NCBI GenBank assembly: GCA_036806345.1
Contig: DAIROT010000004.1
Location: 1 to 53,496, forward strand
Length of the DNA: 53,496 bases
Reading direction: 5' to 3'
DNA from: Acidimicrobiales bacterium
GTDB lineage: Bacteria; Actinomycetota; Acidimicrobiia; Acidimicrobiales; QHCF01
The translations under genes were made by a program, and so were the position numbers. Under the pieces are notes generated by a model. The model did not search any database. It was not told where the DNA came from and saw only the letters and a program-made list of their open reading frames with translations. How positions within the stretch are numbered: the stretch's first letter is position 1; every line of letters begins with the position of its first letter. This document shows, in pieces, positions 1-53,496 of the stretch.

Positions 1-54
1 GGCTTTTGCGCGGCTAGAGCCTGTGGATTTCCAGGCTCAGGCGAATTATCGAGG

Positions 55-1431
55 TCAAGGATCCCTCGTGGGTGCCTGACGCCTCCGCGACCTTCGTACG
101 GGCCGCCTCCTCAAGCTCGAAGAGGCCGGGTACGGCGCACTGGGTTTGACGGGCTGTTCAGACAGCAGCGCGGCCGAGCCAGCTACCATGCTAGGGCTCG
201 ACGCCTTGCCCCGGACGTGCAGAGCGCGGCGACTCAGACGGCGACGGAGTAGCAGTGACGCTACAAGCCCCATGGCACTGTAGGCAATGACGCTGGCCAG
301 AGCTGCACCGGAGATACCGTGCGCCGGCACTAGGACCACGTCGCCTAACACGGTCAGCACCACGCCAACTGCTACCGCCTTGGCGGACTCACCAACGCGA
401 CCCATACCGGAAAGGGACGCACTATCGAGATAATAGAATGTGAGACCGAATTCAGCCAGCAGCAGCAGACGCAAGGAAGGAACGGCCGCGGCGTAGCGCT
501 GACCAAATACCACGCGAACTGAGAGAGGAGCGGTGACGATAGCGACACCAACAGCAGCCGTCATTAGCCCCACGCACAGGAGACGACCACGCCGAAAGCT
601 GCCGGGCGTCGCTGACCCAGATGCTAGTCCATAGAAGATGGGCTGGCCCATAGCAGCAGGAAGAATTCGTAGCATCTCCGGAAATGTGGCTGCCACCGAA
701 TAGATCCCGACTGCCGCTGGCGTAAGATAAAGCACCACCAGGTAGCGATCGAGCTTAAAAGCAGCCATCTGGCCGAGGGTAACGGCGATTCCCGGAGGCC
801 CCCGACGCAACAGACGGACCCACTGGGCCCAGTGGAACAACGGCCGAATACCCGCCCGCGCCTGGCGCAAAGCGACGAGACACAGAAGGCTCTCTAACAA
901 GTAGCCGACAGTTAACGCGCCAATAAAAATAGGAACGCTTCTTGCCCCCCGAGAAGAAGCCAGGGCTACGATCAACAACTGAACAATACTGCTGGCCGCA
1001 TCGATCACGGCCGCACGGACGGTGAAGCCGTAAGCATTTATCGCCTCTACCAGGAGAAGTCCCCCTAGGAAGGATCCGCCGAAGACGCCGAAGAGCCCCA
1101 GGCCCAAAAGGGACAAATGAACGTGTAGCGCCGGTGCAACGATAGTCACCGATACTACGCAAACACCAGCCTGCAGAAGGATCAACGCTAGCGAGAGCCC
1201 TAGATAATCACCACACCGGATCGGATCGATCTCGGCTACCAACTCGAGACGTGCGGCGATATTCACCCCGAGACCGCAGATCAGTAGGGCGAAGGTCGCC
1301 AGAGTGATGAGGAGGACAAAGACTCCTCGGCCCTGAGGCCCCAGCTGGCGCGCCGTCACGATAACAATGCCGGCGGAGGCAGCACTCGATAGTACCTTCC
1401 ATAGCGTTATATGGGCCGCAACGCCGACCAT
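55..1431 (-). CDS. Polysaccharide biosynthesis flippase (Wzx/MOP-type polytopic membrane protein)
   Basis: Hydrophobic multi-helix protein with an N-terminal ...VTARQLGPQGRGVF... signature typical of O-antigen/EPS flippases. The ATG at 1431 is preceded by AAGGA. The ORF-track start at 1476 is an upstream TTG. Confidence 0.7.
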   Translation of the reverse strand: MVGVAAHITLWKVLSSAASAGIVIVTARQLGPQGRGVFVLLITLATFALLICGLGVNIAARLELVAEIDPIRCGDYLGLSLALILLQAGVCVVSVTIVAPALHVHLSLLGLGLFGVFGGSFLGGLLLVEAINAYGFTVRAAVIDAASSIVQLLIVALASSRGARSVPIFIGALTVGYLLESLLCLVALRQARAGIRPLFHWAQWVRLLRRGPPGIAVTLGQMAAFKLDRYLVVLYLTPAAVGIYSVAATFPEMLRILPAAMGQPIFYGLASGSATPGSFRRGRLLCVGLMTAAVGVAIVTAPLSVRVVFGQRYAAAVPSLRLLLLAEFGLTFYYLDSASLSGMGRVGESAKAVAVGVVLTVLGDVVLVPAHGISGAALASVIAYSAMGLVASLLLRRRLSRRALHVRGKASSPSMVAGSAALLSEQPVKPSAPYPASSSLRRRPVRRSRRRQAPTRDP

Positions 1432-1586
1432 GCTATCCTTGGGCGAGGAATGCGGCCGCGTTCGGTGCCGGGTCAAATTGGCTCAGCGCTTCGATATGAG
1501 ACTAAACCTATGGAGGGTCAAGCTAACAACTGCCTCGAGGTGACCCCTAGTGGGTACATCGATATATTGGCCAGTGGACAAGAAGG

Positions 1587-3293
1587 TCACGGACGTACCA
1601 CCAGGTGGTCTTCGAGGACCATGGCGTCAAAATTAGCCTTACTGAAGGTTGTTATTGCGTCTGCCGGAGTACAGACAATCGGCTCCTGCACATTGAACGA
1701 CGTGTTGAGGAGCATAGGGACACCCGTGATGAGTTTGAACTGGTGGATTAGTTCCCAAAAGCGGGGATTGGTCTCACGGCTTACAGTTTGCGGGCGAGCA
1801 CTACCGTCAACATGGACCACAGCCGGAATCAGTGGCCGCTGGTCGGCCGCAACATCGAGCACGGTGACCATGAAGGGATCGTGGTGAGGATGCCCGAACA
1901 CCTGCGCACTGGCCTCCTCCAGTAGGGATGGCGCCAAGGGCCTAAACCACTCGCGCAGTTTCACCTTGTGATTCAGCAACTCGCGCATGTCAGCTCGTCT
2001 CGGGTCCGCTAGAAAGCTGCGGTTTCCCAAGGCCCGAGGACCGAACTCGGCTCGACCCTGAAACCAGCCAACAATCGCACCAGCGGCAATCATTTTTGCC
2101 ACACGGGGTAACATCTCGTCGTCGGGAAGTGTCTTGAAGGGAAGGTGTGCTGCCTCCAATTCCCGTGCGCAGGCTGCAGAACTGAAGGCGGGGCCAAAGT
2201 AGGCGTGGCGCATGTGATACCGACGGGGCCTTCCGAGCAAGCCGTGGTATGTGAGGAACGCCGCTCCCAGAGAACAACCAGCGTCACCGGCCACAGGCTG
2301 AATGAATACTCGCTTAAACGGGGACTCAGCAATTATCCGCCCATTCATCACCGAGTTGAATGCCACACCACCTGCCAAGCACAGGTTTTCCTCTGCTGTT
2401 CGCTCGTGAAGGTTCCGAAGCAAGTGGAGCACGATATCTTCTAACAACAGTTGAGCGCTCGCGGCAATGTTTTGGAACCGGTCGGTGATCTCGTCACCTG
2501 GTCGTCGGGCTGGTCCGAGCGCCTGAAGAATCTTGTCACTGAACTGATATCGCTTGGCCAAATGATGATCAAGTACCCGAATGTTGACCCGGTACGCGTC
2601 AGGTCCATCCACTCTCAGGACACGGCGCGATAGGAAGTCGTAGTATTCAGGTTCGCCGTAGGCAGCCAGCCCCATGACCTTCCATTCATCGCCGGCAAAC
2701 ATGTCGAATCCCAGGAAGTTGGTTACAGCGGAGTAGAACTGGCCGAGAGAGTTCGGAAGCTTAATCTTTTTAATCGGCTTGATCTGACTCCCGGCCCCGA
2801 GTGCCATCATGGTCGTCGTTGCTTCGCCCGTCCCGTCCAGGGTGAGGATGGCGGCCCGCTCGAAAGGCGACACGAAGAAGGCACTAGCCGCATGGCACGG
2901 ATGGTGCTCCAAGTAGTGGAAGCGAAAGTCACTCGGCCCAAAACGCTCACGCATAAGCCGTGGATAGTGCAGCATCCCCAGGTAGCTGTTACTGACCTGA
3001 GACACCCCGCGGTCGACGCGAGCGGCGAACATGGCGGGCGAGATAGCAAGTGACGTCAGGGCTTGCCAAGCCTTATGGACGATGATCCATGGTTTCCAGT
3101 ACAGGGCCACATGATCCACGTCTTTCATCTCGATAGCGCCCTCTGCCAGGCAGTACTCCACTGCCCGGTATGGAAAGCCAGAATGGTGCTTCGTGCGCGA
3201 GAACCGTTCTTCCTCCACAGCGGCCACGACCTCGCCGTCGCGGATGAGGGTGGCGGCGGCATCGCCAAGGGTCGTCAGACCAAGGATGTACAA
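1587..3293 (-). CDS. Carbamoyltransferase, NodU/CmcH family
   Basis: LYILGL...DAAATLIRDGEVVAAVEEERFSRTKHHSGFP N-terminus and overall length match NodU-type O-carbamoyltransferases. The TTG at 3293 gives the canonical (M)YILGL start and follows AGGAGG. The ORF-track start at 3476 adds 61 low-complexity residues. Confidence 0.85.
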   Translation of the reverse strand: MYILGLTTLGDAAATLIRDGEVVAAVEEERFSRTKHHSGFPYRAVEYCLAEGAIEMKDVDHVALYWKPWIIVHKAWQALTSLAISPAMFAARVDRGVSQVSNSYLGMLHYPRLMRERFGPSDFRFHYLEHHPCHAASAFFVSPFERAAILTLDGTGEATTTMMALGAGSQIKPIKKIKLPNSLGQFYSAVTNFLGFDMFAGDEWKVMGLAAYGEPEYYDFLSRRVLRVDGPDAYRVNIRVLDHHLAKRYQFSDKILQALGPARRPGDEITDRFQNIAASAQLLLEDIVLHLLRNLHERTAEENLCLAGGVAFNSVMNGRIIAESPFKRVFIQPVAGDAGCSLGAAFLTYHGLLGRPRRYHMRHAYFGPAFSSAACARELEAAHLPFKTLPDDEMLPRVAKMIAAGAIVGWFQGRAEFGPRALGNRSFLADPRRADMRELLNHKVKLREWFRPLAPSLLEEASAQVFGHPHHDPFMVTVLDVAADQRPLIPAVVHVDGSARPQTVSRETNPRFWELIHQFKLITGVPMLLNTSFNVQEPIVCTPADAITTFSKANFDAMVLEDHLVVRP

Positions 3294-3659
3294 GAAGCCT
3301 CCTCTCGTCGGGACCGGTGAACCATCTGTGCGGCCGAGGAAGTTGTCGAGACCAAGTAGGCGCCAGGTGCCCTCGGCCAGGGCGTCACCTAAGCTGAGCA
3401 AGCGTACCTGACTCCCGTCACTTGTGGAGTAGGTGGAGGCTGTAGCGACTCCGGCGCCGGTCTCGTTTGAGAGCACGGGGAGGCACGGTCTTCGATCGCA
3501 CGGAATCGTTTGTCGCCTGGGCGGAACCGCGCCACGATGTGCCCTTCTCGCTTAGGGGTAGGCTCACCATGTGGCCGCCCCATCTTTTGCCGCTCGCGCG
3601 TCCCGTTGTCATTCTGATAGCTGCCCGACTGCCTTCGTGGCCATGGGAGCGGTCGCATT

Positions 3660-4769
3660 GTGACACATGTTGTCCTCGACACGAGGTCCCTCCGCCAGCA
3701 ACGGGACGGCCTTGCGAACTATATCGAAGAGCTGGTGCCCAGGATCGTGTCGGCAGCGCCAGATCTTGAGTTCACTATCCTTGCGAATCCGTCGCAGATG
3801 ACGTTTTGGACGTCGGCCGCACCAAATAGTCGCGTGCTCCCCTGTGACTGTCGTCCGATGTGGCCAGCGCAACATTGGCGCATCCCCCTCTTACTTCGGC
3901 GCTTGTCCCCTGACCTTTACTTTTACCCCGTTCATGATCCCCCACTTTTCTGCCCTCAACCGTTTATTTTCGTTATACAAGACGTTATCTCGCACGAGAT
4001 TCGTCCATATTATGATAACCTCGACCGTCTAAAGACGGCATATACCCGTGTAGTGACAGCCGCAGGCCTCCGCCGCGCTTCCATGGTCCTTTGCAGTTCA
4101 CATGCAACCAAGACGGCAGTAACCAGTGTTTTTGGGCATCGCTTGGGACACAAACTTCGGGTCGTACCGCTCGGCACCACGCCAAGTCATTCTCGCCTTG
4201 ATGCTCAGATCCTTCCTTCCCATCTTCTCTATGTTGGGACTGATCTACCTCAGAAAAACCTCGATCGCCTAATCAGCGGATACGCTAAGGCACAACGCCA
4301 AGCGAAGGGCCGCTTACCTAACCTCGAACTGGTCGGCGCGCTCCGTCACCAAGCCGACCTCCAAGAGCGCGCCGGGCGCGAAGGAGTCGGTGACAGCGTC
4401 CAGTTTCGAGGCCATGTCTCGCGGCCCGACCTTGAGGCAATGTACCAATCTGCCATCGCGCTCGTGTTCCCCTCCGTGGCTGAGGGGTTTGGTCTACCCA
4501 TCTTGGAGGCCATGAGCCGCTCCGTGGCTGTCGTGACCAGTAACCGATCTGCCTGCGCAGAGGTAGCCGATACCGCCGCGCTTCTGGTCGATCCCTATAG
4601 TACAGATTCCATTGCCAATGGGCTTCTCACGATCTCCACCGACGCCGCTCTCCGCCAAGATCTTGTCAGGCGCGGACACTCCCGAGTGTTGGCATTTTCA
4701 TGGGACCAGTGCGCGGCCACAACGCTCGACGTAATCCGGGAAGCGCTACGAGGAACTGATGGCTGCTAA
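3660..4769 (+). CDS. Glycosyltransferase family 4 (GT-B, retaining)
   Basis: C-terminal EGFGLPILEAMSRSVAVVTSN...LVDP motif (the E-x7-E region of GT4 enzymes). GTG start. Its 3' end overlaps the next gene by 11 nt. Confidence 0.85.
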   Translation: MTHVVLDTRSLRQQRDGLANYIEELVPRIVSAAPDLEFTILANPSQMTFWTSAAPNSRVLPCDCRPMWPAQHWRIPLLLRRLSPDLYFYPVHDPPLFCPQPFIFVIQDVISHEIRPYYDNLDRLKTAYTRVVTAAGLRRASMVLCSSHATKTAVTSVFGHRLGHKLRVVPLGTTPSHSRLDAQILPSHLLYVGTDLPQKNLDRLISGYAKAQRQAKGRLPNLELVGALRHQADLQERAGREGVGDSVQFRGHVSRPDLEAMYQSAIALVFPSVAEGFGLPILEAMSRSVAVVTSNRSACAEVADTAALLVDPYSTDSIANGLLTISTDAALRQDLVRRGHSRVLAFSWDQCAATTLDVIREALRGTDGC

Positions 4770-5598
4770 TTCGATTGCCCGGCGTGCGTTGAAATATATG
4801 CTCGCGGCCGCGCTCGCGGATCGCCATTATGCCTACCTACAGAGTGTCGCCATGGCGTGGGACATTCGTCGTGGGAAACTCTCGGAACCAGAGATATCAT
4901 TGGTACCGATGGCCGTCCAGAACGGAGACGCAGTGATCGATATTGGCGCCAATTACGGACTCTACACTCATCATCTCTCGCGAGCGGTCGGAAGCACCGG
5001 CCGAGTATATGCATTCGAGCCAATTCCCTTTACTAACAGCGTTCTTCGTCTAGTCGGACGGCTCCTTGGGTTTCGGAATGTCGAGGTATTTGAGAAGGGC
5101 TGCAGCAGTGAAACCAGTCGGCAAGCGTTCACAGTGCCCGTTCAGGTCTCTGGAGCAATAGCCGCCGGCCTCGCGCATCTCAGTGCCGAAGGCGACGAGG
5201 ATGCTAAACTAGTCTGTTCGTCTCTTAACAATGCGACGGCGGTGATTTGCGAGGTTGTCGCTCTGGACGACTTCATGCCACCGCTAAGGGAGATCTCGTT
5301 CATTAAGTGTGATATTGAGGGTGCTGAATTGCTCGCCTTTCGGGGTTGTGAGACGATGATCGCTCGACATCATCCAACCGTACTCAGCGAGGTGTATCGT
5401 GAATATCTCGGCCGCTTCCACTTTAAATTGGAAGATTTGACCGGTTTTTTTATCGATAGGGGTTATCGTCTGTTCACTTACGATGGGGCGTCACAGGGTC
5501 TGATCGAGACGCCTCCGGAGGCGGTTGTCGACGGTAATGTCCTGTTCATTCATCCAGACCGCCAACATCGCTTTCATCGGGCCTTGAAGTTGACGTGA
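4759..5598 (+). CDS. FkbM-family SAM-dependent methyltransferase
   Basis: DIGANYGLYT (SAM-binding loop) ...VYAFEP... and CDIEGAEL motifs characteristic of FkbM-type methyltransferases. Confidence 0.85.
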   Translation: MAANSIARRALKYMLAAALADRHYAYLQSVAMAWDIRRGKLSEPEISLVPMAVQNGDAVIDIGANYGLYTHHLSRAVGSTGRVYAFEPIPFTNSVLRLVGRLLGFRNVEVFEKGCSSETSRQAFTVPVQVSGAIAAGLAHLSAEGDEDAKLVCSSLNNATAVICEVVALDDFMPPLREISFIKCDIEGAELLAFRGCETMIARHHPTVLSEVYREYLGRFHFKLEDLTGFFIDRGYRLFTYDGASQGLIETPPEAVVDGNVLFIHPDRQHRFHRALKLT

Positions 5599-5734
5599 CA
5601 TTACCGACGGCCGCGTCACCGGTACGCCCAGTGTGGTCCTACTGCGACGACACGGATGGCATTTTTGCCCGCAACGCAGTAGCGAGTTACTCTCGTCATA
5701 TTCGCGTGGCTGGGCCCGCGACTGGGGAGGCACG

Positions 5735-6730
5735 GTGACAGCTTCATATTTGGTGACTGGGGGCGCCGGATTTATCGGGTCCCACCTGACCGACGCTCTA
5801 CTGGCCCGTGGTGACCGGGTAGTTGCTCTCGACTCCCTCTCGACCGGGCGACTTGCCAATCTTGATCACGCAGGTGGGCATCCGCAGTGCCGTTTCGTCC
5901 AGGGATCGGTGCTCGATGAGCTGGTGGTCGACGAGCTCGTCCACGAGTGCGATGTTGTGGTCCACTTGGCGGCGGCGGTGGGGGTCAAGCTCATTGTCGA
6001 GCATCCTCTCCGTTCGCTCACCACGAATATTCGCGGCTCCGAGATCATGATCGAGGCGGCCCACCGTTATCGGCGGAAGATCCTGCTAGCCAGTACATCG
6101 GAGATTTATGGAAGAAACTCAGCTGAATCGCTCCACGAAGGGTCTGACCGAATCCTAGGTTCACCGACGGTGTCCCGCTGGGCATACTCTACGGCCAAAG
6201 CACTTGACGAAACTCTGGCCTATGCCTACCACAAGGAACGGGGCCTACCCACGGTTGTTGTGCGCCTCTTCAACACCGTGGGTCCCCGACAGAGCGCCGC
6301 TTATGGGATGGTCATCCCGCGCCTGGCGCGACAGGCCGTGGCCGGTGGTGCTCTCACGGTATATGGAGATGGAAACCAGCGGCGGTGCTTTTGCCACGTC
6401 GGGGATGTTGTGCGAGGCCTGCTCGGGGTGCTCGACCATCCGAAGGCGGTCGGGGATGTGTTCAACTTGGGTTCCGCTGAGGAAATATCCATCATGGACC
6501 TTGCCCATCGAATCGTCGCGCGGGCGGAGAGTTCCGCCAAGGTTGAGCTCATTCCCTATGAACAGGCCTACGAGCCAGGGTTTGAGGACATGTACAGGCG
6601 GCGGCCTGACACCACCAAGGTCCGCAACCTTATCGGTTGGGCCCCGACACGAACTTTGGATGACATCCTCGACGAGGTGATCGCCGAGGCTCGTCTCGAA
6701 ATGGCCCTTGGAGCCGACGCTCCGACCTGA
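5735..6730 (+). CDS. NAD-dependent epimerase/dehydratase (extended SDR; UDP-sugar 4-epimerase/decarboxylase-like)
   Basis: VTGGAGFIGSHL Rossmann motif and YSTAK (YxxxK) catalytic motif. The GTG at 5735 is preceded by GGGGAGG. The ORF-track start at 5633 adds an implausible 34 residues. Confidence 0.85.
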   Translation: MTASYLVTGGAGFIGSHLTDALLARGDRVVALDSLSTGRLANLDHAGGHPQCRFVQGSVLDELVVDELVHECDVVVHLAAAVGVKLIVEHPLRSLTTNIRGSEIMIEAAHRYRRKILLASTSEIYGRNSAESLHEGSDRILGSPTVSRWAYSTAKALDETLAYAYHKERGLPTVVVRLFNTVGPRQSAAYGMVIPRLARQAVAGGALTVYGDGNQRRCFCHVGDVVRGLLGVLDHPKAVGDVFNLGSAEEISIMDLAHRIVARAESSAKVELIPYEQAYEPGFEDMYRRRPDTTKVRNLIGWAPTRTLDDILDEVIAEARLEMALGADAPT

Positions 6731-6758
6731 GCTAGGCAGCTGACCGCTGAGCGCATTG

Positions 6759-7877
6759 TCAGTTTGCCCCGGTGAGCTCTTGGTAAAGCTCACGGATATC
6801 GGCTACCAGGCGCTCCTGGCCGAACTTGGTCCTCACCGCCTCCCGGCCGCACTCCCCCATTCGGGCCCTGGCGCCCGGGGCGCCCAGCAGGTCGCCTAGG
6901 CGATCGGCCATAGTCCGGGGATCCCCGGACGGGACCAGGTACCCGTGGAGCCCGTCGGTCACCACGTGGCTGACTCCCCCTACGTCGGTCGCCACCACCG
7001 GCCGGGCGGTGGCCAGAGCTTCGATCATTGCCACCGGGGTCCCCTCCTGGCGGCTGCTGAGGGCAATCACGTCGAGGTCACTCATGGCCACCGGCACATC
7101 TTCCCACCAACCGGTGAAATGCACACGGTCATGTAACCCCAGCTGACGGGCCTCCGCCTCCAGGCGGGAGCGGAGCTCACCATCGCCGATGACCGCCAGG
7201 TGCACCCCAGGGAGGAGGTTCATGGCCGCCAGCATGGTGGAGTGGTCCTTGACCGGGACCAGTCGCCCGACGATGCCCACCAAGGGGACGTCAGCGCCAA
7301 TGCCCAGCGCGGCTCGTAGCTTGCCGCTCGGCTGCGTGACCCTGAGATACGGATCCAGGTCGAGACCCAGCGGGACCACCTGGAAGCGAGACTCCGGCGC
7401 GATCTTGAGCTCCACCAGCTCGTCGCGTATCTCGGGGCTCACCGCCACCAGCACGTCGGTGCGGGCCGCCAGCCAACGCTCGGCCTCCACAAAGGCGCGC
7501 TGCACCGGCCGGGCAAAGTACCCCTCCAGGACGTGGCCATGGAAGGTGTGGACCAGGCGGGGCCTCTCGGACACCCGCAAGGCGGCCAGGCGACCGATGG
7601 CCCCGGCCTTGGCCATGTGGGTGTGCACAATCCGAGGCTGGACCTCTCGGAGCAGTTGCCGGACGGCGCCGAAGGCCCGAAGGTCCATCGCCGGACTGGG
7701 CGGCCTCACGAAGGGAACGTCGATCACGTCGACCGCCGGATCGCCAAGCTCTCCCTCACTGGCACCTGGGCGGCCGGCGGCCAGGACGGTCGGGAAGTCG
7801 GGGGCGAGCCGCTTGGTGAGCAGCAGTGCCTGGCGAGCCGGGCCTCCGATGTTGAGCCGGGTGATGAGGCGGACCAC
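6759..7877 (-). CDS. Glycosyltransferase family 4
   Basis: N-terminal VRLITRLNIGGPARQ and a C-terminal ...SSRQEGTPVAMIEALATARPVVATDVGG... GT4 signature. The start is uncertain: GTG at 7877 lies 20 nt after the asnB stop, while ATG at 7952 overlaps asnB by 56 nt. Confidence 0.75.
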   Translation of the reverse strand: MVRLITRLNIGGPARQALLLTKRLAPDFPTVLAAGRPGASEGELGDPAVDVIDVPFVRPPSPAMDLRAFGAVRQLLREVQPRIVHTHMAKAGAIGRLAALRVSERPRLVHTFHGHVLEGYFARPVQRAFVEAERWLAARTDVLVAVSPEIRDELVELKIAPESRFQVVPLGLDLDPYLRVTQPSGKLRAALGIGADVPLVGIVGRLVPVKDHSTMLAAMNLLPGVHLAVIGDGELRSRLEAEARQLGLHDRVHFTGWWEDVPVAMSDLDVIALSSRQEGTPVAMIEALATARPVVATDVGGVSHVVTDGLHGYLVPSGDPRTMADRLGDLLGAPGARARMGECGREAVRTKFGQERLVADIRELYQELTGAN

Positions 7878-7896
7878 TTTGTGCTGCTCGATACCG

Positions 7897-9786
7897 CTAC
7901 CACCCTTCCTTGCGCAGGAAGATCTCCAGGGTGAGGAGGGTCCACAGGGCATTGCCGTGACCGACCCGACCAGATTGATGCTCGGCGATCAGGTCATCGA
8001 CCGCCTCACCTGCCAGGTACTGGCGCACCGAGGCATCTGGTGAGCCCAGGGTGGCCGCCACATAGCCGGCCAGATCCTCTCGGAACCAGCGGTCCAGTGG
8101 CACACCAAAGCCGCGCTTGCGCCGGTGCAGGATCTCGGGCGGCAGCAGGTCGGCCATGGCCACCTTGAGCACCCGCTTGAGGGCGAAGCCTCGTTGCTTG
8201 AACGAGGCCGGCAGGCGGGTGGCCAATTCCAGCACGGCCGGGTCGAGGAAGGGGCAGCGGACCTCCAGGCCGTGGGCCATGGACATGCGGTCGACCTTGG
8301 GAAGCAGGTCGTCGAGGAGGTAGCTGGTCAGGTTGAGCAGCAGGAGGCGGTGCAGCAGGCTGGGACCCGGTGTAAGTGGCCATTGGGCCTCGAAGCGGGA
8401 TGCGGTATTTTTCGCGGATTCACCCAGCAAGGCAACTCGCCACTGTTCGGGCACATAGCTGATCCAGGACAGATAGGTGGCAGCAAAGGATCGATCGCTG
8501 TTGGCCACCAGCCGCTGCAGGCTGCGGGCCCGGCCCGAGAACCAGGAAGGCGACAGCATCGCCGTCCCCTGAGGGAGGCCCCGGCGTACAGGACCGGGCA
8601 GCTGTTGCAGCCAACCGAGCAGGCCGGCGGCCGCAAAGCGCTCGTAGCCGGCGAAGACCTCGTCTCCGCCGTCGCCACTGAGGGCCACGGTGACGTGCTC
8701 TCGGGTCATCTGGGACAACAGGTACGTGGGCAGGGCGCTGGAGTCGCCAAAGGGCTGGTCATGGTGCCAGACCAGATCCTCCACCAGCTCGGTGGCGTTG
8801 GGCCTTACCACCAGTTCGGTGTGGTCGGTGCCGAAGCGCTTGGCCACCAGGTTGGCGTATTGGCGCTCGTCAAACCCGGTCTGGTCCTCGAAGCCGATGG
8901 TGAAGGTGGACAGCGGAGCCACCCCGGCTTGATGCATCAGGGCCACGATGGCCGACGAGTCGATGCCCCCGCTCAGGAACGCCCCCAACGGCACATCGGC
9001 CACCAGGCGACGCTCGACGGCGCCAGTCAGCTCGGCCCGAACCCTCCGGGCCGCCTCGGCCATGGTGCAGTCGAGGATGTTGAGCCCCGGCTCCCCCGCT
9101 ACCGGCGGCTCCCAATAGCGCTGCAGGCGGGGTGCCTGGCCCTCCTCGGCCACCAGCACGTGGCCCGGGGGCACACTGTGTATGTCCTGGAAGAAGGTGT
9201 CGGGGGTGGGGGCATAGCCTACGGCCAGGTAGTCGGGGAGGATGCCCACATTGAGGCGCCGCGGCACTCGGGGGTGGGCCAGCAGCCCCTTGATCTCGCT
9301 GGCGAACACGACGCAGCCATCGCCCGACCAGTAGTAGAGGGGCTTCTTGCCGAGGCGATCCCGGCCCAGGACGAGCCGGTGACGGCCACGGTCCCACACC
9401 GCGAAGGCGAACATCCCGTCGAGGTCGCAGGCCAGCTCGATCGGCGAGCGCTCCTCGGCCAGGTGGGCCAAGACCTCGGTGTCCCCGGTCGTCTTGAGCT
9501 GATGGCCCTGGCGCCTGAGGGTGTCGGCCAGCTGGCGGTAATTGTAGATTTCGCCGTTGAGGGCCACCCCGATCGAGCCGTCGGCGTTGGCGATCGGCGG
9601 GTCGCCGGTGACCAGGTCGATGATTGACAACCGGGTCTGCCCAATGGCCGCCCCTGCTCCTGCGAACACCCCGGTGGCGTCCGGGCCTCGATGGGTCAGG
9701 GTGGCCAGCTGGCGCCACACGCTGGCCTCGGTGTCGGCAGTGCTCCCACCAACCCAGCTCTCGACCGCTCCTGCTATTCCGCACAT
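7897..9786 (-). CDS. asnB: Asparagine synthase (glutamine-hydrolysing), AsnB/LtsA-type amidotransferase
   Basis: MCGIAG N-terminal nucleophile Cys2, a GATase-II domain, and the SGGIDSS PP-loop of the synthetase domain. 629 aa. Confidence 0.9.
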   Translation of the reverse strand: MCGIAGAVESWVGGSTADTEASVWRQLATLTHRGPDATGVFAGAGAAIGQTRLSIIDLVTGDPPIANADGSIGVALNGEIYNYRQLADTLRRQGHQLKTTGDTEVLAHLAEERSPIELACDLDGMFAFAVWDRGRHRLVLGRDRLGKKPLYYWSGDGCVVFASEIKGLLAHPRVPRRLNVGILPDYLAVGYAPTPDTFFQDIHSVPPGHVLVAEEGQAPRLQRYWEPPVAGEPGLNILDCTMAEAARRVRAELTGAVERRLVADVPLGAFLSGGIDSSAIVALMHQAGVAPLSTFTIGFEDQTGFDERQYANLVAKRFGTDHTELVVRPNATELVEDLVWHHDQPFGDSSALPTYLLSQMTREHVTVALSGDGGDEVFAGYERFAAAGLLGWLQQLPGPVRRGLPQGTAMLSPSWFSGRARSLQRLVANSDRSFAATYLSWISYVPEQWRVALLGESAKNTASRFEAQWPLTPGPSLLHRLLLLNLTSYLLDDLLPKVDRMSMAHGLEVRCPFLDPAVLELATRLPASFKQRGFALKRVLKVAMADLLPPEILHRRKRGFGVPLDRWFREDLAGYVAATLGSPDASVRQYLAGEAVDDLIAEHQSGRVGHGNALWTLLTLEIFLRKEGW

Positions 9787-9801
9787 GCCGACAACCGCTG
9801 G

Positions 9802-10974
9802 CTATGCAGTCGGGATCTTGACGAGCGGGGCCGAGGGCAGATCGGCCTCGGGGTCACGTCGGGCCACCTCGGTGATGACCAGGCGGTGCCGGCGGCTCTG
9901 CTCGTAGACCGGCACCAGGCTCAACAGCACCCCCAGGAACAGGGCAATGCCGAACACCAGAGCGGCCAGCAGGACGCTGGTCATGCTGTCGATCCGGGAC
10001 AAGATGATCCCTATCCAGCCCAGCGTGCCCCCCGCGGCATAGATGAGAGCCACCGCCACCGGGACCGGGATGCCGATGAACACCAGCCGGTGGCTGGTGT
10101 GGTCGACTCCGCCTGACAGCACGCCCCGCCGGCTGACGAGTCGGTTGACGGTCACCAGGGCGGTGTCGAACAGCGCCACCCCGAGGACGACCACTGGGAC
10201 CAGGAACGAGACCTGGTTGCCGGGCAAGATCCGCAGGCGCAGGGCTATGACGGACAACAAGAAGCCCAGGAAAAGGCTCCCGGCATCACCCATGTAGATG
10301 CGGGCGGGATGGAAATTGTGGCGAAGAAACCCGGCCGCACAGCCGGCCAGAGCAATGGACAGAGTAGCCAGGAGGAACTGGCCGTAGACCAGGGACAGGG
10401 CGAAGAAGGAGAGGGAGGCGATGGCGGCCACCCCGGCCGAGAGCCCGTCCATGTTGTCCAGCAGGTTGAAGGCGTTGGTCACTCCTACCACCCACATCAC
10501 GGTGATGACCACGTTGACCGGTCCGGGCAGGAAGCTCAGGGCCACGCTGCTGCCGCTGGCCCACACCCCGATGCCGGCGGCCACCTCCACCGCCAGGCGA
10601 ATCCATGGGGAGAGTCCCCGCAGGTCATCAAACAGTCCCATAAGGGACAGGACCATGGCCATACCGAGCAGAATCTCGAGCTGGTGCAGGCTGGAGTCAG
10701 CCGGTCGAAGGAGGGCCGCACCCAGCACCACCGCAGTGAAGGCCACCAAGATCGCCGCCCCGCCCAGGTAGGGGATGGGCGAGCTGTGGGCCTTGATATC
10801 ACTGGGCCGGTCGAGGAAGTCCCAGCGCCGGGCCGCCCACAGGGCTCCGGGAACCAACACCAGCGTGAGTGTCAACGTGGCCAGCCCGATGACCGGGTAA
10901 GCCCACCACGCCAACGCACTCGTCAATGGACACCCCCCAGGGCAGCAGTAGCCGGTCCAGTGACGGCCCAGCAT
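9802..10974 (-). CDS. wecA: Undecaprenyl-phosphate HexNAc-1-phosphate transferase (MraY/WecA superfamily)
   Basis: Polytopic membrane protein with DDLRGLSP and NAFNLLDNMDGLSAG motifs of WecA/TagO/Rfe-type polyprenyl-phosphate sugar-phosphate transferases. It is distinct from the true mraY at 26646-27680. Confidence 0.8.
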   Translation of the reverse strand: MLGRHWTGYCCPGGCPLTSALAWWAYPVIGLATLTLTLVLVPGALWAARRWDFLDRPSDIKAHSSPIPYLGGAAILVAFTAVVLGAALLRPADSSLHQLEILLGMAMVLSLMGLFDDLRGLSPWIRLAVEVAAGIGVWASGSSVALSFLPGPVNVVITVMWVVGVTNAFNLLDNMDGLSAGVAAIASLSFFALSLVYGQFLLATLSIALAGCAAGFLRHNFHPARIYMGDAGSLFLGFLLSVIALRLRILPGNQVSFLVPVVVLGVALFDTALVTVNRLVSRRGVLSGGVDHTSHRLVFIGIPVPVAVALIYAAGGTLGWIGIILSRIDSMTSVLLAALVFGIALFLGVLLSLVPVYEQSRRHRLVITEVARRDPEADLPSAPLVKIPTA

Positions 10975-11154
10975 AGGGCCTGGGCCAGGTGCTGAGCGGT
11001 CGGGTCGGTGCCCGCCGAGATGGCGAAGCGGCTCAGCGAGACAACCGCCTGGTTATGGTCGCTGCACGGCGCTGCACTCGCTCTTGACATCACGCCGACC
11101 GTGCCAGCCAGCGTGCTGGCCGAAGCCTGGCCGGGCGGGCCACAGCATCGGCTG

Positions 11155-11871
11155 TCAGGCCGTACCTACCACCTGGAATGCCTCGGCCAGGGTGCCGGTC
11201 GGCAGGCCTCCCACCTCGGCGGTGGCCGACATCCAGCCCCGGACCCGCTCGGCTACCGCCTCCTCGTCCACCAGCTGGCTCACGTGGCAGCGCAGGGCGG
11301 CGATCTTGCGCTCGAACATGTCCGTCACATCCATGAAATGGTCGGGCGACGGTGCCCCCGACAGCCACACCTCGGGGACACTGTGGGGCCCCAGACCCTC
11401 CACCAACAACTCCGGGTGGGCAAAAGCATTGCGGGCATCGGGGTAGACGGAACACAGGGCGGCCTCCCCTACCGCCAGGTGGTCGGGATGGCTGGCGTGG
11501 ATGCGCTCGAAGTTGCGCTCGGGGGAGGGGCACAGCACCCGCTCGGGCTGTACCTGGCGGATGAGGCGGGAGATGTCGCGTCGCAGCTCGAGGCTGGGGG
11601 TCAGGCGGCCATCCGGATAGCCGAGGAACACGACGTTGGACACGCCCAGGACCTTGGCCGCTGCCTCCTGCTCGGCCCGGCGGATGCCGGGTATGTCACC
11701 GCGGGGAACCTCGAGGTCGAACCCTCCGGCATCGCCATCGGTGACGATGCAGTAGGTGACGTCAGCACCGGCATCCACCCAGGTGGCCACGGTCCCGGCC
11801 GCCCCAAAGTCCACGTCGTCGGGATGGGCCACCACCACCAGGATGGGTGTGGGTGTGCTCTGCTCCCCCAC
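11155..11871 (-). CDS. PIG-L/LmbE-family N-acetylglucosaminyl deacetylase
   Basis: VVAHPDDVDFGAAGT...IVTDGDAGG zinc-site motif of LmbE/PIG-L deacetylases (MshB/Mca-related fold). Confidence 0.8.
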   Translation of the reverse strand: MGEQSTPTPILVVVAHPDDVDFGAAGTVATWVDAGADVTYCIVTDGDAGGFDLEVPRGDIPGIRRAEQEAAAKVLGVSNVVFLGYPDGRLTPSLELRRDISRLIRQVQPERVLCPSPERNFERIHASHPDHLAVGEAALCSVYPDARNAFAHPELLVEGLGPHSVPEVWLSGAPSPDHFMDVTDMFERKIAALRCHVSQLVDEEAVAERVRGWMSATAEVGGLPTGTLAEAFQVVGTA

Positions 11872-11875
11872 CGGC

Positions 11876-12460
11876 TCAGCCAGTGTGAGGGCCGGGGGCC
11901 GACGCCTGGTGGTCCGAATCCTCGACCGGATGGCCCATCCGCTTGAGCAGGGTGAGCATGTCGTCGGCGTGCTCCTCCTCCACCGCCAGAATCCCCTCGA
12001 TCATCCGGCGGGTGGTGGTGTCACCGTCACCCAGCCATCTGACGATCTCCTCATAAGAGGCGATGGCCACCCGCTCGGCCACCAGATCCTCCTTGATCAT
12101 GTCGATCAGGTCGTTGCCGGGCGCGTACTCGGCGTGGCTGCGAGCCACCAGGGTGGCCGGGTTGAAGTCCGGTTCTCCCTGGAGCTGGACGATCCGAGTG
12201 GCGGCCTGGTCGGCGTGGCCCTGCTCCTCGTTGGCGTGCTGGAGGAACTCTTGGGCCACCGGCCCGGAGTTGAGGCCCTCGGCCATGTAGTAGTGGCGCT
12301 TGTAGCGCAGCACACACACCAGCTCGGTGGCCAGCACCTCGTTCAACACGGCAATGACCCGCTCCCGGTCGGCACCGTAGGCCGAGGTGATCGGGCCCTG
12401 GTCGATGTGCTCGCGGGCGTTGCGTCGGAGAGTTTGCACGTCCGTGAGGAAGTCGCTCAT
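11876..12460 (-). CDS. Ferritin-like/bacterioferritin-family protein
   Basis: ELVCVLRYKRHYY...EFLQHANEEQGHADQAATRIVQLQG...EEEHADDM shows the paired E/ExxH di-iron ligand pattern of Bfr-like four-helix bundles. It ends 4 nt upstream of the PIG-L start. Confidence 0.7.
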   Translation of the reverse strand: MSDFLTDVQTLRRNAREHIDQGPITSAYGADRERVIAVLNEVLATELVCVLRYKRHYYMAEGLNSGPVAQEFLQHANEEQGHADQAATRIVQLQGEPDFNPATLVARSHAEYAPGNDLIDMIKEDLVAERVAIASYEEIVRWLGDGDTTTRRMIEGILAVEEEHADDMLTLLKRMGHPVEDSDHQASAPGPHTG

Positions 12461-12564
12461 GCTCGGAGCCTAACGGGAGCTGGGTCACGGACCACCTTCC
12501 CTCTTTGTGGGCATCAATTGGACGATGACGTTGCCGCCGCTGTCGAGCCGAGGAGGTCTCGCCC

Positions 12565-14718
12565 TCAGGTGCCGCGGCCGCTCCGGCCGCTGGGGCGCCT
12601 TGACACCAGCCGAGGACCCGTTCCGACCGGAGGACGCTTGGTCGGTGGGATCGCTGTGCCCCGCCCGGCGGGTGTCCGGCTCGAACCCGCACCGGCCGAT
12701 CCCGCCCCGGCCGATCCCGCCCCGGCCGATCCCGCCCCGGCCGATCCCGCCCCGGCCGCCTGCCTGGTCGCCGTACCGGGGGCCTTGCGGGGGCGCGCCC
12801 CGGTCGCCTTTGATGTCCCGGCTGCACTGGCCTTGGTGGCCCGAGACTTGACTGACGCGGTAGTCCTGGAACCGCTTGGCTTGGTCGCTCGCGGCGCCCT
12901 CGCCTTGGCCGGCTTGGCCCTGGCCTCCTCCTGCGCCCTGACGGGACCGGCGGAGGCTCCGTTGGCTGAGCCGACGATGGTATTGATCCGCTTGAGAACT
13001 GTTGTCCTCGCCGCCCCCGCCTGTTCCCGACTGCGTACGACCTCGAGCTCTTCGGGATCGAGCTGGCGAAGCAGAGGCAGAATCTCGGCGACCCGCAGAT
13101 CGTCGTAGTCGGCAATGGGGAACATGTCGTCGTCCGCGTAGGCCTCGGGACTGGCATCGAACTCAGGGGTGGACATCCCGGAGAGCATCGGCTCGGTGGC
13201 CCGTAGCTCATCCAGCCGCCGAAGTATCGTCGATCGTCCCCGGGTGGCCAACTCTCGCTGACGGACCACGTCGTACTCGTCGGGCACCAGCTCCTCCAAC
13301 AACGGCATTATCTCTGACACCATCAGCTCGTCGTAGTCGGCGATCGGGAAGACGGCGTCGGGGTCGGCATTGGCATACGGCGTCGATGCCCCTTGCGACC
13401 ATGCCTCCTCCTCGGCGGGCCAAGGTGCCTCCTCCTCGGCGGACCTGCGCCTCGAGCCGAAGAACGACCTCCGTACGGGTACCGGCTCGGCCTGCGCCGC
13501 CGGTTGCGGTTGCGGCTCCGACTCGAGCTCCTGCTCGGCTACATCGCTGTCCTCCCACGCGGGTTCCATCGGCTGGGAGATCGCCGGAGGTATGAAGATC
13601 CGACCACGCCGGGAGCCCACTGCCGGGACGACCCCCTCCTGGTCGGCGGTCTCAACCTGGTCGACCTCGTTGCCCCCCCCAGCCTCATCGGCCGCCTTGG
13701 CCTGGTCGGTCGAGTCACGCTGGTCGGCCATATCAGCTCGGGACGGGACCGCGGTTCTGCGCCTCGATCCCAACAGCGACCGGCGCACCGGCTCGCGCAT
13801 CGATTCCTGCCCCGGTCCGGTCTCGACCACCGACTCCGCCTCTACCGCCAGCTCGGCCTCCAATACCGGCTCGGACTCAGGTCCGCTGATGCTGGGTCGG
13901 GCTGAGGTTTCCTCGGCGACGGCCCCGCGCCTTGATCCCAACAGCGACCTTCGCACCGGCACCGTCACCGGCTCCGGCAGTGGCTCAGACTCCGCGTCGG
14001 CCTGGTCGGCCTCGGCTGAGATCTCCTCGGCAACCGTCCTGCGCCTCGATCCCAGCAGGGACCGGCGTGCTGGCACCGGCTCCGGCAGTGGCTCGGACTC
14101 CGCGCCGGCCTGCGCCGGCTCGGGCGGCATCTCCTCGGCCGCGGCCCTCCGCCTCGATCCCAACCGCGACCGGCGCTCCGGCACCGGCTCCGGCAGTGGC
14201 TCGAGCTCCGCAGCGGCCGGGCCCGACTCGGGCCCCCCCTGGTCTGGCGCCCCTCTGCGCCCAGACGCTAGGTACGACCGCCGCACTGGCACCACCGCCG
14301 GCAGCGGTTCCAGCTCGCTCTGCGGTGCCGCCTCTGGGACATCGGGCTCGTCGATCTCGGCGCCCGCCCCGGGCCGCGCCTTGCGTCCGGCGCCACGAAG
14401 GACCCTGGGGGTCCTGCGGCCGGCGGGCGGGCGGACGGCCTCTACCAACTGGGTGGGCCGATTGTCCTCGACCATGTCGGCCTCGGCCACGGTGTCGGTC
14501 TCCGACCCTGCCGTCTCTCGACGTCGCCGTCCCACGGATGGGGCCGTCGCCCCCCGGTCCCGGACCCGATTGAGGGCGGTAAACACGACCAGCAGGACCA
14601 CACAAATCGCGCTGGCCCCGATAGAGACGTAGTCCAGTGCCAGCGAGCGCTCGACGAATCCAACCACCAGGGTGGCGGCGGCAGCCAACAACAGCCCAAT
14701 AGTCAGAATCAGCAACAA
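12565..14718 (-). CDS. Hypothetical membrane-anchored repeat protein (two N-terminal TM helices, six RRSxLGSRRR repeats, two helix-extended-helix-like modules, basic tail)
   Basis: TTG start at 14718, the first start codon after an in-frame TGA. N-terminus LLILTIGLLLAAAATLVVGF...IGASAICVVLLVVF. Internal repeats and the duplicated FPIADYDxLxVxEIxPLL module favour this frame over the antisense shadow ORFs. Confidence 0.7.
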   Translation of the reverse strand: MLLILTIGLLLAAAATLVVGFVERSLALDYVSIGASAICVVLLVVFTALNRVRDRGATAPSVGRRRRETAGSETDTVAEADMVEDNRPTQLVEAVRPPAGRRTPRVLRGAGRKARPGAGAEIDEPDVPEAAPQSELEPLPAVVPVRRSYLASGRRGAPDQGGPESGPAAAELEPLPEPVPERRSRLGSRRRAAAEEMPPEPAQAGAESEPLPEPVPARRSLLGSRRRTVAEEISAEADQADAESEPLPEPVTVPVRRSLLGSRRGAVAEETSARPSISGPESEPVLEAELAVEAESVVETGPGQESMREPVRRSLLGSRRRTAVPSRADMADQRDSTDQAKAADEAGGGNEVDQVETADQEGVVPAVGSRRGRIFIPPAISQPMEPAWEDSDVAEQELESEPQPQPAAQAEPVPVRRSFFGSRRRSAEEEAPWPAEEEAWSQGASTPYANADPDAVFPIADYDELMVSEIMPLLEELVPDEYDVVRQRELATRGRSTILRRLDELRATEPMLSGMSTPEFDASPEAYADDDMFPIADYDDLRVAEILPLLRQLDPEELEVVRSREQAGAARTTVLKRINTIVGSANGASAGPVRAQEEARAKPAKARAPRATKPSGSRTTASVKSRATKASAAGTSKATGARPRKAPGTATRQAAGAGSAGAGSAGAGSAGAGSAGAGSSRTPAGRGTAIPPTKRPPVGTGPRLVSRRPSGRSGRGT
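12686..12760 (-). repeat. 15-bp perfect tandem repeat (ccggccgatcccgcc, about 4.6 copies) encoding (AGSAG)n in the tail of the 717-aa protein
   Basis: Read directly: units at 12692-12706, 12707-12721, 12722-12736 and 12737-12751, plus partial flanks. In frame (15 = 5 codons). Confidence 0.95.
13440..14316 (-). repeat. Degenerate coding repeat array (period about 108 nt) giving six P-[VAE]-RRS-x-[LF]-[GA]-S-x-RR motifs
   Basis: Motifs at residues 146, 182, 218, 256, 312 and 416 of the 717-aa protein. At DNA level, ctcgatcccaacagcgaccggcgcaccgg...ccggctccggcagtggctc recurs between about 13760 and 14210. Confidence 0.85.
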
Positions 14719-14848
14719 GAAAATCCACCACTTCCGCGAGACACCGCGCCCCCTGTCACCATAGTCGTGTCAGGCAGGACAGCCAGCGGGAACACGTCGC
14801 AGCGGCACCAGTGGCCGGCCTAGTGAACTGGCCGCGACAGGTGGGTGC

Positions 14849-15532
14849 TCAGATGGAGCTTGACCGGTCCGCATCGGGGCGTTGGGCCGGAGCCGTACCG
14901 GGAGGGGCCGGGCGCGAGTTCGGGTGACGCATGTCGGGCCGCGGCGACAATGAGGGCAGGTTCTCCTCGACCCAGCGCAGGGCCTCGGCAAAGCCGGACT
15001 GCACCCGCGTCCTCTCAGCTACCAGGTAACGCTGGAGGTTGTCCACGTCTTCCTGGAGCGCCGCCCGGGTCCCGACCAGGCGGTCTATGTCGGAGCGCAT
15101 CTCAGTCGTTGCCTCCTCGGTCATCCTGCGAACGTGCTCCTCGGCCTGGGCCACCATGGCCCCGGCGTCAGCCCGTGCCCGGTTCATGGCCTCAGTTGCC
15201 TGTTGGTGAGCCTCACTGACCGCCAGGTCGGCTGTGCGTTGCGCCAGCAGCAGCGTCCGGGTGATGGAATGATCGTCTACCTCGGGCTCGACTGGGCGAG
15301 GAGGCGGCTGGAAGCGTGTATCGGAGAGGCGCGACTGGGCCTGGGACAGCTCGGTCTCGGCCTGGGCCGCCCGGGCGGCCGTCTCCCTTACCCGGTCCTG
15401 CAGCAGCTCGATACCGGCGGCCACTCGCTCGAGGAACTCGTCGACGTCGTCCTTGTTGTAGCCGCGCAGCTCGAGTCGGAACTCGATGTCCCGAAGAGTC
15501 GCCGAAGATACCTCCATAGCCATGACGCTCAT
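14849..15532 (-). CDS. divIVA: DivIVA/Wag31 cell-pole and septum scaffold protein
   Basis: LRDIEFRLELRGYNKDDVDEFLERV N-terminal DivIVA domain followed by coiled coil. The ATG at 15532 is preceded by GGAGATAGG. Confidence 0.85.
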   Translation of the reverse strand: MSVMAMEVSSATLRDIEFRLELRGYNKDDVDEFLERVAAGIELLQDRVRETAARAAQAETELSQAQSRLSDTRFQPPPRPVEPEVDDHSITRTLLLAQRTADLAVSEAHQQATEAMNRARADAGAMVAQAEEHVRRMTEEATTEMRSDIDRLVGTRAALQEDVDNLQRYLVAERTRVQSGFAEALRWVEENLPSLSPRPDMRHPNSRPAPPGTAPAQRPDADRSSSI

Positions 15533-15541
15533 CCTATCTCC

Positions 15542-15598
15542 ACACTGCTCCGCAGGGGCAAAGGCGCTTCGCAACACTGCTCCGCAGAGGCAATTGCG
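15542..15598 (-). repeat. Intergenic repeat, copy 1 (32 nt perfect, 15542-15573) plus adjacent 25-nt diverged copy (15574-15598), upstream of divIVA
   Basis: acactgctccgcaggggcaaaggcgcttcgca is identical to 15875-15906. The neighbouring acactgctccgcagaggcaattgcg matches 22 of 25 positions. Confidence 0.95.
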
Positions 15599-15609
15599 TA
15601 AAACTCATC

Positions 15610-15873
15610 TCAGCGGGCGAACAGGGGGATGAGCACCACCTGGATAACGATCAGGACGATCAGAGGGGACAGGTCGAGGCCGACGCCGCCAACTCCGATG
15701 GGAGGCAGGATCCTGCGTAGTGGAGCCAACACCGGCTCGGTGAGCTTGTTGAGGAGCTGCGCCACCCTGGAAAGCGCCGAGCCTGGCGTCGTCGGAAAAT
15801 AGCTCAGGATGATCCGGGCGAAGATGATGACGACATAGGCCTCCAGCACATAGCGAATGATGTTCGAGATCAA
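15610..15873 (-). CDS. yggT: YggT-family integral membrane protein
   Basis: IIRYVLEAYVVIIFARIILSYFP... YggT signature. The TTG at 15873 lies 7 nt after a GGAG. The ORF-track extension to 16035 overlaps sepF. Confidence 0.8.
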   Translation of the reverse strand: MISNIIRYVLEAYVVIIFARIILSYFPTTPGSALSRVAQLLNKLTEPVLAPLRRILPPIGVGGVGLDLSPLIVLIVIQVVLIPLFAR

Positions 15874-15874
15874 G

Positions 15875-15906
15875 ACACTGCTCCGCAGGGGCAAAGGCGC
15901 TTCGCA
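15875..15906 (-). repeat. Intergenic repeat, copy 2 (32 nt perfect), filling the whole sepF-yggT spacer
   Basis: Identical 32-mer. Read on the coding strand it is TGCGAAGCGCCTTTGCCCCTGCGGAGCAGTGT, followed by cTTG, the yggT start. Confidence 0.95.
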
Positions 15907-15907
15907 C

Positions 15908-16465
15908 TCAAGGTCGGTAAAGGCCCCGTTCCTGGAGGCGTTGACGCTCCTCAGGCGACACCTCGACGTTGGTTGGCGTGAGGAGGAACACGTCCTCGGC
16001 CACCTTGTCCATGGCGCCGCCCAGGGCATAGGCAACTCCGCTGCAGAAGTCGATCATTCGCCGGGCCAGGTCCCTGTCCGCCACCTGGAGGTTGACGATC
16101 ACCGGCTGCTCGATCTTGAGGCGATCCCCGATCTCCTGGGCATCGCCAAACCGCTCGGGTGCGACCACATGAACCCGGGCGCCGCGAGTCGGCACGATCT
16201 GGCGCACCACCGCTCCCCGTGTCGTCATCACCCCGGTAGCCGGTTGATCTTCGCGAGGAAGGGCCCGGATGGGAGTCATGGTCTGCTCCTCCACCGGAGC
16301 CGGGAATCCCTGCACCGATCCGCCCGGGGCCGGCCCGAACGAACGCGCCGCGCCGCGCCCTGCCACCGGCGGCGCGGGCTCTTCGTAGTGCTGGTAGTCG
16401 TCATATTCTTCGTCGTTCATGTCGAGGCCAAGGTAGACCATCGCTCGACGAATGAAAGATGCCAT
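15908..16465 (-). CDS. sepF: Cell division protein SepF
   Basis: N-terminal MASFIRRAMVYLGL membrane-targeting helix and a C-terminal ...PERFGDAQEIGDRLKIEQPVIVNL...RMIDFCSGVAYALGG SepF domain. Confidence 0.9.
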   Translation of the reverse strand: MASFIRRAMVYLGLDMNDEEYDDYQHYEEPAPPVAGRGAARSFGPAPGGSVQGFPAPVEEQTMTPIRALPREDQPATGVMTTRGAVVRQIVPTRGARVHVVAPERFGDAQEIGDRLKIEQPVIVNLQVADRDLARRMIDFCSGVAYALGGAMDKVAEDVFLLTPTNVEVSPEERQRLQERGLYRP

Positions 16466-16486
16466 CGTCCCCTCCTTGGGGCCAGC

Positions 16487-17203
16487 CTATTGTCCCAGCG
16501 TCAGGCGGGGCGGACGATCACCGAAAAGAGCCCTGCCGACACGTACCATCGTGGCACCTTCTTGGACCGCCACCTCCAGGTCATCGGTCATACCCATGGA
16601 AAGCTCGGGTAGTCCCAGCCGCCGAGCGATGCCGGCCACGGCGCGGTATCCGGGCCGTGCCCCCTCTGGCTCGCCCCGCCGGCCCACGATCATCAGGCCC
16701 CGCACCTCCAAGCCGAGCTGGCGGAGGTGGCCCACCAACCCCGGTGCCGCCTGCTCAGAACAGCCGTTGCGTCCGGCACTCGATCCCTCTGGGTCGATCT
16801 GCACCAAGACGGCGGCTCCGGGAGCCCACCGAGCGATAGCAGTACCCTCCTCAGGGCGAGCCACCGACTGCCAGAGGTGGACATGGGGGGCCAGGGAGCG
16901 CACCTTGTTGCGTTGGATGGCGCCGAGAAAGTGCCAGCGAACGCCGGGAGTGTCCTGCGCCTTGACGTCCGGAGCGTCGGCGGTGCAGGCCTTGCCGGCC
17001 AGCTCGGTCGCGTAGTTCTCGCCCAGGTCCATCAATCCAGCCGCCACCGCCTCGCACACCACCGCCTGACCGAAGCCCTTGGTCACCGCCACCACCTTGA
17101 CCGCCTCGGGGGACGATCCGGCAGTGGCAATGCGCCTTCCCACCTCGGCCAGGCGCTCTCCCAGGCCAGCCGGTGCACCGTTTGCCGGCTCGCGTCGCGT
17201 CAC
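16487..17203 (-). CDS. yggS: YggS-family pyridoxal-phosphate homeostasis protein
   Basis: VVAVTKGF (PLP lysine), ...WHFLGAIQRNK... and MGMTDDLEVAV motifs. GTGA overlap with the pgeF stop. Confidence 0.85.
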   Translation of the reverse strand: MTRREPANGAPAGLGERLAEVGRRIATAGSSPEAVKVVAVTKGFGQAVVCEAVAAGLMDLGENYATELAGKACTADAPDVKAQDTPGVRWHFLGAIQRNKVRSLAPHVHLWQSVARPEEGTAIARWAPGAAVLVQIDPEGSSAGRNGCSEQAAPGLVGHLRQLGLEVRGLMIVGRRGEPEGARPGYRAVAGIARRLGLPELSMGMTDDLEVAVQEGATMVRVGRALFGDRPPRLTLGQ

Positions 17204-17898
17204 GCCGTCACCGGTCGCCAGACCACCAGGGCCTGACGCCCTTGGTCAGCCCGGGCTCGGTGGGAGAAGTAATCCGACGAGCATGCCGTGCACGGGGAAT
17301 CGGCATGGATCAGCTCGGCGCCGGCCGCCACGGTGGCAAGTCGCACCATCTCCCCCAAGTCGAGGGCGGCCTCGCCGGACTCGGTCCTGGCCCTCACCGA
17401 CGACCCGAAGCGCGTGACCACCTGATCCAGCTCCCGGGACGAGAACTGGTAGCACTCAGGGCCGATGCACGGTCCGAGGGCGGCTCGGATGTCGGTGGCG
17501 CCCAGTCCCCGCATGGTCTTGGCCGCGGCCTGCACCACTCCTTCCATCAGCCCCCGCCAACCGGCATGGACCGCACCCATCACACCCTCGGGGCTGGCCA
17601 GGGCGACGGTGGGACAATCGGCGCTGAACACGGCCAGGCATCCCAGGCTGTCGCCGCTCACCAGGGCATCGCCCGCCAGGCCCGTGCACTCCCCGGCGTG
17701 GCTCACCACCCGCACCTGGTCGCCGTGAACTTGGCGCAGCCAGCTCCACGGCCGATCCAGCACGGCCCGACGTCGTTGCGGACTGGGGCCGCCGGTGACG
17801 TCAGGGGCCAGATCACCGTCGAGGGTGGTGGTCCAACGAGCCAGGACGGGCGTTGAGCCCAGGCGGAGCGGGTCACCCCTTGAGGAAGGATGGGACAT
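17200..17898 (-). CDS. pgeF: Peptidoglycan editing factor PgeF (YfiH/laccase-domain protein)
   Basis: LRQVHGDQV..., ...CPTVAL..., HAGWRG and ...CTAC... motifs of the YfiH/DUF152 family. The ATG at 17898 overlaps the ftsZ 3' end by 26 nt, so the start is uncertain. Confidence 0.8.
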
Positions 17899-19000
17899 CG
17901 AACTCGTCGTCGTCCAAGTCGAGGTCAGGCTCGGCGAAAATATCCTCTCGTGGCGACACGACCTTCGGCCCGGCACGCTCCTCGGGCCTGGCCCGGTCCT
18001 CGTCCCAGCGCTCGAAGCCGGCCGCGATCACCGTGACCCGGACCTCGTCGCCCATGGCGTCGTCGATGACGCTGCCGAAGATGATGTTGGCGTCGGGATG
18101 GCCCACTCCATGGATGATCTCGGCTGCCTCGTTGACCTCGAACAGCCCGAGGTCGTTGCCGCCCGCGATGTTGAGCAGGATGCCCCTCGCCCCCTCGATG
18201 GAGGCCTCCAGCAACGGGCTGGTGATGGCCCCACGAGCGGCGTTGACCGCCCTGCCCTCCCCCGACGCCGAGCCGATCCCCATGATGGCCGTACCGGCAT
18301 TGCTCATGATCATCTTGACGTCGGCGAAGTCGGTGTTGATGAGGCCGGGAGTGGTGATGAGGTCAGTGATCCCCTGCACTCCCTGGAGGAGGATCTCATC
18401 GGCCATCTTGAAGGCGTTCATCATCGACGTCTTGTCGTTGGACACCGTGAGCAAGCGGTCATTGGGGATGATGATGAGGGTGTCGACCTTCTCCTTCAGG
18501 CGCTGGATGCCGGACTCGGCCTGGACGGCGCGTCGGCGCCCCTCGAACGCGAACGGCCGGGTCACCACGCCGATCGTCAGCGCCCCGAGGCTCTTGGCGA
18601 TCTCGGCCACCACCGGAGCCCCGCCAGTGCCCGTTCCACCTCCCTCTCCGGCCGTGATGAACACCATGTCAGCGCCCTTGAGGACCTCGTCGATCTCGTC
18701 ATTGTGGTCCTCGGCCGCCTGGCGGCCGATGTCGGGATCGCTCCCGGCGCCCAGCCCTCGGGTCAGCTGGCGACCGATGTCGAGCTTGACATCGGCGTCG
18801 CTCATCAACAGGGCCTGGGCATCAGTGTTCACCGCAATGAACTCGACGCCCTTTAGGCCTGCGTCGATCATCCGATTGACGGCGTTTACTCCTCCGCCTC
18901 CGATGCCGACTACCTTGATTACCGCTATGTAGTTTTGCGATGCGACCGGCATGGGCCTGTGTGCCGCCTTCCGTTGTCCACCAGTGGGGGCTATCGCCAT
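17873..19000 (-). CDS. ftsZ: Cell division GTPase FtsZ
   Basis: [11 protein letters not shown], the [10 protein letters not shown] tubulin signature, NTDFADV, and a C-terminal [12 protein letters not shown] peptide. The ATG at 19000 is preceded by GGAGGGTGAGGG. An alternative ATG lies at 18952. Confidence 0.97.
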
Positions 19001-19054
19001 CCCTCACCCTCCACTAAAGGTTGTGAGTTATGTCAACCTCTCGGTTCGCTTCAA

Positions 19055-19083
19055 ACTATAGAAGGGGATTCACCATCGGTCAA
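19055..19083 (-). promoter_or_regulatory. Candidate ftsZ-proximal promoter (TTGACC-N17-TATAGT)
   Basis: On the minus strand, -35 TTGACC (19083-78), a 17-nt spacer, and -10 TATAGT (19060-55). It lies about 55 nt upstream of the ftsZ ATG, inside the 365-nt ftsQ-ftsZ spacer. Confidence 0.55.
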
Positions 19084-19365
19084 GGGCAGATTTCCCGGTC
19101 CAGATTGCGGTGGCTGAGTCTCCGACCTCCGCCGATCCGCCGTCCCAGTCGATCCGCAGCCGCGGGCCCCCTTCAATTGTCGGCAACACGGTGGTGAACC
19201 TCACTCGCAGACTTGTCGATCCCGAGCCGTCGGCGCTCCTCGACAATGGACTCTGAGGCTTCGATCAGGACAGCACGCACCCGAGTCAGTTTCTCACAGA
19301 GATCCGCATCCGTCACAGGCCGTCGCGAGCTTGACCTTGTCAATGGTAAGCGGTGTTGTCAACCG

Positions 19366-20355
19366 TCAGCCTCGGGTCAGGGCCGGGGATTGGGGAACCC
19401 GTAGGTCAACGCTTCGAACACCGGCCAGGTCGGCCTGGTTGACGAGAAGGGCCAACGCCTGAAGCTTGGCGTCGAGTTGATCGGTACCGCCCAGCACGAC
19501 CGTGGCGCCGGTGGAGGTCACCGGCGCCGGTCGAGGACCAGGATGGCCGGTCACCGCAGGAGGACTTCCCGATGGGGCTATCGGCTCGGGGGCCCCTGGG
19601 ACCGGACGTAGGACCATCTCCAGGTCTCCTACCCCGACCGCATTCACCGTCGCCACTCGTTGGGCCAGGGACGGAGCCAAATCCACCACCGCGTCCAACG
19701 CCGGCCCGGCTCCCTGCTCCAGCCGGGTTCCCGGCGCTCCCGGGTCGCCCACGCCGCTCAGGACGACCAGCCCTGGCGGTGGCTGGGGAACGTCGGCCAG
19801 CACTCGGGCCGACCGATCCACCAACGTCCAGTTGCTCCCTCCACCTGACGCGGTACCCGCGCCGGCGCCCCGCCGGGAAACCACGGCTACCGGCTGGCGC
19901 TCCACCACAGAGATCTGCACCCTCGATGGCCAGTGCCGCTCGATACGGGCATCAGCCACCCATGGCAGGCGTTCGATTCGTCGGGCCGCCCGGGAACCCT
20001 CGACGTCGATCATCAGCCTGCTCAGTTGGGCAGCCGAGCGCACACTGGCCCGGCTGGTATGGCTGACGCCGGTCACCTGGACGGTGCCCACGGCCAGGAC
20101 AGACGAGTGGAGCAGGGCCACGCCACCGATGCCCAGGGTGACCACGCCGGCCACGATGGCGACGGCACGGAGGCGGCGCCTGCTCTCATGGCGGCGCGCC
20201 GCCATCCGTCGTTCACCAAAGCGGGGGTCGATCAGCGGCCGCCCCACTCCCGACCGCCCCCCGGACAGGGACCTCCCTGCTCCCAGCGGCTCCCTGGGCC
20301 GGTGTCCCCTGGGCCGCGGCTCGGCCTGCATCGCGGCGCGCCGGACGATCCTCAA
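19366..20355 (-). CDS. ftsQ: Cell division protein FtsQ/DivIB (POTRA domain)
   Basis: Arg-rich cytoplasmic tail, a single TM (AVAIVAGVVTLGIGGVALL), then a VQVTGVSHTSRASV POTRA start. TTG start in a TTGA overlap with the murB stop. Confidence 0.75.
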   Translation of the reverse strand: MRIVRRAAMQAEPRPRGHRPREPLGAGRSLSGGRSGVGRPLIDPRFGERRMAARRHESRRRLRAVAIVAGVVTLGIGGVALLHSSVLAVGTVQVTGVSHTSRASVRSAAQLSRLMIDVEGSRAARRIERLPWVADARIERHWPSRVQISVVERQPVAVVSRRGAGAGTASGGGSNWTLVDRSARVLADVPQPPPGLVVLSGVGDPGAPGTRLEQGAGPALDAVVDLAPSLAQRVATVNAVGVGDLEMVLRPVPGAPEPIAPSGSPPAVTGHPGPRPAPVTSTGATVVLGGTDQLDAKLQALALLVNQADLAGVRSVDLRVPQSPALTRG

Positions 20356-21407
20356 GAGGCTCTCCCCGGCCGAGAACCCGCGCTCGACGCTGCCTCGGTA
20401 CCTGGCTCGGAGAACCCGAGCATGCGAACCTCGGGCACCAGCTCGATGCCCAGCCGCTGGCTCACCAGATGGCGAACCTCCTCGATCAGGGCCCTCACGT
20501 CGTCGGCCCTGCCGTGGGGGTCGGCCTGGATGAAGTTGGCGTGCTTGGTCGAGATCGACGCCGATCCGATCCGGTGGCCCTTGAGGCCGGCGGCCTGTAT
20601 CACCCGGCCCGAGGAGTCGCCGGGCGGGTTGGTGAACACCGAGCCGGCATTCTGGCCACCGGGCTGGTGCTCCCGGCGCCAGCGGACGATGTCGGCGATG
20701 GCCCCCTCCGAGCGCTTCCGGTTGCCGGCGTCCAGGTCCATCTCGACCCAGGTCACCACCTGGCTCGGGATCAGGTTGGAGTGGCGATAGGAGTAGCCAA
20801 GGGCACCGGTTTCCATCACCGTCTCACCAGGTTCATCCGGATCAGCCAGGCTGACCACCCCTGCACGGCTCAGGCACCGCGACATGTCCGACCCGTGGCC
20901 GCCGGCATTCATATGCACCGCCCCGCCCACCAACCCCGGAACGCCCACTGCCCACTCGAAGCCAGCAAGGCCGGCTGCTGCAGTGCGACGGGCCAGCACC
21001 GGCAGGCTGACCGCGCCGCCCGCCCTGACCCGGTGCTCCTGGATCTCGATGCCAGCGAAGGCCGCCCCCAGAGTCACCACCAGGCCAGGGAAGCCGCCGT
21101 CGGCCACCAACAGGTTGGAGCCCCGGCCCAGCACCACCGCCGGTAGCGAGGTGGCCAGCACGGCCCGGCCCACCGCGGCCAGTTGGACGTGGTCGGCCAC
21201 CTCCACGAACAGGGCGGCCGGGCCGCCCACCCGGTAGGTGGTGAGGGGGCCGATGGGCCAGTCCCGCCGGACCAGAGACCCCAGCATGGCCACCGCCTCC
21301 TCGACCTGCTGGGCCGGGACCTGCTGGGCCGGGACCTGCTGGGCCGGGATCTGCTGGCTGCCCCGGGGCAGGCCGTCCGACGGGGGCAGCCCCTGGCGCT
21401 CAGTCAC
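20352..21407 (-). CDS. murB: UDP-N-acetylenolpyruvoylglucosamine reductase MurB
   Basis: PLTTYRVGGPA..., GRGSNLLV and the FAD-binding/MurB C-terminal pattern. The start is ambiguous: GTG at 21407 overlaps the murC stop by 8 nt and translates a (PAQQV)n repeat, while ATG at 21287 gives the canonical core. Confidence 0.85.
   Translation of the reverse strand: MTERQGLPPSDGLPRGSQQIPAQQVPAQQVPAQQVEEAVAMLGSLVRRDWPIGPLTTYRVGGPAALFVEVADHVQLAAVGRAVLATSLPAVVLGRGSNLLVADGGFPGLVVTLGAAFAGIEIQEHRVRAGGAVSLPVLARRTAAAGLAGFEWAVGVPGLVGGAVHMNAGGHGSDMSRCLSRAGVVSLADPDEPGETVMETGALGYSYRHSNLIPSQVVTWVEMDLDAGNRKRSEGAIADIVRWRREHQPGGQNAGSVFTNPPGDSSGRVIQAAGLKGHRIGSASISTKHANFIQADPHGRADDVRALIEEVRHLVSQRLGIELVPEVRMLGFSEPGTEAASSAGSRPGRAS
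21303..21357 (-). repeat. 15-bp tandem repeat (gacctgctgggccgg, 3 perfect copies plus one partial) at the murC-murB junction
   Basis: Units at 21303-21317, 21318-21332 and 21333-21347, then gatctgctgg. It encodes (PAQQV)n if murB starts at 21407. Confidence 0.95.
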
Positions 21408-22803
21408 GGCCGCGCCACGCCGTCGCCAGCTCGTCGGCCAGCGTGGTGAGGTCCCCGGCCCCCAGGGTGAGGCACACGTCACCGGCCGTCAGGGTGGCGC
21501 TCAGGAATTCCACCACCTCCGGCCTGGTGCCCAGGTAGACCACGTTGGCGGCCGGATGGGCCTCGGTCACCGCCCGGGCCACCAGCTCTCCGGTGATCCC
21601 CGGTCGTGGCTCTTCGCCGGCCGAGTAGATGTCACACACCACCACCAGGTCGGCGGCCACGAAAGCATCGGCAAAATCGGCCCACAGGGTGGCAGTGCGC
21701 GAATATCGGTGGGGCTGGAAGACACACACCACCCGTTCCCAGCCACCGTCGGCCGCGGTGGACAGGGCGGCTGTCACCTCACCGGGGAGGTGGGCGTAGT
21801 CGTCGACGAAGCTCACGCCACGCTCCGAGCCGCGAAACTGGAAGCGCCGGGCCACGCCGGCGAAGCGGGCCAGGGCCCGCTGGGCGTGCTCGAAACGGGC
21901 CCCCAGCGACAAGGCGATCGCCGTCGCCCCAGCTGCGTTGCGGGCGTTGTGCAGGCCAGGCACACTCACCTGCAGACGCCCCAGGCTCTGGCCCTCGAGC
22001 TCGAGATCGAAGCTGGTCCGGGCACGCGAGCGCTCGATGGCGACCATGCGGTAGCGGGCGTGGGCCGAGGTGCCGTAGGTGGACGCGCCCTCGGCTGCGG
22101 AGAGACCGGCAGCCGTGGGTTCGTCGGCGCACACCGCCCGGGGACCGGTAACCGAGCCGAGGAAGCGGTCGAAGTTGGCCACCAAGGCCTCGAAGGAGCC
22201 GTGGTACTCCAGATGGTCCGGCTCCACGCTGGTGAGCACGGCGGCCTCGGGGTTGAGTCGCAGGAACGTCCCGTCGCTCTCATCGGCCTCCACCACCAAC
22301 CACTCCCCCGAGTCCCACACCGCGCCGGTACCGATCTCGTTGAGCTCGCCGCCGATGATGAAGGAGGGCTGGATACCCGCCTCCACCAGGACCAGGGACA
22401 GCATCGACGCGGTAGTGGTCTTGCCGTGGGTGCCGGCCACCGCCACGGTGCGACGGGTGGCGCAGATGGCGGCCAGGATGTCGGCCCGGCTCAGCACCGG
22501 GATGCCCCGCTCGGTGGCCGCCACCACCTCGGGATTGGATCGCCCCACCGCGCTGGAGACGGCCACCGCGTCCACCTGGCCCACGTTGTCGCCTCGGTGG
22601 CCCACCACCACCGACGCTCCTGCGGCTCGGAGACGCTCCAGGCTGGGCGACCCACGCACGTCGCTCCCGCTCACGGTATGGCCCATGGCCGCCAGCACCG
22701 AGGCGATGGCGCTCATCCCCGCGCCCCCCGCTCCCACCACGTGGATCCTCTGGGGGCTGCTCAGGTCGAGGGGCGGGGCTCCGCTCCCGGTCCGATCGGT
22801 CAT
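21400..22803 (-). CDS. murC: UDP-N-acetylmuramate--L-alanine ligase MurC
   Basis: IHVVGAGGAGMSAIA, GTHGKTTT P-loop, DDYAHLPGE. The ATG at 22803 forms an ATGA overlap with the murG stop. The ORF-track extension to 23109 lies inside murG. Confidence 0.92.
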   Translation of the reverse strand: MTDRTGSGAPPLDLSSPQRIHVVGAGGAGMSAIASVLAAMGHTVSGSDVRGSPSLERLRAAGASVVVGHRGDNVGQVDAVAVSSAVGRSNPEVVAATERGIPVLSRADILAAICATRRTVAVAGTHGKTTTASMLSLVLVEAGIQPSFIIGGELNEIGTGAVWDSGEWLVVEADESDGTFLRLNPEAAVLTSVEPDHLEYHGSFEALVANFDRFLGSVTGPRAVCADEPTAAGLSAAEGASTYGTSAHARYRMVAIERSRARTSFDLELEGQSLGRLQVSVPGLHNARNAAGATAIALSLGARFEHAQRALARFAGVARRFQFRGSERGVSFVDDYAHLPGEVTAALSTAADGGWERVVCVFQPHRYSRTATLWADFADAFVAADLVVVCDIYSAGEEPRPGITGELVARAVTEAHPAANVVYLGTRPEVVEFLSATLTAGDVCLTLGAGDLTTLADELATAWRGRD

Positions 22804-24017
22804 CGCTGCCTCCGGGCGTTGCTCTCGACCAGCTGAGCCACCCGTGCGGCGGCATCGGGTCGGCCCATCCGGCCCGCCGCCCGACCCATCGTGGCCAGAC
22901 GCTCGGGGTCGGCCAGGAGGTCGCCCACCACCTCGGCCAGTCGGGTCGGCGTGCACTGCTCGTCGACCAGCCGCACCGCCCCCCCGGCACTCACCATGGC
23001 CTTGGCGTTGGCTGTCTGATGATCGCCGGGGGCACCCGGGAGAGGTACCAGGACACTGGGCACTCCAGCCACCGCCAGCTCGGCCACCGAGGTGGCCCCC
23101 GCTCGGCACACCACCAGGTCGGCGGCGGCCAGGACACAGTCCATGTGCTCCTCGTACTCCACCCCCTGGTAAACCAGCCCCCCGCCCGGTGCCCTGGGCA
23201 GATCTCGGGCCACTTCGGGCCAGTCCCGCCGGCCGACCACGTGATAGATGGCCAGGTCGCCGCGACCGGCCCAGTCCCGAGCCAGCCCCAGGGCGGCCTG
23301 GTTGATCCGAAGGGCACCCAACGAGCCGCCAAAGACGGCCACCACCATCCTCTCCTCCAGCAGGCCCAGTCGGGCCCGAGCGGCGGCTCGCCCCTCCGAT
23401 GAACGGTCCACCGCCGCCATCTCTGGCCTCACCGGGTTACCGGTCACCACGGCGCGAGGTAGAGCCGTGCCCTCGAAGGCCACCGCGCTGGCCCGAGCCA
23501 GTCGGCCGACCAGGCGGTTGGCCGCCCCCGGCACGGCGTTGGACTCGGCCACCACCAAGGGCACACGTAGGGCCACTGCCGCCAGGGCGCACGGCAGGCC
23601 GGCATAGCCGCCCACCGACAGGACCACGGCCGGGTGGCGCCGGGCCACCAGGCGCAGGGCCATGGCCAGGGCCTGGGCCAGGCCAGCCAGGGCACCCAGG
23701 TTGTCCCGATCGAGGTGGCGGACCAGCCCCCGGCCCGGTAGGAGGGTCACCTCGAAGCCGGCCGCCGGGACCAGGCGGCCCTCGATGCCTCGGCGGGAAC
23801 CGACGAAGTGGATGTTGGACTGCGGATGACCGGCCTCCACCAGGGCGTGGCCCACGGCCAGGGCGGGCAGGACGTGGCCCGCGGTACCGCCCCCGGCCAC
23901 GATGGCAAATGTGGCCGAGTCCCCTCGGTCACTGGCCCCCGTACTCCTGGGGTCACTGGCCCCCGTACCCCTGGGGCGGCCCCAGCCCGAGCGAAGGCGG
24001 CGACAGGCGAGCCTCAT
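22800..24017 (-). CDS. murG: Lipid II synthase MurG (UDP-GlcNAc:lipid I GlcNAc transferase)
   Basis: GGGTAGHVLPALAV G-loop and ...RAGATSVAELAVAGVPSVLVPLP...HQTANA. ATGA overlap with the ftsW stop. It has a roughly 35-aa N-terminal extension containing a 24-bp tandem duplication. Confidence 0.9.
   Translation of the reverse strand: MRLACRRLRSGWGRPRGTGASDPRSTGASDRGDSATFAIVAGGGTAGHVLPALAVGHALVEAGHPQSNIHFVGSRRGIEGRLVPAAGFEVTLLPGRGLVRHLDRDNLGALAGLAQALAMALRLVARRHPAVVLSVGGYAGLPCALAAVALRVPLVVAESNAVPGAANRLVGRLARASAVAFEGTALPRAVVTGNPVRPEMAAVDRSSEGRAAARARLGLLEERMVVAVFGGSLGALRINQAALGLARDWAGRGDLAIYHVVGRRDWPEVARDLPRAPGGGLVYQGVEYEEHMDCVLAAADLVVCRAGATSVAELAVAGVPSVLVPLPGAPGDHQTANAKAMVSAGGAVRLVDEQCTPTRLAEVVGDLLADPERLATMGRAAGRMGRPDAAARVAQLVESNARRQR
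23929..23976 (-). repeat. 24-bp tandem duplication in the murG 5' end
   Basis: tcactggcccccgtac[t/c]cctgggg twice (23929-23952 and 23953-23976, 1 mismatch). It encodes PRGTGASD/PRSTGASD. Confidence 0.95.
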
Positions 24018-25261
24018 CGGCGGGCCGCTCGCAGGGTCCTGGCCGCCCCCGTGCGCTGGCCAGCACTCCGAGGTTGGCCAGCACTCCGAGGTTGGCCAGC
24101 ACTCCGAGGTTGGCCAGCACGACGAGGCTGCGCGGCCACGTTGAGCAGCACGCCGGTGGCAGCCATGAGGATGGCGAGCGAGGACCCGCCGTAGGACACA
24201 AAAGGAAGCGGTACGCCCGTGACCGGTAGGGCCCCCACCACCGCTCCGATGTTGATCACCGCCTGGCCGACGATCCAGCAGGTGATGCCGGCCGCCATCA
24301 GAGCCCCGAACCGGTCAGGGGCCCGACCCGCAATACGGATGCCCAGCACGGCCAGGGCCACGAACAGGCCCACCACCAGCACCGCCCCGATCAGGCCCAG
24401 CTCCTCGCCGATGATGGCGAAGATGAAGTCGGTGTAGGCGTTGGGCAAGAAGCCCCACTTGGCTCGGCTGGCGCCCAGGCCCACCCCGAACAAGTGCCCC
24501 GACGTCAAGCCCACCAGCGACTGGACCACCTGGTAGCCGGAGTTGGAGGCGTGGGCCAAGGGGTTGGTGAACGACAGCAACCGAGCCCGCTGATAGGGCT
24601 TCATCGCACTGGAGATGACGGCCCCCCCCACCAGGAGAGCCACCACGCCGGACATGGTGGCCAGGCGGGTGCCGGCGCACCACAGCAGCCCCAGGGTGAT
24701 GCAGGCCAGCACCAGGGTGGTGCCCAGGTCGGGCTGGGTGAAGATCAGGGCGCCGGCCAGGCCGAAGACGACCAGGATCGGTCGCAGGGTGACCCGCCAG
24801 TCGCCCATTCGGTCGGCCCGGCGAGCCAGCAGGTCGGCCCCGAACAACACCATGGCCAGCTTGGTCAGCTCGGAGGGCTGGATGCGCAGCGAGCCGGCGC
24901 CCAGCCATCGGCTGGATCCCCCCACCGTCACCCCGAACCCGGGCACCAGGATCAGGACCAGCAGGAACAGGCAGGCCACCATGAACCACCTGCTCCATCG
25001 CCGCCAGGACCGGTAGTCGACCCGTATGGTGATGGCCATGGCGATGCCGCCGACAGCCAGCCACTGGACCTGGCGCACGAAGAAATACCACGACGAGCCG
25101 TGCACCCGCAGGGACTCGACCGACGAGGCAGACAGCACCATCACCAGGCCGATCACGTTGAGGATCACGACCAGGGCCAGCAACCCGACGAAGACAGCCG
25201 GCTTTTGTGGGCCCGGCGGCTTGGCCGGGACGCTCGAGCGCCGGGACAACAGGGCTCTCAA
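24014..25261 (-). CDS. ftsW: SEDS-family peptidoglycan polymerase FtsW
   Basis: Polytopic FtsW/RodA pattern (...FTQPDLGTTLV..., ...TDFIFAIIGEELGLIG..., ...LPVTGVPLPFVSYGGSS). The TTG at 25261 forms a TTGA overlap with the murD stop. Confidence 0.9.
   Translation of the reverse strand: MRALLSRRSSVPAKPPGPQKPAVFVGLLALVVILNVIGLVMVLSASSVESLRVHGSSWYFFVRQVQWLAVGGIAMAITIRVDYRSWRRWSRWFMVACLFLLVLILVPGFGVTVGGSSRWLGAGSLRIQPSELTKLAMVLFGADLLARRADRMGDWRVTLRPILVVFGLAGALIFTQPDLGTTLVLACITLGLLWCAGTRLATMSGVVALLVGGAVISSAMKPYQRARLLSFTNPLAHASNSGYQVVQSLVGLTSGHLFGVGLGASRAKWGFLPNAYTDFIFAIIGEELGLIGAVLVVGLFVALAVLGIRIAGRAPDRFGALMAAGITCWIVGQAVINIGAVVGALPVTGVPLPFVSYGGSSLAILMAATGVLLNVAAQPRRAGQPRSAGQPRSAGQPRSAGQRTGAARTLRAARR
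24058..24129 (-). repeat. 18-bp tandem repeat (ggccagcactccgaggtt, 3 perfect copies plus one diverged) in the ftsW 3' end
   Basis: Units at 24058-24075, 24076-24093 and 24094-24111, with a diverged fourth at 24112-24129. It encodes (AGQPRS)n in the cytoplasmic tail. Confidence 0.95.
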
Positions 25262-26646
25262 CGAACCGCCCCATTCTTTGGGCGCTCTTGGGCACCTGAA
25301 GGGGATGATCCGTCCAAAGAATGACCCGAAGTCACTCCCGGCCCCAACGCCGTCCTGACCGCTCGGGCGAAGTCGTCGCCCCGCTCGGCGTACGACCCGT
25401 ACCAGTCGAACGAAGTGCACGCCGGGGACAACACCACCGAGTCACCGGGCCGGGCCGCCTCGGCCGCCAAGGCCACCGCCTCATCCATCGATCCGGCCGC
25501 CACCACTGGGCTAAGGCCGGCGAAGGCCGCCTCTATCTCGCCCGCCGCCTCCCCGATGGCCACCACCGACCGGATCCGCCCGGCGCCGGCCCGCAGAGCG
25601 GACAGATCCATCCCCTTGTTGCGCCCGCCGGCCACCAGAACCACCGAGGCGAGGCCCCCCAGGGCGGCCAGCACCGAGGCCGGGGTGGTGGCCTTGGAGT
25701 CGTCGTACCACGACACCCCACCGTGCCGGCCTACCAGCTCCACCCGATGCGGTAGGCCGCCGAAGTCCATCAGCACCTCTCGGCAGGCCTCGGCACTGGC
25801 CCCCCCGGCCCCGGCGGTGGCCACCGCGGCCAGGGCGTTGGCCAGGTCGTGGGGCATGGTCCGGGGCAGCTCGTCCACCCTGGCCACCACTCCCTGGGGC
25901 GAAATTAGGCGTTGGTCGTGCACCCGGTAGTCGCCCACTCCCAGCCCGAAGGTGACCAGCCGGGCCGGGGCTGACCAGGCGGCCGCCGTGACCACCGGAT
26001 CCTCGGCATTGGCCACCGCCACCTCACCGGCCCCCTGGTTGGCCCAGATGCGGGCCTTGGCCGCCACATAGCCATCCATCCCCAGGTGCCAGTCGAGGTG
26101 GTCCTCAGCCACATTGAGCCAGGTCGCCACCTGCGGTCGAAATGTCGAGGTCAGGGCCAGCTGGAACGACGACACCTCCACCACCAGCACCTCGGCATCG
26201 GTGGCCACCGCCTCCACCAGCGGCATGCCGATATTGCCGGCCGCTACGGCGCGGTACCCGCTGGCAGCCAGCATCCGGGTCACCAGGGTGGTCACTGTGG
26301 TTTTGCCGTTGGTCCCCGTGATGGCCAGGATCGGCACCGTCGTGGCCCGGGCCGCCAGCTCCACTTCGCTCATCACGGGGATGCCCGGATCCAGGGCGAA
26401 GACCGGGTGGTGGGCCGGGACACCCGGGCTCACCACCACCACTTCGACGCCCTGGGCCAGCTCGGCCAGACGGGACGGCGTGGGGGCCTCCACCAGCTCG
26501 ACACCCAGGGCGGCAGCCCGCTGGCGCAGGGCCGGGTGGGAGTGGTCATCGACTGCGACTACCGAGAGGCCCAATTTCGCAAAGTGCCTGACCACGGCCT
26601 CACCCGTGCGGGCCAACCCGACCACCAGGGCACCCGAGCGACCCAT
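25258..26646 (-). CDS. murD: UDP-N-acetylmuramoylalanine--D-glutamate ligase MurD
   Basis: VVGLARTGEAV Rossmann-like N-terminus and ITGTNGKTTV P-loop. The ATG at 26646 shares 1 nt with the mraY stop (TGATG). Confidence 0.9.
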   Translation of the reverse strand: MGRSGALVVGLARTGEAVVRHFAKLGLSVVAVDDHSHPALRQRAAALGVELVEAPTPSRLAELAQGVEVVVVSPGVPAHHPVFALDPGIPVMSEVELAARATTVPILAITGTNGKTTVTTLVTRMLAASGYRAVAAGNIGMPLVEAVATDAEVLVVEVSSFQLALTSTFRPQVATWLNVAEDHLDWHLGMDGYVAAKARIWANQGAGEVAVANAEDPVVTAAAWSAPARLVTFGLGVGDYRVHDQRLISPQGVVARVDELPRTMPHDLANALAAVATAGAGGASAEACREVLMDFGGLPHRVELVGRHGGVSWYDDSKATTPASVLAALGGLASVVLVAGGRNKGMDLSALRAGAGRIRSVVAIGEAAGEIEAAFAGLSPVVAAGSMDEAVALAAEAARPGDSVVLSPACTSFDWYGSYAERGDDFARAVRTALGPGVTSGHSLDGSSPSGAQERPKNGAVR

Positions 26647-27680
26647 CAGCCGGCCGTCCCGAACGTGAGGAAATCGGCGTAGAACAGGCCCAGGCTCATG
26701 GCCGTGAACAGCCCGGCCAGGATCCAGAAGCGGATGATCACGGTGGTCTCCGGCCACCCCTTGAGCTCGAAGTGGTGGTGCAGGGGTGCCATCAGGAACA
26801 CCCGCCGGCCGAACAGGCGAAAGCTGGCCACCTGGATCACCACCGACAGGGTGACCAGCACGAACAGCCCACCGAGCAGGGGCAGCAACAGCTGCAGGTT
26901 CATCTCGAAGCACAGGGCGGCCAGGCCAGCCCCGATGGCCAGAGAACCGGTGTCACCCATGAAGATCCGGGCGGGGGCGGCGTTCCACCACAAGAACCCG
27001 GTGCACGCCCCGGTGAGGGCCACCGCCACCAGGGCCAGGTCCAGCCCATTGTGGACGTGGTAGATGCGGGGGTGGCGGAACACCCAGTAGCCGATCACGG
27101 CCAGGCAGCTGAAGATGATGGCGGCGGATCCGGCGGCCAGGCCGTCGAGGCCGTCGGTGAGGTTCACCGCGTTGGAGGCGCCGATGAGGGCCACCGCGGC
27201 CAGGATTCCCCAACCCGCGTAGTGGAGGTTGATCCCGGTGGAGCTGTAGCGGGTGAACGACAACATGGTGCTCACCCGCACCCAGTAAAGGCCCAGGAAG
27301 ACGAAGGTGAGGGCCAACAGGAGCTGGCCGCCCAGCTTGGCTCGGGTTGACAGGCCCAGGTTGCGCTGGTTGTGGACCTTGATCCAGTCGTCGATCAGTC
27401 CGACCAGGCCGGCCGCCGCCACCACCAGGATGACCAGGGCCCCCGAGCGGGTGAAGGGCGCCCCTATTCCCAGGTGACCGGCGATGTAGCCGATCACCAC
27501 CGCCCCCACGATGGTGATGCCGCCCATGGTCGGTGTGCCGGCCTTGGTGACATGGCCCTTGGGGCCGTCCTCCCGGATGTGCTGGCCGACGCCCCTCGCC
27601 GTGAGCCAGCGCATGAGGACAGGCGTACCCAGGCCGGTCAGCAACAGAGCCACCGCACCCGCAGTGAACAGGGCGATCAC
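26646..27680 (-). CDS. mraY: Phospho-N-acetylmuramoyl-pentapeptide transferase MraY
   Basis: ...HIREDGPKGHVTKAGTPTMGG..., DDWIKV, NAVNLTDGLDGLAAG, FMGDTGSLA. GTG start in a GTGA overlap with the murE stop. Confidence 0.95.
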   Translation of the reverse strand: MIALFTAGAVALLLTGLGTPVLMRWLTARGVGQHIREDGPKGHVTKAGTPTMGGITIVGAVVIGYIAGHLGIGAPFTRSGALVILVVAAAGLVGLIDDWIKVHNQRNLGLSTRAKLGGQLLLALTFVFLGLYWVRVSTMLSFTRYSSTGINLHYAGWGILAAVALIGASNAVNLTDGLDGLAAGSAAIIFSCLAVIGYWVFRHPRIYHVHNGLDLALVAVALTGACTGFLWWNAAPARIFMGDTGSLAIGAGLAALCFEMNLQLLLPLLGGLFVLVTLSVVIQVASFRLFGRRVFLMAPLHHHFELKGWPETTVIIRFWILAGLFTAMSLGLFYADFLTFGTAG

Positions 27681-29185
27681 TGCTGGCCTCCGTCGTCGTC
27701 GTCGTCGGCCGGCCGGTCTGGATGGCTGGCTGGGTGCTGAGGAGCGGGCGGGTATCGGCGCTGGAGGGCGGCCCGGGCCACCAATCGGTCGTCGAAGGGG
27801 GCCCGATGGCCGGCCACGTCCTGAGCGGTTTCATGTCCCTTTCCGGCCACGAGGACGACATCGCCCTCAGTGGCATCCTCCAGGGCCAGGGTGATGGCAG
27901 TGGCCCGGTCGGGCTCGGCCACCAACACCTCGGGACGGGCCGCTCCCCTGGCCACCTCGGCCATGATGGCCAAGGGGTCCTCGTGGCGAGGATTGTCCGA
28001 GGTGAGATAGGCCCGGTCAGCCAGCCGGGTGGCTACTTCGGCGAGGAGAGGCCTCTTGGTGCGATCACGGTCCCCCCCGGCGCCGAACACCACGATGACC
28101 CGGCCCGGGCCGCCGCTCCCGGCCGGTCGATTCCGACTCTGGATACCGAGCCGGGCCGCTTCCAGGGCCTGCTCCAGGGCGGCGGGCGTATGGGCATAGT
28201 CGACCAGCACGGTGAAGGGCTGGCCCGCTTCGACCACCTCCAGGCGCCCCGGGATGGACCGCACCGTCGACAGCCCGGCCGCCACCGCGTCCCCCGGTAC
28301 CCCGAGATAGCGGGCCATGGTGGCGGCGGCCAGGGCGTTGGTCAGGTTGAAGCGTCCGCCCAGGGCCAGACGCACCCGGTGGCTCCGGTCCCAGGTGAAG
28401 GTGGCGCTGGTGGGCCCCACGTCGGGGTCGCCGGCATCGCCCAGGCTGAACGCCTCCAGCGGTATCTGGGCCTGAGCGAGGAGGCATCGGCCCCAGTGGT
28501 CGTCGGCGTTGACGACGCCGGCCTCGGCCCGGGCCGGAGTGAAGAGGTCGGCCTTGGCCTCGAAATAGGCCTCCATGGTCCGGTGGTAGTCGAGATGATC
28601 CCGACTCAGATTGGTGAAGCAGGCCACCGCAAAGCGGATGCCGTCCACCCTGTGCTGGGCCAGGGCGTGGGACGACACCTCCATGGCCACTGCCCGGGTA
28701 CCGCGGTCGCGCAACTCGGCCAGCTGCCGCTGGAGGAGCGGCGACTCGGGGGTGGTGCGAGCCCCCTGCAGGGTACCGATCACCTCGGTGGGCCAGCCGT
28801 GGGCCTCCAGGATGGCTGACAAGAGGTGGGTGACCGTCGTCTTGCCGTTGGTCCCGGTCACCCCGGTCATCACCAGCGACGAGGCGGGATGGCCCCAGTA
28901 GGACGCGGCCACCCGGGCCATGGCTGGCCGGACCTGGCCCTGTGGCACCCGGGCCTGCACCACGTCCAGGGGCAGCATCCGCTCGCACAGCAGGGCAGTG
29001 GCCCCGGCCGATACCGCCCGCTCAGCCAGGTCGTGGCCGTCGACCCTGGTCCCTGGCAGGCAGCAGTGCAGTGACCCGGGGACGACGTCGCCGGTGTCGA
29101 AGGTGATGGCCCTCACGCCGACATCGGTCGGATCCCCCCGGATCTCCACCACGTCGACCCCTCCCAGCAGCTGGTCGAGCGGCAC
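27677..29185 (-). CDS. murE: UDP-MurNAc-L-Ala-D-Glu--2,6-diaminopimelate ligase MurE
   Basis: GVTGTNGKTT P-loop, DYAHTP, and the TSDNPR (DNPR) motif diagnostic of meso-DAP-adding MurE. The GTG start shares 1 nt with the ftsI stop. Confidence 0.9.
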   Translation of the reverse strand: MPLDQLLGGVDVVEIRGDPTDVGVRAITFDTGDVVPGSLHCCLPGTRVDGHDLAERAVSAGATALLCERMLPLDVVQARVPQGQVRPAMARVAASYWGHPASSLVMTGVTGTNGKTTVTHLLSAILEAHGWPTEVIGTLQGARTTPESPLLQRQLAELRDRGTRAVAMEVSSHALAQHRVDGIRFAVACFTNLSRDHLDYHRTMEAYFEAKADLFTPARAEAGVVNADDHWGRCLLAQAQIPLEAFSLGDAGDPDVGPTSATFTWDRSHRVRLALGGRFNLTNALAAATMARYLGVPGDAVAAGLSTVRSIPGRLEVVEAGQPFTVLVDYAHTPAALEQALEAARLGIQSRNRPAGSGGPGRVIVVFGAGGDRDRTKRPLLAEVATRLADRAYLTSDNPRHEDPLAIMAEVARGAARPEVLVAEPDRATAITLALEDATEGDVVLVAGKGHETAQDVAGHRAPFDDRLVARAALQRRYPPAPQHPASHPDRPADDDDDGGQQ

Positions 29186-31347
29186 TACGGTCTGCTCCGA
29201 ATCCCTGGTGACCGTCCGAGCGTAGTGCTCGTGGTCGACCCCCCGGTGCTGGGAGTCGAACCGGGAACCGACCTGGAGGCCGAAGCGGTGGTCCGTACCT
29301 GGGAGGCTGGGGTCCGCGACGCGGCCTTGGCCGTGGTGGCTCCCGTGCTGCTGGTGGTCGAGCCGGTGGGTGTGGTCGAGCCAGTGGTAGCTCCGGGGGT
29401 GACGGGGGGCGGGATGACCACCGGCACGGTGACTGGCCCGCTCCCGGGAGCCAGGTCAGGGGGGACGTGGAAGTGGCTCAGGGCGTACCGGCCGATCTCG
29501 GCAAATACCGGTGCCCCCACCGAGCCCCCGTAGATGGGAGTGGGCTGGTCCAACACGACGATGGCCGTCAGCGCTGGCCGCTGGGCCGGTATGAAGCCGA
29601 CGAAGCTGGCCATGTATGCACCTGGCTGGTAGCCAGGCTTTCCCGCGTACGGCTTCTGGGCGGTGCCGGTCTTCCCGGCCACCGCGTAGCCGGGGATGGC
29701 CGCCGCCTTGCCGGTGCCGTCAGCCCCCTGCACCACCTGTTCGAGCATGGGCTTGAGCTGGTTGGCCGTCCGGGCCGAGATCACCCGACGATTGGGTTGA
29801 GCCGGGACGGGATGCTCAGCTCCGCTGGCATCGACGGTGGCATCCACCAGACGGGGTGGGACCATCAATCCACCATTGGCCACCACGTTGTAGGCATCGA
29901 GCATCTGCACGGCGGTGACGGCCTCGTCCTGGCCGATGGGGACTGCGCCAATGGCCGTGCCCGACCAGTGGGCCGGCTTGTCGAGGAAGCCGGCCGACTC
30001 GCCTGGGAAGCCGAGGCCGGTGGGCCGCCCGAAGCCGAAATCCTGCAGGAAGTGGTTGATGCGCTCCTTGCCCAGCATCTTGGCGATGGTGATGGTCCCC
30101 ACGTTGGAGGAGCGAGCCAGGATGTCGCTCACCGACAGATCAGTCGTCGGGTGGGCTTCGGCGTCGTGGAAGGTGGCGTCGGCCACCTGGAGCTGGTCGG
30201 GCACCACCAGGCGCTGAGATGGGGTCACGACATGGTCCTGCAGAGCACCGCCGATGGTGGCGACCTTGGCCGTCGACCCCGGCTCGAAGACCTCGTTGAG
30301 GGCAAGGTTGGACGGGGCCGGGATCGGAGCCCCAGTGGGCTGATTGGGCGACCGAGCAAGGTTGGCCATGGCCAGGATGTCGCCATTGCGAGAGTCCATG
30401 ACCACGGCCATGCCGGCCTGGGCCTTGCTGGTCACCACCTCGTTGGAGAGGGCTTGGCGGACCTCGATCTGCAGGGGGGTGTCGAGGGTGAGCACCAACC
30501 CTCGGCCGGGCTGGGCCGCCTGATCGCTGACCACCCCACCGGGGATGTCCCTGCCGTTGGGATCGCGCTGGACCACCATCTGACCCGAGTGGCCGGCCAG
30601 TTGGCGATCGTACTGGTACTCGATACCGCCCTGGCCATGGCCTTCGGTCCCCACCTGGCCGAGTACCGGCACAGCCACATCGCCAGCCAGCAGCTCCCGC
30701 TTGGGCTCCTTCACGAAGCTGATCCCGGTCAGCGCCAGGGCCTTCACCGCGGCCGCGGTGGAATCGTCCACCTGGTGAGCCAGGTAGACGAAGCCCGAGC
30801 CCAGGCTCAGGTCGTGCTGCAAGGTAGCGACGCTCATCTTGAGCACCGGAGCCAAGGCCTTGGCCTCACCCAGCGGATCGTCGATCTGGTGGGGATCGGC
30901 GACCACCGTCTGAAGGGGAACCGACATGGCCAGGACACGACCGTCCCTGTCCAACAGGGGACCCCTCTGGGCTGGCAGGTTCACTGTGTGCAACAGCTCC
31001 GAGCGGCCGACCGCCGCATAGGCCTGATTGTGGAACACCTGGACCCAGGTGAGGCGGCCTATCACCAACACGAACGCTGTCCCCATGACGACCATGAGAG
31101 TGATCAGCCGCCGGGCGGCCTGGCGAGGGGTGGCAGGCGTGGACCTGTAGCTGGCCCTGGGCCTGGTGCCTGCCGCCGGACGGGGCCTGGTGCCTGCCGC
31201 CGGACGGGGCCTGGTGCCTGCCGCCGGACGCCGGCTGAGGCTGCGGCTGGCCGCCCGCCGGAGGGAAGGCCGAGGCACCGGGCCACGGGCGGCGCGGCGG
31301 CGGACCCAGGGGGCCACCCTGGGCGAAGGCCGGGGTGGGCCGGTCAC
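29185..31347 (-). CDS. ftsI: Class B penicillin-binding protein FtsI (septal transpeptidase)
   Basis: TM anchor (LITLMVVMGTAFVLVIG), PBP dimerisation domain, and transpeptidase motifs (STAK-like ...GSTAKV..., SSN, KTGT). The GTG at 31347 forms a GTGA overlap with the ftsL stop. The ORF-track extension to 31857 overlaps ftsL. Confidence 0.9.
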   Translation of the reverse strand: MTGPPRPSPRVAPWVRRRAARGPVPRPSLRRAASRSLSRRPAAGTRPRPAAGTRPRPAAGTRPRASYRSTPATPRQAARRLITLMVVMGTAFVLVIGRLTWVQVFHNQAYAAVGRSELLHTVNLPAQRGPLLDRDGRVLAMSVPLQTVVADPHQIDDPLGEAKALAPVLKMSVATLQHDLSLGSGFVYLAHQVDDSTAAAVKALALTGISFVKEPKRELLAGDVAVPVLGQVGTEGHGQGGIEYQYDRQLAGHSGQMVVQRDPNGRDIPGGVVSDQAAQPGRGLVLTLDTPLQIEVRQALSNEVVTSKAQAGMAVVMDSRNGDILAMANLARSPNQPTGAPIPAPSNLALNEVFEPGSTAKVATIGGALQDHVVTPSQRLVVPDQLQVADATFHDAEAHPTTDLSVSDILARSSNVGTITIAKMLGKERINHFLQDFGFGRPTGLGFPGESAGFLDKPAHWSGTAIGAVPIGQDEAVTAVQMLDAYNVVANGGLMVPPRLVDATVDASGAEHPVPAQPNRRVISARTANQLKPMLEQVVQGADGTGKAAAIPGYAVAGKTGTAQKPYAGKPGYQPGAYMASFVGFIPAQRPALTAIVVLDQPTPIYGGSVGAPVFAEIGRYALSHFHVPPDLAPGSGPVTVPVVIPPPVTPGATTGSTTPTGSTTSSTGATTAKAASRTPASQVRTTASASRSVPGSTPSTGGSTTSTTLGRSPGIRSRP
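31159..31230 (-). repeat. 24-bp perfect tandem repeat (3 copies) in the ftsI 5' end
   Basis: gggcctggtgcctgccgccggacg at 31159-31182, 31183-31206 and 31207-31230. It encodes (PAAGTRPR)3 in the cytoplasmic N-tail. Confidence 0.95.
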
Positions 31348-31820
31348 CGACGAGACGGGGCGGTGGTCCCAGTCCGGGCAGGCCCGGCGGTGGTCCCAGT
31401 CCGGGCAGTCTGGGACTTCGGGGACAGGTAGGTCACGCTGGCCGGGATCACCATGTGCAGGTGCTGCTGGGCGGTGGTCACTATTCGGGTGGGTGACTCC
31501 AGCTGGGCGGCCCGGAGCTCGAGGCGTTGGTGCGCCCCGACCTGGGCAGCCAGTTGGTGGTTCAGCCGATCCAGCCGAAGCTGGCTCTGCGCCAGCATGA
31601 CGTGAGCGGCAACCACCCCCAACAGAACCAGGCAGATGACACCCAGCCCGCCGACCAGCACCAACCTGGGCCGCTGAGCCAGGCGCGGCCGGCGCCGGTT
31701 GGGACTGTGCAGAACTCGGAGGGGTGCTCGGGACGGCTCCGGAGAGCGACGAGGCGCCGAGCGCCCCGTTGCCGGCTGACGCAGGGCTGGCCCGCCCCAC
31801 CGAGTCTCCGGCACGCTCAT
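31344..31820 (-). CDS. ftsL: Cell division protein FtsL-like (septum formation initiator)
   Basis: Arg-rich tail, a single TM (LVLVGGLGVICLVLLGVVAA), a coiled-coil segment and ...PTRIVTTAQQHLHMVIPASVTYL. The position between rsmH and ftsI fits. ATGA overlap with the rsmH stop. Confidence 0.7.
   Translation of the reverse strand: MSVPETRWGGPALRQPATGRSAPRRSPEPSRAPLRVLHSPNRRRPRLAQRPRLVLVGGLGVICLVLLGVVAAHVMLAQSQLRLDRLNHQLAAQVGAHQRLELRAAQLESPTRIVTTAQQHLHMVIPASVTYLSPKSQTARTGTTAGPARTGTTAPSRR
31358..31411 (-). repeat. 27-bp-period tandem duplication in the ftsL 3' end
   Basis: cggtggtcccagtccgggcag occurs at 31361-31381 and 31388-31408. It encodes ARTGTTAGP/ARTGTTAPS at the FtsL C-terminus. Confidence 0.9.
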
Positions 31821-32800
31821 GGCCGGCCCTCCCGATCTGTACCGGCCGGGTCTCCATGCTCCGGTACCAGGCGTTCCGCAGCTCTCAGGCGGGCACTGGC
31901 GGCGCGGGGATTGGCCGCCACCTCGGCGGCGGACGGACGCCGCGCCCCACGGTTGAGCAGGCGCACCCAAGGCTGGGCTCCACAAACACACGGCAGGCCC
32001 GGCGGGCAGGTGCAGCCCCCGGTGGCGGCCCGAGTGAGGCGCCCCTTCACCAGGCGGTCCTCGCCGGAGTGGTAGGACAGGACCACGCCGCGCCCACCCG
32101 GAGCCAGCAGCTCGATGGCGTCATCGAGGGCCGGCCCCAGGACCTCCAGCTCGGCATTGACTGCGATGCGGATGGCCTGGAACACCCGCTTGGCCGGGTG
32201 GCCGCCCTGGCGCCGGGTAGCGGCCGGGATGGCCGCCCGCACCACCTCCGCCAGTTGCCCGGTGGTGGCCAGGGGTCGGGCTGCCACGATGGCCCGGACG
32301 ATGCGCCGGGCAAAACGCCCCTCCCCGTTGGCTGCCAGCAGCCGGGCCAGCTCGTCGGTGTCCATGCTGTTGACCACGTCAGCTGCACTGGCGCCCCCGC
32401 CGGGGTCCATGCGCATATCGAGGGGGGCGTCGACCCGGTAGGAGAAGCCCCGCTCGGGCCGGTCCAACTGGGCGGAGCTGACCCCGAGGTCGAACAGGGC
32501 TCCAGACAGCGCACGTTCGCCCACTACTGTCTTCAATTGGCCAAAATTGGCCTGGTAGACCGCACCCCTCTCCCCCACTCCCGCCAGTGCCGACCGAGAG
32601 GCAGCCACAGCCTCTGGATCGGCATCCAGGCCCACCAGCGACAGATGGGGATGAGCGGCGAGGATGGCCGAGGCATGGCCACCCCCCCCAACAGTGGCGT
32701 CCAGCACCAGGCCAGGCGGTACGGGCCCGAACAACTCCACTACCTCGGCCAACATCACCGGGCGATGCTCAAAGCCCCGCTCCGATTTCACCTGGCTCAT
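31817..32800 (-). CDS. rsmH: 16S rRNA (cytosine1402-N4)-methyltransferase RsmH (MraW)
   Basis: HRPVMLAEV...DATVGGGGHA...DLGVSSAQLD motifs. ATG at 32800. The ORF-track extension to 33367 runs through mraZ. Confidence 0.92.
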   Translation of the reverse strand: MSQVKSERGFEHRPVMLAEVVELFGPVPPGLVLDATVGGGGHASAILAAHPHLSLVGLDADPEAVAASRSALAGVGERGAVYQANFGQLKTVVGERALSGALFDLGVSSAQLDRPERGFSYRVDAPLDMRMDPGGGASAADVVNSMDTDELARLLAANGEGRFARRIVRAIVAARPLATTGQLAEVVRAAIPAATRRQGGHPAKRVFQAIRIAVNAELEVLGPALDDAIELLAPGGRGVVLSYHSGEDRLVKGRLTRAATGGCTCPPGLPCVCGAQPWVRLLNRGARRPSAAEVAANPRAASARLRAAERLVPEHGDPAGTDREGRP

Positions 32801-32937
32801 CCGCAGCCCCCCGACCAGTGCTGTGCCGTCAGGTGGGATACCTGCCGGCGGCGACGGGAGTCGGCGGAGAGGGAAGTCCCCCATCGCCCCAGTCGAGGGG
32901 CTGCGCATGCGCCAGGTGATCATTGTTGTCGGTCGCC

Positions 32938-33351
32938 TCAGGCCTCGATGAGGCGACGGTCGTAGGGTTGCTCGAGATGCTCGCGCCAACGGACTGGCGG
33001 CCACAGCTCCACATGGTTGATGGCGCCAACGACGAGAACCTCGCCATCCAGGCGGGCGAACTCCCGCAGGCGGATCGGGATGGGCAGACGGCCCTGGCGG
33101 TCCACCTCCACCTCGTGGGTGCCGGCTGCCCGCACCCGAGCCAGGTCGCGCAGCTCGGGACTGGTGGCTGCCTGCGCCAGCAGTGTCTCCATCTCCTTCT
33201 CGAGCTCGGCTGGCTCCCACAGGGCCAGACAGCCACTGTCGAACTTGGAGAGGTAGCCCCCGGCCGCAAAGTGAGGGCGGAAGGCAACAGGCAGGATGAC
33301 TCGTCCCTTGACATCCAAGGAGTGCTCGAACTCCCCATAGAACCTGGCCAT
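32938..33351 (-). CDS. mraZ: Transcriptional regulator MraZ
   Basis: MARFYGEFEHSLDVKGRVILP... and a second ...VDRQGRLPIP SpoVT-AbrB repeat. It is the first gene of the dcw cluster. Confidence 0.92.
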   Translation of the reverse strand: MARFYGEFEHSLDVKGRVILPVAFRPHFAAGGYLSKFDSGCLALWEPAELEKEMETLLAQAATSPELRDLARVRAAGTHEVEVDRQGRLPIPIRLREFARLDGEVLVVGAINHVELWPPVRWREHLEQPYDRRLIEA

Positions 33352-33417
33352 CCTCGCTCACTCCCACCGCTCTCCCTCACGCGCGTCCGGACCCTCCCCT
33401 TCGCGCCACTGCCCGCC

Positions 33418-33446
33418 ACCTTACGCCCCTTCCCCCCACCCGTCAA
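33418..33446 (-). promoter_or_regulatory. Candidate housekeeping-sigma promoter of mraZ/dcw operon (TTGACG-N17-TAAGGT)
   Basis: On the minus strand, -35 TTGACG (33446-33441), a 17-nt spacer, and -10 TAAGGT (33423-18). It lies about 67 nt upstream of the mraZ ATG and is overlapped by GTGG(G) boxes. Confidence 0.5.
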
Positions 33447-33525
33447 TCCCCCACGTCCATTTCTTGCGCGTCGGCTGATGTGTCGAGGAGCGATTGCCGT
33501 GCCCGGCGACGGGTAGGACGCCAGT

Positions 33526-33849
33526 GTGTTGATCACGACCACCAACGACCTGCCTGGGTACGAGATCACCGAGGTGCTGGGGGAGGTGTTTGGACTCACC
33601 GTCCGATCGCGCAACATCGGCTCCCAGCTGGGCGCCGGGTTCAAGTCGCTGGTCGGCGGCGAGCTCAAGGGCATGACCCAGAACCTGGTTGACAGCCGGG
33701 AGGAGGTCATACAGCGCATGGTGGAGGAGGCTCAGACCACGGGGGCCAACGCGGTCCTGGCCTTTCGATTCGACACCTCCGACATGGGCGGCAACTGGAC
33801 CGAGATCTGCGCCTACGGGACCGCCGTCAGGGCCAGTCCTCGACCGTAG
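33526..33849 (+). CDS. ybjQ: YbjQ-family (UPF0145) protein
   Basis: LITTTNDLPGYEITEVLGEVFGLTVRSRN...GANAVLAFRFD signature. Divergent from mraZ. Confidence 0.85.
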   Translation: MLITTTNDLPGYEITEVLGEVFGLTVRSRNIGSQLGAGFKSLVGGELKGMTQNLVDSREEVIQRMVEEAQTTGANAVLAFRFDTSDMGGNWTEICAYGTAVRASPRP

Positions 33850-33874
33850 CCACCCCTCCCTGGCCCGAGCGCTC

Positions 33875-34570
33875 TCACACCAGGCGACGGAGGAAGGCGA
33901 GTTCGACTCTGCTCACCGTCAGCTCGGCGGGGCGATCCACCAACGCCCGCAGGCCGGTGGCCGCTCGGTTGAGGCAGGCGGCTGCCTCGATGCGCTGCTC
34001 GGGTTCGAGGGCCAGCAGGTCGAGCAGGTCGCCGGGCTCCCAGTCCAACAGGGCGGCACAGGAAAAGGTTGCCCCTTCGCGGGTCCGGCGCTGGGACAGG
34101 CCAACCACCTTCGCTGTTCCGGCCGTCACCTCGCCGGGCCCCAACCCGGCGAAGCACACCGTGGAAGACCAGCGAGTGGCGACCAGAGCCCCCCGGTGCA
34201 CCTCGACGGCCGCAATCCCCAGATCGGCCAGGGCCCGAGCCCAGACGTCCCCCAACCACCAGAACGCCCTACCCACATCCGCCTCCCAGAGGGGATCGTC
34301 CCGCTCGATGTGCACCTCGACCCAGACCAGTTGTCCGGGTGCGACCAGGACCGCTCCCCCACCGCTGCGTCGGCGGCCCACGTCGATGCCGGTGGCAGCT
34401 GTTCCGCCCAGAGCGGCGTCGCCCTGCGCTTGGGTGCTGCCCAGCACCAGGGCCGGACGGCTGACTCGGCACAAGGTGACCAACCTGGCCCCGCATGCCG
34501 CCGGGAGTGACTGGTGAAGGCGGGCGGCGTCGCCCGCTCGCCAACGCACGTCCCAGGCAGGGGCACTCAA
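33875..34570 (-). CDS. Biotin/lipoate A/B protein-ligase-family protein (LplA-like catalytic domain only)
   Basis: PALVLGSTQ...GIDVGRRRSGGGAVLVAPG...KVVGLSQRR pattern (RRxSGGGAV and KxxGxAQRR motifs of the BPL_LplA_LipB fold). TTG start in a TTGA overlap with the HNH gene stop. Confidence 0.6.
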   Translation of the reverse strand: MSAPAWDVRWRAGDAARLHQSLPAACGARLVTLCRVSRPALVLGSTQAQGDAALGGTAATGIDVGRRRSGGGAVLVAPGQLVWVEVHIERDDPLWEADVGRAFWWLGDVWARALADLGIAAVEVHRGALVATRWSSTVCFAGLGPGEVTAGTAKVVGLSQRRTREGATFSCAALLDWEPGDLLDLLALEPEQRIEAAACLNRAATGLRALVDRPAELTVSRVELAFLRRLV

Positions 34571-35184
34571 GCTGACAGCCAGGCGGTCCCGAGATCTGAC
34601 AGCGAAGCAGGTCCAAACTCTGCCAGCGGAGCTGGGCCGAGATAGGGCTCCCAGTCCGGGCGCACCCCACCGATGGCCACCAACAGCCAGATTCGCTGGT
34701 GGGGCTGGGCCGGTGAGCGATGCAGGGTGAAGCCGACCTCATGGAGGAGGCGATCCTCCTTGCGACTGTTGCACGGCCGGCAGGCGGCCACCACATTCTC
34801 CCAGGTGTGAGTACCCCCTCGACTGCGGGGCACCACGTGGTCGATGTTCTCCGCCCCCGCACCGCAGTACTGGCAGCGGTGGCCATCCCGGGCGAAGACG
34901 GCCCGACGGTTGAGGGCCAACCGGGTCTGGTAGGGCACCTTGACGTAGCGGGCCAGGCGTACCACTGACGGTTCGGGAAAGGTCGCCCTCACCGAACGGA
35001 ACACCCCGTCGGTTGCCGCTACCAGTTCGGCCTTGTCATCAAGCACCAGCAACAGGGCCCGCCGAGTGGGTACCACGCACAGTGGTTCGAAGCTGGCGTT
35101 GAGGACCAGCGCCCGGCTCACGGCGGTGGTGGCAGCGGCATGGTCCGACGTTAGCGCGACAGCTTGCGCTGGTCGCGGCACCAT
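34567..35184 (-). CDS. HNH endonuclease-domain protein
   Basis: LVLNASFEPLCVV...RDGHRCQYCG...DHVVPRSRGGTHTWENVVAACRPCNSRK (HNH with a CxxC...CxxC zinc site). The start is uncertain: ATG at 35184 or GTG at 35121. Confidence 0.8.
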   Translation of the reverse strand: MVPRPAQAVALTSDHAAATTAVSRALVLNASFEPLCVVPTRRALLLVLDDKAELVAATDGVFRSVRATFPEPSVVRLARYVKVPYQTRLALNRRAVFARDGHRCQYCGAGAENIDHVVPRSRGGTHTWENVVAACRPCNSRKEDRLLHEVGFTLHRSPAQPHQRIWLLVAIGGVRPDWEPYLGPAPLAEFGPASLSDLGTAWLSA

Positions 35185-35402
35185 TCCAGGTGTCCTACTA
35201 CATCGGCGGGGGACACGGCGATCGGCCTGGCCGAGCCATAGGCCGTTTCCAGGCGAAATTCGAGGTATCTGCCAGAGGGCTTTGGCCACGGAGGCCAGTC
35301 CCGCCACCAGCCCGGCCGGGCCGTCACCCGGGCCTGGTCCATTGCCGTGGCCCACAAATCAGGCCGGCGGACGACCGCCAGCAGGATGCGGGCCGCAACC
35401 AT
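35151..35402 (-). CDS. Small hypothetical protein (Trp/Arg-rich, 83 aa)
   Basis: ORF between the ROK and HNH genes on the same strand: ...LLAVVRRPDLWATAM...RPGWWRDWPPWPKPSGRYLEFRLETAYG...DVVGHLEWCR. It looks protein-like rather than GC-shadow, but I cannot name a family. ATG at 35402 chosen. Confidence 0.4.
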   Translation of the reverse strand: MVAARILLAVVRRPDLWATAMDQARVTARPGWWRDWPPWPKPSGRYLEFRLETAYGSARPIAVSPADVVGHLEWCRDQRKLSR

Positions 35403-35479
35403 GGGCGCCACCAACGACCTCGTTGACGGACCACACCCACTTATGCGGTGTGGCCGCCGTCCCGACCCGATGGGCAGGG

Positions 35480-36382
35480 TCACCACGCGCCCGTAGGCCA
35501 GGCGTCGGCGCCCCCAAGCGCTCGCCAGGCCACTGCGGCCGCCCCCACGAGGGGTCCCTGGCGCCCCAGTCCAGCTGGGACGATAGTGGTCCCCGAGGAG
35601 AAGTCGAGGCAGGCCAGGGCATCCAGTTCGGCCTGGGCGGCGGCGAAGAACGGGTCGCCGAAACCCAATGCCACCGACCCGGCCACCACCGCCAGGTCCA
35701 GATCTAACAGGTTGGCTGTCGATGCCACCGCCCGACCCACCAGTCGTCCGGTCCTGGCCACCACCGCCTGGTCAGCCTCACTGGCTGGACGGCCAGTGAG
35801 GGCGGCGATGGCAGGGCCAGCGGCCTCTGCCTCCAGACAACCCCTCCCGCCACAGGAGCACCGCCGGCCGTCGGGCTCCACTACCACATGGCCGATGTGG
35901 CCGGCATTGCCGGTTCGGCCGTTGAGCAGCCGGCCATCCAGCACGATCCCTGCCCCCACCCCGGTGGAGACGACCATGGCCAGGTAGTCCCGTCTGCCCG
36001 CCGCCGCACCCACCCAGCCTTCACCCAGGGCCAGGGCTTTGGCGTCATTGTCGATGAAGGTCGGCAGCCCGGTGGAGTCCGCCAACCTCGACCTCAGCGG
36101 AAAGGATCTCCATGCGTCGATGTTGAGTGGCGACACCGTGTCGGAGGTCATGGGGCCACCACACCCGACCCCGCAGCCCACCAGCGCCTCGACGGTCTGG
36201 TTGTCCCGCACTTGGTCGACTACCCCCATCAGGGCAGAGAAGACCGCCTCGGCATCGCCGTCATTCGGCGTCGACGCCTGTTCCTCGGCCACTAGCCGAC
36301 CGCGGTCATCCACCAGCCCGGCGGCCAGCTTGGTCCCCCCGACGTCGACGGCGAGGCAAAGGGCCCTGTCCCTCGTAGACAT
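35480..36382 (-). CDS. ROK-family sugar kinase (glucokinase-like)
   Basis: LAVDVGGTKLAAGLVD ATP-binding N-terminus and the GHIGHVVVEPDGRRCSCGGRGCLE ROK zinc motif. Confidence 0.85.
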   Translation of the reverse strand: MSTRDRALCLAVDVGGTKLAAGLVDDRGRLVAEEQASTPNDGDAEAVFSALMGVVDQVRDNQTVEALVGCGVGCGGPMTSDTVSPLNIDAWRSFPLRSRLADSTGLPTFIDNDAKALALGEGWVGAAAGRRDYLAMVVSTGVGAGIVLDGRLLNGRTGNAGHIGHVVVEPDGRRCSCGGRGCLEAEAAGPAIAALTGRPASEADQAVVARTGRLVGRAVASTANLLDLDLAVVAGSVALGFGDPFFAAAQAELDALACLDFSSGTTIVPAGLGRQGPLVGAAAVAWRALGGADAWPTGAW

Positions 36383-36389
36383 GGCCCTT

Positions 36390-36399
36390 ACCGTAGAGT
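36390..36399. promoter_or_regulatory. Overlapping divergent -10 hexamers for leaderless ROK-kinase and moxR transcripts
   Basis: Plus strand: TAGAGT (36394-99), then 6 nt, then GTG 36406. Minus strand: TACGGT (36395-90), then 7 nt, then ATG 36382. Only 23 nt separate the two start codons. Confidence 0.45.
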
Positions 36400-36405
36400 A
36401 AGCCG

Positions 36406-37392
36406 GTGGCCAGACAGCAACGACCGGTGGCTCGGCGCGACATCGACTTCGCCAAGCTGTTCGAGTCGATCGTCGAGAACATCGAGCAGGCCATCCAGGG
36501 CCAGGATGATGCCATCCGCCTGTCCCTGATCTGCCTGGTGGCCCAGGGCCACCTCCTCATCGAAGACGTTCCGGGGGTCGGCAAGACCAGCCTGGCCAAG
36601 GCCATCGCCGCCTCGCTGGAGTGCCGGTGCCAGCGAATCCAGTTCACTCCTGACCTGCTGCCCTCAGATGTGACGGGGGTGAACGTATACAGCCGGGCCA
36701 AAGAGTGCTTCGAGTTTCGCCCGGGAGGCCTGTTCGCCAACGTCGTCCTGGGTGACGAGATCAACCGGGCGTCCCCCAAGACCCAGTCCGCCCTACTGGA
36801 GGCCATGGAGGAAGGTCAGGTGACAGTGGACACCATCACTTACGCCCTGCCGTCGCCCTTCATCGTCATTGCCACTCAGAACCCAATCGAGCATCAGGGC
36901 ACCTATCCACTGCCCGAGAGTCAGCTGGACCGCTTCTTGATGCGTATCCACATGGGCTACCCAGCCCGTCGGGCCGAGTTGGCCATGCTCGACACCCAGG
37001 CCAGCGGCAATGTGGTCGACACCCTGGAACCGGTGGCCGGGCCGGCCGATGTGGCCACCATGGTCGAGGTGGCCCGCTGCGTCTTTGTGGCCCCGGCCAT
37101 CAAGGGCTACATCATCGACCTGGCCGAGACGACCAGGTCCCATGCCGCGCTGGCCCTGGGCATGTCACCGCGTGGGGTGCTGGCTCTTCAGCGGTCGGCT
37201 CGGGCCAGAGCGGCCGCTGAGGGCCGTGCCTACCTGATCCCTGACGACGTCAAGGTCGTGGCCGGCCCGGTGCTCGAGCACCGCCTCATCCTCACCTCGG
37301 GTGCTCAGTTGAGCGGGATCGACACCGTAGGAGTCGTCGACGAGGTGCTGGCCAGGGTACCGGTGCCCACCGGCACGCTGGCCCCCAGGTAG
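36406..37392 (+). CDS. moxR: MoxR-family AAA+ ATPase
   Basis: GHLLIEDVPGVGKT Walker A, VVLGDEINRASPKTQSALLEAMEE Walker B/sensor region, ATQNP. Confidence 0.92.
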   Translation: MARQQRPVARRDIDFAKLFESIVENIEQAIQGQDDAIRLSLICLVAQGHLLIEDVPGVGKTSLAKAIAASLECRCQRIQFTPDLLPSDVTGVNVYSRAKECFEFRPGGLFANVVLGDEINRASPKTQSALLEAMEEGQVTVDTITYALPSPFIVIATQNPIEHQGTYPLPESQLDRFLMRIHMGYPARRAELAMLDTQASGNVVDTLEPVAGPADVATMVEVARCVFVAPAIKGYIIDLAETTRSHAALALGMSPRGVLALQRSARARAAAEGRAYLIPDDVKVVAGPVLEHRLILTSGAQLSGIDTVGVVDEVLARVPVPTGTLAPR

Positions 37393-37398
37393 GCGCGC

Positions 37399-38640
37399 TT
37401 GCCAACCAAGCGCGGTTGGATGCTGGCCGGCTCCTCGGTGGTCCTGGCCCTGATCGGCCGGCTCCTCGGATTGGTCGAGCTGTATGTGCTGGCCACCGCA
37501 GCCGCGGTGCTGGTGATGGTGGCCGCGGTGTGGGTACGTCGGGGCCGTTGCCAGATGGTCGGCACCCGTTCCCTGCACCCGCCACGAGTGCATGCCGGTC
37601 AGCCATGCCGGGTCGAGTTGACGGTGCGCAACCCGTCCGGGCGCCGTTCTCCACTCATGTGGGCCCGTGACCCATTCGATGGTGGCCGCCGATCGGCCCG
37701 TTTCCTGTTGGCCCCGCTCGATCCGGCTGAGGTAGCCAGGGCGGCCTACCGTCTACCCTCGGAGCGCCGGGGCATCTTCACCCTTGGGCCCCTGCAACTC
37801 GAACGCAGAGACCCGTTTGGACTGGCGACCTCCTCCGCCACCGCCGCCGCCCCGACCCGATTCACCGTCTACCCCCAGGTCGACCCGATCACCTGTCCGC
37901 CTCCGGCTCGCGGCGGCCACCAAAGCGGTGCTGGTGACCCCCGTTCCTTTCTCGGCCAGCGCGGCGAGGACTTCTACACCCTTCGTTCCTACGACGAGGG
38001 CGACGACCTGCGCCGGGTGCACTGGCCGGCCACCGCTCGATCCGGCGACCTCCTGATTCGCCAGGAGGAGGCCCTCTGGCAGGGCGGCGTCACAGTGGCC
38101 GTCGACCTACGGCGAACGGTCCAGAGCCCCTCATCACTGGAGCGGGCACTGTCGGCCGCCGCCAGCGTGGTCAGCGCGGCGTCGTTACAGGGTTCTCCCG
38201 TTCGCCTGGTCACCAGCGCTGGGGTCGACTCGGGTACCAGGTCCGGGCCAGGACATCTGGACACCATGTTGACCAGGCTGGCCGAGGCAGCCATCACCCA
38301 GTCAGGCGACCTGGCTCGCACCGTCACCATGCTGGCGGACCAGAGGACCGGGGGATCCCTGGTCGTGGTCACCACCACCTCCGCATCCAGGACCGACCTG
38401 GGGGAGGTGGCCCAGTTGCGGCGGTGGTTCGGACCGATCATCCTGGTGCTCCTCGAAGCGGACGGGGCATCCGGGAAGCGGCTCCCAGAGGCCGCCGGGC
38501 CCGTTCCCGGCGATCTCACGACCGTTCGGGTGAGCACCAAGGTGCCCTTTGCGGTGACCTGGGCTCAGACCGTGAGTCGAAATACCCGCTCAGACCCCCG
38601 GCCTGTCAGGGCCCGGGGCTCGGCCGGGGCCCAGCGGTGA
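37399..38640 (+). CDS. DUF58-domain protein (vWA-like partner of MoxR)
   Basis: ...LRSYDEGDDLRRVHWPATARSGDLLIRQEE... DUF58 signature with N-terminal TM helices. Starts 7 nt after the moxR stop. Confidence 0.85.
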   Translation: MPTKRGWMLAGSSVVLALIGRLLGLVELYVLATAAAVLVMVAAVWVRRGRCQMVGTRSLHPPRVHAGQPCRVELTVRNPSGRRSPLMWARDPFDGGRRSARFLLAPLDPAEVARAAYRLPSERRGIFTLGPLQLERRDPFGLATSSATAAAPTRFTVYPQVDPITCPPPARGGHQSGAGDPRSFLGQRGEDFYTLRSYDEGDDLRRVHWPATARSGDLLIRQEEALWQGGVTVAVDLRRTVQSPSSLERALSAAASVVSAASLQGSPVRLVTSAGVDSGTRSGPGHLDTMLTRLAEAAITQSGDLARTVTMLADQRTGGSLVVVTTTSASRTDLGEVAQLRRWFGPIILVLLEADGASGKRLPEAAGPVPGDLTTVRVSTKVPFAVTWAQTVSRNTRSDPRPVRARGSAGAQR

Positions 38641-38673
38641 GGGCGGAGCATCGTTGCCCCTGCGGAGCAGTGT
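38641..38673 (+). repeat. Intergenic repeat, third locus: 20-nt perfect match to the 3' part of the element (38654-38673), preceded by a 12-nt half copy
   Basis: ttgcccctgcggagcagtgt equals the last 20 nt of the element in gene orientation. Upstream, gcggagcatcgt resembles gcggagcagtgt (10 of 12). It lies between the DUF58 gene and the transglutaminase gene. Confidence 0.85.
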
Positions 38674-40924
38674 TGTGAGGCGGGCCGCGCTGCCGGCCGC
38701 CAGCCTGGCGGTGGTAACGCTGACGGCGGCCGCCGGGATGGGTCGGCTGTTCGCCGGGCTGGCATTCCTCCTGCCCGTGGTGGTCGCCGTCCTCGTCGGC
38801 CATGGGCTGGCCTTTGCCGGGAGGCGCCTGGGCCTGGGCACCACCGCCACCTTCGGCCTGTGCGCACTGGGTGTCACCATGGCGGTGGTTTGGCTGATCT
38901 TGCCCAGCAGCACGGTCGACGGGATCCCCTGGTCAGGTACCGTCCATGCCTTCAGCTCGGCCATCTCCCACGCTCGGATGGATTTTGCCCAGCTGACCGC
39001 TCCCGCCCCCGCCACCAAGGGATTCCTGCTGATTGCCATGTACAGCGTGGGCATGGCCGCGGCCTTGGCCGACTGGGCCGCCTTTCGCACGGGAGGCACT
39101 CTCGAGGCACTCATCCCCTCGTTCACCATCGTGCTGTTCACCGCCGCCCTGGGCCGCTCGGCCGGGCGAGCTCTGGCCATAGCTGGTTACGTGGCTGGCG
39201 TGCTGGTCTTCGTGGTGGTCCACGAAGCCGACAAGGCCGCAGCCACCACTGCGTGGTTTGCCAGTCGGACCAGGTCGGGAGCGGCCACGTTGGCTGGCGG
39301 CGGCCTGGTCCTGGGAGCCACCGCCGTGGTGGCCGCCAGTCTGATCGGCCCCCATCTTCCCGGCGCGGGCGCCGCTCCGGTTGTCAGTCTGCATCACGAC
39401 AATCGGATCCAGCCCAGCCCGCGCATCACCGTCAATCCCCTGGTGGACATCAGGGACCGTCTGGTTCGCCAGTCCAACGTCGAGGTGCTCACGGTCGGGG
39501 CAGCCCGGCCGGCCTACTGGCGGCTCACATCCCTCGACTCCTTCGACGGCAACGTGTGGTCGTCCAGTGACGCCTACCAGTCGGTTACCGGGAGTGCCCT
39601 CCCCGCCGTGCCGACAGGCGCCCCCACCAATCCGGTGGTCCAGAATTTTCACATCTCGAACCTGGACAGCGCATGGTTGCCGGCTGCTTACCAGCCCATT
39701 CAGCTCACCGGCGGCAAGGGAACCAGCTACGACTCCGCATCGGGCAGCGTCATCGGCGCCTCCGCCACCTCCGACGGCCTGAGCTACCAGGTGACGTCAA
39801 GGGTGCCCCAGCTGACCCCCGCGGTCCTGGGCGCCCAGGGAACTGGATCACCGAGCTTCGACTCCGGTCGCTTCCTGGCCCTTCCCTCTGAGGTCCCGAC
39901 TGTGATCGCCAACCTGGCCCGGAGCGCAGTGGCCGGCCAGACGACCGCCTACGGCAAGGCCCTTGCCCTGCAGCGCTTCTTTCGTGGTGGGAACTTCAAG
40001 TACAGCACCGACGTACCACCCGGTCACAGTGACAGCGCGCTGGTCAGCTTCCTCACCCAGACGAGGACGGGCTACTGCGAGCAGTTCGCCGGCGCCTATG
40101 CGGTCATGGCCCGGCTGGTGGGCTTGCCGTCCCGCGTGGCGGTTGGCTTCACACCCGGCGCCCTGGCGGCTGGCGGCCAGTATCACGTGCTGGGTTCAGA
40201 CGCCCATGCCTGGCCCGAGGTGCATATCGGTGGCGCTGGCTGGGTCTCGTTCGAGCCCACGCCTGGCCGGGGCCAACCCGGCACCCAGGCCTACACCGGG
40301 CTCCCACCGGCCCAGGCGGCCACGGCCCCGGCGGCCCCTGCGACCACGGTGGCCAGCCCGGTAGGTCCTGCAGCTGGTACGGCACCGTCATCGCCCCGGG
40401 CCAACCCGGCGACTCATCACCCGCCCATCCGCCATGCCGCCGTTCCCCCTGGCCACCTGGTGGGCCGGCTGCTCAGCGCCCTCGGATGGGTGCTCTTGGT
40501 GGTGTTGGTGGCCGCCGCCATCCCGATGACCAAGCGCCTGAGACGCTGGCACCGCCGGCGTAATGTGGTCAGCGGAGCCGAGCGAGTCCTGGTGGCGTGG
40601 AATGAGGCGGCCGAGGCCCTGACGCTGGCCGGGGCGCCTCGCCGGTCGACCGAGACCTTCGAAGAGCATGCCGTCCGGGCCTCAGCGGTGGGGCGCCTGG
40701 GCTCCGAGCCGTCCCGATCCCTGGTCCTGCTGGCCAGGAGTGCGGGAGCAGCCAGCTATGCCCGTGACATGATGCCAGCTGCTCTGGTCGAGCTCTCGGT
40801 GACCGCTGCCGCTGACGTCGAGAATGCTCTGTGGTCGGCCGCTTCGGTGAGCCAGCGAGTCCGCTGGACACTCAGCGCCCGGCCACTCATAGGTAAGCAC
40901 CTCACGGGTAAGCGGAGGGACTAA
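38654..40924 (+). CDS. Transglutaminase-domain membrane protein (TgpA-like)
   Basis: Polytopic N-terminal region, then the transglutaminase core GYCEQFAG...DAHAWPEV...GWVSFEPTP, then a C-terminal TM. The GTG at 38675, 7 nt after GGAG, is a likely alternative to the TTG at 38654. Confidence 0.85.
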   Translation: MPLRSSVVRRAALPAASLAVVTLTAAAGMGRLFAGLAFLLPVVVAVLVGHGLAFAGRRLGLGTTATFGLCALGVTMAVVWLILPSSTVDGIPWSGTVHAFSSAISHARMDFAQLTAPAPATKGFLLIAMYSVGMAAALADWAAFRTGGTLEALIPSFTIVLFTAALGRSAGRALAIAGYVAGVLVFVVVHEADKAAATTAWFASRTRSGAATLAGGGLVLGATAVVAASLIGPHLPGAGAAPVVSLHHDNRIQPSPRITVNPLVDIRDRLVRQSNVEVLTVGAARPAYWRLTSLDSFDGNVWSSSDAYQSVTGSALPAVPTGAPTNPVVQNFHISNLDSAWLPAAYQPIQLTGGKGTSYDSASGSVIGASATSDGLSYQVTSRVPQLTPAVLGAQGTGSPSFDSGRFLALPSEVPTVIANLARSAVAGQTTAYGKALALQRFFRGGNFKYSTDVPPGHSDSALVSFLTQTRTGYCEQFAGAYAVMARLVGLPSRVAVGFTPGALAAGGQYHVLGSDAHAWPEVHIGGAGWVSFEPTPGRGQPGTQAYTGLPPAQAATAPAAPATTVASPVGPAAGTAPSSPRANPATHHPPIRHAAVPPGHLVGRLLSALGWVLLVVLVAAAIPMTKRLRRWHRRRNVVSGAERVLVAWNEAAEALTLAGAPRRSTETFEEHAVRASAVGRLGSEPSRSLVLLARSAGAASYARDMMPAALVELSVTAAADVENALWSAASVSQRVRWTLSARPLIGKHLTGKRRD

Positions 40925-41295
40925 TCCTCGCGCTTGAAGCGCTCCCGCAACCGTTCCCCCGTTTGGCCGAGGGAGTCGAGCAGGCCGCGATCTTTCACTG
41001 ACCGGCTCACGTCGTGCCAGCCCGCTCGACCCACGTGGCGAAGGTTGCGCTCGAAGAGCAAGGCCGAGCCGAGCATGACGGCGAAGCCGACGATCCCGAG
41101 GGCCAGCGACCGCGAGAAGGTGGCTACCAGCAAGATCAGGCCGACGACGAAGCCCAGCGCTGCCCACTTGAGATTGCGCCAGGCGTGGCGGTAGATGGTC
41201 TCGTTACGAACCTTGTCGGCAAAGGCGGGGTCTTGCTCGTAGAAGTTGCGCTCGATCTCGTGGAGAATCCGTTGTTCTTCCTCGGAAAGCGGCAC
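40921..41295 (-). CDS. DUF3040-family membrane protein
   Basis: MPLSEEEQRILHEIERNFYEQDPAFA N-terminus followed by two TM helices, the usual DUF3040 layout in Actinobacteria. Confidence 0.8.
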   Translation of the reverse strand: MPLSEEEQRILHEIERNFYEQDPAFADKVRNETIYRHAWRNLKWAALGFVVGLILLVATFSRSLALGIVGFAVMLGSALLFERNLRHVGRAGWHDVSRSVKDRGLLDSLGQTGERLRERFKRED

Positions 41296-41391
41296 AACCT
41301 CCCCCTTTGAGCTCTGAGCCCCGGTTCTGACCGAGGCAGTGCCTCATCTTCGCGCATGTGGAAGCGCCCCACAACGCGCTGAGCCGGCTAC

Positions 41392-42705
41392 TTACCTGGC
41401 TGGGCCCCACTGGGTATCGCCTCGGCGTTTGACCTCGATACCGTCGGAGCCGACCAGGCTGGCCGGCGCCACTGCATCGGTTCCGAACCGGGCCCGCACG
41501 GCATCCACCGCTGTAGATGCGTCATTCCAGTCCGAGGGGGACGGGTTCGGAGGGGGGTGGCCTGGCCCCCGGTGTCGTCCGGGGCCGGCCTCTCCCAGAT
41601 CGTCCAGGCTGAGCTGTCGAGGCAGTGCCGGACCAGCCGTTACCAGGTACGACACGCTCACCCCCAGCAGCCTTACTCCCACGCTGACATCGATGGGGTC
41701 CAGGAGTGCCCAGCCGATCTGAGTGATGTCTCTCGCGGTGTCGATCGGCGCGGCCAAGGTACGTGACCGGGTGATGGTCGAGAAGTCGGCGAAGCGAACC
41801 TTGAGGGTCACTGTTCGCCCGCCCAGACCAGCGTCTCGAAGTCGCGAGGCCACGGCGTCGCCCATCCGAACCACCTGGCGGCGCAGGGAGTCGTGCTGGT
41901 GATCATCCACGGCGTAGGTCTCCTCGTGCCCCACGGACTTCATTGCTCGATCCGGGACCACCGGGCGCTGATCGCGGCCATGGGACAGGTCGTACAGGGA
42001 CCGGCCATGGGCCAGTCCCAGAGCCGATACCAGGCTGGCCATCGGCAGGGCGGCCAGATGGCCAACGGTTACCACCCCCAATCTGGCCAGTCGCTCAGCG
42101 GTGGCTGGTCCCACGCCCCAGATGGCCGTTACCGGTAGCGGCTGCAGGAAGGCCTGCTCGGTGTCGGCCTCGACCACGACCACTCCCGGTCCAGGTAGGG
42201 TTCCTGCCCTGGTGGCGGTGGGTTTGGCCATGCGGGACGCCAGCTTGGCGATCAGCTTGCTGCGAGCCACTCCCACCGAGCAAGCAAGGCCCAGCTCCTG
42301 GTCCACGACGGTCCGAATTCGCTTGGCAATCTCCACGGTGGAACCGAACAGCCGGTGGACTCCCGACACATCGAGGAAGGCCTCGTCCAGGGCGATGCCC
42401 TCGACCAGTGGGGTGAAGGAATTGAGTATCCGGTGCAGTTGCTGGCTGACCTCGCTATAGGCGTCATAGTGCCCGGCAAGGAACACGGCATCCGGGCAGA
42501 GCCGCCGGGCACGCGTCGATGACATGGCCGAGCGCACTCCCCAGGCCCGGGCCTCATAGGAGCAGCTGGCAACCACGCCCCGGGGCCCGGCGCCCCCTAC
42601 TATGACCGGGCGGCCGGCCAGACTGGGGTTGGCCCGTACCTCCACGGCCGCATAGAAGGCGTCCATGTCCACATGGAGCACTTCGAGGCCCTGGCCATTC
42701 GCCAT
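41392..42705 (-). CDS. dinB: DNA polymerase IV (Y-family)
   Basis: LHVDMDAFYAAVE...PVIVGG...SYEAR...IEGIALDEAFLDV motifs. Confidence 0.92.
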   Translation of the reverse strand: MANGQGLEVLHVDMDAFYAAVEVRANPSLAGRPVIVGGAGPRGVVASCSYEARAWGVRSAMSSTRARRLCPDAVFLAGHYDAYSEVSQQLHRILNSFTPLVEGIALDEAFLDVSGVHRLFGSTVEIAKRIRTVVDQELGLACSVGVARSKLIAKLASRMAKPTATRAGTLPGPGVVVVEADTEQAFLQPLPVTAIWGVGPATAERLARLGVVTVGHLAALPMASLVSALGLAHGRSLYDLSHGRDQRPVVPDRAMKSVGHEETYAVDDHQHDSLRRQVVRMGDAVASRLRDAGLGGRTVTLKVRFADFSTITRSRTLAAPIDTARDITQIGWALLDPIDVSVGVRLLGVSVSYLVTAGPALPRQLSLDDLGEAGPGRHRGPGHPPPNPSPSDWNDASTAVDAVRARFGTDAVAPASLVGSDGIEVKRRGDTQWGPAR

Positions 42706-42962
42706 TGGCCACAGTCTACGGTCGGCTGTTGCGGAGCTTCGCCTACTTCCCGGCCAGGTCGTAGTCGTCGTCGGTGAGCAACGGTTCGCGTGGAGGCACC
42801 CCTGGCGACCCAGTCATGGGGTCACCTGGAGAGCCGGCAACCATGAATCTGTCCATCCCGCGAGCGAGCTGCCTGACTGTGCGGTGGGCCCAGATCCACA
42901 CCGGCCAGCGGCGAACACGGGACACGCTTCCTCGTGATCGGTTCTGAGTGCAGGATTGACCA

Positions 42963-43715
42963 ATGCGTCGTCTGTTTCCCGAGCCAGTCAAAGAAGTCGA
43001 CCTGCGGTCCTGTTACGTCGTTCCCCGGGAGCAGGGCCCCGTTGTGCCGGCCAATCTGGTACGGGCCAACATGGTGACCAGCCTGGACGGGGCCGCCGCG
43101 GTGGGAGGCCGGGTTGGCCCGCTGTCCAACCCAGTGGATCTGGGCTTGCTGCATCTGCTGCGCAGCCTGGCCGACGTGGTGCTGGCGGGGGCGGAGACGG
43201 TTCGCGCTGAGCACTACCGACCGGTCAGGCTCAGCGATGCCGAACGCCGGGAGCGCCGGGTCGCCGGCCAGGCCGAGGTTCCCCCCATAGCCGTGATCAC
43301 CCGCACGGGTACCCTGGATCTGCAGTCGCCGTTTTTCAGCCAGGCCGAGGCGCGTCCGATCGTCCTCACTACCCACGCCATGTCCCTGGAACGCCGAAGG
43401 GCAGTCGAGACGGTGGCGGAGGTGGTGGTGGCCGGAGCCGACTCGGTGGACCTCTCAGTCGCCCTCGGCGCCCTGCGGGCCCGCGGCCTGGGCCACGTCC
43501 TGTGCGAGGGCGGCCCCCGTGTCCTGACCCAGTTGGTGGAGGCCGACCTGCTGGACGAGCTGTGCCTGACCGTGTCGCCCCGCCTGGCCGGTCGGCAACC
43601 GGTCCACCTGGGCGCCAGGGCGACTCTGGAGGCCCCAAAACAGTTGAACCTGGTCTCTGTCCTAGAAGATCAGGGCTTCTTGTACCTCAGGTACGCGCGA
43701 CAACCTGTCCCATGA
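42963..43715 (+). CDS. RibD C-terminal-domain (pyrimidine reductase/DHFR-like) family protein
   Basis: ...NMVTSLDGAA...DVVLAGAETVRAE... and ...VLCEGGPRVLTQL...LDELCLTVSPRLAG pattern of the RibD_C fold. Confidence 0.7.
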   Translation: MRRLFPEPVKEVDLRSCYVVPREQGPVVPANLVRANMVTSLDGAAAVGGRVGPLSNPVDLGLLHLLRSLADVVLAGAETVRAEHYRPVRLSDAERRERRVAGQAEVPPIAVITRTGTLDLQSPFFSQAEARPIVLTTHAMSLERRRAVETVAEVVVAGADSVDLSVALGALRARGLGHVLCEGGPRVLTQLVEADLLDELCLTVSPRLAGRQPVHLGARATLEAPKQLNLVSVLEDQGFLYLRYARQPVP

Positions 43716-43722
43716 CACCGGA

Positions 43723-44229
43723 CTACGCACCGAGAAGGCTCCGCAGGTAGGCCGCCTGACCCACGTGCTGCAGGCTGTCGTCGGCCACGCTGATCAGCCG
43801 TACCCCCATAGTGACCGGTGGGTCCCAATTCTCGTCAACCATGCGGTCGAGGTCGTCCGGCGCCAGCCCTTCCAGCAGCTTGCGGGTCCGGCCACTGACG
43901 GCGTCCAGGTACTCCAGGAGAACCTGCGGCTCTGCCGGGCGGACCGCCTGCATCTGCTCGGCCGAGTGTCCGTAACCGGTGTTCGACGGATCGGGGTCGA
44001 GGCCGCAGGAACCAGCCCAGTCGCCACTCACCCAGAGCTGGTCGGCGTCCATCAACTCGGCCACGTGGCTGTCCTGTACCCGGGCCAGATGCCATATCAG
44101 CCAGGCGATGGTGTTGGCACCCGGTGCCGGTGACTCGATGAGTCGGTCCGAGTCGACACCGTCAACCGCCCCCCGCGCCAGCGGAGGGATGCGGTCATAG
44201 AGCTCGATCAGAAGGGAGTTCACGTCCAT
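43723..44229 (-). CDS. DinB-superfamily protein (mycothiol-transferase-like four-helix bundle)
   Basis: ...NTIAWLIWHLARVQDSHV... and C-terminal ...DDSLQHVGQAAYLR His-containing helices typical of DinB_2/DUF664 proteins. Confidence 0.65.
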   Translation of the reverse strand: MDVNSLLIELYDRIPPLARGAVDGVDSDRLIESPAPGANTIAWLIWHLARVQDSHVAELMDADQLWVSGDWAGSCGLDPDPSNTGYGHSAEQMQAVRPAEPQVLLEYLDAVSGRTRKLLEGLAPDDLDRMVDENWDPPVTMGVRLISVADDSLQHVGQAAYLRSLLGA

Positions 44230-44231
44230 GC

Positions 44232-44246
44232 CGTGATTTCATCATG
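44232..44246. promoter_or_regulatory. AT-rich imperfect palindrome CGTGAT-ttc-ATCATG (possible Fur-family operator)
   Basis: 6-3-6 inverted repeat (5 of 6 arm positions pair) with a TGAT...ATCA core, in the divergent region between the DinB-like gene and fur. Confidence 0.3.
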
Positions 44247-44299
44247 GATGCGCCTGGCTTGCCGGGGCTGCCCCAGCGCGGTCCCCACCAGGGCACGAG

Positions 44300-44305
44300 T
44301 ACCAT
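44300..44305 (+). promoter_or_regulatory. Candidate -10 (TACCAT) positioned for a leaderless fur-family transcript
   Basis: TACCAT, then 6 nt, then the GTG start at 44312. No SD is possible at this spacing. Confidence 0.35.
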
Positions 44306-44311
44306 GGCCTG

Positions 44312-44743
44312 GTGGGAAACGGCGAAGCCTCGCTGCTGGAGCGCCTGAGGGAGCGTCAGTGGCGGATCACGCCTCAGCGACGTGTGGTGGCCGAGGTGCT
44401 CCACGGTGACCATGTTCACCTGACGGCGGAGGATGTCTTCGCCGGGGCCCGCGGCCGACTCCCCGAGATATCACTGGCCACCGTCTACAACACCTTGGGC
44501 GAGCTGGTGGCCATGGGGGAAGTTCGTGAGGTTCGGGCCGCCGGTGGCCCGGTGCGCTACGACCCCAATGCCGGATCATCCCATCAGCACCTGGTGTGCA
44601 CCAGCTGTGGGGCCCTGTTCGACGTGGACCCCTTGGGCGTGGCTGGGTTGGGCCTGTCGGAGGGGGATAGTCATGGCTTCTCCCTGGTTGACGTGGAGGT
44701 GACCTTTCGGGGACTGTGCCGGGACTGCGCCGGGCGTAGCTAG
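44312..44743 (+). CDS. Fur-family metalloregulator
   Basis: ...RITPQRRVVAEVL...LTAEDVF...SLATVYNTLGELV winged helix, then HQHLVCTSCG...CRDC (two CxxC pairs). Which subfamily (Fur/Zur/PerR) cannot be decided from sequence alone. Confidence 0.85.
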   Translation: MGNGEASLLERLRERQWRITPQRRVVAEVLHGDHVHLTAEDVFAGARGRLPEISLATVYNTLGELVAMGEVREVRAAGGPVRYDPNAGSSHQHLVCTSCGALFDVDPLGVAGLGLSEGDSHGFSLVDVEVTFRGLCRDCAGRS

Positions 44744-44756
44744 CCGACCTCAGCTG

Positions 44757-45521
44757 ATGGCTGTCATCGATCTCAACAGCGATCTGGGCGAGCTGGCGGG
44801 GCCATCGGGACGAGAGATTGACCGGGCCGTGCTGGACGTGGTGACGAGCGCCAACGTGGCATGCGGCTTCCATGCCGGTGATCGCCACACCATGGTCGAA
44901 ACGGTGCAGGCGGCAATTGAGCGGGGCGTGGTGGTGGGTGCGCACATCTCCTACCGGGATCGCCAGGGTTGGGGGCGCCGGCCGGTCGACCTGGACCCGA
45001 CGGAGCTCAGTGCCCAGGTGACCGAGCAGCTGCAGGCACTGGACGAGGTCTCCAGGACAGCCGGCACCAAGGTGGCCTACGTCAAGGCCCACGGTGCCCT
45101 GTACCACCGCATGGCGGTGGACCGGGAACAGGCCCAGGCGGTGATCTCGGCCATGCTGGCCCACGACCAGCGCTTGGTCCTGCTCACCCTCCCGGGCTCG
45201 GTGGCCCTGGACCTGGCCGAGCGAGCCAGCCTGGGAGCATGGGCGGAGGCCTTCGCCGACCGGGCCTACGACGCTGACGGCCAGCTGGTGTCCAGGGACC
45301 TGCCCGGCGCGGTGATCGAGGACGCCGATCTGGCGGCCGCTCGGGCCGTGCGCCTGGCCACGCAGTCCCAGGTGGAGGCGATCGACGCCAGTGTGGTGAC
45401 GGTCGAGGCCCGTTCCCTGTGCGTCCACGGTGACACGCCCGGGGCGGCGGAGGTGGCCCGTCGCATCCGTCACGCCCTGGAAGAAGCGGGCGTCACGATC
45501 TCCGCCTTCGCCGTCCAGTGA
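44757..45521 (+). CDS. pxpA: 5-oxoprolinase subunit A (LamB/YcsF family)
   Basis: IDLNSDLGE...ANVACGFHAGD...AHISYRD... signature. Confidence 0.9.
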   Translation: MAVIDLNSDLGELAGPSGREIDRAVLDVVTSANVACGFHAGDRHTMVETVQAAIERGVVVGAHISYRDRQGWGRRPVDLDPTELSAQVTEQLQALDEVSRTAGTKVAYVKAHGALYHRMAVDREQAQAVISAMLAHDQRLVLLTLPGSVALDLAERASLGAWAEAFADRAYDADGQLVSRDLPGAVIEDADLAAARAVRLATQSQVEAIDASVVTVEARSLCVHGDTPGAAEVARRIRHALEEAGVTISAFAVQ

Positions 45522-46147
45522 ACCATCACCTACAGGTGAGAGGCCTTCGTTTCCTGGGCGAGGCGGCCATGGTGGCCGAGGTCAACGACCAGGCCAGTGC
45601 CCACCGTCTGGCGGCGGCAGTCACGGCGGCCGGCCTGGCTGGGGTGCAGGACGTGGTGCCCGGGACCCGTACCGTCACCGTCCTGGCCGACCCGCAGCGG
45701 TGTGACATGGCAGATTTGGCCGTCATCCTGCGGACCCGGGAGCTGGCAGCTCGAGATCTGCCCGACCCACGGACCCACCAGATACCGGTGGTCTACGACG
45801 GAGAAGATCTCACCGACGTGGCTACCATGTGCCAGCTGTCCGTCGAGGAGGTGGTGCGCCGCCATTGCGGTGCCACCTATACGGTCGCCCTTGTCGGCTT
45901 CTCGCCCGGCTTTGCCTACCTGACCGGCCTCGACCCGGCCCTGACGGTATCCCGCCGGGCCACGCCGCGTACCGCAGTCCCCCCCGGGTCAGTGGCTCTG
46001 GCCGAAGACCACACGGCCATCTATCCCCAGGCTACACCGGGCGGTTGGCAGGTGATCGGGCGTACCAACACCGTGCTCTTCGACCCTCATGGCGATCCCC
46101 CTGCACTCCTGCGCCCCGCCGACCGGGTCCGTCTGGTGGCGTCCTAG
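45518..46147 (+). CDS. pxpB: 5-oxoprolinase subunit B (KipI/allophanate hydrolase subunit 1 family)
   Basis: Cyclophilin-like CT_C_D pattern (...VPGTRTVTV..., ...VGFSPGFAYL...). 4-nt overlap with pxpA and directly abuts pxpC. Confidence 0.85.
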   Translation: MNHHLQVRGLRFLGEAAMVAEVNDQASAHRLAAAVTAAGLAGVQDVVPGTRTVTVLADPQRCDMADLAVILRTRELAARDLPDPRTHQIPVVYDGEDLTDVATMCQLSVEEVVRRHCGATYTVALVGFSPGFAYLTGLDPALTVSRRATPRTAVPPGSVALAEDHTAIYPQATPGGWQVIGRTNTVLFDPHGDPPALLRPADRVRLVAS

Positions 46148-47107
46148 ATGATCACGGTGGTCCGCCCGGGGCCGCTCACCACCGTCCAGGATCTTGGCCG
46201 GGTCGGATATGCCCACCTGGGCGTGCCCCGGGCCGGGGCCATGGACGCGGTGAGCCTGCGTCTGGCCAACCGACTGGTGGCCAACCCCGACGGGGCTCCG
46301 GCCCTGGAGATCACCATGAGCGGTCCGGAGCTGGCCTTCGGAATTGACACGGCCATCGCCCTGGTGGGCGGCCATGTCGAAGCCGCGGTCGACGGAGCCG
46401 CCGTACCAACGGCCGAGACCCTGGAAATCCGGGCCGGCCAGACGCTTCGGGTGGGGCAGGTGCGCGCCGGGCTGCGGGCCTATCTGGCGGTAGGCGGGGG
46501 CCTGGCGGTGGACACTGTGCTGGGCAGCGCCAGCTGCGACACCCTCGCGGGGATAGGGCCGCCGCCCCTGCGGGCCGGGGACCATCTGGGTGTGGGCCAC
46601 TTGTGCCGGGACCACACGCCGCCCCTGCGCCGGCTTCGGGTCGATCTGAGCTACTCCCCCGACAACGAGGTGCGGGTGGTGCTCGGTCCGCGGGACGACC
46701 GGGCCACCTCGGCTGGGCTGAAACGCCTGCTGAGTGAGGAATTCGCGGTGACGGCGTCCTGCGATCGCACCGGGGCCCGGCTGGCCGGCCCGACCATCGA
46801 GATGGTCGCAGGGGTCGCGCCCCTGGGTTCCGAGGCCATGGTGGCCGGAGCCATCCAGGTGCCCCCCGGCGGCCAGCCCGTCATCTTGCTGGCCAACCAC
46901 GCCACCCACGGTGGGTACGCGGTAGTGGCGGTGGTGGCCGGGGCAGACCTGGCGTTGGTGGCCCAGAGCCGTCCGGCGGGAAAGATAAAATTTCGAGAGA
47001 TAGGCAAGGAGGAGGCATTGGAAGCCCTCCTCGCCCAGGAGCGCCAAATGGACGAGGCGGTACTGCCTCATGGGGCCAGCCGCACCCGCCGGAACCCCTC
47101 GGCGTAG
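46148..47107 (+). CDS. pxpC: 5-oxoprolinase subunit C (KipA/allophanate hydrolase subunit 2 family)
   Basis: VRPGPLTTVQDLGRVGYAHLGVPRAGAMD N-terminus and ...TGARLAGP...GAIQVPPGGQPVILLANHATHGGY. Confidence 0.85.
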   Translation: MITVVRPGPLTTVQDLGRVGYAHLGVPRAGAMDAVSLRLANRLVANPDGAPALEITMSGPELAFGIDTAIALVGGHVEAAVDGAAVPTAETLEIRAGQTLRVGQVRAGLRAYLAVGGGLAVDTVLGSASCDTLAGIGPPPLRAGDHLGVGHLCRDHTPPLRRLRVDLSYSPDNEVRVVLGPRDDRATSAGLKRLLSEEFAVTASCDRTGARLAGPTIEMVAGVAPLGSEAMVAGAIQVPPGGQPVILLANHATHGGYAVVAVVAGADLALVAQSRPAGKIKFREIGKEEALEALLAQERQMDEAVLPHGASRTRRNPSA

Positions 47108-47817
47108 CCGCCTCCAGCCCGGGCGCCGGCCTCCTCGGCGCGTTGGCGCACCACCGTGCGCAGCCACCCCCCCCCCTCGTCCAGCTGACTGGCGTGGCAA
47201 AGGAGGGCCTCCACCTTGGCCTCCAGGGTGGCGGTGACGTCCACCCACACGTCGGGTTCGAAGGTGCCCGACAGGTAGGCGGTCCGGACCTGGTGAGCCG
47301 GCCCGGCATCGGGATAGTAGAGGGGGAGGGCGGCGGCCGGAGCCACCGCATGCAACGCCGCCCAACCCACCACCCGATGGTCCCGGTGATTGAAGTAATC
47401 CTGGCCGAAGAAGACCGCCAGGGGGTCAGGGCAAACCACCACCTCGGGTCGCAATCGGCGCACCAGCGTTACCAGCTCAGCCCGCAGATGAGTATCGTCC
47501 TCCAGCTCTCCGTCGGGGTGGCCCAGCGTGTGGTGGCCGGCCAGGCCCAGGTGGGCGGCGGCGGCGGCCATCTCCCCGGCCCGCCGGGCGACCAGCTCGT
47601 CCGACTTGGTGGCCGGGTCGGAGGTCCCCTTGTCTCCCTGAGCACACACCACCACATGGACCTGCGAGCCGGCCCGCACCCAGCGAGCCAGGGTGCCCCC
47701 ACAGGACACCTCGGGGTCGTCGGGGTGGGCGTAGACGGCCAGGGCGCTGGCCGGAGCCTGGTTGATGAGCTCCGCCATCGCCCGCAGCGTAGGCCGGGCG
47801 GTTGGCTGTCTGCCCAT
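47068..47817 (-). CDS. PIG-L/LmbE-family deacetylase (second copy)
   Basis: LAVYAHPDDPEVSCGGT...VVCAQGDKG motif. Its 3' end overlaps the pxpC 3' end by 40 nt (convergent). Confidence 0.8.
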   Translation of the reverse strand: MGRQPTARPTLRAMAELINQAPASALAVYAHPDDPEVSCGGTLARWVRAGSQVHVVVCAQGDKGTSDPATKSDELVARRAGEMAAAAAHLGLAGHHTLGHPDGELEDDTHLRAELVTLVRRLRPEVVVCPDPLAVFFGQDYFNHRDHRVVGWAALHAVAPAAALPLYYPDAGPAHQVRTAYLSGTFEPDVWVDVTATLEAKVEALLCHASQLDEGGGWLRTVVRQRAEEAGARAGGGYAEGFRRVRLAP

Positions 47818-47874
47818 GTTTTCGGCGCGCGGCGGTGGCTTTCTGGGATCCGCCGGTGCGAAAAACGCTCACCT

Positions 47875-47892
47875 GGCGGTCCCAAAACCGCC
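47875..47892 (-). terminator. Possible stem-loop downstream of ltaE (GGCGGT-tttggg-ACCGCC)
   Basis: A 6-bp GC stem with a 6-nt loop begins 8 nt after the ltaE stop on the minus strand. A T5 run follows only after about 10 nt, so this is a weak intrinsic-terminator candidate. Confidence 0.25.
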
Positions 47893-47899
47893 CCCGCGC

Positions 47900-48970
47900 C
47901 TATGGCGCGGCGGCGATGGCCTTGGCCGCTCGCTCGATGCCCCGGTCGTCGACGTCATAGTGGGTCACCAGGCGAACCATTCCCGGGGCTATGGTGGCAC
48001 CCAGGACTCCCTCGGCCCGGAAGTGAGCCAGGAGCCGGTCGGGTTGGTGATGGCGCCATATCACCATGTTGGTGGCCACCGTGGTGGGGTCAAGGCCGGC
48101 CTGCGGCCAGCGCTGCGCAACCGCTTCGGCCAGACACCGAGCCCGGACGTGGTCCTCGGCCAGGCGGTCGACCATCGTCTCCAGGGCGACTAGGCCGGCG
48201 GCCGCGATGATGCCCGCCTGGCGCATGGCGCCGCCCAGGACGGCCCGCTCCTCCCGAGCCCGGGCCATCACGTCGGTCGGACCAGCCAGCAGTGACCCCA
48301 CCGGCGCGCCGAGCCCCTTGGACAAACAGCACATCACTGTGGTGCAACTGGTGGCATAGGTTGCCGCCGGGATGGCGGTTGCCACCTCGGCGTTGAACAG
48401 GCGGGCGCCGTCCATGTGCAGCGCCAAACCGACGCCCTCGGCCGCCCGAGCCACCTCCCGCAGGGCCGCAAGTGGCCACGGCACCCCGCCCGCCGGCATG
48501 TGGGTGTTCTCCACGCAGACCAGACTCGGCTGGGGTCGGAGATGGCACGCCGCCTCCACCGCCTCGGTCACCTCGACGGGCGAAAAGATGCCGTTGGTGT
48601 CGTCCACCGTCCGCAGGGCGACACCGGCGTTGCGCTGGGCGCCTCCGTGCTCGTAGATGACCACGTGCTGGCGGCGGCCGGCCACCACAATCGCCCCCGG
48701 CTGGGTCAGGGTGCGCAGCGCCACCTGGTTGCCCATGGTCCCCGACGGCACATAGAGGGCGGCCTGCTTGCCCATCCTGGCGGCGAACACCTCCTCCAGG
48801 GCGTTGACGCTGGGATCCTCGCGGTAGACGTCATCCCCCACCTCGGCCGCGGCCATGGCCCGGCGCATCTCGGGTGTTGGCCGGGTGACGGTGTCCGAGC
48901 GAAGGTCGACCAGGCCGGCGTCAGGCGCAGGCATTGGCGGCCACGCTATTCGAGGTCCGGTCGGCGCCAA
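47900..48970 (-). CDS. ltaE: Low-specificity L-threonine aldolase
   Basis: [19 protein letters not shown]...[16 protein letters not shown] and ...[12 protein letters not shown] (PLP lysine) motifs. The start may be the internal ATG at 48934. Confidence 0.88.
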
Positions 48971-49131
48971 CCCACTTCAGCAGTTGGCCAGAGCGGCCGG
49001 CGCGCACAGATTCGCAGTGCCCGACTCTCGGTCACCCGGTCGAAGATCCGGCGTGCGAAGTCCGGACGATCATGGGTGTGGGTGATGGCGATGTAGGCCC
49101 CACCCAGCAGCCCGAGGCTGCAGAGACTCTC

Positions 49132-49794
49132 TCAGCTCCAATCTGGGTGCTCGACCTCGACCGGGGGCAGGTCTGCCACCTCGTCCTTGGTCAGCGCCAA
49201 GCGGATGCCGTCGGCAACCCCCGTCACCGCGCTGATCGGAATGGCCACCTCCTTGCGTCCCCAGAGGTGGCCCTCTTGAAGGAGCACGTGGGTGACATGA
49301 CGATCGTTGGGATCTATCACCAAACCTTGAACCCGTCCGAGGGTCCCGTCGGTGGCGTGCACCTGCTCGCCCCGACGAACCTCCACCTCTCCCACGGGTA
49401 TGCGGTCATGCACCATGGGGACGCTGGCGTTACCCATCCCCATCCCCATCCCCATCCCTGTGCCCAGCCCGTAATACGGCCACGCCGACACCTGGCCCGG
49501 TGCGTAACCCAGGCCGATGGGTGCGTCAGGCAGGAACTCCGTTTCCTGGGCGTCGGCCAACTTTGCGAACTCGTCCGTCCCGCACCGCAACAGCACGCGG
49601 TCCGTGCTGTCCTCCACGAGGTCAATGGGCACGAGTCGTCCAAGGCCTCGTCGGTGCTTGGGCTCGACTACCAAATGGGTAACGATCCGGGCAACCGGAT
49701 CGACCACGACGCGGCTGAGGTCCCCACATACCCCATTGCTGCAGGCGACTTCCGCTCCGATGGGAAACTGCATCGACTCATTCACCGCGACCAC
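49132..49794 (-). CDS. Tandem PRC-barrel-like domain protein
   Basis: Two copies of the pattern V.a.dG.lG.v.glviDp....vthlvv (CSNGVCGDLSRVVVDPVARIVTHLVV and ATDGTLGRVQGLVIDPNDRHVTHVLL), joined by a Gly/Met-rich linker. Confidence 0.6.
   Translation of the reverse strand: MVAVNESMQFPIGAEVACSNGVCGDLSRVVVDPVARIVTHLVVEPKHRRGLGRLVPIDLVEDSTDRVLLRCGTDEFAKLADAQETEFLPDAPIGLGYAPGQVSAWPYYGLGTGMGMGMGMGNASVPMVHDRIPVGEVEVRRGEQVHATDGTLGRVQGLVIDPNDRHVTHVLLQEGHLWGRKEVAIPISAVTGVADGIRLALTKDEVADLPPVEVEHPDWS
49435..49458 (-). repeat. Hexanucleotide repeat (catccc)4 encoding (GM)4 in the PRC-barrel protein linker
   Basis: Read directly at 49435-49458. Confidence 0.9.
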
Positions 49795-49822
49795 CTCTCG
49801 TTACCCTAGAATAGCTACCCAA

Positions 49823-49838
49823 GGCCAGTCGCCTGGCC
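49823..49838. promoter_or_regulatory. Perfect palindrome GGCCAG-tcgc-CTGGCC downstream of a TAGAAT -10-like hexamer (possible ArsR-type operator)
   Basis: TAGAAT at 49807-49812. The palindrome starts 10 nt later, upstream of the CxxC-protein/cupin/ArsR operon (start 49897). Confidence 0.3.
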
Positions 49839-49896
49839 CTGGCCGAGACCGGCGGGGAGGGCGGCGCGTCGAGCGCCGAGCATAGGAGGCAATCAG

Positions 49897-50238
49897 TTGC
49901 AGACCATCGTGGGGCTGGCCAACAGCAACTGCTCGTGGTGCCTGAACACCATGTCGGATCGTCTGGCCGCCAGGCCATTGGTACGAAGCGTGCACCTCAA
50001 CGCGGCGTCGGGATGCCTGGTGGTCGAGCACGACCACGACGATCCGGCGGCACTGGTGGCCGAGATACACGACGACCTGCGGGGCTGGGAGGTGGGCGAC
50101 AACGGTGAGACCGTGATGGTCGACCTCGATGTCCACGAAGAGTCGGCGTGCCGGTTGGCCCCCAGCGTCCTGGGCCATCAATCCACACCCGAGCGACATG
50201 GCGCCGCGGCGCAACACCCAAGGGAGGGACTTCCTTGA
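49897..50238 (+). CDS. Hypothetical small protein with CxxC motif (possible HMA/ferredoxin-like fold)
   Basis: TTG start 6 nt after AGGAGG. ...LANSNCSWCLNTMSDRLAARPLVRSVHLNAASGCLVVEHD resembles a metal-binding beta-alpha-beta-beta module, but it lacks the canonical GMxCxxC. TTGA overlap with the next gene. Confidence 0.45.
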   Translation: MQTIVGLANSNCSWCLNTMSDRLAARPLVRSVHLNAASGCLVVEHDHDDPAALVAEIHDDLRGWEVGDNGETVMVDLDVHEESACRLAPSVLGHQSTPERHGAAAQHPREGLP

Positions 50239-50576
50239 GCCCAGATGAGGGGTCGCCGCCCTTGGCAGGGACTGGGTCCTTTCGATCGTTTGTCCGATTC
50301 GACCCTGACCAACCCGTCGTCGCCAGTGTCACAGCACATCGCTCGACCAAGGTGTTCGTGGTGTGCCTCGAGGTGGACCAGGAGCTCCCCCAGCATCCCG
50401 CCCCAATGGAGCTGACGCTGCTGGTCATCGAAGGACAACCAACCGTAACCGTTGCTGATAAAGCCACGCTCGCTGCCGCCGGTGACGTCATGGTGATGGC
50501 GGTCAGAACCCCCCACTCCCTGAAGGCTGGAGCGCAGCGCGCAATCGTGGTAGGCGTACTTCAAGCTCGGGAATGA
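50235..50576 (+). CDS. Cupin-domain protein
   Basis: ...FVVCLEVDQELPQHPAPMELTLLVIEGQPTV...GDVMVMAVRTPHSLKA two-motif cupin pattern. TTG at 50235. The ORF-track start at 50148 overlaps the previous gene. Confidence 0.6.
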   Translation: MSPDEGSPPLAGTGSFRSFVRFDPDQPVVASVTAHRSTKVFVVCLEVDQELPQHPAPMELTLLVIEGQPTVTVADKATLAAAGDVMVMAVRTPHSLKAGAQRAIVVGVLQARE

Positions 50577-51304
50577 CCGTCATTGTTCCGCCCGGACCAC
50601 AAGATTCCGGTCTCCGAGACCACGGAGTGAGACGGCCACTCGAGCTGCAGCAGGCGGCGAAGGCACTGGGAGACCCGACTCGCCACCGCATCTTCCGTTA
50701 CGTGGCCGAGGCAGTGGCCCCGGTCGGAGTGGCCGAGCTCACCGATTTCATGAGTCTCAACCACAACGCCGTGCGCCAGCATCTCAGCGTGCTCAGGGCG
50801 GCCGGATTGGTTGTCGAGGGGCTCGAAGATCGCCAGCGCCCCGGCCGACCTCGCCTTATGTATCAACTGCACCCGGAGGCGGCCGGGACCTGGGGTATTC
50901 CGGGTCCATACCAGTACCTGGCGGGATTGCTGGCTGAAGCGTTGTCAAACGGGAGGAGTCCCCGAGTAGCCGGGCGCGCCGCGGGCCGACGCGAGTTCAC
51001 CCGGCCGGGTCCGGGTGAAGACCCCCTCGATGTCATCGAAGCGGAGATGACCCGCGAAGGGTTTCGACCCAGCCGGGCCACGCAGGGCGACAGGATCGAC
51101 TTCGTCCTCGGTCGCTGTCCCTTCGAGCACGTGGCAGTGGGCAACCAAGACACCGTGTGCCAATTGCACCTCGGGCTGGCCGAGGGCATGGCCGACCGTA
51201 TGGGTGGACTCGAGGTTCTCCGGCTGGTGGACCAGAACCCCCGGCAAGCGGGCTGTCGCCTCCTCCTGCGTCGAAGTCACGATCCGGCTGGCGCTCACTG
51301 CTGA
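50573..51304 (+). CDS. ArsR-type winged-helix transcriptional regulator with C-terminal extension
   Basis: ALGDPTRHRIFRYV...VAELTDFMSLNHNAVRQHLSVLRAAGLV HTH. ATGA overlap with the cupin gene. Confidence 0.75.
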   Translation: MTVIVPPGPQDSGLRDHGVRRPLELQQAAKALGDPTRHRIFRYVAEAVAPVGVAELTDFMSLNHNAVRQHLSVLRAAGLVVEGLEDRQRPGRPRLMYQLHPEAAGTWGIPGPYQYLAGLLAEALSNGRSPRVAGRAAGRREFTRPGPGEDPLDVIEAEMTREGFRPSRATQGDRIDFVLGRCPFEHVAVGNQDTVCQLHLGLAEGMADRMGGLEVLRLVDQNPRQAGCRLLLRRSHDPAGAHC

Positions 51305-51308
51305 ACAG

Positions 51309-52127
51309 TCAGTCGTACTTCTCGCAGCGGATGGCACCTGGGTCTACGCCCAGATCCACCAGCCAGTTGCCGGTAGCTTCGACCATCAGGGGCGGCCCGC
51401 ACAGGTAGACCCATCGGGGGAACTGCCCATCGAGGGCTTCGGCCAGCATGGCTCGGTCGACCCGGCGGTGGTGACCAGCGCGAAGGTCATCAGGATCTCG
51501 GGTAAAGCTCTGGACCACCTCGAGCCACCCGCACGAGTCAGCCAGGCGGGCCAGATCCTCCCGGTAGAGCGCGGACTCGAAGTTGACCGACGAGCACACC
51601 AGGCGCATGGGGATGGTCAGGGCGGATGCGGCGGCGTAGCGGACGATGGACACCAGTGGGACAACGCCGCTGCCGGCGCCCACCAATAGCAGGGGACCGC
51701 CGTCGGCCTCGGTCCAGGTAAACCGTCCGGCCGGCCCGCGAACGTCGACCCGGTCACCGCTTGACAAGCCCCGGACGAGGCGGGGTGAGACGAGCCCATC
51801 GGGGATCTCCCGGATTCCCAGGTCGATCACCGAAGCGTCAGGAAAAGGCGACGAGGAGACCGAGTAGGACCGCTGTACCGGTCGGGTTCGCCCCGCTGCG
51901 GCCAGCCGCACGTTGTAGTACTGGCCGGGCAGAAATTCGGTCGGCTCAGGCAAGCGCAGTCGCAGGGTCACCGCATCGGGTGTCTGGTCAATGACCTCGA
52001 TGACCTCCCCAGGTTGCCAATGGGGCCGCGTCAAGGTGGTCTCCCGTCCGCTGTTCCCTGGCGCGCTCAGATCAGACAGGCCTGTAATCATCGAACCGGC
52101 GGAGGCATCCACGCTCCAATCGTACAT
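51309..52127 (-). CDS. Ferredoxin-reductase-type FAD/NAD(P)-binding oxidoreductase
   Basis: RSYSVSS (RxYS FAD motif) and LLLVGAGSGVVP (NAD(P) glycine loop). C-terminal ...YLCGPPLM. Confidence 0.75.
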   Translation of the reverse strand: MYDWSVDASAGSMITGLSDLSAPGNSGRETTLTRPHWQPGEVIEVIDQTPDAVTLRLRLPEPTEFLPGQYYNVRLAAAGRTRPVQRSYSVSSSPFPDASVIDLGIREIPDGLVSPRLVRGLSSGDRVDVRGPAGRFTWTEADGGPLLLVGAGSGVVPLVSIVRYAAASALTIPMRLVCSSVNFESALYREDLARLADSCGWLEVVQSFTRDPDDLRAGHHRRVDRAMLAEALDGQFPRWVYLCGPPLMVEATGNWLVDLGVDPGAIRCEKYD

Positions 52128-52155
52128 CTAGTAGCCACTAGAAGAACTAGGTTCC

Positions 52156-52452
52156 TCAGACTTGTCCACCCGTGGCGGACAGCCGTCGATCTTCGGCGAG
52201 CAAGTTGAGCACCTCGCCAATGGTCCGCTCTCGCGTCACCGTCTCCCGTAGGGGTAGGTGCCCCTGGATCTTGCACCGGTTGCGGCGGCCATCCTTCTCC
52301 TTCACGACATAACCGGCCTCCGTCAGGTCCACAACGATCTCATAGGCGGTGCGCTCGGATGAACTACGATGACTCAAACTCAACAGGCTTCCAGAGGCGT
52401 CGATCAGCATGTCTCGGGAACATCTCGTGGCGAGGATTGGGAGGGGCGCCAC
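52156..52452 (-). CDS. Winged-helix DNA-binding protein (MarR/ArsR-like)
   Basis: ...SERTAYEIVVDLTEAGYVVKEKDGRRNRCKI recognition helix plus wing. The start is uncertain (GTG 52452 or ATG 52410). The ORF-track extension to 52737 is not credible. Confidence 0.55.
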   Translation of the reverse strand: MAPLPILATRCSRDMLIDASGSLLSLSHRSSSERTAYEIVVDLTEAGYVVKEKDGRRNRCKIQGHLPLRETVTRERTIGEVLNLLAEDRRLSATGGQV

Positions 52453-52663
52453 AGGGAGGCTGGCGGTATCGATATGGGAACGGAGGGCGGTGCCGCATGG
52501 GACATCTCCGACGAGCGCGACGTGACCAGCATCAACCTGCTGCCGAAGACACAGGCTGGATCGCCATCTGCCGCCAATCAGCGGTACCTGGCGCGATCTC
52601 CCGGGTCGGCAGGGCCGTACGGGAGGGTTCCGTGAACCCAGGCCAAGACCAAGGAGTCCCGAC

Positions 52664-53496
52664 ATGACGAGACAACAGCCATTCGTGATCATCGGCGGCG
52701 GCCTGGCCGGTGCCAAGGCAGCCGAGGCCATCCGCAAGGAGGGCTTTCACGGCCAGGTGGTCCTGGTCAGCGAGGAGGCGGAGCGTCCCTACGACCGTCC
52801 GCCCCTATCCAAGGACTACCTGCTTGGGAAGTCAGAGAGGGAGAAGGTCTTCGTCCATCCAGAGGAGTGGTACTCGGAGCACGATGTCGACCTGAGACTG
52901 CACACCCGGGCCACCGCTGTCGACCGGGCTACCCATGAGGTGGTCATGGAGAACAGCCAGCGCCTCGGCTACGACAAGCTGCTGCTGGCTACCGGCTCCT
53001 CACCCCGCCACTTGGCGGTGCCCGGCCACGACCTCGGGGGAGTTCTCTACCTGCGCGGACTGAAGGACTGCGAGGTGATCAAGGCCGCATTCGCCGCCGC
53101 CCAGCGAGTCTGCATCATCGGGGCCGGCTGGATCGGGTTGGAGACAGCAGTGGCGGCCCGGGCTGCCGGTGCCGAGGTGACGGTGGTCGAGATGGCTGAG
53201 TTGCCCCTGTTGGCGGTTCTCGGCCGCGAGGTGGCCGAGATCTATGCCTCTTTGCACCGAGAGCACGGGGTCGACTTGCGTCTGGGGGCCAAGGTCGCCG
53301 AGATTACCGGCGCCGACGGCCGGGCCACCGGAGTCCGCCTGGCTGATAACGCCGTGATAGGCGCCGACGTGGTGGTGGTAGGCGTCGGCATCGTCCCCAA
53401 CGCCGGCTTGGCCGAGGCGGCCGGGTTGGCAGTGGATGACGGGATTGTCGTCGACGAGAACCTGCACACTACTGACCCCGACATCTTTGCGGCGGG
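52664..53496 (+). CDS. FAD-dependent ferredoxin/rubredoxin--NAD(P)+ reductase (pyridine nucleotide-disulfide oxidoreductase family), 3'-truncated by window end
   Basis: Absent from the ORF track because it has no stop in the window. The ATG at 52664 is preceded by AAGGAG. My translation: MTRQQPFVIIGGGLAGAKAAE (FAD GxGxxG) ...RPPLSKDYL... VCIIGAGWIGLETA (NAD GxGxxG) ...TTDPDIFAAG. Confidence 0.85.
   Translation, partial: MTRQQPFVIIGGGLAGAKAAEAIRKEGFHGQVVLVSEEAERPYDRPPLSKDYLLGKSEREKVFVHPEEWYSEHDVDLRLHTRATAVDRATHEVVMENSQRLGYDKLLLATGSSPRHLAVPGHDLGGVLYLRGLKDCEVIKAAFAAAQRVCIIGAGWIGLETAVAARAAGAEVTVVEMAELPLLAVLGREVAEIYASLHREHGVDLRLGAKVAEITGADGRATGVRLADNAVIGADVVVVGVGIVPNAGLAEAAGLAVDDGIVVDENLHTTDPDIFAA

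Follow-up and report, generated by a model that had tools for sequence, protein, structure and literature searches.

A predicted membrane-hairpin protein family with repeated acidic modules, encoded directly behind divIVA in Acidimicrobiia

The analysed DNA, hereafter the window, is a stretch of 53,496 nucleotides from an Acidimicrobiales bacterium (assembly GCA_036806345.1, contig DAIROT010000004.1), which carries on its minus strand a complete open reading frame (ORF) of 717 amino acids (12565..14718; TTG start, stop codon at 12565-12567) with orthologues P0001-P0009. Directly upstream on the same strand lies divIVA (14849..15577, minus strand), identified by an above-cutoff match to PF05103 (E 2.5e-15); the family described below invariably has it as upstream neighbour. 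The arrangement bore out an earlier interpretation made from the letters alone (the sequence-only reading), in which the ORF followed divIVA on the same strand after a 130-nt gap, and added Pfam support for the divIVA assignment. YggT, SepF, YlmE, PgeF and FtsZ are encoded farther upstream of divIVA. The family gene comes straight after divIVA and closes the dcw cluster of cell-division genes. The 130-nt spacer (14719..14848, minus strand) has a conserved proximal block containing a −10-like hexamer, TATGGT (14758-14763, minus strand), and the sequence GGAAGTGGTGGA (14724-14735, minus strand). A consensus scan of the gap returned no promoter-like or terminator-like site; the conservation of the −10-like element leaves open that the 717-aa gene may be transcribed independently of divIVA. 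No Rfam or tRNA features were found in the window.

The possibility that this is a spurious or decaying long ORF in high-GC DNA, rather than a functional gene, draws on its low-complexity content, on long overlapping ORFs in other frames and on its TTG start codon. The TTG, however, falls in a single alignment column for two orthologous loci, where it is preceded by the conserved GGAAGTGGTGGA block, and comparison with the orthologue in locus L001 gave a dN/dS of 0.38 for the whole ORF, which supports the 717-aa frame as coding. By region, this ratio was lowest in the modules (0.18), followed by the N-terminal hairpin (0.23), the intrinsically disordered region (IDR; 0.43) and the tail (0.46), so that values of 0.18-0.46 hold throughout the annotated frame, whose in-frame GC3 was 0.81. 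Protein-level homologues across a whole class and confidently predicted folded domains also count against a spurious ORF, an exceedingly improbable explanation that the homologues and dN/dS values effectively refute. The ORF at 12565-14718 is a genuine protein-coding gene with its frame under purifying selection.

The protein had also been described as an orphan, a description that proved wrong: it has 14 close homologues and belongs to a large uncharacterised family, mainly from Acidimicrobiia, and only the curated models fail to name it (Pfam and NCBIfam scans gave no family above cutoff for the whole protein, the modules, the tail or the IDR). A word-indexed search with a 56-aa module profile returned only seven short, uninformative fragments; an exhaustive profile search was used instead and recovered 4,242 protein clusters at 50% identity, and relatives were found encoded in 144 species genomes, mostly labelled Acidimicrobiia. 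Most of 146 representative proteins (P0022-P0167) combine an N-terminal hairpin with at least two modules and a basic segment. At least two copies of the module, with the family lead-in FPI[AE]DYD, were present at 78 of 83 loci (range 2-7; two in the window protein), and 93% of family linkers were net negative. These data point to a conserved family plan of a transmembrane (TM) hairpin, an acidic linker, two to seven acidic modules predicted to comprise three helices each, and an Ala/Lys/Pro-rich basic tail. The window protein shows all four family features: the hairpin, at least two modules, adjacency to divIVA, and an acidic linker and modules with a basic tail.

Synteny with divIVA, which the sequence-only reading had put forward as a check, was effectively universal. 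In 73 of 75 testable loci divIVA lay directly upstream on the same strand (median gap of approximately 95 nt across family loci, in agreement with called-gene tables), and it was upstream in the other two as well, which fell outside the count through an over-extended start call. This arrangement is linkage, not interaction. One relative, P0037, was considered as a Rosetta-stone fusion to DivIVA and set aside, as its coiled-coil/hairpin junction resembles translated intergenic sequence and the fusion is probably a gene-call read-through.

The hairpin and the modules are the best-conserved parts of the protein. The hairpin spans residues 2-49 (14572..14715, minus strand), and the two N-terminal TM helices proposed earlier are well supported by mean Kyte-Doolittle hydropathies of 2.67 and 2.12 for residues 2-22 and 29-49, respectively. 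Positions G8, L9, G20, Y30, S32, I33 and S36 are invariant in alignment A1, and the window protein carries the corresponding signature G..L...G.....Y.SI..S. The segment that follows (residues 50-115; 14374..14571, minus strand) is basic, with a net charge of +7, and contains the subclade-conserved motifs EDNRPTQLVEAV and PRVLRGAGRKAR; the peptide RVLRGAGRKAR had the top amphipathic moment outside the hairpin. By the positive-inside rule, the basic residues after the second helix support a hairpin anchored in the cytoplasmic membrane with the remainder of the protein probably cytoplasmic.

Beyond this segment lies a disordered, acidic and proline-rich region (residues 116-456; 13351..14373, minus strand; net charge −29, 45 Pro) that carries six RRS motifs, all on the minus strand: RRSYLASGRR at residue 146 (14254..14283), RRSRLGSRRR at 182 (14146..14175), RRSLLGSRRR at 218 (14038..14067), RRSLLGSRRG at 256 (13924..13953), RRSLLGSRRR at 312 (13756..13785) and RRSFFGSRRR at 416 (13444..13473). 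These positions agree exactly with those first noted, and the window motifs follow the pattern [PV]-R-R-S-[LFY]-[LF]-[GA]-S-[RG]-R-[RG]. Motifs 2-4 are generated by a 108-nt (36-aa) tandem repeat (13910..14231, unstranded) of 2.9 copies with 78% matches, whose copy number differs among close relatives (P0002 is one unit short; P0004 corresponds to P0006 plus two), whereas the positions of motifs 1 and 6 are conserved in P0004-P0009. Within the window's subclade, two to six RRS copies were scored, P0004 having extra repeat units. The motif cores were 0.63-0.89 identical in orthologues, about twice the 0.34-0.52 of their flanks. As a general architecture, however, the array did not hold: it is present in 9 of 167 family proteins, all in the window's subclade. 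We conclude that the RRS array is a recent, subclade-specific addition with motifs under selection, and that unequal recombination may have produced this variable-copy array of Pro-capped, Arg-rich motifs (PVRRS-[LF][LF]-GSRRR). The array is a clean natural case in which tandem duplication inside a disordered region of a bacterial protein gave rise to a short linear motif and multiplied it.

The RRS motifs may act as arginine fingers that dock on the DivIVA N-terminal domain; alternatively, they may be short amphipathic peptides that bind the membrane. The RRS windows ranked among the top amphipathic moments of the protein (0.52-0.59 against a mean of 0.25, on a scale whose weight for Arg inflates the score) and in this respect resembled known membrane-targeting peptides. 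In a metagenome-wide pattern scan of DNA, nine stretches matched PVRRS[LF][LF]GSRR, of which three were orthologues and six were non-coding-looking chance matches; the motif was thus found in no other plausible protein, giving no sign of a shared docking code. The protein might instead be a phospho-regulated hub, chiefly a signalling platform in which the RRxS motifs and the Ser/Thr-rich tail would be substrates of division Ser/Thr kinases. Six serines in conserved RRS motifs and a tail rich in Ser and Thr fit this proposal, and in Actinomycetota kinases commonly act on division proteins; bacterial Hanks kinases, on the other hand, usually favour Thr, no kinase gene adjacent to the ORF was seen among the ORFs examined, and absence of the motifs from 158 of 167 family proteins means that phosphorylation there cannot be the family's core function. 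We regard this explanation as improbable.

The duplicated module comes next. Module 1 (residues 457-506; 13201..13350, minus strand; net charge −5) consists of a FPIADYD lead-in and three predicted helices and has invariant columns in alignments A1, A3 and A4; module 2 (residues 533-582; 12973..13122, minus strand) has a net charge of −2, and the intervening linker (residues 507-532; 13123..13200, minus strand) is acidic (net charge −7) and disordered (pLDDT below 50). In the AlphaFold2 (AF2) model of the module the helices comprise 8, 13 and 16 residues with pLDDT above 90, and the two-module model showed a disordered linker and a pTM of 0.40; the modules are confidently predicted to fold independently, as beads on a string. 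Across the family, 91% of modules are net negative, with a mean net charge of −5.4 per 50 aa.

The existence of two copies of an approximately 50-aa unit was therefore upheld at the residues first given, but its identification as a SAP/Rho-N-like helix-extended-helix (HeH) unit was not supported and was dropped, the module having three predicted helices rather than two, being acidic rather than basic, and matching no such domain by HMM or Foldseek. Neither the window modules (at E<=10) nor 60 family modules (at E<=0.01) matched PF02037, PF12949 or PF07498; no SAP, LEM or Rho domain was among the 21 Foldseek PDB matches of the single module (best E=5, for a 50-aa domain that limits the sensitivity of the search), and the two-module model gave nothing better than E 0.6 against the PDB. 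The net acidity of the modules argues against DNA binding by the module itself. When the PDB was searched by sequence, with two profiles and a single sequence as queries, the only match was to the HEAT repeats of PP2A (whole-sequence E 8e-5, per-domain E 0.27), which we dismissed as a helical-hairpin resemblance (LP..ilP.l.eL.d....V).

NF033649 (LipDrop_Rv1109c) is the one named model to which the module is related in sequence; at E<=0.01, its C-terminal part was matched by 24 of the 60 family modules, the best of them with 7e-8. Module 2 of the window protein aligned with positions 139-185 of its 198 (E 0.0074), and the relatives P0011 and P0013 matched with E 3e-21 and 2e-22, respectively. 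The curated cutoff of 110 bits was not reached (76-80 bits for the best relatives, 16.3 bits for the window's two-module segment), the whole window protein gave no match in the NCBIfam scan, and positions 1-~97, which form the N-terminal part of the model, were not significantly matched, the best stretches starting at position 69 or later and the significant ones at 98 or later. On these alignments the module and the C-terminal part of NF033649 (positions ~98-195 of 198) are homologous. Precomputed matches to Pfam DUF8129 (PF26450), weak or faint, exist for P0029, P0032 and P0024 and are not recorded for P0006, P0009 or P0013; our hmmscan, run with a Pfam copy that may lack the model, listed no DUF8129. 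The module also occurs in other settings, for example in P0032, encoded beside a GGDEF gene. In the literature we found no function for the Rv1109c C-terminal domain and no functional study of DivIVA in Acidimicrobiia, of DUF8129, of Rv2144c or of Rv1109c.

This relationship raises the alternative that the family acts in lipid storage or homeostasis, like Rv1109c/BCG1169c, its position behind divIVA being incidental or a regulatory convenience. That the module's sole named relative is a lipid-droplet model speaks for it; but the match is limited to the C-terminal ~60-100 of 198 positions and stays at 76-80 bits, below the 110-bit cutoff, the anchor is predicted to be a bilayer-spanning hairpin, and near-universal divIVA synteny is hard to call incidental. 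Such a role is in our view a poor prospect.

The protein ends in a low-complexity basic tail (residues 583-717; 12568..12972, minus strand; net charge +23; 32 Ala, 25 Lys+Arg). Of the Lys/Arg/Ala-rich, histone-like tail envisaged at first, the strongly basic character stands, whereas Arg, Ala, Ser, Thr and Gly outweigh Lys, and the window's own tail matched no H1-like model in Pfam or NCBIfam. The tail's C-terminal peptide, IPPTKRPPxGTGPRLVSRRPSxRSGRGT, is conserved within the subclade, and an internal 15-nt repeat encoding (AGAGS)x5.5 (12676..12758, unstranded) varies among near-identical contigs, P0001 having one unit fewer than the window and P0002 two fewer. Across the family, 89% of tails carry a net positive charge, with a composition of A 29%, K 14% and P 12%, and tails of relatives gave weak, below-cutoff matches to HC2 and hist_H1_lk_Burk that reflect compositional similarity. 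PAKKA tails bind DNA non-specifically (PMC5504291); the ligand of a basic tail could equally be RNA, polyphosphate, anionic lipid or the acidic modules of the same protein.

Taken together, we favour, at a probability of roughly 40%, a membrane-anchored, multivalent partner of DivIVA whose basic tail would bind DNA. The N-terminal hairpin would hold the protein in the cytoplasmic membrane, from which the long, acidic, Pro-rich spacer would project as a flexible arm, with two acidic three-helix modules and then the strongly basic tail beyond it. Acting as a multivalent adaptor with DivIVA at poles or septa, the protein may bind one or more protein partners through its repeated modules and a polyanion through its tail, most plausibly nucleoid DNA, in the manner of the PAKKA/H1-like tail of MLDS, and would thereby tether the chromosome or partner proteins to the DivIVA-marked membrane. 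Several observations speak against this model: the module's one named relative is annotated for lipid droplets rather than for division, the module turns up in other settings (P0032), the window tail is Arg/Ala/Ser/Gly-rich and matches no H1-like model, the RRS motifs deviate from the GpsB-binding consensus and were seen in no other plausible protein, and the −10-like element may give the gene transcription of its own. A more specific form, in which the family is a dedicated membrane-to-nucleoid tether with a novel acidic three-helix module of the DUF8129/Rv1109c C-terminal type, and in which the arginine-finger array of the window's lineage docks multivalently on the DivIVA N-terminal domain and couples chromosome position to the pole or septum, seems to us unlikely. 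Acidimicrobiia, like other Actinomycetota, are not known to use nucleoid occlusion of the Noc/SlmA type.

Many of the same features could also suit a DNA-independent polar or septal scaffold, a polyampholyte whose basic tail and Arg motifs would bind anionic phospholipids or acidic modules and linkers, its own or those of neighbouring molecules, forming a multivalent membrane layer or condensate that organises division or elongation proteins and is closer to PopZ or MinJ than to RacA. Charge is segregated family-wide between an acidic IDR and modules and a basic tail, the modules are predicted to behave as independent beads, modules (2-7) and motifs differ in copy number, as tuning of valency would predict, and the amphipathic moments of RVLRGAGRKAR and the RRS windows resemble those of the membrane-targeting peptides of MinD, Noc and SepF. 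Set against this are the Arg weighting of that score, a hairpin that already anchors the protein stably, so that further lipid-binding peptides are not obviously needed, and the A/K/P-rich tails of most members, which are of a type shown to bind DNA (PMC5504291). We consider such a scaffold possible, if doubtful.

If the family is indeed a DivIVA partner, it would be the sole component of the division and polarity cluster that is specific to the whole class Acidimicrobiia, abundant and barely cultivated Actinomycetota of soil, water and sludge, and would offer a tangible starting point for studying how these bacteria couple the membrane with the pole or septum, and perhaps with the chromosome. 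It would also provide the first cellular context for a widespread domain so far known only through a DUF entry and a mycobacterial protein annotated as 'lipid droplet-associated'.

Among known systems, Rv1109c/BCG1169c (NF033649) shares the approximately 50-aa three-helix module in its C-terminal part, whereas the present family, whose gene lies behind divIVA, has two to seven copies of the module in fusion with a TM hairpin and a basic tail. The anchored small helical unit is also reminiscent of eukaryotic inner-nuclear-membrane HeH/LEM proteins, with the difference that the family's unit is three-helical and acidic. A PAKKA/H1-like basic tail is present in MLDS (PMC5504291). HupB and HBHA provide further examples. 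The family tails are likewise Ala/Lys/Pro-rich and strongly basic, whereas the window tail is Arg/Ser/Gly-rich; MLDS was retained as an analogy for the tail only, and no link between MLDS and Rv1109c was found.

For the RRS motifs, the nearest comparison is GpsB, whose DivIVA-like N-terminal domain is bound by Arg-centred short motifs near membranes, with the forms SRxxR(R/K), in which an Arg opens a helix, and (S/R)RS(R/G)(K/S)xR (PMC6335420). These too are short peptides of cytoplasmic, membrane-proximal segments, and the motif of S. pneumoniae PBP2a begins with RRS, as does that of the window; the window motif, however, differs in Arg spacing, has two central hydrophobic residues and does not fit the SRxxR(R/K) consensus, and the GpsB consensus derives from Firmicutes.

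Precedents also exist for bridging DNA, membrane and DivIVA. Noc binds DNA and membrane simultaneously, and MinJ is a membrane protein that bridges DivIVA to a partner. In Bacillus subtilis, RacA connects DNA with polar DivIVA (summarised in PMC8233713). All three are functional analogies that share no domains with the family, and RacA and Noc recognise specific sites through folded HTH or ParB DNA-binding domains, whereas the family has only a low-complexity basic tail. A protein of the kind proposed here is Rv3852 of Mycobacterium tuberculosis: it is nucleoid-associated, has a membrane anchor, interacts with Wag31 through the latter's N-terminal region and is found together with it at the cell poles (PMC8233713). 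It combines a basic DNA-binding region, a membrane anchor and a DivIVA/Wag31 partner, as we propose for the family, in which DNA and DivIVA binding are putative; it differs in being small, with a single C-terminal TM helix and neither modules nor an acidic IDR, and in being confined to slow-growing mycobacteria, and is in all likelihood a non-homologous precedent. To our knowledge, its gene is not adjacent to wag31. The original suggestion that the protein may tether the membrane to the nucleoid or divisome, for which Rv3852 is a precedent, draws indirect support from the family-wide conservation of the anchor, the basic tail and the position behind divIVA.

The 717-aa ORF behind divIVA proposed in the sequence-only reading was recovered as claimed from the ORF listing of the window (12565..14718, reverse strand, TTG start), with a GC content of 0.81 at codon position 3 relative to 0.73 and 0.59 at positions 1 and 2. 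In a codon-level comparison with the orthologue on L001, the contig of the closest long relative, the frame was kept with an overall dN/dS of 0.38, the ratio being lowest in the modules and their linker (0.18) and the hairpin (0.23) and higher in the repeat region (0.43), the tail (0.46) and the juxtamembrane segment (0.59). Both the TTG start and the Shine-Dalgarno-like block GGAAGTGGTGGA just 5' of it (14724-14735, reverse strand) are kept in the orthologous loci L001 and L002. Long ORFs are also present in other frames, and these are ordinary shadows of high-GC coding DNA; the focal ORF is a real gene under selection, and the view that it is a non-gene is very improbable.

The DivIVA ORF (14849..15577, reverse strand; PF05103, 57 bits against a cutoff of 28) lies 130 nt from the focal ORF, with YggT, SepF, a YlmE-type PLP protein, PgeF and FtsZ farther upstream on the same strand. 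The order murG-murC-murB-ftsQ-ftsZ-pgeF-ylmE-sepF-yggT-divIVA-family gene was found in the called-gene tables of three homologues (68%, 52% and 33% identity), and from ftsQ on it was identical in a fourth called locus. We then searched the window's DivIVA against all ORFs of 83 loci, 75 of which had enough upstream DNA; a DivIVA ORF lay upstream on the same strand, ending 15-611 nt away (median gap ~95 nt), in 73 of the 75, a fraction that gives the probability of divIVA upstream given the family gene and not the converse, the loci having been collected via the module and not via divIVA. The remaining two likewise have DivIVA upstream, with an over-extended start call for the family gene, so that the suggested synteny holds among relatives. 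Downstream genes vary: a ferritin-like gene (11876-12460) and a PIG-L deacetylase gene (11155-11871), both on the reverse strand, lie 3' of the focal ORF, an arrangement typical of the window's subclade of close relatives and kept in L001 and L002, while distant members have ileS-dksA-lspA-rluD. The constant partner is divIVA rather than any gene on the downstream side. L001 also carries a PIN-domain gene (11849-12277) between its PIG-L and glycosyltransferase-4 genes, with none at that position among the window ORFs. One called protein of 659 aa (P0037) joins a coiled-coil, DivIVA-like C-terminus, via an Arg-rich segment that resembles translated intergenic DNA, to the family TM hairpin and four modules; gene-call read-through or a frameshift is its probable origin, rather than a true fusion.

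The proximal half of the gap between divIVA and the focal ORF (14719-14848, reverse strand) is kept in two orthologous loci and includes a TATGGT hexamer ~40 nt before the start (14758-14763, reverse strand) that resembles an actinobacterial -10 element. Together with the Shine-Dalgarno-like block, this conserved hexamer suggests that, besides read-through from divIVA, transcription may start at a promoter of the gene's own; a consensus sigma-70 scan of the gap returned no site. Among the mechanically called neighbours, yggT (141 aa) overlaps sepF (15610-16035 / 15908-16465) and pgeF (258 aa) overlaps ftsZ (17200-17976 / 17873-19000), all on the reverse strand; because of these overlaps and the shorter relatives (87 aa for YggT, 224-238 aa for PgeF), the true starts of both are probably farther downstream. 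The divIVA ORF, 242 aa relative to 224-227 in close relatives, may also have an over-extended start.

The protein had been regarded as an orphan, a description that did not survive the homologue searches. A word-indexed search returned only 14 proteins, sharing basic segments, two to four copies of the FPIADYD module and a near-identical hairpin at the N-terminus, whereas scanning a single genome for each species brought up 144 relatives. Among the 80 best of these, the labels are mostly Acidimicrobiia, Acidimicrobiales, Acidimicrobiaceae or Microthrixaceae, and two are cultured members of the Acidimicrobiales, Actinospongiicola halichondriae (Hal317, locus L019) and Salinilacustrithrix flava (EGI L10123, locus L069). 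A module profile built from 15 sequences was also run exhaustively with HMMER against 1.84 billion cluster representatives; 4,242 module-bearing proteins passed E<=1e-3, of which 1,001 passed E<=1e-10 and 182 passed E<=1e-30; among the best 150 of the 4,242, 146 were new, most starting with the same hairpin and mostly carrying 2-7 modules and a 40-residue window of net +10 to +20, usually C-terminal. The family is thus conserved, mainly in Acidimicrobiia. Two contigs labelled as Burkholderiales MAGs (L013 and L063) and one labelled as an Intrasporangium MAG (L039, on which the family gene is the only gene of this set) carry the Acidimicrobiia-type sepF-divIVA-family gene arrangement and are probably binning errors.

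The two predicted N-terminal TM helices were borne out by hydropathy (residues 2-22 and 29-49; mean Kyte-Doolittle 2.67 and 2.12). Positively charged residues flanking TM segments tend to remain in the cytoplasm (the positive-inside rule), and since the basic stretch NRVRDRG...GRRRR directly follows TM2, most of the protein is predicted to be cytoplasmic. Net charge is -29 in the repeat-bearing region (116-456, with 45 prolines), -5 and -2 in the modules, and +23 in the tail (583-717). This plan is family-wide: 93% of proteins have a net negative linker separating the hairpin from the first module, and in 89% the tail that follows the final module is net positive. With respect to the histone-like tail proposed earlier, strong basicity was confirmed, but the focal tail is richer in Arg, Ser and Gly and matched nothing in Pfam/NCBIfam scans, H1-like models included. 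The pooled family tail (A 29%, K 14%, P 12%, R 8%, T 8%) is of the PAKKA or histone-H1-like type by composition, relatives' tails gave below-cutoff matches to HC2 and a Burkholderia H1-like model, and analogy with such tails supports a putative polyanion- or DNA-binding role. Such a charge plan could also belong to a DNA-independent polyampholyte scaffold or lipid binder, a reading to be set against the H1-like family composition and one that we consider unlikely. Within the focal tail, a 15-nt repeat encoding (AGAGS)x5.5 (12676-12758; tandem-repeat analysis) is a variable-number tandem repeat, near-identical contigs having one unit fewer (P0001, 99% identity) or two fewer (P0002). The extreme C-terminus, IPPTKRPPxGTGPRLVSRRPSxRSGRGT (12568-12660, residues ~687-717), is kept across the subclade, unlike the remaining tail, and may be a separate docking peptide.

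Both copies of the duplicated ~50-aa module were located, starting at residues 457 and 533. In an AlphaFold2 model of the pair (41-row alignment), each module comprised the FPIADYD segment followed by helices of 8, 13 and 16 residues, with block mean pLDDT values of 91-96; a single-module model reached pLDDT 85.7 and pTM 0.66. Because the inter-module linker had pLDDT <50 and the pair a pTM of only 0.40, the modules appear to behave as independent beads, and they are predicted to be independently folded acidic units. The SAP/Rho-N-like, nucleic-acid-binding identity proposed earlier found no support: no SAP, LEM, HeH or Rho domain was among the Foldseek PDB matches of the models (best E 0.6 for the pair and 5 for the single module, with generic three-helix pieces of L12, L29 and AND-1/Ctf4 ranking highest), no Pfam SAP/HeH/Rho-type model was matched, and the modules are acidic (mean net -5.4 per 50 aa; 91% of 348 negative). 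A protein-binding role is more likely than nucleic-acid binding. Among curated models, the sole relative is that of the 'lipid droplet-associated protein' Rv1109c (NCBIfam NF033649). Four-module relatives match it over positions 98-195 of its 198 (E 3e-21 and 2e-22), 24 of 60 single modules do so at E<=0.01, and focal module 2 at E 0.0074 (positions 139-185). Since no score reached the 110-bit cutoff and none of the matches covered the model's N-terminal half, this indicates a shared domain rather than membership, and a lipid-storage role like that of Rv1109c seems improbable. Precomputed annotation gave weak or faint matches to Pfam DUF8129 (PF26450) on three relatives, and a literature search found no paper on the function of the module, DUF8129 or the Rv1109c C-terminal domain. 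On a forest-soil contig, P0032 (L094, 2194-4197) has seven modules, a Cys-rich N-terminus in place of the hairpin and an adjoining GGDEF gene, so use of the module is not confined to the divIVA context.

The six RRS motifs were reproduced exactly by regular-expression search (residues 146, 182, 218, 256, 312 and 416), copies 2-4 lying within a tandem repeat with a 108-nt unit (13910-14231; 2.9 copies, 78% matches). At least two motifs occur in 9 of 167 family proteins, all within the window's subclade; by one pattern the focal protein has 6, P0002 5, P0007 and P0008 3 each and P0009 2, P0004 has two more repeat units than P0006, and in all subclade members the first copy and the last copy are positional orthologues. 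At aligned positions in P0004-P0009, identity to the focal protein is 0.63-0.89 in the 14-residue cores and 0.34-0.52 elsewhere in the disordered region, a gap that the alignment itself may somewhat inflate by favouring cores. Restricted occurrence, variable copy number and better conserved cores point to a young, amplified and selected short linear motif rather than a family hallmark. A metagenome-wide scan for back-translated PVRRS[LF][LF]GSRR gave 9 stretches, three orthologues and six short junk-like frames, and this exact pattern was found in no other plausible protein. That the protein is a phospho-hub, which would be compatible with the other readings, we consider a slim prospect. Members outside the subclade (P0011-P0014, P0027, P0028, P0085, P0087 and others) are without RRS motifs; their linkers often have, directly past the hairpin, the motif G/A-P-x-P-L and, immediately ahead of the first module, an acidic motif containing Trp, for example DDDWxxDDDWADxGE, both possibly alternative short linear motifs. 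RRS windows have a helical amphipathic moment of 0.52-0.59 (protein mean 0.25, sd 0.15), relative to 0.42-0.78 on the same scale for the membrane-targeting peptides of MinD, Noc, SepF and FtsA. The window's DivIVA contains GYNKDDVDEFLE, whose two acidic positions may correspond to Asp residues that line the pocket of GpsB. Arg-finger peptides, SRxxR(R/K) and (S/R)RS(R/G)(K/S)xR, bind the DivIVA-like N-terminal domain of GpsB (PMC6335420); the RRS motifs recall these peptides but do not fit that consensus.

We propose that the focal protein would act as a membrane-anchored multivalent adaptor working with DivIVA. It would bind the nucleoid, or a different polyanion, with its basic tail and protein partners with its modules; to this whole mechanism we give a probability of roughly 0.4. 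Literature searches found no functional study of any family member, and no curated Pfam or NCBIfam model names the protein. We regard the family as a well-founded and testable lead in a little-studied class and not as a striking anomaly. Membrane-anchored DivIVA partners with basic tails are a kind of system with known examples, to which we infer that the focal protein belongs. In function, the nearest precedent is Rv3852 of M. tuberculosis, a nucleoid-associated protein that a TM helix anchors in the membrane; it binds directly to the N-terminal region of Wag31, and the two proteins co-localise at the poles (PMC8233713). RacA, treated in the same paper, is a second analogue.

Follow-up and report, generated by a model that had tools for sequence, protein, structure and literature searches.

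The window, the whole stretch of 53,496 nucleotides analysed here, comes from an incomplete genome, and the gene calls at the loci discussed below are approximations. On its minus strand lie sepF (PF04472, 15908–16465), yggT (PF02325, 15610–15873, with a TTG start) and a divIVA/wag31-like gene (PF05103, 14849–15532, first ATG at 15530–15532), all three assigned with Pfam. A 32-mer, TGCGAAGCGCCTTTGCCCCTGCGGAGCAGTGT, occurs twice on this strand, at 15875–15906 and 15542–15573, with no mismatch in either copy in a search that allowed up to three; none of 100 dinucleotide shuffles contained a match. The sepF–yggT spacer of 34 nt is filled by the first copy, and the second lies in the yggT–divIVA spacer, which measures 77 nt from the yggT stop codon (15610–15612) to the first ATG of divIVA.

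The first 32-mer belongs to a 33-nt unit at the sepF/yggT junction (copy A, 15875–15907, minus strand), which consists of GTGCGAAGCGCCT followed by a 20-bp core, TTGCCCCTGCGGAGCAGTGT (15875–15894). Copy A stands between two occurrences of CTTGA on the minus strand. The upstream one (15908–15912), whose five letters fit either side of the joint, holds the sepF stop codon TGA (15908–15910), and the downstream one (15870–15874) holds the yggT start codon TTG (15871–15873), 7 nt after the GGAG of the core. The yggT–divIVA spacer carries a tandem pair in the same orientation. Copy B, the first of the pair (15574–15606), is a 33-nt unit made of GAGTTTTACGCAA and a core variant, TTGCCTCTGCGGAGCAGTGT; over the part that it has in common with the 32-mer it matches at 22 of 25 positions (15574–15605), with one mismatch in the core, and it lies directly 5′ of copy C (15541–15573), whose 32-nt unit repeats the final 32 nt of copy A and is followed by an additional G (15541). 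The pair is framed by GAGAT, upstream at 15607–15611, overlapping the yggT stop TGA, and downstream at 15536–15540, within the native divIVA Shine-Dalgarno region (GAGATAGG ATG). The sequence-only reading had reported the exact pair, the lengths and filling of the spacers, the diverged copy immediately upstream of the second and the GGAG 7 nt before the yggT TTG, and all of these were reproduced from the coordinates.

A fourth copy, additional to the three described in that reading, was found by searching with the 14-nt 3′ part of the repeat (exact match at 38660–38673). Copy D (38642–38674, plus strand) is a 33-nt unit made of GGCGGAGCATCG, the core (38654–38673) and a T, and it separates a DUF58 gene (PF01882, 37399–38640, plus strand) from a gene for a membrane protein with TgpA_N and transglutaminase-core domains (38675–40924, plus strand). 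GTGAG stands on both sides of it; the upstream occurrence (38637–38641) holds the DUF58 stop codon TGA (38638–38640) and the downstream one (38675–38679) the probable GTG start of the TgpA-like gene (38675–38677), again 7 nt after GGAG. The window contains exactly four copies of the core at zero or one mismatch and none at two to five mismatches.

Across loci, the unit measures about 33 bp (32–35) and comprises the 20-bp core preceded by a variable part of 12–14 nt, often GnGCGAAGCnCCn, with a second class of 5′ part ending in TTCCG. The core has a sharp 3′ edge after CAGTGT. Units occur singly or head to tail with an array period of 32–44 nt, and within arrays the 20-nt core is constant and the 12–24-nt linker is array-specific, nearly identical inside any one array. 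The number of units per array is two in the window (B and C), three each in L002, L010 and L072, at least six in L030 and at least seven in L018, several arrays being partly masked by N. The segment between two successive CAGTGT boundaries corresponds to copy A. A PAM- or TAM-like flank was considered and set aside: the 3 nt before the core read C-[C/G]-N, which extends the core in a degenerate way and is not a fixed motif.

When the unit, the tandem leader and the core were folded as RNA and as DNA, on both strands, the results were no better than for shuffled sequences (z about -0.07 to -2), and only mini-stems of 3–4 bp are present in the element. The stem between CTGC and GCAG that the sequence-only reading had drawn gained no support: its variants (CGGC in L018 and CTAC in L072) are uncompensated, no covariation was seen across loci and the fold is not significant. 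Rfam gave no match over the whole window at the gathering threshold, and no promoter-like or intrinsic-terminator-like sites were found in the spacers.

Filled and empty sites and the 5-bp target duplication

All three window sites are insertions flanked by a 5-bp target duplication (CTTGA, GAGAT and GTGAG). The relatives compared, traced by means of the SepF protein, range in nucleotide identity to the window over the locus from 99.98% (L036, GCA_003244275.1) through 89.5% (L040–43) to 81.4% (L009). At the sepF/yggT junction L040–43 are empty and read ACC-TTGA-TCTCG, with overlapping stop and start codons, where the window reads ACC-CTTGA-[33 nt]-CTTGA-TCTCG. The same insertion varies among much closer strains. 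A 7.7-kb contig from sequencing run X8, about 99% identical to the window, skips 38 nt (15869 to 15908, with five ambiguous letters) and retains copies B and C, and in run X7 empty alleles with the 38-nt skip coexist with filled ones. A joint of 333 nt, as recombination between the two 32-mers with deletion of yggT would leave, was absent in the six runs searched. The runs that contain this lineage are metagenomes of soil, rock and sediment. None of the runs with the locus was an RNA run, X2 and X3 behaving as DNA.

The yggT–divIVA spacer of the window reads GAGAT-[66 nt]-GAGAT, the 66 nt being B and C, and in L040 it is reduced to 8 nt before the first ATG and 17 nt before the called start. 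L009 has a single unit in this spacer, between GGATG repeats a few bases from the window site. At the DUF58/TgpA-like junction, an empty site with a GTGA overlap was predicted from the GTGAG-[33 nt]-GTGAG arrangement and was then found in L046 and L048, which read CACT-GTGAG-ACGG with a GTGA stop/start overlap. The site is filled in L047, with an identical DUF58 protein and 99.9% identity over 4.2 kb outside the 38-nt difference.

Repeats of 5 nt flank copy A, the B and C pair, copy D and the copies at L001, L005, L009, L030 and L033; other copies, for example those at L053, L065 and L066, have no flanking duplication. Overall, flanking repeats of at least 5 nt were found for 35% of copies vs. 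18% in controls, and they cluster 17–19 nt before the core. TGA is contained in 4 of 8 duplications vs. 2.6% expected (P = 3e-5). Stop/start overlaps are hit repeatedly: TTGA at copy A, GTGA at copy D and its counterpart in L047, ATGA at L005 (antisense) and GTGA at L033, L054 and L068. Two of the three window targets are such 4-nt overlaps (TTGA for sepF/yggT and GTGA for DUF58/TgpA). The richness of the targets in TGA suggests a target preference, and a duplication of 5 bp is what an integrase or transposase making staggered cuts, presumably in trans, would leave.

The perfect identity of the 32-mers in copies A and C is strain-specific. Where the window has GCGAAGCGCC, copy C in L036 and in runs X2, X3, X4, X7 and X8 has GCGAAGCACC, the GCACC form. 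In X8, four of the five substitutions and the sole indel in the region 15300–15869 fall in the B/C insert. The differences among strains suggest an order of events in which B and C would be the oldest, C carrying at that point the GCACC form found in X8, and copy A would have been a very recent copy of the unit of neighbouring copy C; in the window strain, C would later have become identical to A by conversion or point change.

Dispersal of the core and its copies inside genes

An exact-match scan with TTGCCNCTGCGGAGCAGTGT over one genome per species returned 35 loci, and a metagenome scan added 30 more, amounting with the genome loci to about 42 distinct sites. The core is carried by at least 11 metagenome-assembled genomes (MAGs) of Acidimicrobiales or unclassified Actinomycetota and by five of Mycobacteriales/Nakamurella; one core-bearing contig in the genome scan was binned as an archaeon. 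A single match in Pseudomonas (L006), which falls in the leader that precedes a gene for an FKBP-type isomerase, was discounted, as it fits the roughly four matches expected by chance. The core was found on no viral contig, and the plasmid collection PLSDB gave only two weak matches (E = 0.04); a phage or plasmid origin was rejected on these grounds. The exact sequence of the repeat was not found in the searchable literature.

Copies number tens per genome; MAG PQ2_30S_bin_2, for instance, has 20 exact cores at nine loci. The sequence-only reading had held that hundreds of copies at random positions, inside genes and on both strands, would mark a generic repeat. The copies agree with this in lying inside genes and on both strands, although they number tens per genome and not hundreds. 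Automatic strand calls were noisy even with the criterion GC1 > GC2, and key cases were read by hand: copies are sense in the window, L009, L010, L030 and L033, and antisense in L002, L005, L018 (after an rplL-like gene), L024, L065 and L072. Between co-directional genes there are roughly 14 sense vs. 5–8 antisense sites, both counts being approximate.

Besides spacers, the core occurs inside genes assigned by Pfam to Y1_Tnp, Resolvase (serine recombinase) and PPDK. In one family of IS200/IS605 Y1 transposases it lies at 6–7 or more positions across copies, in either orientation and always in frame. The protein patches that result replace VIWCP with HTAPQGQR (L016, L029, L059 and L074), KELG with AHCSAG (L019), RMAA with LCPCGAV (L012, L015 and L019), the first His of the HUH motif with NCSAGA (P0294), a stretch near the C-terminus with HCSAGA (P0257) and RYVENQ with HCSAGAT (L059), the RYVENQ region being the position of the catalytic tyrosine in related enzymes. 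Genes for serine recombinases of the IS607 type have the core in place of RLARFG, part of the DRLxR motif, and also in place of a second and a third stretch. These in-gene patches exchange 12–27 nt of native sequence for 20–33 nt and have no flanking duplication. The change in length is +6 or +9 in six of about eight events, and about 7 of 8 independent events keep the frame (P ~0.003 in our own binomial calculation, vs. a 1-in-3 chance). Conversion of native stretches that already resembled the core was rejected as their origin, since other native stretches match it better than those that were patched.

The in-gene copies replace native sequence without duplication, and more than one process may accordingly spread the core. 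A bolder version of this idea takes the core as ultra-short mobile or 'written' DNA with two modes, integration of 33 bp with a 5-bp duplication, preferentially at stop/start overlaps that contain TGA, and in-frame patching of Y1 and IS607 transposase genes without duplication. Behind it there could be a mechanism of templated insertion, or the work of a host or rival system that disables transposases while the downstream tnpB stays translated. We regard this two-mode scheme as doubtful.

Origin of the repeat and comparison with known elements

It is likely, in our view, that the element is a dispersed, recently mobile micro-repeat of Acidimicrobiales, present also in some Mycobacteriales/Nakamurella, and that it is selfish or neutral rather than a dcw-specific regulator. 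We infer its mobility from the polymorphism and the duplications; neither a transposase nor a terminal inverted repeat nor an autonomous parent element was identified for it. A unit of about 33 bp inserts with a 5-bp target duplication. At the overlaps NTGA is among the duplicated letters, which leaves the stop codon of the gene before the insertion and the start codon of the gene after it in place. In sense copies GGAG precedes the start codon by 7 nt (A, D, L033 and L066) or by 9 nt (L009), and initiation led by this Shine-Dalgarno-like GGAG would substitute for the translational coupling lost at the overlap. The element may thus serve as a portable Shine-Dalgarno sequence and so render insertions tolerable, which could explain why they persist in an essential operon.

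The sequence-only reading had favored a cis-regulatory element specific to the dcw operon and common to the yggT and divIVA leaders, such as an RNA operator, a processing site or a target of an sRNA or RNA-binding protein. In its favor, two identical sense copies occupy neighbouring spacers of a single operon, the yggT start follows GGAG at a distance of 7 nt, and L009, a relative at 81%, also has a copy before divIVA. Both sites are empty, however, in the closer relatives at 89.5% identity, copy A is missing from a strain about 99% identical, and in X8 no stretch of the locus varies more than the B/C insert. The core also lies in unrelated operons, in antisense orientation and inside genes, and the lack of Rfam matches, of a significant fold and of covariation argues in the same direction. 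We therefore consider operon-specific regulation very improbable. The search of related genomes that the reading had proposed finds the core beside unrelated genes and not those of one operon; the fallback of the reading, a small dispersed REP-like element, was essentially right, the core being present in many unrelated spacers. That short-read assemblers break at the repeat might suggest a technical origin, such as an adapter, a chimera or the collapse of a repeat. The probability of such an artefact of assembly or sequencing is practically negligible, given that the same architecture recurs in independent assemblies and in at least eight runs from five studies, that the element is confined to particular taxa and that the step from empty to filled allele is clean and comes with the target duplication.

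Two further explanations concern how the core moves or why it stays exact. It could be a REP-like element moved on single-stranded DNA by a Y1 (HUH) transposase of the IS200/IS605 type, in the fashion of REP/RAYT systems, with the GNA-triloop mini-hairpins GC-GAA-GC and CTGC-GGA-GCAG as the recognised structures. GNA triloops are stable in single-stranded DNA. Y1_Tnp genes occur in the same genomes as the core and carry it at their 6–7 or more positions, the right end of this IS, GGGAGCAGTCAA, has GGAGCAGT in common with it, and the 3′ boundary of the unit is sharp, with copy A spanning successive CAGTGT boundaries. Against this, HUH/Y1 transposition leaves no target duplication, yet varied 5-bp duplications flank the intergenic copies; the predicted hairpins are no stabler than in shuffles, the arrays are direct and not inverted as in REPINs or BIMEs, no Y1 gene with flanking elements was seen, and, with many comparisons made, chance could account for the 8 nt in common with the IS end. 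Movement by such an enzyme is in our judgement improbable. A similar standing, distinctly unlikely, is given to the proposal that a DNA-binding protein, or a guide RNA of about 20 nt, recognises the 20-bp core as a functional site, which is kept exact by selection or by writing, with the insertions as a by-product. Between two actinobacterial classes exactly 20 nt do not vary, in contrast to the diverging 5′ part and flanks; copies of intermediate divergence are absent from the window, and the in-frame patches fall on catalytic motifs in two transposase families that are unrelated. At orthologous sites the core stays exact next to flanks that differ by 13–20% (window vs. L047, L054 vs. L068 and L026 vs. 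L073); in the last of these pairs, from the PPDK gene of Nakamurella-like genomes, it lies in frame and is exact even at synonymous positions, though the surrounding synonymous sites differ. Such exactness is unexpected for pure junk DNA and to that extent tells against the mobile-repeat reading favored above, but most loci were retrieved by an exact core match and the resulting ascertainment bias tempers the argument. In addition, copies with 1–3 mismatches occur beside exact ones, strain X8 has a core variant, presence varies among near-identical strains, the element occurs in either orientation and in any context, and neither a binding protein nor a guide RNA emerged as a candidate.

Taken as a mobile micro-repeat, the family is MIRU-like and apparently undescribed, and its behaviour seems closest to that of the mycobacterial MIRUs. 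MIRUs (Supply et al., 1997) are mobile and insert at start codons with -4 coupling (PMC12548453), and they are described as forming tandem arrays in operons, with tetranucleotide direct repeats and with sites that may be filled or empty (PMC3184786). Like MIRUs, the repeat is short, non-palindromic and GC-rich, occurs in Actinomycetota in tens of copies per genome, sits in intercistronic spacers of operons, often in head-to-tail arrays, and targets start codons or stop/start overlaps; in both, mobility is inferred from filled vs. empty sites and short flanking direct repeats. The differences are equally clear. The unit measures 33 bp (32–44 bp in arrays) vs. 40–100 bp in MIRUs, and the flanking duplication 5 bp vs. 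4. There is no bridging short ORF, the frame after the sepF stop running on for 100 codons (ORF 15605–15907). MIRUs have the same orientation as the operon, whereas the repeat occurs in both orientations, antisense copies being common, and also inside genes, and its host range is Acidimicrobiia together with Nakamurella-like Mycobacteriales. MIRU292 (53 bp, PMC7977185), the sole MIRU unit compared, gave local-alignment scores of 13–19 against five of our units, on both strands and in tandem, vs. a null of 13.5 ± 2.5. Homology to MIRUs was rejected on this one comparison: no alignment to MIRU292 was significant, and marginal scores to the MAP repeat MAPK_TR_3, which has GGGCGAAGC in common, were unconvincing. 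No report on the mechanism of MIRU movement was found in the literature searched.

REP elements and BIMEs resemble the repeat in size (21–65 bp), extragenic clusters and genome-wide dispersal, and IS200-like Y1 transposases occur in the same genomes. The repeat differs from them in having no stable palindrome, direct instead of inverted arrays, target duplications and copies inside genes. A stable palindrome or hairpin of the REP type was rejected because the folds were not significant vs. shuffles, and in the loci examined, which come from partial genomes, Y1_Tnp genes hold the core inside rather than at their flanks and the arrays are direct; a RAYT gene typically stands between inverted REPs, with clusters of alternating orientation, and no gene so flanked was found among these loci. 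With MITEs the repeat shares the target-site duplication (5 bp), presence/absence polymorphism between close strains and the lack of coding capacity. Unlike MITEs, it has no terminal inverted repeats, is 33 bp long vs. the usual 50–400 bp and forms tandem arrays. The ends of the unit, GTGCGAAGC on one side and GCAGTGT on the other, are not mutually inverted as read from the sequence. No parent IS with ends matching the repeat was found, and no minus-then-plus pairs of cores 0.7–2.5 kb apart were seen among the loci.

The in-gene copies recall the Rickettsia palindromic elements, which are palindromic insertions of 100–150 bp lying in frame within genes (PMC3184786). In the same way, the core lies in frame in PPDK, Y1 transposase and serine recombinase genes and their reading frames stay open. 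It differs in that a patch of 20–24 nt replaces 12–27 nt of native sequence, catalytic motifs included. A CRISPR array was considered for the tandem copies. CRISPR arrays consist of repeats of 28–37 nt and unique spacers of similar length, usually accompanied by cas genes. The arrays described here, with a period of 32–44 nt, a 20-nt constant part and linkers of 12–24 nt that are nearly identical rather than unique, do not conform to this pattern and the identification was rejected.

A conspicuous feature of an essential operon is in this way most plausibly explained as a recent insertion of mobile DNA and not as regulation. A stop/start overlap can apparently absorb such an insertion, as both codons are restored by the 5 duplicated bp and GGAG comes with the element. 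Should the family be confirmed as undescribed, few bacterial elements that make a target-site duplication would be as small, and it would be a second MIRU-like system, unrelated in sequence and from another actinobacterial class. The very recent gains or losses between strains 99–99.9% identical in public metagenomes offer a tractable population in which to seek the enzyme that moves the repeat, and the in-frame overwriting of catalytic motifs in transposases merits a follow-up of its own.

In practice, short-read assemblies are interrupted by the repeat precisely where genes meet. Read depth over a 36-mer of the repeat is 4–7 times that of the flanks, and extra contigs with other flanks share the genome's own coverage, from which several more long-form copies are probably present in the same genome. 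The k=31 Logan contigs L037–39 terminate inside copy A.

Core patches inside coding sequences

In an IS200/IS605 Y1 transposase gene, short stretches have been swapped for the 20-nt core of the element at at least 6–7 different positions, in both orientations and with the reading frame kept in every case. No duplication flanks these patches, and the rest of the ORF is intact. The genes concerned are found at loci L012, L015, L016, L019, L059, L074 and L028/L029 from other genomes and metagenomes, and the Y1_Tnp proteins with a core-derived patch are P0241, P0242, P0246, P0247, P0257, P0263 and P0294. Among the stretches lost are the one with the HUH motif's first His and the RYVENQ motif at the C-terminus. 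At L016, CCCACGGCTTTAGCGTGGGAGCAGTCAA forms the right end of an IS605-like element, ~120–170 nt past the tnpB stop (+ strand, roughly 2070–2120), and the 8-mer GGAGCAGT occurs both in this end and in the core's 3′ part, a match that chance may explain.

The core is also found in IS607-type serine recombinase genes (Pfam Resolvase), in sense orientation in L003, L031, L032 and L035 and in antisense in L008, L021 and L003. It substitutes for RLARFG, in the DRLxR region, and occurs at two more positions besides. The L003 gene carries two core patches, both in frame, and the reading frame is broken in L008/L021. Two Nakamurella-like genomes have the core within the pyruvate phosphate dikinase gene (L026:2371–2390 and L073:5386–5405), where it is in frame and encodes …LT-NTAPQGQ-PNNGIP…. 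Between these two genes the core is the same at 20/20 nt, whereas the surrounding synonymous sites differ.

Arrays, inverted pairs and a Pseudomonas match

The largest core arrays in the genome collection are partly hidden by runs of N (L018:5728–5949, L030:6847–6950 and L027, ~1275–1420), and thus their core copy numbers are lower bounds. Contigs from four public sequencing runs (X1, X4, X7 and X8), aligned at window positions 38636–38675, represent a separate locus with equal coverage which has 38/40 nt in common with copy D, at the DUF58/TgpA-like junction, and its flanks. Since 4 nt later this locus carries a diverged inverted core (ACACTGCTGCGCAGGGCCAA), inverted core pairs also exist. 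In Pseudomonas taeanensis the 20-mer occurs once, immediately 5′ of the ATG of an FKBP-type isomerase (L006:1180–1199), with GGAG 7 nt upstream of the start as at other sites; one match is no more than chance would be expected to yield.

The sepF-yggT-divIVA locus and other repeats in the window

In the 81% identical relative L009, the sepF-yggT spacer (4170–4205) lacks the element and holds a local tandem duplication, CTTGACCTACCGA(G)CTTGACCTACCGA, spanning the sepF stop, which indicates that this junction was remodelled there by a different route. Copy B, in the yggT-divIVA spacer, contains in-frame GTG/TTG codons (15574–15577) from which DivIVA would gain ~15 residues (MLRSAFAPAEQCGDR…). 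They are probably unused as a start, because DivIVA starts at downstream ATG codons in element-free relatives.

Four short tandem repeats in the window, at 24057–24120, 31159–31230, 21303–21357 and 23927–23976 (units of 18, 24, 15 and 24 nt, respectively), are perfect or near-perfect with 2–4 copies each, and share no sequence relationship with the element. The gene after divIVA (12565–14718, - strand) encodes a 717-aa low-complexity protein; it contains ~2.9 copies of a 108-nt repeat at 13910–14231, with EPLPEPVP.RRS.LGSRRR as the recurring motif, and a 15-nt repeat at 12676–12758 that yields (AGSAG)n close to the C-terminus.
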